Shown one piece after another: positions 1 to 24,000 of a DNA stretch of 24,000 nucleotides. Origin of the DNA: Anaerolineaceae bacterium (GTDB taxonomy: Bacteria > Chloroflexota > Anaerolineae > Aggregatilineales > Phototrophicaceae); assembly GCA_037441665.1 (NCBI GenBank), contig JBBIRQ010000001.1, forward strand, positions 358,666-382,665, in the 5' to 3' direction. The stretch's first letter is position 1. Each line of letters starts with the position of its first letter. A program made the position numbers and the translations under genes. The notes beneath the pieces were generated by a model. It made no database searches and was not told the DNA's origin. It saw only the letters and a program-made list of their open reading frames with translations.

Positions 1-638
1 ACCATAAAAGCCACCCCCACCCCCGCTAGCGAAGCCTCGCCCTCGCAATCTTCTTGCTGAGGGTTGATAACTGCGTAAGCGGGGGGTAATTCCGGCCCTA
101 CAGAATGGTGGTCGGTGATGATGATGTCTAGGCCGGCGCGATTGCCTTCTACGACTTCCGCCACCGAACGAATGCCACAATCCACCGTGACCACGAGCTG
201 AATACCATCGCGGGCCAGCTGTTGTAGGGCCGGGGTGTTCAAACCGTAGCCCTCATCCACCCGATGCGGAATATAAGGGATGACATCCGCCCCAATATAG
301 CCCAACGTCTTCATCATCAGTGTTGTAGCGGTCACGCCGTCAGCGTCGAAGTCGCCATAGACGGCTATCTTTTGGCGGCGTTTAACAGCATCGTTGATGC
401 GGTGGACCGCCTTAGCCATATCCTTCATCTTGAAAGGATCGTATCTTAGGGACTTGAACGGCTTAGCGAATAAAAAATCGCGCGCCTCGGACGGATGTTG
501 CAAACCACGATTGTATAGAATTTGCGCCAATACAGGAGAGATGCGTTTTTTATGATAAGGTGAACGTATACTCTCGGTATAAGTCGCCAACAATTTTGAA
601 GGCGCGGGAGGAGCGACCACCCATCTTTTTGATAACAT
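1..638 (-). CDS. recJ: Single-stranded-DNA-specific exonuclease RecJ, N-terminal part (3' end lies beyond window start)
   Basis: Absent from the supplied ORF track because no stop codon falls in the window. My reverse-strand translation from the ATG at 638 reads MLSKRWVVAPP..RISPVLAQILYNRGLQHPSEARDFL..YDPFKMKDMAKAVHRINDAVKRRQKIAVYGDFDADGVTATTLMMKTLGYIGADVIPYIPHRVDEGYGLN..LVVTVDCGIRS..LDIIITDHH..LAGVGVAFM. The DHH-superfamily motifs (DFDADG, TVDCG, TDHH) occur in RecJ order. The frame stays open to nt 1. Confidence 0.85.
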   Translation of the reverse strand, partial: MLSKRWVVAPPAPSKLLATYTESIRSPYHKKRISPVLAQILYNRGLQHPSEARDFLFAKPFKSLRYDPFKMKDMAKAVHRINDAVKRRQKIAVYGDFDADGVTATTLMMKTLGYIGADVIPYIPHRVDEGYGLNTPALQQLARDGIQLVVTVDCGIRSVAEVVEGNRAGLDIIITDHHSVGPELPPAYAVINPQQEDCEGEASLAGVGVAFM

Positions 639-704
639 AGACTTTTTATCAATCGCTGATTACAATGCATTTTCGATACTACCATGCGCGCAAATAATCT
701 ACAA
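638..704. promoter_or_regulatory. Candidate divergent sigma70-type promoters for fmt (+) and recJ (-)
   Basis: Plus strand: TAGACT (638-643), 17 nt, TACAAT (661-666), followed by AAGGAA upstream of the fmt TTG start. Minus strand: TTGTAG (704-699), 17 nt, extended -10 TGGTAGTAT (684-676). These are hexamer matches by eye only. Confidence 0.3.
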
Positions 705-721
705 GCGATAAGGAATAACCC

Positions 722-1654
722 TTGGCCACCATCATCTTCATGGGCACGCCGCACTTCGCCATACCCACGCTAAAAGCCCTCATACAACATCACCAAGTTA
801 TCGGGGTTATCACCCAACCTGACCGGCCTGTTGGACGCAAACAGATTTTACAAGCATCGCCCGTCAAAACTTTAGCGCTACAGGCCAATATCCCCGTCTT
901 TCAGCCGGAAAAAATCCGCCGCCCGCAGACCATCGAGGCGCTAAAAGCGTGGCAACCCGCTGTGCCCGATTTGTACGTTGTGGCGGCGTTCGGCCAAATT
1001 TTGCCACAAACAGTATTAGAGCTTCCCCGCTATGGCTCTATCAACGTACATGCTTCCTTGTTGCCGCGCTGGCGTGGCGCCGCCCCCATCCAAGCCGCCA
1101 TCCGCCACGGCGACGCCGAGACCGGCATCACCATCATGCTCATGGATGCCGGCCTAGATACAGGGCCTATCCTCAGCCAAAGCGCAATTCCCATCGCCCC
1201 CCAAGAGACGGGGCAAAGCTTACACGACAAACTAGCCGAACTCGGCGCACAATTACTCATCGCAACCCTGCCGCAGTATCTAGAGGGCGCTATCCAACCC
1301 CAGCCCCAACCGAACGAGGGGATAACTTACGCGCCACAAGTCACCAAAGAAGATGGCCGCATAGACTGGAGCCAACCTGCGACCGCCATAGACTGCCTGA
1401 TACGCGCCCTAACCCCTTGGCCGGGCACTTATACCTATTGGCAAGGCAAACAACTCAAAATCCACCAAGGCGAAGCTCAGGCGGGCCATTTGCCCGCGGG
1501 CATCGTCGGCGAAGTCAACGGGCGTATCGCCATTGGCACCGCGCAAGGGCTATACTTACCCCAAGTGGTGCAAATAGAAGGTAAAAAAGCGCTCGATATA
1601 GACGACTTCATACGCGGTTACCGCCATTTTGTGGGCGCGCGTTTAGGAGATTGA
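722..1654 (+). CDS. fmt: Methionyl-tRNA formyltransferase
   Basis: 310 aa. The N-terminus MATIIFMGTPHFAIPTL and the motif HASLLPRWRGAAPIQ are Fmt hallmarks, and the length is typical. A TTG start reproduces the family-typical N-terminus. Confidence 0.95.
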   Translation: MATIIFMGTPHFAIPTLKALIQHHQVIGVITQPDRPVGRKQILQASPVKTLALQANIPVFQPEKIRRPQTIEALKAWQPAVPDLYVVAAFGQILPQTVLELPRYGSINVHASLLPRWRGAAPIQAAIRHGDAETGITIMLMDAGLDTGPILSQSAIPIAPQETGQSLHDKLAELGAQLLIATLPQYLEGAIQPQPQPNEGITYAPQVTKEDGRIDWSQPATAIDCLIRALTPWPGTYTYWQGKQLKIHQGEAQAGHLPAGIVGEVNGRIAIGTAQGLYLPQVVQIEGKKALDIDDFIRGYRHFVGARLGD

Positions 1655-1700
1655 GCGTATGATGTTCAATATATCTTACCCATTTAGGACGTGACTATAA

Positions 1701-2237
1701 ATGCGCCTCATCCTCGATTTAGACCAAATCGCCCGCTTGGCCGAAGAACGCCGAGATGAATTTGAAGTGATGCGCTATATGCTCACGATGGATGACGACC
1801 TCGACGACGCGCAAATAGACGCATGGGTAGATGCCATCGCCGAACCCATTCGCTCCGCCATAGATTGCACGCAATGCGGTAATTGTTGCCGTTCCCTAGA
1901 CGTATATTTAACGCCGAACGATGCCCAAAGCCTCGCGCAGGGGCTTGACATCCCGTTAGATACCGTCATCGAAACGTATGTAGACCGTGAAGCGGCGGTA
2001 AAATTTCACGAATGGGGGAAATTCCGCGCCCGACCGTGCGCCTTCTTGAAAGGCAACCTCTGTTCTATCTATCCGCACCGGCCAGAAACCTGTCGCACCT
2101 ATCCACAATTTACCCCTGATTTTCGCTGGGTTTTAGACGACCTATTAGATGGCGCTCATCTCTGCCCTATCATTTACAACGTCTTAGATGCGATGGTCAA
2201 AAAGGTAGATACCCTTTATCTAGATGAAGATGCTTGA
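1701..2237 (+). CDS. YkgJ-family cysteine-cluster protein (CxxCxxCC putative Zn/Fe-chelating domain)
   Basis: 178 aa with CTQCGNCC followed by PCAFLKGNLCSIYPHRPETCRTYP, the signature of the UPF0153/PF03692 family. It starts at an ATG. Confidence 0.8.
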   Translation: MRLILDLDQIARLAEERRDEFEVMRYMLTMDDDLDDAQIDAWVDAIAEPIRSAIDCTQCGNCCRSLDVYLTPNDAQSLAQGLDIPLDTVIETYVDREAAVKFHEWGKFRARPCAFLKGNLCSIYPHRPETCRTYPQFTPDFRWVLDDLLDGAHLCPIIYNVLDAMVKKVDTLYLDEDA

Positions 2238-2309
2238 AACAGCGCAACTTTATCGGTCCGCATGCGTAATCCTCTGTAGAATCATCATGCACTAAAGGAC
2301 ATATCTACC

Positions 2310-2522
2310 ATGAACGATATTAAAAAGCTCACTCGCAAAACGCAAAATGAACAAATCGCTGGTGTTTGCGCTGGACTCGCCGATTACTTCAACCTTGATG
2401 TCACCGTTGTGCGGCTTATCTTCGTTTTAATGGCCTTTTTTGGCGGGCCGGGGCTTCTGCTTTATATCATCTTGTGGGTTATCATGCCAGAAGATGAACG
2501 CAAGAAAAAAGTCGAAATCTAA
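2310..2522 (+). CDS. PspC-domain small membrane protein
   Basis: 70 aa. IAGVCAGLADYFNLDVTVVRLIFVL plus a TM helix LLLYIILWVIMP matches the PspC N-terminal domain pattern. Confidence 0.8.
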   Translation: MNDIKKLTRKTQNEQIAGVCAGLADYFNLDVTVVRLIFVLMAFFGGPGLLLYIILWVIMPEDERKKKVEI

Positions 2523-2530
2523 GGCAACAC

Positions 2531-2556
2531 TCCCACTGTTACGGTGGGGTTTCTTT
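2531..2556 (+). terminator. Weak rho-independent terminator after the PspC-domain gene
   Basis: Stem TCCCAC (2531-2536) pairs with GTGGGG (2544-2549), including one G-U pair. The loop is 7 nt and the tract TTTCTTTT follows. It sits in the 34-nt convergent gap. Confidence 0.45.
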
Positions 2557-3579
2557 TCAAGGTGGGAAAGTATAGCGCAAGGAGGAGACCAGCGCCGAAG
2601 CCGACGATATAGGCTTGACGCAATCCAGCAATAAATAGCGCCCCGTGCGTTTGGGCTGGGAATGGGCGTAACTGGCCAATCGCAAATGATTCACCCCCAC
2701 GAGGGCATAGCCATCCCGCGCCGGGATATGCCCCGCCACAATTGCCTTTAACTCCACACCGCACAGCGCGGACATCACGCGCAGAAATACGGCCGCTTGT
2801 AATGCATAACTACTCAAAAAATGCCCGTTCTCATTCGTAGTGAAAAGGGTATCCCACAAAAACTGAAAATCTTTGCTATTTTCGCTGATGAAGTTGGCGC
2901 GGAGCAAATCGGTAAAACGGGAATCTTCCGCACCCGAAATAGCCAGATAGTGGCGAGCTTGGGCCAGATATTGGGGGTTATGGCGCAAACTATCTAATAG
3001 GGGCCATTCAGCAATCTGCTCAGAAAATGCGCGCAAGATGGCGCGGTGGTCAAAGTGCCTCAACCGTTCGCCATCGGCGCGCGCGCGCACCACCTTAGGG
3101 GCCCCTGCATGGGTGAGCAAAACACCAGAGGGCGTATAAGCATAGAAAGGCAACGACATGAAAAACGCAAGGACCGCTGAACGGTCTTGAGCAGATTGAG
3201 GATTGGCGTCGAGCTGGCTTAGAGCATGTTCAAAGCGCGAGGTGAACTCCAAATCGCCTTTAGATAACGTCACCCCATAGATATGCGGCATTTCGTGGTT
3301 GCCTAGCAGGACGATAACCGCATCTGAACCCAGTTCCGCTTGTAACCGCATGACATCAAGGACAATAGGCAAGCTCGCATCCTCTGCGCTCGTCCCGTAG
3401 CCATGAATCAAATCCCCGCATAAGACCAATCGTTGGGCCTCGCCACGGGCGCGATGCTCCAAAAAGAGGTCGCGCAACCGTTCGTAAGCGTCCCAATCGC
3501 CATGAATATCCGTCACGACCATGGCGACACCATCCGGTATCGCCACAAAACGGTTGATGTCGGCAGGCGTATGCATCAT
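2557..3579 (-). CDS. Metallophosphoesterase, PPP-like Ser/Thr phosphatase fold, with a long uncharacterised C-terminal half
   Basis: Motifs VVTDIHGD, LCGDLIHGYG and LLGNHE occur in the order DxH / GDxxH / GNHE. The ORF track starts at a TTG at 3582. I prefer the ATG at 3579, which overlaps the upstream stop as TGATG. Confidence 0.8.
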   Translation of the reverse strand: MMHTPADINRFVAIPDGVAMVVTDIHGDWDAYERLRDLFLEHRARGEAQRLVLCGDLIHGYGTSAEDASLPIVLDVMRLQAELGSDAVIVLLGNHEMPHIYGVTLSKGDLEFTSRFEHALSQLDANPQSAQDRSAVLAFFMSLPFYAYTPSGVLLTHAGAPKVVRARADGERLRHFDHRAILRAFSEQIAEWPLLDSLRHNPQYLAQARHYLAISGAEDSRFTDLLRANFISENSKDFQFLWDTLFTTNENGHFLSSYALQAAVFLRVMSALCGVELKAIVAGHIPARDGYALVGVNHLRLASYAHSQPKRTGRYLLLDCVKPISSASALVSSLRYTFPP

Positions 3580-3917
3580 CAAAGCAAAAAGATAATCGCA
3601 GAAGCGGCTTCAAAGAGGAGCGTCACCACAAACCCTCTATCCCATAACGCGCGCTGGCGCAAACCCTCTACCAGCCGCATGACGGCCAAGCCCGCATAGC
3701 CTATCCCGAACAAGCGATACGCATCAAGCGTGTTCAAGGCGATAGCGCCTAAACCCAGCGCGATGAACAAACCGCCCCAATTGATGCGAACCTCCGCTGT
3801 GCCGCGCGTGGAGGACGCATCTAGGCCGGCAAATTGCGCGATAAGAATCGGTTGCACAATAGCGACAACACCAAACACGACAGAAGCAAAAGCGGCAATA
3901 ATCTTTAACGCATCCAT
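3579..3917 (-). CDS. Small polytopic membrane protein, DUF4345-like
   Basis: 112 aa with 3-4 hydrophobic helices. The segment TAEVRINWGGLFIALGLGAI resembles the DUF4345 core. Its stop overlaps the start of the downstream phosphoesterase. Confidence 0.6.
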   Translation of the reverse strand: MDALKIIAAFASVVFGVVAIVQPILIAQFAGLDASSTRGTAEVRINWGGLFIALGLGAIALNTLDAYRLFGIGYAGLAVMRLVEGLRQRALWDRGFVVTLLFEAASAIIFLL

Positions 3918-3933
3918 AACCGCTACTCCTCTA

Positions 3934-3969
3934 AAATGAAAAAGGGCGACGCGAAAACATCACCCTTTT
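3934..3969 (-). terminator. Rho-independent terminator downstream of mdh
   Basis: Arms at 3940-3949 (AAAAGGGCGA) and 3960-3969 (TCACCCTTTT) form a 10-bp stem with one G-U pair and a 10-nt loop. On the minus strand the stem runs into TTTTTCATTTT. Confidence 0.6.
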
Positions 3970-3996
3970 ATTGTACACGCTTACACGCATCGGGGC

Positions 3997-4941
3997 TTAA
4001 TAACCCAAAACATCTACCACCGATTTGACCGCATTGGCGCTGTGGTCGAGCATCGCCTTTTCTTCGGCGTTCAAATCCATGACGATGACCTTTTCCACGC
4101 CTTTAGCGCCCAACACAGCGGGAACGCCGATGAATAAATTATCGTATCCATATTCACCGCGCAGATATACAGCCGATGGGATAACCCGTTTTTGGTCTTT
4201 GAGGATAGCTTCTACCATCTCCACCACCCCAGCGGAGGGCGCATAATAGCCACTATAACCCAATAGGCTCACGATTTCGCCGCCGCCATCGCGGGTGCGC
4301 TGGATGATGGCTTGCAAACGCTCCTCAGAGACGAGTTCGCGCACAGGTATACCCGCGATGGACGTATGACGCGGGAGCGGCACCATCGTATCGCCGTGCC
4401 CCCCTAAGACGATGCCGTGGACATCGCGCACGCTGACGCCTAATTCCATCGCGATGAACGTCTTGTAACGCGCGGTATCTAAAGCGCCCGCTTGGCCGAT
4501 GACCCGGTGCGATTCAAAACCGCTCTCGTGCAAAGCCACATGGCACATGGCATCTAGTGGATTAGAGACGATGATAAGGATACTGTTGGGCGAATATTTG
4601 ACCACCTCTTTAGTGACGTCGCCTACAATTTTTTGGTTGATTTTGACGAGTTCATCGCGGCTCGTATATTGCCCCGTCACCGGGTCTTTCTTGCGCGGCA
4701 CGCCAGCGGTGATGACCACAACATCGGAATTGGCAGTCGCTTCGTAAGTACCGGAGCCGACAATGTTGATGTCGAATTTCATCACGGGGCCGGCCTCTAA
4801 CAAATCTAAAGCCTTGCCCTTAGCCGCGCCTTCTACAATATCCACCAAAACCACATCTGCTAACTCTTTTTGTGCAATCCAATGCGCGGCAGTAGCGCCT
4901 ACATTACCCGCGCCCACAATGGTAACCTTCTGACGACCCAT
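3997..4941 (-). CDS. mdh: Malate dehydrogenase (LDH-like, NAD-dependent)
   Basis: 314 aa. KVTIVGAGNVGATAAHW (Rossmann GxGxxG), VLVDIVEGAAKGKALDL and GGHGDTMVPL closely resemble Chloroflexus-type Mdh. An AAGGAG Shine-Dalgarno sequence lies upstream of the ATG. Confidence 0.95.
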   Translation of the reverse strand: MGRQKVTIVGAGNVGATAAHWIAQKELADVVLVDIVEGAAKGKALDLLEAGPVMKFDINIVGSGTYEATANSDVVVITAGVPRKKDPVTGQYTSRDELVKINQKIVGDVTKEVVKYSPNSILIIVSNPLDAMCHVALHESGFESHRVIGQAGALDTARYKTFIAMELGVSVRDVHGIVLGGHGDTMVPLPRHTSIAGIPVRELVSEERLQAIIQRTRDGGGEIVSLLGYSGYYAPSAGVVEMVEAILKDQKRVIPSAVYLRGEYGYDNLFIGVPAVLGAKGVEKVIVMDLNAEEKAMLDHSANAVKSVVDVLGY

Positions 4942-5038
4942 AATAGCCCATCGCTCCTTCTATTGTAGTTAATAACCTATCATCGGATGCACACAGGGCG
5001 GCGCATCTTTCGTCTCGTGATTATAACGGAGGAAGCGC

Positions 5039-6640
5039 TTATACTTTAGGCCCACCTGATAAAATCTCTAGATTTCCATCGGGCACGCAAGCGTTCATAT
5101 TCTTTTTGAACATCTCGGCGAGGGCGCGGGCTTTGCTATCATAAGCGTCTCCATCTGCCCATGTATGAATGGGATTCAGTAATTCTGTTGGTACGCCCGA
5201 CACCTGTTGTGGGATATGCAAGCCAAAATAGGGTTCTTCGGTATAAGCGACCCCTTCCAATTCGCCGTTGAGAGCGGCATTCACCATGCGACGGGTATAT
5301 TCCAAGCGGATGCGGTGGCCTGTGCCATTCCACCCAGTATTAATTAACCACACCGAAGCGCCGTGTTGCTTAATTTTTTGCTCCAACAGTTCCGCGTAGA
5401 CAGTGGCGGGCAAAGGCATAAAAGGCGCGCCGAAGCAATTGCTGAAGGTCGCCGTCGGCTCGGTGACGCCGCGTTCTGTCCCAGCTACTTTGGCTGTATA
5501 ACCGCTGATGAAGTGATACATCGCTTGGGCGGGGGTCAACTTGCTGATTGGCGGCAAGATACCAAAGGCATCAGCCGTCAAAAAGATGATGTTTTTAGGA
5601 TGTCCCCCTAAACCTGTCTTGCTAGCGTTAGGAATAAAATGGATGGGATATGAACAGCGCGTGTTTTCTGTATAGCGCGCATCGTCAAAATCGGGTACGC
5701 GGTCATCCATCAGCGGCACATTTTCTAAAATCGTGCCGAACATCTTCGTTGTGGCATAAATCTCTGGTTCGCGCTCTGGGCTAAGGTGGATGGTTTTAGC
5801 ATAGCAACCGCCCTCAAAGTTAAAAATGCCGTCGTCGCTCCAACCGTGTTCATCGTCCCCTATTAATGTGCGCGTGGCGTCTGCGCTCAGCGTCGTTTTG
5901 CCTGTGCCGCTCAGCCCAAAGAAGATAGCCGTATCGCCTTTGGGCCCCATGTTCGCGGAACAGTGCATCGGCATCACACCGCGCAAGGGGAGCAAGTAAT
6001 TCATCACAGAAAAGATGCCCTTTTTCACCTCGCCGGAATACAGCGTGCCGCCGATGAGAATCATCTTTTTTTCAAAATTAATGACGATAAAGGTACCGGT
6101 GCGCGTGCCATCCACATCTGGGCGGGCGATGAGCGTAGGCGCGGCCAAGACGGTGAATTGGGGGTCATGCTCGGCCAATTCCGCTTCGGTCGCGGGGATG
6201 AACATATTCCAAGCGAAAAGCGCATGATAAGCCGCCGCGCTAATGACGCGGATAGGCAAACGATATTTGGGGTCTGCGCCGCAAAAACCATCATATACAT
6301 ACAAATGGCGGCGATGGCTCAGATGGTCGAGCACTTTCTGATGCAGATGGTCAAAAACGCTGGGGCTAATCGGTTGGTTCACGCTCCCCCAAGCGATATG
6401 CTCTGCACTAGGTTCTTGCTGGACGATGAATTTATCTTTGGGGCTACGGCCCGTATATTGTCCGGTCAGCACGCGCAACGCCCCATCACGGGTTAGTTCA
6501 CCTTCCCCATTCCGTATCGCATGCTCGTACAATTCAGGGGTGGTCAAATTCCAATGAACATGCACATCTTTAACATCGGCAACCTTTAAGCCAACGACAT
6601 CCAACCCGACCGAGCTATGAACATGAGGTTTGGCGTACAC
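5039..6640 (-). CDS. pckA: Phosphoenolpyruvate carboxykinase (ATP)
   Basis: 533 aa with the kinase-1a motif GLSGTGKTTLS and the PEPCK-ATP signature LIGDDEHGW. It has a GTG start preceded by TAAGGAG. Confidence 0.95.
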   Translation of the reverse strand: MYAKPHVHSSVGLDVVGLKVADVKDVHVHWNLTTPELYEHAIRNGEGELTRDGALRVLTGQYTGRSPKDKFIVQQEPSAEHIAWGSVNQPISPSVFDHLHQKVLDHLSHRRHLYVYDGFCGADPKYRLPIRVISAAAYHALFAWNMFIPATEAELAEHDPQFTVLAAPTLIARPDVDGTRTGTFIVINFEKKMILIGGTLYSGEVKKGIFSVMNYLLPLRGVMPMHCSANMGPKGDTAIFFGLSGTGKTTLSADATRTLIGDDEHGWSDDGIFNFEGGCYAKTIHLSPEREPEIYATTKMFGTILENVPLMDDRVPDFDDARYTENTRCSYPIHFIPNASKTGLGGHPKNIIFLTADAFGILPPISKLTPAQAMYHFISGYTAKVAGTERGVTEPTATFSNCFGAPFMPLPATVYAELLEQKIKQHGASVWLINTGWNGTGHRIRLEYTRRMVNAALNGELEGVAYTEEPYFGLHIPQQVSGVPTELLNPIHTWADGDAYDSKARALAEMFKKNMNACVPDGNLEILSGGPKV

Positions 6641-6728
6641 GGCACACTCCTTACTTGGCTTACAATGATAAGCGCTTCTCTTAGCAGGTCTATGGCAACG
6701 AGTCCAGCGAATGGACGACGCAATTATA

Positions 6729-6744
6729 TGTGATTTTTATCACG
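6729..6744. promoter_or_regulatory. CRP/FNR-type inverted repeat TGTGA-N6-TCACG upstream of pckA
   Basis: The sequence TGTGAtttttaTCACG matches 9 of 10 positions of the TGTGA-N6-TCACA consensus. It directly abuts a perfect minus-strand TATAAT (6728-6723), about 90 nt upstream of the pckA start. Confidence 0.3.
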
Positions 6745-6874
6745 TATTCATCGAAATCGTGCAAGTTGTATGAAAAAGCCGTCTATTAAACGATTAAAAA
6801 ACCCTCAATCAGCGCCTGCAAAGAAGCTTTGCTTTGTTCAATGTGCTCAAAAATGCCCATCCTAAACACTAGTC

Positions 6875-6903
6875 TTGACGCTTGGCGCGGGAATAGGCAC
6901 AAT
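6875..6903 (+). promoter_or_regulatory. Candidate sigma70-type promoter for the small-TM-protein/unknown/era operon
   Basis: TTGACG (6875-6880), 17 nt, CACAAT (6898-6903). This would put the transcription start near 6910, upstream of AAGGAAGG (6931-6938) and the GTG at 6944. Confidence 0.35.
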
Positions 6904-6943
6904 TAAGCATTATGAACCATACCAAAACCAAAGGAAGGCAATT

Positions 6944-7222
6944 GTGGCGTCTGGAGAACACAACACCACGAATAACGCGGCTATATCGCGCGGCTTAGCG
7001 ATGGTTGGCGGCTTAGGCATGACTATCATCATGGTTGGTTTAGGGGTCGGTGTCATTAACGGGCCGAACACAACGCCCGAAACCAGCCAAACTATCGGCT
7101 TGTTACTCGTTACTGGGGGTGGATTGCTCGTCGTAGCGATTGCGGCATGGCTAGCCACGGTGCGCCCTTTTGAACACTTTGATGACATCAACCAACCGCT
7201 AGAGGATGAAGGGCATCACTAA
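6944..7222 (+). CDS. Small two-TM membrane protein, uncharacterised
   Basis: The longest ORF runs 6875-7222, but its TTG coincides with the putative -35 hexamer. The GTG at 6944 is in frame and preceded by AAGGAAGG. Two clear hydrophobic helices are present (GLAMVGGLGMTIIMVGLGVGVI and TIGLLLVTGGGLLVVAIAAWLATV), followed by an acidic tail. Confidence 0.55.
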   Translation: MASGEHNTTNNAAISRGLAMVGGLGMTIIMVGLGVGVINGPNTTPETSQTIGLLLVTGGGLLVVAIAAWLATVRPFEHFDDINQPLEDEGHH

Positions 7223-7227
7223 ACGCC

Positions 7228-7734
7228 ATGCCCAACGCCATACCCGCACGCGCCGCCATCTATGACCCTTTTGAAGGTTATGTCATCCGTTTTGATGAGC
7301 GCTTTTTCCTGACGACAAGCGCCCCAAACGATGCCGACATCATCGCCCAAGGGGCGATGATTGTGCGTTATGGCATCCGCTATTTGGGCAAGCCCCATCG
7401 GGCTATCGTGCCCGAACTCGTGGCGCTCGATTATGGCGATATGTTCAGCGGCGAGAGCGCTTGGGACTTCCTGATGAAAAAGAGTAACCTTTACCCGCGC
7501 GCTGATGTGGTTGGGCACACGCACGACGGCGCAGACGAGATGATACCCGTTAAAATGCTCGACATCGTGTTACCTGTGATGGTATTGGTATACGATAGCC
7601 CTAACGCCCACGTGCCGCTAGCGAACCCCATCGCCCTGCTCAGCGCCGATACCGCGCATCTGCCAGAGCGCTTATGCGCTCATTTGCCCGTTTATCCCAC
7701 CCTGTCGGATTGGGCCGCGCAACAACATGAATGA
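7228..7734 (+). CDS. Hypothetical protein, no family recognised
   Basis: 168-aa ORF with protein-like composition. It starts 5 nt after the preceding stop, and its end overlaps the era start by 8 nt (ATGAATGA). I recognise no motif in it. Confidence 0.6.
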   Translation: MPNAIPARAAIYDPFEGYVIRFDERFFLTTSAPNDADIIAQGAMIVRYGIRYLGKPHRAIVPELVALDYGDMFSGESAWDFLMKKSNLYPRADVVGHTHDGADEMIPVKMLDIVLPVMVLVYDSPNAHVPLANPIALLSADTAHLPERLCAHLPVYPTLSDWAAQQHE

Positions 7735-8665
7735 TTTAGATTCCATTTTTAACGAGGATTGGCCACAAGACCATCGTTCAGGTGTTGTAGCCGTGGTCGG
7801 GCGACCGAATGTTGGCAAATCCACCCTCATCAACGCCATCATAGGGCAAAAAATCGCTATCGTCGCCCCCAAACCGCAAACAACCCGACGGCAACAATTA
7901 GGCATCTATACCACCCCGCGCGCGCAAATTTTATTCGTAGATACGCCCGGTATTCACAAAGCGCACCATCGCTTGGGGCAATATATGGTGGATGTCGCCA
8001 CCCGTGCCCTGCAAGATGCCGATATTATCCTATGGATAGTGGATATAACGTTACCTCCGCATCCCGAAGACCGCGCCATCTCTGCGACTATCGGCGACAG
8101 AGCGCCGCAAACGCCCCTTGTGCTCGTCTTCAACAAGATAGACAAAATCAACGCCGAAGCCACCGCGCATGTCGAAGCGTTTAACGCCCTCGTAAAAGCC
8201 CATAGCCAGTACCGCATCAGCGCCTTAAACGGCCTTGGCATTGCGGATTTGCTCGACGCGCTCTTATCGCTACTGCCTACCGGCCCACGTTTTTACCCCG
8301 CGGACCAAACGAGCGAAGTCAACATGCGGTTTATCGCCAGCGAAATCATCCGCGAAAAAGTCATCCTGCATACCGAAAAAGAGGTCCCACATGCGGTCGC
8401 CGTCGAAATAGATAGCTACCAAGAGGAAGAAACGCGCGTTGTCATCAGCGCCATCATTTATGTAGAGCGCGATTCCCAAAAAGGTATCCTCATCGGCAAA
8501 GGTGGGCAAATGATTAAGGCTATCGGTAGCGCGGCACGCCAAGAGCTAATAGAACTGCTAGAGACGCCCGTACACCTCGACTTACGAGTAAAAGTGCTAC
8601 CCAACTGGCGAAGCGACCCCCGCCTACTAAAACGCTTGGGCTATAAAGTCGAAAGCGATGATTAA
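7727..8665 (+). CDS. era: GTPase Era
   Basis: 312 aa with G1 GRPNVGKST, G3 DTPG and G4 NKID, plus a C-terminal KH domain (VERDSQKGILIGKGGQMIK). Confidence 0.95.
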   Translation: MNDLDSIFNEDWPQDHRSGVVAVVGRPNVGKSTLINAIIGQKIAIVAPKPQTTRRQQLGIYTTPRAQILFVDTPGIHKAHHRLGQYMVDVATRALQDADIILWIVDITLPPHPEDRAISATIGDRAPQTPLVLVFNKIDKINAEATAHVEAFNALVKAHSQYRISALNGLGIADLLDALLSLLPTGPRFYPADQTSEVNMRFIASEIIREKVILHTEKEVPHAVAVEIDSYQEEETRVVISAIIYVERDSQKGILIGKGGQMIKAIGSAARQELIELLETPVHLDLRVKVLPNWRSDPRLLKRLGYKVESDD

Positions 8666-9606
8666 TCTACAGAGGTATACAAAGTCATCAAGGTAGCGCG
8701 CGCCGCGGCAATATCGGCGTGAATTTGCGCTTTCAAATCCGCTATCCCTGCGAACTTCTGTTCAGGGCGCAAGCGCGATTCAAAGGTAATGGTTAGCTCT
8801 TTGCCATAAATATCGCGGTCAAAATCGAGCAAGTGCGCCTCTACCGTGATATTTTCGCCCCTAAAAGTAGGACGGACGCCTATATTGGTCACAGCCATAA
8901 AGCGCTCTGCGCCCAATAGCGCCCAACCGGCGTAAACGCCATTAGACGGCAAGACGTAGCCTTCCCAAACGGCGATATTCGCGGTCGGGAAACCTAATTG
9001 CCGTCCGCGTTGGTCGCCTTTAACCACCTTGCCCGATACGGAATAGCTCCGCCCTAACCACTCGCGCACGCCATCTACAGCCCCTTCTTGAATGCGCTCG
9101 CGGATTTTGGAACTGCTGATGACAGCGCCTTCATCTGCATTGAGGATGAGGTCGAGCGTGTGCACCGTGAACCCTTTTTCGCGCCCTTGGGCTTGTAAAA
9201 AGTGAATATCGCCTTCGCGCTTGTAACCCATGGCGAAATCTGCCCCCACCCACAATGCCGACAACTTCAAATAGCGCGATAACTGGTCTACGAAATCGGC
9301 CGCGCGGATATGCCGTACCGATTCATTGAACGGATGGGTCACCACCCAATCAATCCCTAAAGACATCATCAACTCGGCGCGTTGTTGAGGTGTCGTTAAA
9401 TAATATCGCCCCTCTAATCCTTTGAGGACGGCGTCAGGATGTGGAAAGAATGTGAGCGCGACCGCATCGCGATTCGTCGCCCGCGCCTCGGCCACCAAAC
9501 GCTTGAGCAAAGCCTGATGCCCAATATGTAAGCCATCAAAAACCCCTATCGTGACGATAGAAGCTCTGGATACCTGTGCATCCGATAATTGATAAACATG
9601 ACCCAT
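8662..9606 (-). CDS. ribF: Bifunctional riboflavin kinase / FAD synthetase
   Basis: 314 aa with IGVFDGLHIGHQ (FAD synthetase nucleotidyltransferase motif) and LGFPTANI (riboflavin kinase). Confidence 0.95.
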   Translation of the reverse strand: MGHVYQLSDAQVSRASIVTIGVFDGLHIGHQALLKRLVAEARATNRDAVALTFFPHPDAVLKGLEGRYYLTTPQQRAELMMSLGIDWVVTHPFNESVRHIRAADFVDQLSRYLKLSALWVGADFAMGYKREGDIHFLQAQGREKGFTVHTLDLILNADEGAVISSSKIRERIQEGAVDGVREWLGRSYSVSGKVVKGDQRGRQLGFPTANIAVWEGYVLPSNGVYAGWALLGAERFMAVTNIGVRPTFRGENITVEAHLLDFDRDIYGKELTITFESRLRPEQKFAGIADLKAQIHADIAAARATLMTLYTSVD

Positions 9607-9651
9607 TAGTCGTTTCGTCCCTACTACCGCGTGAGCGCTATTGTATCAAAG

Positions 9652-10533
9652 TTATCTCAAAAATACTTTATGCGGCTTCCAATAATGACCTTTTAGGCTC
9701 GCCAGAATAGCCACCAATTGACCATCCTCGCCTATGGCGATAGCGCGCTCATCAGCCTTCGCATCAACACGCGCGAGATAACGCCCTTGGCGTATTGCCT
9801 GCGCTTCTTCCTCCGATACGGTTAGTTTTAGCCAATCATCAAAAGGAGTGAGTGGCGATTTTAGATAAGCGCCCCAATCTAAGGATGCCTCCAGCGCGTC
9901 TAAAGCCACAGCATCATCAATGCGAAAAGAGCCGCTCGCCAAGCGCCTTAAAGCGCTCAAGTGCCCACCCACACCCAAAACCTCGCCTATATCATGCGCC
10001 AAGCTCCGAATGTAGGTGCCTGCACCGCATACCACTTCTATTGTCAATTTAGGCGCTGACCATGCCACCAGATGCAGTTGATGGATGGTAACCGGTCGCG
10101 GCGTGCGGGCGACCACCTGACCAGCGCGGGCCAGCTCGTACAATTTGCGCCCGCCCTGCTTAATGGCGCTATACATCGGCGGGATTTGGTCGAAAGTGCC
10201 CACAAAAGAGGCTAAAACGGCTTCTATCTCCGTTTGGGTGATGCCGCCGAGGGGCTTTTCTGCGATGATAAGCCCTTCGGCGTCGTAAGTATCTGTACTG
10301 ACCCCCAAATGAATATCCGCGCGGTAGATTTTGGTTGTGTGCATCACATAATCGCTCAGGCGGGTTGCCGCGCCCAAACACACCACTAAAACGCCCGTCG
10401 CTAAAGGGTCAAGCGTGCCCCCATGCCCTACCTTATCGGATATGCCACGGGCTTTGAGCAAACGCCGAATGAACGCCACCACATCATGGCTCGTCACCCC
10501 TTGCGGCTTATCTATGTTCAAAAAACCGAACAT
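9652..10533 (-). CDS. truB: tRNA pseudouridine(55) synthase
   Basis: 293 aa with GFLNIDKPQGVTSHDVV and GHGGTLDPLATGVLVV, which contains the catalytic Asp. Confidence 0.95.
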   Translation of the reverse strand: MFGFLNIDKPQGVTSHDVVAFIRRLLKARGISDKVGHGGTLDPLATGVLVVCLGAATRLSDYVMHTTKIYRADIHLGVSTDTYDAEGLIIAEKPLGGITQTEIEAVLASFVGTFDQIPPMYSAIKQGGRKLYELARAGQVVARTPRPVTIHQLHLVAWSAPKLTIEVVCGAGTYIRSLAHDIGEVLGVGGHLSALRRLASGSFRIDDAVALDALEASLDWGAYLKSPLTPFDDWLKLTVSEEEAQAIRQGRYLARVDAKADERAIAIGEDGQLVAILASLKGHYWKPHKVFLR

Positions 10534-10542
10534 CAGCCATCA

Positions 10543-11523
10543 TCAAGCAGATTGACCACGCCGTACCACATCATCTAGCATCGGCAACACGCGCGCTTGT
10601 GCATCTGGGATGGGGCCGGCGATAGTTGCGCCCGCCGCCTGCTTGTGGCCGCCCCCCCCTAACTGGAAAGCGACCGCGCTCACGTCGTAACCGGGCTTAG
10701 AGCGCAAACTCAACTCAACCTCTCCTGTCTCGGTCTCTTTGAAGACAACAGCGACCACCGCTTCAGCAACGGTATTCAACAGGCTCACCAACCCCCCATC
10801 CGATGCATCGTTCAAGCCCACCGCTTGAAAATCGCTATACGCAATCCACGTGTGCACAATCTGATTGCGGAGTTCGACGCGCGGCAATGCTTGCTTCCAC
10901 AGGCGTATCACTTGATAAGAATGATTCTCTAGGGTTCGGGCCATAATTTGCGCTAACTGGGCGCCTTTTTCAATCAGGTCACGCGCAATATCCAAAGTCC
11001 GCGAGCTAACGCCACTGGTGCGGAAGCCTAAGGTATCGGTCACCAACCCTAACAACAGGCATTGAGCGACGGCCGCGCTCATGGTATACCCGGACATATG
11101 GCTTAGCCAATCATAGACAATCTCTGTCGCGGATACGGCGGAAGGCACAACCAAATGAACATCCCCAAACAGCGTATTGGTGGGGTGGTGGTCGAGATTG
11201 ATAATACGCCCGCTATGCGCCCGAGCATATTGGCCACAATGGCCCGTTCGGGGTTCATCGCTAGCGTCCGTAGAAATCATTACATCAAAGCGACCCTCCT
11301 TCAGTTCGGGGACGACGCTATCCGCCCCCGGACAAAAGGCCAGCGATTGCGGCACCCCGCCATCTACGGCCGCCACTACCGTTTTGCCCATCTCTTTCAT
11401 GGCATTGGCCAAACCCAACAGCGAGCCAATAGCATCGCCATCGGGGGATAGGTGCGTGACGATGACAATCGTTTGTGCCGCTTCGATGGTATGGGTGGCT
11501 TCAGTCCAGCGTGAAATTGTCAT
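10543..11523 (-). CDS. nrnA: DHH/DHHA1 phosphoesterase (NrnA-like oligoribonuclease/pAp phosphatase)
   Basis: 326 aa with SPDGDAIGS, NLDHH and GGGGHKQAAG (DHHA1 GGGH). It occupies the rbfA-truB position seen for NrnA/CnpB-type genes in Actinobacteria. Confidence 0.85.
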   Translation of the reverse strand: MTISRWTEATHTIEAAQTIVIVTHLSPDGDAIGSLLGLANAMKEMGKTVVAAVDGGVPQSLAFCPGADSVVPELKEGRFDVMISTDASDEPRTGHCGQYARAHSGRIINLDHHPTNTLFGDVHLVVPSAVSATEIVYDWLSHMSGYTMSAAVAQCLLLGLVTDTLGFRTSGVSSRTLDIARDLIEKGAQLAQIMARTLENHSYQVIRLWKQALPRVELRNQIVHTWIAYSDFQAVGLNDASDGGLVSLLNTVAEAVVAVVFKETETGEVELSLRSKPGYDVSAVAFQLGGGGHKQAAGATIAGPIPDAQARVLPMLDDVVRRGQSA

Positions 11524-11887
11524 CGGTCGCGGTATCCTCTGTAGCGGGGATGTGTAAATCGGCGATAATCTGATTCAAGCGCTCCCCGCGGGAAAGCGTC
11601 TCGTCCCAGTAAAATAGCAATTCAGGGGTGTTCCGTAAGCGAATCCGTTTGCCCACCTCGCGGCGCAAAAAACCATTCGCGCGGCGCAGACCGGCCAAGA
11701 CGTCCTCTTTGCGGGTCTCGTCCCCCAGCGCATTCACGTAAATCTTGGCGAACATCAACTCATTATCGAGCGTTACTTCGGTCACTGTCACCCCTTGTAA
11801 ACGAGGGTCAGACACCTCTTTCAGCAGTAATTCGCTCAAGATGTGACGGATACGGTCGGACATCCGCCCTTGTTTGATGGACATCAT
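11501..11887 (-). CDS. rbfA: Ribosome-binding factor A
   Basis: The RbfA core is RIRHILSELLLKEVSDPRL..VTVTEVTLDNELMFAKIYV. The ORF-track start at 12043 would overlap infB by 113 nt. An internal ATG at 11887 is preceded by GAAGGAGGTGG. The 3' end overlaps the nrnA start by 23 nt. Confidence 0.9.
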   Translation of the reverse strand: MMSIKQGRMSDRIRHILSELLLKEVSDPRLQGVTVTEVTLDNELMFAKIYVNALGDETRKEDVLAGLRRANGFLRREVGKRIRLRNTPELLFYWDETLSRGERLNQIIADLHIPATEDTATDDNFTLD

Positions 11888-11930
11888 TCCACCTCCTTCA
11901 TCTATTGGGCGTGGTTGGCCAACGCCCTCT

Positions 11931-13736
11931 CTAGACGCGCCGCATCTCGAAAAATTCGATACGGTCGCCCTCTTTGAACGCTTCAAAGTTATCAAGGCTG
12001 ACGCCACACTCAAACCCGGTGCGAACCTCGCGCACATCTTCATTAAAGCGCTTGAGCGATGTCACCCGCGCTTCCGGCAAGATGATGTCGCCGCCACGAC
12101 GGACGCGCGCTTTGGCATTGCGTCGGGCTTCCCCTTCTAGGATGTAACAACCCGCCACGACGCCAATTTTAGCGATGCGGAACAACTGGCGTACTTCGGC
12201 AACGCCAATGGTGACGGCCTCGTATGTTGGCTCTAACAAACCATTGAGGGCCAATTCAAGGTCTTCTAGTAGCTTGTAGATGATGTTGTATTGGCGAATT
12301 TCGACCGAGCGCGCATCCGCAGAAACGCGGGCGGCGTTATCCACGTTCACATTAAAGCCGACGATGACCGCGTGCGATGCGCTAGCTAACATGACATCGC
12401 TTTCTGTGATGTTGCCGACGTCTGCCAACAATATCCGCACGCCGATGCCTTGTTCGTTTTCTTCGCTCAGCTTTTTGATGGAATCCACGATAGGTTGCAA
12501 AGAGCCTTGCACATCTACCTTTAAGATGATGTTGAACTCTTTGGCTTGCCCGGCTTGGAATTGTGCGAATAAATCTTCAAGGGTCAAGGCGGGGGCGGCG
12601 GGCTGTCCACGGCGGCTCTCGGCCTCGTTCAAACGACCTTCTACCAAAGCGCGCGCCTCCTTATCGTGCTTGACGCGCTCGAACATTTCGGCGGGTTCGG
12701 GCGGCGTATTCAAACCCAAAACCGATACCGGCATAGAAGGGCCGGCCTCGTTCACTGCCGCGCCAGATGCGTCAAACATCGCTTTAATGCGGCCATAGGC
12801 CACCCCAGCGACGATAGTATCGCCGCGGCGAAGCGTGCCATTCATCACCAACAAGGTGGCGACAGTCCCGCGGTTGCGCTCAATCTTCGATTCGATGACT
12901 GTACCGCGGGCGATACCCTTAGGATTTGCTAGGATTTGGTTATCATCTGCCACCAGCAAAAGCGCCTCCAGCAAATCATCTATGCCTTGGCCTGTCGGCG
13001 CAGAGACGGGCACCATCAAGGTATCGCCATCCCAATCATCGGGGGTCAGCCCCAATTCTACTAATTGTTGCTTGACTTGGTCTACATTGGCGTTGCGTTT
13101 ATCCACTTTGGTAATCGCCACCACGATAGGCACATTGGCGGCGCGCGCATGGTTGAGCGCCTCGCGGGTTGTCGGCATCACGCCATCATCTGCCGCCACC
13201 ACCAAAATGGCGATGTCCGCCCCGGCCGCCCCCCGCGCCCGCATCGCCGTGAAGGCTTCGTGACCGGGCGTATCCAGAAAGGTGATAAGCCGTCCTTGAT
13301 GTTTTACCTGATAAGCGCCGATATGCTGGGTGATACCTCCGGCCTCTCCGGCGGCGACGTTGGTTTTACGGATAGTGTCTAATAACGTGGTCTTGCCGTG
13401 GTCTACATGCCCCAAAATGGTCACGATAGGCGGGCGCGGGACCATGTCTTCCGCCTTTTCGTCGTAGTAAATGCGTTTCCATTTTTCGGCTGTTTTTTCC
13501 GCGCGCGCTTGCGCTTCTTGGGCTTCTTTTGCCTCGCTGGCAGACTGCGCTTCAAACCCCATATCGGCGATGACGATTGCCGCTGTATCGAAATCAATCT
13601 GCTGGTTGATCGAGGCCATGATGCCATTGGCGATGAGCCGTTTCATCACATCAATGGGGCTAGCGTCCATCAGTTCTGCCAATTCGCGCACCGTCAAATA
13701 GTCGGGGACGAGAATAGCTTGTTTATGTTGTGCCAT
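11931..13736 (-). CDS. infB: Translation initiation factor IF-2
   Basis: G domain motifs [20 protein letters not shown] and ITKVDK, with a typical IF-2 C-terminus. The track's GTG at 13742 is itself part of an AGGAGGTG Shine-Dalgarno sequence, so I call the ATG at 13736 (MAQHKQ..). Confidence 0.95.
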
Positions 13737-13818
13737 AGGCACCTCCTAGTTGCACACAGAACGATGGACTTATGCAATCATCATGCGCCACCGTTCCTGA
13801 TAAAGATAAATGTTCATA

Positions 13819-14094
13819 TTAGCGCGGTTGCCCTTCGAGAAGCTGTTGACGGTCTTCATCGGTCAACAGCGTTCGCAAGGCTTTAGCTAAAGCGTCTGTG
13901 CGGATGGCGCGCGACCAGCATTGCGGATTATCGCATAGATACGCGCCCCGCCCCGCCATTTTGCCGCTCTTATCAATGGCGATACCTGTAGGACCGCGCA
14001 CAATGCGGGTTAATTGCCGCTTTGCGTCTTTTTCGCGACAAATGACGCATGTGCGTTGGGGAATGTGTTTACGACGTGCAACTGCTGGTGTCAT
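13819..14094 (-). CDS. ylxR: YlxR/RnpM-family (DUF448) RNA-binding protein
   Basis: 91 aa with QRTCVICREKDAKRQLTRIV and GRGAYLC. It lies in the canonical position between nusA and infB. Confidence 0.9.
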   Translation of the reverse strand: MTPAVARRKHIPQRTCVICREKDAKRQLTRIVRGPTGIAIDKSGKMAGRGAYLCDNPQCWSRAIRTDALAKALRTLLTDEDRQQLLEGQPR

Positions 14095-14117
14095 AACGCC
14101 AAACGCCCATCACCTCA

Positions 14118-16043
14118 TTAAAAATCATCCCAGTCAACGCCGCCGCGGCGATTGCCTTTGCGTTGCCGCTTGGCTATCATCTTGCCGGTCTTCTCATCAA
14201 AGACCAGCTGGCGCCCTTTCTTTTGCCCCTTCTTTTTATGTTTCTTAGAACGACTGATGATTTCTTCATCTTCTTCATCGTCGTCATAATCATACTCATC
14301 AAAATCTACGACGGCTTCGCGCTTTTCCGCTTTGGGGCGCGCCTCGGAGGCGGCTACCGTTGGCACGAGCGCTTCGTTACCAAAAGCATCCCATAAGGGT
14401 TCATCTATCGCCTCTTCAAGGCTTGGTTCTGGCGTCATCGCTGGCTCATCCGTCGCCAAAGGCACTTCTTCAGCCTCTGGGGATAGTACGTCTGCTTCTG
14501 GCAGGGCTTCTTCTTCGTCTTCGTCCAGTTCGCCTAGCTCCTCAAAGTCGGGGAATACCGCTTTATCCAAGGCCGTTTGTACTTGCGTTAAAGCATCAGC
14601 CCCTACATCAGCGAGCAAGCGGCGGATACGGTCTTCGTCTATCAGGAAGCGCAACATCACTTCGCCAGCATTACCCAACGGCTTCAACGCTTCGATAATC
14701 TCATCAGAAAGGTCTAAATCTTCCACGGAAATGGTAAAGGCGTTAGCGGGCAAAGTCGCTTTAACCGCGTTGATTTCCTCACGGCGGCGCTGGCGCGAGC
14801 GCTCCCGTTCGGCGAGCAGGCGGCGTTCGACCAAATCCGCAAATTTGCCCAAGAGGTTCAGCTCTTCGGCGGTCACCGCGCGATTTTGGGCGCGCTTTTC
14901 TATCACACGCTCCACATCGGCCACCATATCGGCATATTGTTCGCGTATTTCCGCCAACATCGGCTGATGCAAATTGGATAACGCCCAATTAACCGCTTCT
15001 GGCACGCTCTTGATGTCAATACGCCAGCCCGTCAGCTTGGCGGCGAGGCGCGCATTCTGGCCTTCCCGCCCGATGGCGAGCGATAGTTGGTCATCAGGGA
15101 CGATGACTACTGCCGTCCGTCCGCTATCGGGGTCATCCTCAAGATAGACACCCGTCACGCGCGCCGGCTTTAGCGCTTCTGAGATAAATTGCTCGTGGTT
15201 GGGCTTCCATTCGATAACATCAATTTTTTCGTCGTGCAGTTCCTTGACGATGTTTTGGATACGCACGCCGCGCATGCCTACGCAAGCGCCAACGGGGTCT
15301 ATCCCGTCTTGGAGCGCGGCCACAGCCACTTTAGAGCGGTAACCCGCTTCGCGGGCGATACTTTTAATTTCAATCTGCCCGTTGAAAATTTCGGGCACTT
15401 CGTACTCTAGCAAGCGGCGCAACATATTGCGGTGGCTACGGCTCACGATAATTTGCGGCCCTCTATTGGTGCGCTTCACTTCTAGGCAATAGGTCCGTAG
15501 TTTTTCGTGCGGGCGGTAACGCTCGCCGGGGATTTGCTGATTGCGGGGCATGATAGCTTCTGCGCGCCCCAAACTCAAAGTGACCATAGAAGCGTTAACG
15601 CTCTGGACCGTGCCCGTGATTAAATCGCCCGCGCGGTCGGCGAATTCATCATATAAAGCGTTGCGTTCGGCCTCGCGTATCTTTTGCAAGATAACTTGCT
15701 TAGCGGTTTGTGCGGCAATGCGGCCAAAACGCTTGGTCGAACCTTCTACTTGTACCATCACCATATCGCCCAACTGCGCTTCGGGTTCATAAAAGCGCGC
15801 GGTCTCTAGGGTAACTTCTGTCGAATCGTTGAAAATCGCATCAACGACCTCTTTTTCTACGAAAATGCGCGCCCGACCTGTATTGGGGTCTATGCGCGCC
15901 TCCACACGTTGGGCGGAACTGGCATTCGCGTCGCGCCGATAGGCGGAGACTAATGCAGATTGTAGCGCTTCGATGACGACTTCACGGGGTAAGGCCCGCG
16001 CCTCTGCGATTTCATTAAAAGCGGTTTCTAAATCGTTCGCCAT
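14118..16043 (-). CDS. nusA: Transcription termination/antitermination factor NusA with a long C-terminal extension
   Basis: The first ~345 aa are a canonical NTD-S1-KH1-KH2 ([11 protein letters not shown].., [48 protein letters not shown]). A further ~295 aa follow, described in the findings. Confidence 0.95.
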
Positions 16044-16084
16044 AATCCTACTCTATACCCCCACCGCACTGATAGGGCCATGCT

Positions 16085-16118
16085 ATTAAAACGAAAAGTG
16101 GGGTTGGCCCACTTTTCG
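16085..16118 (-). terminator. Intrinsic terminator in the nusA leader, downstream of the large membrane-protein gene
   Basis: An 11-bp perfect stem pairs 16092-16102 (CGAAAAGTGGG) with 16108-16118 (CCCACTTTTCG) around a 5-nt loop. On the minus strand the stem is followed by TTTTAAT. There is no T-tract on the plus strand. Confidence 0.65.
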
Positions 16119-16141
16119 CAAAAACACTTCGACTAATCAAA

Positions 16142-16171
16142 ATTGTAACATGGTGTCTTTCACCATGTCAA
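16142..16171 (-). promoter_or_regulatory. Near-consensus sigma70-type promoter reading into nusA
   Basis: The minus strand reads TTGACA (16171-16166), an 18-nt spacer, then TACAAT (16147-16142). The spacer is almost entirely a perfect inverted repeat, ACATGGTG-N5-CACCATGT (16148-16168). The predicted transcription start near 16135 gives a ~90-nt leader containing the terminator at 16085-16118. Confidence 0.6.
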
Positions 16172-16177
16172 GGCGAA

Positions 16178-19100
16178 CTACTCATCGCCTAAGGGTTCTT
16201 GGGTCGCTTCCTCTGTCTGCGGTATCACCAATTCTATTGTGGCTTCCGCCTCTTCCGGGACGACTTCTAAGGTCGTCTCGGCGGATGGCGCTTCGGGCAT
16301 CGTTTGGGGTTGGGGAAAGGGCTCGAACTTCAAAACACGCCCGATAGATGGGTCAGTGATGTAAACGTAGCCCTCATCATCTACATCAATCCCGCCAACG
16401 AGGCGGAACTGCCCGTTGTTATAAACTTCGCCGGCCAACTGTCCAAAAGAGCCTAGGCATTCGCCATCTGTGTTATAGACCAAAACACGCCCCGCGTCCG
16501 GGTCGGTGACGTAAAGCATCTGCCGCGCTTCGTCCAAAGCCAGATAAGGGCGGTTGCCCTGTTCGGCATACCAGCCCCGCACAGGGAAGGTGACGACAAA
16601 AGCGCCATCACGATTGAAAACAGAGATGCGACGATTCCAATAATCGGCCACGTACACCCGACCATCTGCGCCGACGACTATACTACTCGGCTCGTCAATT
16701 TGCCCGTCGCCACTACCGCCTGTGCCAATATCGCGGACATGCACGGCGATAGGGCCGCTGATGTCATAGACCCGAATGCGTTTATTGCCCGTATCGGCCA
16801 CATAGGCCAAATTTTGCTCATCAATGTCTACGTCACGCGGGCCCCAGAAAGCATCTAAGGGGCTTTGTGGCGCGTTAATGCCGAATTCGCCGGCTTGCCC
16901 CCAACGCTTAATCACTTCTCCGCCTATGGTCAACTGCTGGATGCGATAATTCCATGTATCCACCACAAAGAGGCTACCATCATTGCCCACAGCAACGCTA
17001 TTCGGCCGTGTGAACAAAGCCCCCACAGTTTCATCTCTCCCCTGTTGACCAATGGTAGAGATAAACTGCCCATCTTTAGTGAAGATAGAGATGCGATGGC
17101 TATTTTCCTCAGCGACATACACACGGTCATTATCGGCCACAGCTATACCCAAGGGGCGCACCAATGAAAGCGGGCTTTGCTCAAAGACGCGGGTAGCTTC
17201 TAACAGCATCCAATTGGTATTGCATTGATTCGTCGGCAATTCCGCTAAAACATTGGGCACCGCCCCGCCGCCAACGCCGTAGTTCCAAATCTGGGCGGCA
17301 AAATCTTTACGGATATAGACGTGCATTCTATCCGCCACAGGCCAATTGACCAAGCTAAAATCTTTGTTGATAGCCCGTCCATAGGTCGTATAATCTCTAT
17401 TCCACCAAATATCTAACACCCCTTGGCGAAGCAGAGGCGCGGTTGTATTTTGTGGGGATACATCGAAGAAATTAAGGACGCGGTCGGCCGTGAGATAAAA
17501 ATATTCTTGCATCGGCCACCATAGACGATTGTAATCGTAGCGATAATAACGGTCTTCGAGGAGCGGCTCGACCTTGGCGCGGTTGCCATCACCAATGACG
17601 ACGACCGCCGTATTCTCTAACTGTTGGAGCGTGGGGCTACTGCCTACATAAATCGCATTCGGAAAATCGCGAAAATACCAGCTATAAGGCCATGGCACAA
17701 GGTCATCATAAGCAAAACGAAGTGCCTTGCCATCGGTCATCCGCAAGCTCAAGTCTTCAATATCTTCTAACACGGTCTTGATGGCTGGCGCGGCATGGGC
17801 GTATACCAAAAATTCGGTAGCCAAGTCATAGTTGATAAAAGAGGCCATCCACGCAGAACGGAAGGTCAATACCGCTAGCAGAGCGAACACCCCAACAGCC
17901 AACATGTGGCGGAAGTGCGCCCAACCCGTCACACGGACGAAGCGCCACAAGATAGCCAACACCGTCCCGCTGAGCACGACCACCGCTAACCAGTTGCCCG
18001 TCCGCGCTAGCTGGGCTTGTTCCAAACCTGCAAATGGCGGCCGGCCGACGATGAAAGGCAAAATCACTTGTATAAAACCCGTGACGAATAGAGGGATGAG
18101 GACAACATAAACCCACCCCGCACGGCGAAACTGTCCCCAATCTATCCGTTCGATGATACGACCGAAAAACCAACCCGTGATGAAAATCATCGGCAGGGTC
18201 ATATGCGTGCCTAGCCAAGGCATCTTTTCCCCGGCCAACGTGTATGCCACCAAATTCAAGATGGCCCACCATCCCACGAATAACCAGAAAGGCACTTGCT
18301 CTAATTGAGATAGCTTCGCCAACCGCGCCAGCAAGCCTCTTACACGCTCATTCATCTCTGACGTGCGCTCAATCGTCATGACAGAATCAGCATCCAAAAC
18401 GACGTCATCAGCACTGATGGCCGCCAAACGCTTCTGTTCCAGAACGCCCTGTTCGGATGAAAGGTCTACATCATCCGGTTTAGGTTTTAGATAGCCGCTG
18501 GCATACAGTGTAGATAACTCATCCTGGATGGCGATTTGCTTGCGACGGCGGCGCCAGAATATCGTTACCGCGGCGAACATTCCACTAATACTGCCGAGCA
18601 CAGGCAAAAATTCATAAAAAGGCAAGATGATGAGCAAATAATAATACTGGGGTTGGCTACCGCGACGCACGCCCTGTTGCTCTAGCCAGTAACCAAGGCT
18701 ATAAATCATGCCCGTTGCCAAACCATCTATGTTAGTGAAAACGGTCGTGAAGAAAAAGGCAAAAATCGCATGAAAAATCGCCGAAGCGACGAGCCACTGC
18801 CGCCAATTCCACAATAGCCCCAAACCGATGGCCAAGGTCATCATCGGCACCCACGCCAAAAAGCCCAAGACCACTTGCCCGACTTGTTGGGGAGAATTCA
18901 CATCCGGCCGCGATAAAATGAGGTCGTTCAAAAATTGCGGCAACGACTGCGCGATAGCCGTATAATCCTGTGGCGTCGCCCGCATCAGATAGGGGATTAA
19001 CGCGGTCAACCACGGCAAAATGAGCGTGCCCATCACCATGAGGATGTCGAATTCGGGGAATTGCGCTAAAAATGCTTTCAAACGGATTAGGCGACCGTCA

Positions 19101-20281
19101 TTATTGAGCGCTATAACGCCCGCACCAATAGCAAAAGCCCCCCCCCACACCAACACCATTGGCCACCAACGAATATTGGTGATAAGCCCTTCTACCTGCG
19201 ACCCTTGCCCTTCCTGACCGGGGACGACTGGCACGGCGGGTTGGTCGCTCGTTGGCTGGGTATGCGTGAACTCCTCAAAGATGAGGAGCGAAAAGCCAAT
19301 CGCAAAAGCGATGACCAACAACAAGGTCAAATCGCGCCACCGAATCTGCTCCGGGCGATGCCGAAAGGCCCAAAAAAGCCCTGCGGTAGCAACTGTGACG
19401 ACAAAAGCGATGATTAACAGCGTCCACAGGATAAAACTACTCTGCTCTACGGTCGTGAGTTCGGCAAAAGGCGTTCCACTGCCGGGCACAATCATCACGG
19501 GGATAATATCAATGATGATATACATCCCCAAGGCGCCCACCCCGCCCAATAAAATCCCTATCACGGTGAAATAAAAAAGGGTGCGGCCGGGCAGTTGCCA
19601 AAAATGCTGGGCCATGCGGACCAACCAATACAGCGTGATAAAAGCGCCGAAAATGGCGATATAGATAAATGCGGTCTCTTTGCTACCCAAGTTCAGCACC
19701 ATAGCGGCTGATAATAAATACAACCAGCGCGGTTTATGGCGCACCCCTTCCGGGCCGTTTAGGTACATCAGGATGGCATAGAACATCAAAATTGCGTAGA
19801 CAATCGAGGGGGTATCGTGGCGAATGTAACGATTGTAATACATCAACAGAGGCGAGATGAGGAGCATAACCCCCACTAACAAAGCGCCCCAACGCCCCAA
19901 CCAACGCCGAAATAATAGCGGCGTCATCACCATGAATACACCCAATGCCGCGGCATAAATACGCGCCGTGAAATCGTTAGCGCCAAACAGCGCGTAACTC
20001 AAAGCCGTCATATGAAAGAGAATAGGGCCATGCATCAACGGCGTATGGCGGAACTCCCCTTGCGCGTAGAGCTTATACGAAAAGTGGGTGTGTAGGCTCT
20101 CGTCATGGCTCATCACCCTATCGCCCAAAATGTAAAAGCGGGTGAAAAGGGCCAGCGCAAAAATAACGACCCACGCCACTAGCTCCCAATTGAGCGTGAA
20201 AACGCGGGAAAAGGTCTGATTCAAAACATTATCGGGGGTTTCGCGATGCGTTGTTGTCGCCATAATTCCTCGGTTCATCAA
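16178..20281 (-). CDS. TIGR03663-type (PMT/GT-C-like, Agl23-like) polytopic membrane protein fused to a C-terminal six-bladed NHL beta-propeller
   Basis: 1367 aa. The N-terminal part has VMSHDESLHTHF (D60 E61), LMHGPILFH (H84 G85 P86), many TM helices and GSQPQYYYLLIILPFYEFLP. The C-terminal part has six NHL repeats. The track start is a TTG; an ATG at 20263 (MATTTHRE) preceded by GAGGA is an alternative. Confidence 0.85.
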   Translation of the reverse strand: MMNRGIMATTTHRETPDNVLNQTFSRVFTLNWELVAWVVIFALALFTRFYILGDRVMSHDESLHTHFSYKLYAQGEFRHTPLMHGPILFHMTALSYALFGANDFTARIYAAALGVFMVMTPLLFRRWLGRWGALLVGVMLLISPLLMYYNRYIRHDTPSIVYAILMFYAILMYLNGPEGVRHKPRWLYLLSAAMVLNLGSKETAFIYIAIFGAFITLYWLVRMAQHFWQLPGRTLFYFTVIGILLGGVGALGMYIIIDIIPVMIVPGSGTPFAELTTVEQSSFILWTLLIIAFVVTVATAGLFWAFRHRPEQIRWRDLTLLLVIAFAIGFSLLIFEEFTHTQPTSDQPAVPVVPGQEGQGSQVEGLITNIRWWPMVLVWGGAFAIGAGVIALNNDGRLIRLKAFLAQFPEFDILMVMGTLILPWLTALIPYLMRATPQDYTAIAQSLPQFLNDLILSRPDVNSPQQVGQVVLGFLAWVPMMTLAIGLGLLWNWRQWLVASAIFHAIFAFFFTTVFTNIDGLATGMIYSLGYWLEQQGVRRGSQPQYYYLLIILPFYEFLPVLGSISGMFAAVTIFWRRRRKQIAIQDELSTLYASGYLKPKPDDVDLSSEQGVLEQKRLAAISADDVVLDADSVMTIERTSEMNERVRGLLARLAKLSQLEQVPFWLFVGWWAILNLVAYTLAGEKMPWLGTHMTLPMIFITGWFFGRIIERIDWGQFRRAGWVYVVLIPLFVTGFIQVILPFIVGRPPFAGLEQAQLARTGNWLAVVVLSGTVLAILWRFVRVTGWAHFRHMLAVGVFALLAVLTFRSAWMASFINYDLATEFLVYAHAAPAIKTVLEDIEDLSLRMTDGKALRFAYDDLVPWPYSWYFRDFPNAIYVGSSPTLQQLENTAVVVIGDGNRAKVEPLLEDRYYRYDYNRLWWPMQEYFYLTADRVLNFFDVSPQNTTAPLLRQGVLDIWWNRDYTTYGRAINKDFSLVNWPVADRMHVYIRKDFAAQIWNYGVGGGAVPNVLAELPTNQCNTNWMLLEATRVFEQSPLSLVRPLGIAVADNDRVYVAEENSHRISIFTKDGQFISTIGQQGRDETVGALFTRPNSVAVGNDGSLFVVDTWNYRIQQLTIGGEVIKRWGQAGEFGINAPQSPLDAFWGPRDVDIDEQNLAYVADTGNKRIRVYDISGPIAVHVRDIGTGGSGDGQIDEPSSIVVGADGRVYVADYWNRRISVFNRDGAFVVTFPVRGWYAEQGNRPYLALDEARQMLYVTDPDAGRVLVYNTDGECLGSFGQLAGEVYNNGQFRLVGGIDVDDEGYVYITDPSIGRVLKFEPFPQPQTMPEAPSAETTLEVVPEEAEATIELVIPQTEEATQEPLGDE
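16319..17164 (-). other. Region encoding six tandem NHL repeats (protein-level repeat, beta-propeller)
   Basis: The blades are centred on RVYVAEENSHRISIF, SLFVVDTWNYRIQQL, LAYVADTGNKRIRVY, RVYVADYWNRRISVF, MLYVTDPDAGRVLVY and YVYITDPSIGRVLKF. Each is spaced about 40-45 aa from the next and fits the NHL pattern hydrophobic-V-[AT]-D-x-x-N-x-R-[IV]. Confidence 0.8.
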
Positions 20282-20289
20282 TGCTTACA

Positions 20290-20850
20290 TCATTTGCCGG
20301 CTGGTTCCGGCGTATTTTGCAATAACTGCGGCGCGAACCGTTCCGCGCTCGCTTGGGTACTGCTTAAAGCCACATCAGCTTGTAACGGGGCGATAAAGCG
20401 GTCGGGTGTGCCCGTCAAGAAGAGGCGCTGTCCTAAAACAATCGGCGACGGTTGGGAAGGCACCACAAAAGCGCCGCTACCGGTGCGCCATACTATCGGC
20501 GCGAGTAAAGCCATGAGCAACAACACCATTAGCAACCCGTAACTCACCGATTGCCGCTTCTCGGCCCGACGCACTGCCCCATCGGCGGGCGCTTGAACCA
20601 CCGACCAAATCGAATCAAAAGTCGGCACATGCCGTGCAGAAGGCGCATGCATCAGCGCATTTATATCGCGCGCGAGTTGGCGTTGGCGCTGATATTCAGC
20701 ATAACAAGCTGAGGACGCATCCAAATAACGCGCGATACGCTTGCGCGTCGCGGGGGGTAAATCGCCATGAATATAAGCAGGAAGCCGCGCTTTACAATAT
20801 TGCAACCGCCACCAATCTCGTAGATTATGCCACATATTCACCATCTTCAA
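20290..20850 (-). CDS. Putative anti-sigma factor (single TM, degenerate zf-HC2-like N-terminus)
   Basis: It begins 6 nt downstream of the ECF sigma gene. The N-terminus CKARLPAYIHGDLPPATRKRIARYLDASSACYAEY aligns with the anti-sigma pattern C..L.aYlDGeL......HL..C..C. One TM helix is present (YGLLMVLLLMALLAPIVW), followed by a ~70-aa C-terminal domain. The start is ambiguous (TTG 20850, ATG 20844 or ATG 20835). Confidence 0.6.
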   Translation of the reverse strand: MKMVNMWHNLRDWWRLQYCKARLPAYIHGDLPPATRKRIARYLDASSACYAEYQRQRQLARDINALMHAPSARHVPTFDSIWSVVQAPADGAVRRAEKRQSVSYGLLMVLLLMALLAPIVWRTGSGAFVVPSQPSPIVLGQRLFLTGTPDRFIAPLQADVALSSTQASAERFAPQLLQNTPEPAGK

Positions 20851-20856
20851 ACGAGC

Positions 20857-21444
20857 TCACACCCATAATTCTTCTAATAAACCGCGCCAGATAGGTTGTA
20901 ACACATTCCGCAAGCGCTCATGCGCCAAGCGAACGCGGCTCTCGGCCGTTTTTTGGGGACAACCCATCACTTCGGCAATCTCGCGAAAAGTTAACCCATG
21001 CCCATAACGTAACACTATCGCTTCGCGCAGAGGCGGCGATAAGGTCACTAACGCTTCGCTGATGGCATCTTCGGCGGCGCGCCGCGCCAATTGCCCCTCC
21101 GGCGTCTCGGACGTTGGCCCCCGTTGCAACACTTGAGTGATGTCTACCGTAGGCGGGCGCTGACGGCGATAAACATTGCGGCAACGGCTCACGGCAATAG
21201 TGTATAGCCATGTCTTAAAAGCCGACTTTTGCGCGTCATAGCGCCGCAGATTCTTAAAAGCGTAGACAAATGTCTCTTGTGTGATGTCTTCAGCATCTTG
21301 TTGATTCAACAACAAGCTATAACACAAACGATATACGCCTGCCGCGTAATGGTCATATAATTCTGAGAACGCTTGTTGCTGACCTTCAAGACAACGTTGA
21401 AGCGCCGCTTGAACATCAAATGAAGCATCTGAGCGAGCTGTCAT
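20857..21444 (-). CDS. ECF-type RNA polymerase sigma-70 family factor
   Basis: 195 aa. Region 2 reads FSELYDHYAAGVYRLCYSLLLNQQDAEDITQETFVYAFKNLRRYD..FKTWLYTIAVSRCRN. Region 4 carries the helix-turn-helix LREAIVLRYGHGLTFREIAEVMGCPQKTAESRVRLAHERL. Confidence 0.9.
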   Translation of the reverse strand: MTARSDASFDVQAALQRCLEGQQQAFSELYDHYAAGVYRLCYSLLLNQQDAEDITQETFVYAFKNLRRYDAQKSAFKTWLYTIAVSRCRNVYRRQRPPTVDITQVLQRGPTSETPEGQLARRAAEDAISEALVTLSPPLREAIVLRYGHGLTFREIAEVMGCPQKTAESRVRLAHERLRNVLQPIWRGLLEELWV

Positions 21445-21515
21445 CCGATTTTTGCCCCAGCTATGATTGATTTATCCGTTTATATACACGCTCTGACAAA
21501 GCTTTCCTCAATGGA

Positions 21516-23447
21516 TTACGGCCTTTCGCTAGGCGGGACGCCATTATAAACATCCTGACGAAGCCATAGGATAACGGATTCTTTAGGTTGTTCAAGGTTG
21601 CGAATACGCCTTTGGGTCCACCATGCCAAGCTATTGCTCCATGACAAGGCGCGATTATCCCAAAAACTGCGGATATGAAACGACTGCCCCACATAAGAGC
21701 CGCCTAAGTTAGGCTGGACGAGTTGGTCAGATGTCAAAACGATTTGTTGTCGTTGGGCGGCAATCGGCGTGTTGACAAAACGCGCGTTCGGGAAATCCCG
21801 CAACAGCCACCCCATAACACCTGTAGGCGATAAAACAGCGTCCTGTGCCACAACATAAAGCGTCATCAACGGCACGCCGCGGCTATCGCGCTCGGCGATG
21901 TCGTACAAGGTCTGCCTTAGCAGGTAAGCATCCGGAGAGACAGCGTCAATATGCCACGGCTCAAGCGGGTTGCTGGCATGGGTGACAACAGCATTCCACC
22001 CGCTCCCCACACCCGTGATGAGCATAAAGGCGAACAACCCTAGACCCGCGCCTTGAAGCGGCGTTTTAGACCCATAAAAGCCAGCGACGACGAAAAAGCC
22101 TATCAGCATCAATAAGATGGTGATGACAGCCCAGATAGCCGCATAACGCAACATAACCAATGACGCATCCGTGAGGATGAACCACAAATTGACGTCCACG
22201 GGCAAAGCCAATAAAGCGCGGCCTATCGCTTGGAAATGCACGGATAGCATGCACAACAATATGAAAGCGACCAACGCCGTTACCCACTTGGCACGGGCGA
22301 TAGCGCGCATATATTCCGAATCGCTCATATTGATGAAGTCGTCATCCAACCAAAAGAAGGTCGAAGCGTCGTGAACCCAAAAATCAACGACGGCATAGCT
22401 CGCCCAATAGGTCAGCGGGATGACTAGCCACAAGGCATATTCGGCGCGCCCGCCGACATATACCAATGCCAAGCCCAAAGCCACTATCGCCCACGAGGCG
22501 CAAAAGCGGTCGGCTGAATTCAGCTCGCCGCGCCGCGACCGCAAGACATAACCGCCGATGGCGAACAAAATTAAAAACGGTTCATAAAAACCCAATACCC
22601 AAAGCGGATAAGCGGGCGGCGCGGAGGGGGTCGGATTCAAGAAACCGCCCAAGCTCGTCTCTAATAACTGCCCAACCATACCCAGCCCAGATGGATACAT
22701 CATGAACAAGGTGGCCGCCACAAACACCACGCCGCCGCCCACAGCCGAAGCCGCTAGCCATGGGAAATCCTTAAAAGTCTCCCCAAGCGCGTTGGTCTCC
22801 TCTTGGTCACCACGGGCAATAGCCAACGTTTGCCAGCTCAACGTTATAGCGGCGGAGATAGCGAGTGTCAAAGCCACTAAAGGGCCCGACGGCCCGCTTA
22901 AAAAAACCATCACAGCGAAACTACCAGCCCCCAACAAAGCATCCGCCCGCGCCAAGCGCAAGCGAAAGCGCCACAGACCCCACAAGCCGACCATAGTAAA
23001 AAGCAGTGTCCAAATCGTCGTCGAACTCGTGCGGGACGCCATTAAAACAATGGGGGAAAACGCCAACAACACAACCCACAAAAAGACGCGCGAGGGCCCC
23101 AAATAAGCGCGAAATAGTAAAGGCGTGAGCGCAAAGAATACGCCTCCCAAAGCGGTCAACAAACGCGAAGACGATTCATGAACGCCCAACAGCGTGAAAG
23201 AGACGGCCTGCAAGGCGAACATCAAGGGGCTATCGGGCAATTGCTCCCCTTCCGAGCCATGCAACAGCGGATAAACGCGCATCGCCTGTTCCGCTTCGGG
23301 CTGGCTCATCGGCACGCTATCGAGTTCAGCGAGGCGCAACACCAACGCCAAAAAGATGACGATACCATAAGCAACCCACTCTGCGGATAGTCTCAACGAT
23401 TTTTCTTGTGGGTCGGATAATAGGGTATCGCCCATTGTCGTTTCCAT
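21516..23447 (-). CDS. TIGR03663-like polytopic membrane protein, paralog of the 1367-aa protein with substituted invariant residues
   Basis: It aligns by eye to the large protein at the N-terminus (LGVHESSSRLLTALGGVFFALTPLLFRAYLG versus FGANDFTARIYAAALGVFMVMTPLLFRRWLG). It also aligns in the C-terminal domain (WLLRDFPNARFV versus WYFRDFPNAIYV). The track start at 23513 is a TTG overlapping the upstream gene by 43 nt, so I prefer the ATG at 23447 (METTMGD..). Confidence 0.75.
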   Translation of the reverse strand: METTMGDTLLSDPQEKSLRLSAEWVAYGIVIFLALVLRLAELDSVPMSQPEAEQAMRVYPLLHGSEGEQLPDSPLMFALQAVSFTLLGVHESSSRLLTALGGVFFALTPLLFRAYLGPSRVFLWVVLLAFSPIVLMASRTSSTTIWTLLFTMVGLWGLWRFRLRLARADALLGAGSFAVMVFLSGPSGPLVALTLAISAAITLSWQTLAIARGDQEETNALGETFKDFPWLAASAVGGGVVFVAATLFMMYPSGLGMVGQLLETSLGGFLNPTPSAPPAYPLWVLGFYEPFLILFAIGGYVLRSRRGELNSADRFCASWAIVALGLALVYVGGRAEYALWLVIPLTYWASYAVVDFWVHDASTFFWLDDDFINMSDSEYMRAIARAKWVTALVAFILLCMLSVHFQAIGRALLALPVDVNLWFILTDASLVMLRYAAIWAVITILLMLIGFFVVAGFYGSKTPLQGAGLGLFAFMLITGVGSGWNAVVTHASNPLEPWHIDAVSPDAYLLRQTLYDIAERDSRGVPLMTLYVVAQDAVLSPTGVMGWLLRDFPNARFVNTPIAAQRQQIVLTSDQLVQPNLGGSYVGQSFHIRSFWDNRALSWSNSLAWWTQRRIRNLEQPKESVILWLRQDVYNGVPPSERP

Positions 23448-23470
23448 AATCAACCCTTTCAACGAATCCT

Positions 23471-24000
23471 CTATTGGCTCACCCGATAGATGCGGGAATC
23501 GCCCGATTCGCAAATGACCTCTAGATGTTCTAAGAATTTTTCCTCGCCCGCGCCGCCGTACTGTAAGCGCTCGGTCGTCCCATAGACGATATAATCTATG
23601 CCATAGCGTCGGATGATGTTTTCTGCCACATCCCAGCGTAAATCCGTATAGAGTTCATCCATATCTGCGCGGCGCGTGCCAGCAATCGCATCATACGTCG
23701 CCCCGCGCCATTGGCGCTCGTGATTTTCCCACCCCAAGACGATAGAGATACCTGTTAAAGCGCCCACACGGCCATACCATGCGTTATAGGCATCGCGCAC
23801 TGCTTCGGCAACAACAGCGGAATCTCCCTGCACTATATCGCCCAAGCACATCACGACCGCATAATCATCAGCGGTCACCATCGAACGCCCGCCATCGAGC
23901 GTCCAAGCGGGCTGTAGATACAACTGTCCATCACGGATACGAACGACGCCCTCTTCATTAGCGGTCAATGTGCGCCCGCCAGCAATCCCTTCGCCGATGA
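23471..24000 (-). CDS. C-terminal part of a DUF2298 / 'Chlor_Arch_YYY' (TIGR03662-like) membrane protein (5' end beyond the window)
   Basis: The frame is open upstream of the track's TTG at 23968 through nt 24000 (..IGEGIAGGRTLTANEEG..). The C-terminal pattern ..GRVGALTGISIVLGWENHERQWRG..RRADMDELYT..RRYGIDYIVYGTTERLQYG..EEKF matches my recollection of the conserved DUF2298 C-terminus (TG.P.vlGW..HE.QWRG .. Y.v.Yi.vG..Er..Y). This has not been checked against an HMM. Confidence 0.6.
   Translation of the reverse strand, partial: IGEGIAGGRTLTANEEGVVRIRDGQLYLQPAWTLDGGRSMVTADDYAVVMCLGDIVQGDSAVVAEAVRDAYNAWYGRVGALTGISIVLGWENHERQWRGATYDAIAGTRRADMDELYTDLRWDVAENIIRRYGIDYIVYGTTERLQYGGAGEEKFLEHLEVICESGDSRIYRVSQ

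Follow-up and report, generated by a model that had tools for sequence, protein, structure and literature searches.

The window analysed here, a stretch of 24,000 nt from an Anaerolineaceae bacterium, carries an ECF sigma factor gene and an anti-sigma factor gene set within a row of genes for large membrane proteins of the GT-C type. Gene order, domain profiles and a conserved promoter-like motif make it likely that this pair forms a dedicated, autoregulated switch for a GT-C glycan-assembly cluster. A sequence-only reading of the same DNA had described five tightly packed, co-directional genes on the minus strand, and all five ORFs are indeed found at the coordinates it gave. The gaps of 71, 6 and 8 nt which it reported between paralog and sigma, sigma and anti-sigma, and anti-sigma and GT-C+NHL gene are reproduced with the ORF boundaries; with the database starts, the second and third become 12 and 26 nt. 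The features of the region, listed in the direction of transcription, are:

23471..24000 and beyond the window edge, minus strand: C-terminus of a DUF2298 protein, the last 175 codons of an 885-aa TIGR03662/DUF2298 ("YYY") membrane protein
21516..23447, from the ATG at 23447 (ORF 21516-23513), minus strand: paralog of 643 aa, degenerate TIGR03663-like, predicted GT-C fold
21481..21510, minus strand: candidate ECF-type promoter TGAGGAAAGCTTTGTCAGAGCGTGTATATA, a conserved two-box motif
20857..21444, minus strand: predicted ECF (group IV) sigma-70 factor, 195 aa
20290..20844 in the database copy (ORF 20290-20850), minus strand: predicted anti-sigma factor, 184 aa, single-pass class I, ZAS-derived
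16178..20263 in the database copy, ATG at 20263, 1361 aa (ORF 16178-20281, TTG start, 1367 aa), minus strand: GT-C+NHL protein
16092..16118, minus strand: terminator-like hairpin CGAAAAGTGGG-CCAAC-CCCACTTTTCG followed by TTTT, which bounds the module and is assigned to the nusA leader

Of the four membrane and regulatory proteins, three kept their earlier family assignment in HMM searches. The largest of these, read as a fusion of TIGR03663 and NHL, scores 229.3 bits on TIGR03663 (cut-off 126.25) and 96 bits over four repeats on NHL (PF01436). It also lies above the cut-off of PMT_2 (37.1 bits); on PF02366 (PMT) it reaches 18.8 bits, under the cut-off of 22.7, and no MIR domain was found in it. 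TIGR03663 is described as a family with an invariant DE dipeptide and an HGP tripeptide near the N-terminus. Among 38 homologs of the window protein, the loop comprising SHDESLH and LMHGP is invariant, with the DE dipeptide encoded at about 20099-20104. An alpha/beta domain follows, and then a C-terminal six-bladed NHL beta-propeller (about 16331-17194), which would lie on the outer side of the membrane in the proposed module. By profile, this part (residues 1024-1311) matches the propellers of Thin, TRIM71, TRIM2 and PknD (PknD 1rwi, E 2.7e-16). A structure model of residues 1-1010 (pLDDT 79.5, pTM 0.84) has its best matches in ArnT, Pmt4 and AglB. More than 1900 homologs of 1300-1400 aa exist. 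Profile scores and modelled fold together identify the protein as a TIGR03663 (Agl23-family) GT-C membrane protein.

The second protein that had been called TIGR03663-like, the 643-aa product upstream of sigma, is a related paralog, as that call implied, although it reaches only 57.9 bits on TIGR03663, below the cut-off of 126, and has no match in Pfam. Across 71 orthologs the DE motif is replaced by P-E (QPEA) and HGP is lost. The relationship is visible in an hhalign comparison with the GT-C+NHL family (98.8% probability over 160 N-terminal columns), and the AlphaFold model (pLDDT 67) has ArnT (5f15, E 5e-9) as its best match. Foldseek returned the same top matches for both models, namely ArnT, STT3/PglB/AglB, ALG12 and Pmt4. 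A profile search with the paralog listed at least 11 matches. Alignment and model thus describe a real, catalytically degenerate relative of TIGR03663 with a GT-C fold.

The fragment at the window edge had been assigned to TIGR03662/DUF2298 as well, and its 88 bits on model positions 587-726, the last 140 of the model, agree with this, the low score reflecting its truncation. As encoded on an identical contig (L081), the full 885-aa protein lies above the cut-off of 300.25 with 405.7 bits and carries a YYYLG motif. Past the window edge, the cluster proves larger than the five genes first described, all of which are present: it also includes a PMT_2-like gene and a DUF2298 gene of 1750-1960 aa, whose product scores 438.9 bits on TIGR03662 and contains the motif INYYYFGY. 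The DUF2298 proteins showed no relationship to TIGR03663 by hhalign and no match to solved structures by sequence.

Several characterised systems resemble parts of this cluster. Both TIGR03663-type proteins find their best structural match, at an identity of only 12-16%, in ArnT (GT83), which transfers aminoarabinose to lipid A. ArnT is a GT-C enzyme which takes its sugar from an undecaprenyl-phosphate donor and is induced by the envelope signal system PmrAB. The regulator is a two-component system there and an ECF factor here, and the present lineage, unlike ArnT's setting, appears to be of monoderm type without lipid A. The mycobacterial Emb/Aft arabinosyltransferases, which are weaker structural matches, are likewise encoded side by side as a set of very large GT-C enzymes whose C-terminal domains lie outside, and they offer an analogy for glycan assembly by multiple enzymes. 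No sequence relationship beyond the fold connects the two groups, however; here the outer part is formed by an NHL propeller rather than a carbohydrate-binding module, and the Emb/Aft clusters contain no embedded ECF pair. Mycobacterium tuberculosis PknD, a membrane protein detected as a homolog, also has a six-bladed NHL propeller outside the cytoplasm, in that case fused to a kinase and not to a GT-C enzyme. PknD signals to a sigma-factor partner-switching protein; a link between the propeller and the anti-sigma factor in the present cluster would be speculative.

The sigma protein scores 111.9 bits on TIGR02937 (cut-off 42.9) and consists of Sigma70_r2 and r4_2 domains only, by which it is classified as an ECF (group IV) sigma-70 factor. 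Among solved structures its nearest homologs are ECF sigma factors, SigH, SigW and RpoE among them, and conservation among its orthologs is very high. It passed no cut-off among the NCBIfam equivalog models, and the main text of the ECF classification mentions neither Chloroflexi nor PMT or NHL (Casas-Pastor 2021). Directly downstream, 6-12 nt away, lies the anti-sigma gene. The window copy has only weak matches to anti-sigma models; its orthologs carry CxxC...HxxxCxxC, score on PF13490 (zf-HC2) and are named RsiW in one source. In most of them the zinc motif is H-xxx-C-xx-C with an upstream CxxC, and the window copy reads Y-LDA-S-SA-C in its place, so that this protein is probably a ZAS-derived factor which does not bind zinc. 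Anti-sigma domains matched by the family profile are those of ChrR (E 2.6e-4), DdvA (7e-4) and, more weakly, RslA (0.014); the alignment retrieved at least 11 matches from an index of 5.8 billion proteins.

The predicted topology is uniform. The window protein has a cytoplasmic domain, one membrane helix (about 20491-20547) and an outer tail of 66 aa (20293-20490), which is rich in Pro, Thr and Ala and ends in LLQNTPEPAGK. All 77 orthologs have a single hydrophobic 19-mer (Kyte-Doolittle 1.5-2.9) near residues 90-113 and a tail of 46-86 aa. The tail carries TP dipeptides and a C-terminal end, LQNTPxP or ATDTP, that are conserved. On these features the protein is classified as a single-pass class I (ZAS-derived) anti-sigma factor, and it presumably binds the sigma factor encoded next to it. 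A close parallel is SigW-RsiW of Bacillus subtilis, along with the related envelope-stress systems SigM, SigX and SigV, which shares the ECF sigma factor and the single-pass ZAS-type anti-sigma factor; its two-box ECF promoter is paralleled by the candidate motif here, for which co-transcription and autoregulation are predicted, and SigW is among the best sequence matches of the window sigma factor. The pair differs from SigW-RsiW in that its outer part is only the Pro/Thr/Ala-rich tail and in that its predicted targets are the GT-C/DUF2298 cluster instead of detoxification or cell-wall genes.

The pair is not unique to this genome. About 76 of 80 genomes of the Aggregatilineales/Phototrophicaceae, counted at species level, share the order large DUF2298, small DUF2298, paralog, sigma, anti-sigma, GT-C+NHL at 45-55% identity of the GT protein, with the pair in the same position. 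Across loci, the gap between sigma and anti-sigma has a median of 11 nt; the one between anti-sigma and GT-C+NHL never exceeds 76 nt, its median being 38 nt. In four sigma-less relatives (L110, L130, L138 and L150) the GT gene comes straight after the paralog. Relatives of the cluster occur in more than 570 species-level genomes. In more distant lineages the row of five GT-C genes is present and the sigma pair is missing, so that comparison of these neighbourhoods identifies the pair as a clade-specific insertion into a cluster which is older and had no sigma gene. In one locus (L117), a homologous sigma/ZAS anti-sigma pair occupies another junction of the same cluster. No earlier description of the arrangement was found in literature on TIGR03663, on DUF2298 or on anti-sigma factors with O-mannosyltransferases.

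Coupling between sigma factor and cluster had first been proposed from gene spacing, and to this can now be added a conserved, predicted ECF-type promoter. Its consensus on the coding strand is T(G/A)AGGAA-N14-GTGTA(T)A. The window copy, TGAGGAAAGCTTTGTCAGAGCGTGTATATA, combines a -35-like TGAGGAA, a 14-nt spacer and a -10-like GTGTATA; it begins 5 nt past the paralog stop, leaves about 36 nt between its end and the sigma ATG and is the sole match in the window (0.06 expected). In 63 of 74 loci the strict motif lies no more than 130 nt before the sigma gene (the remaining 11 are without one), at 35-91 nt from the sigma start. The spacer upstream of sigma measures 14 nt in loci from genomes, and three metagenome loci (L087, L089 and L107) have 15 nt there. 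The motif resembles the consensus of B. subtilis ECF promoters, with tgaAAC at -35 and CGTA or CGTC at -10 (PMC5758882); in that frame it reads TGAGGA-N16-TGTATA. A second copy precedes the large DUF2298 gene by 50-110 nt in L083, L085, L087, L089, L107 and L127, and L112 has a variant of it; these are all the sigma-bearing loci that reach this gene. For the window cluster, where the site falls outside the window, the second copy is read from L085, whose paralog is 96% identical to the window's. The four sigma-less relatives gave no motif hit scoring 15 or more.

Two further kinds of match were set aside. A PWM match at 17109 (10.9 bits), inside the GT-C+NHL coding region, is weak and was judged to be due to chance. 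Matches with a 16-nt spacer, some 13.5 kb downstream of sigma in several loci, have a different spacing and a matching sequence that is itself conserved, and probably lie in a conserved gene.

The motif could conceivably be the site of another regulator or a feature of stop codons or intergenic DNA, in which case sigma factor and glycosyltransferases would be mere neighbours with no regulatory coupling. TGAGGAA does look like a Shine-Dalgarno sequence, and it frequently shares bases with the stop codon of the preceding gene. Such an explanation would have to accommodate two boxes with a spacer of variable sequence and near-constant length, strand specificity, and an occurrence at two different gene junctions which is restricted to sigma-carrying genomes. 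As a Shine-Dalgarno sequence followed by a GTG start the motif is too far from the sigma start, beyond the range of a ribosome-binding site, and reading frames from this GTG close within a few codons. We consider this reading very improbable.

A less remote, still unlikely explanation is that the pair serves general envelope stress through a broad ECF regulon elsewhere in the genome, with the GT-C cluster as one target among others or a mere landing place of an autoregulated sigma operon. It draws on the general envelope-stress factors SigW, RpoE and SigE, the nearest characterised relatives of the sigma factor, on a motif scan that covered about 24 kb per genome, and on rearrangement of the region, since the downstream neighbour differs in several loci, that of the closest relative (L082) among them. 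Against it, both detected promoter copies lie within the cluster, and there is no further strong copy in the 1.6 Mb of flanking DNA. Outside the sites upstream of sigma, strict matches numbered 4 in 1.62 Mb, with about 2.3 expected from shuffles. The pair is moreover absent where the upstream motif is absent, and the independent insertion in L117 again occurred inside the same cluster. The pair is thus probably the cluster's own on-switch, as judged from its genomic context.

The module's downstream boundary needs some revision. A terminator had been noted after the GT-C+NHL gene, and a hairpin with a T-run is present there (dG -15.5 kcal/mol), but this strongest hairpin belongs to the leader of nusA. 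Its sequence precedes nusA by 47-192 nt in 60 of 61 loci and is found close to nusA even where the gap to the GT-C+NHL gene is long. By this comparison the "terminator" is mainly a conserved nusA-leader element. An Rfam scan of the window returned no match.

With the pair as a dedicated switch, this region would be the downstream part of an envelope module of roughly 25 kb. Its core would be the old row of five genes for GT-C-fold membrane proteins: the PMT_2-like protein (about 850-925 aa), the DUF2298/TIGR03662 proteins of 1750-1960 and 885 aa, the degenerate TIGR03663 paralog and the TIGR03663 protein with its outer NHL propeller. In the Aggregatilineales/Phototrophicaceae clade, the ECF sigma gene would have been inserted, together with that of the single-pass ZAS-type anti-sigma factor, between the fourth and fifth genes. 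The cytoplasmic anti-sigma domain would keep sigma inactive until an envelope cue acts on the Pro/Thr/Ala-rich outer tail and the anti-sigma factor is inactivated, most likely by regulated proteolysis. Freed sigma would then guide RNA polymerase to two copies of one promoter. The copy before sigma would drive sigma, anti-sigma and GT-C+NHL, giving positive autoregulation, and the copy before the large DUF2298 gene would drive both DUF2298 genes and the paralog, possibly reading into sigma. The resulting machinery would work with polyprenyl-phosphate-linked sugars and assemble or glycosylate outside the membrane, such that output tracks the state of the envelope. Transcription start sites, co-transcription, signal and chemistry are all predicted in this scheme.

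As regards the chemistry, the only experimental data on TIGR03663 concern Agl23 of Haloarcula hispanica, which was characterised as flipping lipid-linked sugars and not as transferring them; the purified protein moved lipid-linked oligosaccharide across liposomes (PMC11182771). The 1361-aa protein passes the TIGR03663 cut-off, a model named for Agl23, keeps the DE and HGP signatures and has TIGR03662 genes adjoining, in line with how the families are described. Compared with Agl23, it has a bacterial host, is about twice as long, bears the added alpha/beta and NHL domains, and is accompanied by four GT-C-like neighbours and an ECF switch. The cluster might accordingly act mainly as an Agl23-like flippase or scramblase, with sigma tuning lipid-carrier traffic instead of glycan assembly, and we regard this as the minority view, though one with an appreciable chance of being correct. 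By its fold, and by the acidic motif kept invariant in the first loop, the protein matches GT-C transferases such as ArnT, PMT and AglB, and the large outer alpha/beta and NHL domains suggest acceptor binding. A flippase would alter the chemistry only and leaves the regulatory conclusion unaffected.

A bolder proposal, distinctly doubtful at present, is that the anti-sigma tail is itself an acceptor or ligand of the GT-C+NHL protein, so that its glycosylation or binding state reports pathway capacity and gates destruction of the anti-sigma factor. If true, the tail would be a substrate-mimic feedback sensor of lipid-linked glycan supply.

TIGR03662 and TIGR03663 are widespread in Chloroflexota and Archaea, and to our knowledge neither has a known function or phenotype in bacteria. 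A dedicated ECF switch with a defined predicted promoter would offer an experimental handle on these uncharacterised enzymes, since deletion of the anti-sigma factor or overexpression of sigma should activate the whole cluster, and the inducing condition should reveal the envelope process which it serves. The locus would also provide a clear example of an ECF pair inserted in a pre-existing operon and acquiring two predicted promoters, and the sigma/promoter pair may be of use as an orthogonal part for gene expression in a phylum that is difficult to work with.

All five genes lie on the minus strand in the same direction, and the ORF list of the window returns the tight packing that the sequence-only reading had described, with gaps of 71, 6 and 8 nt.

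Features of the window (genes from the ORF list)
23471 to window edge, minus strand, C-terminus of the smaller DUF2298 gene
ATG at 23447, minus strand, TIGR03663-like paralog (665-aa ORF; 643 aa from this ATG)
21481-21510, minus strand, candidate ECF promoter motif (sole match in the window, 0.06 expected)
20857-21444, minus strand, sigma, 195 aa
20290-20850, minus strand, anti-sigma, 186-aa ORF
16178-20281, minus strand, GT-C+NHL (large TIGR03663 gene), 1367-aa ORF
16142-16171, minus strand, sigma-70-like promoter TTGACA-18-TACAAT with upstream TG (11/12 matches)
16092-16118, T-run to 16084, minus strand, stronger hairpin CGAAAAGTGGG-CCAAC-CCCACTTTTCG plus TTTT (dG -15.5 kcal/mol)

Database copies use a later start for the anti-sigma (20844, 184 aa) and, for GT-C+NHL, the ATG at 20263, which is preceded by a GAGGA ribosome-binding site and gives 1361 aa; with these starts the last two gaps are 12 and 26 nt.

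HMM searches align the DUF2298 fragment at the window edge to the last 140 positions of TIGR03662, and the full 885-aa protein, whose sequence comes from L081, a contig that is identical to the window, reaches 405.7 bits (cut-off 300) and carries YYYLG, which bears out its identification as DUF2298/YYY. Look-ups via homologs of the paralog place two further genes upstream, encoding a PMT_2-like protein of ~850-925 aa and a large DUF2298 protein of 1750-1960 aa. In L083 (2253-7496) and L085 (1429-7320; a relative with a paralog 96% identical to that of the window), the large DUF2298 protein is extended at its N-terminus by ~1000 aa. It matches PMT_2 in some genomes, such as L083, and fails to do so in others, such as L085, and it contains a conserved, soluble-looking segment, NRFYD...RWPM...FEADEAFHVYDHP.

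The assignment of the 1361-aa protein to TIGR03663 with NHL repeats likewise held, as HMM searches give 229 bits against a cut-off of 126 and four NHL repeats; the protein also passes PMT_2. Profile searches show residues 1024-1311, its NHL region, to be homologous to six-bladed propellers of known structure, Thin, TRIM71 and PknD among them. A predicted structure of residues 1-1010 (pLDDT 79.5, pTM 0.84) has its best matches in ArnT, Pmt4 and AglB, and at the level of this model the GT-C fold is confirmed. DE and HGP signatures are both invariant across the 1361-aa family. The 643-aa protein was right to be called a relative, but it fails the TIGR03663 cut-off (57.9 bits against 126), has no match in a Pfam search and lacks the family DE and HGP signatures, with HDES replaced by QPEA. 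Judged by hhalign against the 1361-aa family (98.8% probability), it is nevertheless a true paralog; the best matches of its AlphaFold model (pLDDT 67) are ArnT, STT3 and PglB.

As proposed earlier, the domain content identifies the 195-aa protein as an ECF sigma: HMM searches give 112 bits on TIGR02937 with r2 and r4_2 domains, and SigH, SigW and RpoE are among its nearest solved relatives. The window copy of the anti-sigma has weak HMM matches only and has lost the zinc ligands. An alignment of 77 orthologs has the N-terminal consensus CxxC...RRRVARHLDxCxxCY, which is a ZAS motif, and the family profile matches the anti-sigma domains of ChrR (E 2.6e-4) and DdvA (7e-4), with that of RslA a weaker match (E 0.014). 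Several database orthologs are annotated with PF13490, and one source uses the name RsiW. Every one of the 77 has a single membrane helix followed by a tail of 46-86 aa (median 58 aa), of which 49% is Pro, Ala, Thr and Ser. In this tail a PxxPxP stretch follows the helix, TP occurs in the middle, and the C-terminus is conserved as LQNTPxP, ATDTP or ISTP.

A search with the large-protein alignment, taking one genome per species, found at least 574 genomes with relatives. We took the best 80, which belong without exception to Anaerolineae, mostly carry Aggregatilineales or Phototrophicaceae labels and show 43-55% identity. Searching the window proteins against six-frame ORFs of these 80 loci, we read the order large DUF2298, DUF2298, paralog, sigma, anti-sigma, GT-C+NHL in essentially every sufficiently long locus, the exceptions being L004, L055 and L057. 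Median gaps are 11 nt from sigma to anti-sigma (maximum 214 nt) and 38 nt from anti-sigma to GT-C+NHL (maximum 76 nt). Since this order is kept across relatives, the insertion of the pair is conserved, and the idea that it is confined to this genome fails. In L055 (9929-15630, labelled Phototrophicaceae) GT-C+NHL directly follows the paralog and the sigma pair is absent, reflecting either secondary loss or membership of a sigma-less clade.

A two-box motif, T(G/A)AGGA(A/T)-N14-GTGTA(T)A, lies in the short paralog-sigma gap and often overlaps the paralog stop codon. In 63 of 74 loci its strict form is found no more than 130 nt upstream of sigma; elsewhere it has four matches in 1.62 Mb, against ~2.3 from shuffles. 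In genome loci every copy is on the coding strand and the spacer is always 14 nt and variable in sequence; the sigma-upstream copy of metagenome loci L087, L089 and L107 has a 15-nt spacer. Rewritten as TGAGGA-N16-TGTATA, the motif parallels the B. subtilis ECF consensus, with tgaAAC at -35 and CGTA or CGTC at -10 (PMC5758882). In L083 and L085 a second high-scoring copy lies at the PMT_2-like stop codon, ~65 nt ahead of the large DUF2298 gene. Using the large DUF2298 protein to scan metagenomes, we found the same second copy in L087, L089, L107 and L127 and a variant in L112. By an estimate from the background rate, the strict motif would turn up by chance in a 150-nt window at ~2e-4 per locus. 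L038 (3787) and L045 (3713) carry an extra motif-like site, TGAGGAAGGACTGCTG(A/G)AGGTGGTGTA, that precedes the smaller DUF2298 gene by ~100 nt and could be a third promoter. A different match, AGGAT-N16-(C/T/G)GTGTA, recurs ~13.5 kb downstream of sigma in L008, L009, L013, L024, L043, L061 and L064 (about 22100-22320; L043 at 14416). Its spacing is unlike that of the promoter motif and the sequence itself is conserved between loci, and it probably reflects conserved coding sequence.

Distant metagenome loci (large DUF2298 identity 30-36%) keep the order PMT_2-like, large DUF2298, DUF2298, paralog. Those reaching far enough (L110, L130, L138 and L150) have the GT gene directly after the paralog and no sigma, and the motif at a score of at least 15 was not found in the distant sigma-less metagenome loci; the two-site motif co-occurs with the sigma. 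In one metagenome lineage, L117 (7935-9151), the junction is another one: the two DUF2298 genes flank a homologous ECF sigma and a ZAS anti-sigma whose tail is rich in Pro and Thr, and a related -10 box lies upstream of this sigma. Going by the sigma-less clusters and the other junction in L117, the pair is a clade-specific addition to an older five-gene cluster, where it has landed at two different positions.

Two hairpins follow the GT-C+NHL stop codon, and a hairpin with a T-run is indeed present where a terminator had been read; the stronger one, however, belongs to the leader of nusA, usually the next gene among the best 80 loci. Of 61 loci (among L001-L080), 60 conserve its sequence, with the consensus (G)AAAAGTGGG-loop-CCCACTTTT(C/T)G then TTTTAT and no variation in the stem; its distance upstream of nusA stays at 47-192 nt even with a gap of 600-950 nt to GT-C+NHL. 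Just upstream is the strong sigma-70-like promoter, which overlaps the weak hairpin directly 3' of the GT-C+NHL stop; other loci have similar boxes (cTTGAC/cTTGTCA ... TAnAAT) ahead of the hairpin. Because it tracks nusA and lies behind a sigma-70-like promoter, the hairpin is a nusA-leader element; it would also halt read-through from the cluster. It may act as a leader terminator through which NusA regulates itself, and it has no match among Rfam families. NusA (14118-16043, minus strand) is unusually long at 641 aa, its C-terminal extension comprising a highly acidic stretch and a lysine/arginine-rich end. Among relatives with long contigs, the closest (L082 11850-16368, 79% GT identity) has HIT, thiolase and dehydrogenase genes in place of nusA after the cluster; adjacency to nusA is therefore common but outside the module.

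The best-supported reading, which we consider likely, is that the GT-C cluster has a dedicated ECF switch under positive autoregulation: the anti-sigma would bind and restrain the sigma until an envelope cue frees it, and transcription would then start at both motif copies, with the genes presumably co-transcribed. As to chemistry, both the fold and the DE loop favour transfer of sugars from polyprenyl-phosphate carriers. Counting against this, in the family's only known experimental data archaeal Agl23 works as a flippase of lipid-linked sugars (Lu 2020, cited in PMC11182771). ECF pairs controlling envelope genes are of a well-known kind; our literature search turned up no account of such a pair inside a TIGR03662/TIGR03663 cluster. 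The value of the finding is moderate and mostly practical, as an entry point for working out what a large, uncharacterised enzyme cluster does.
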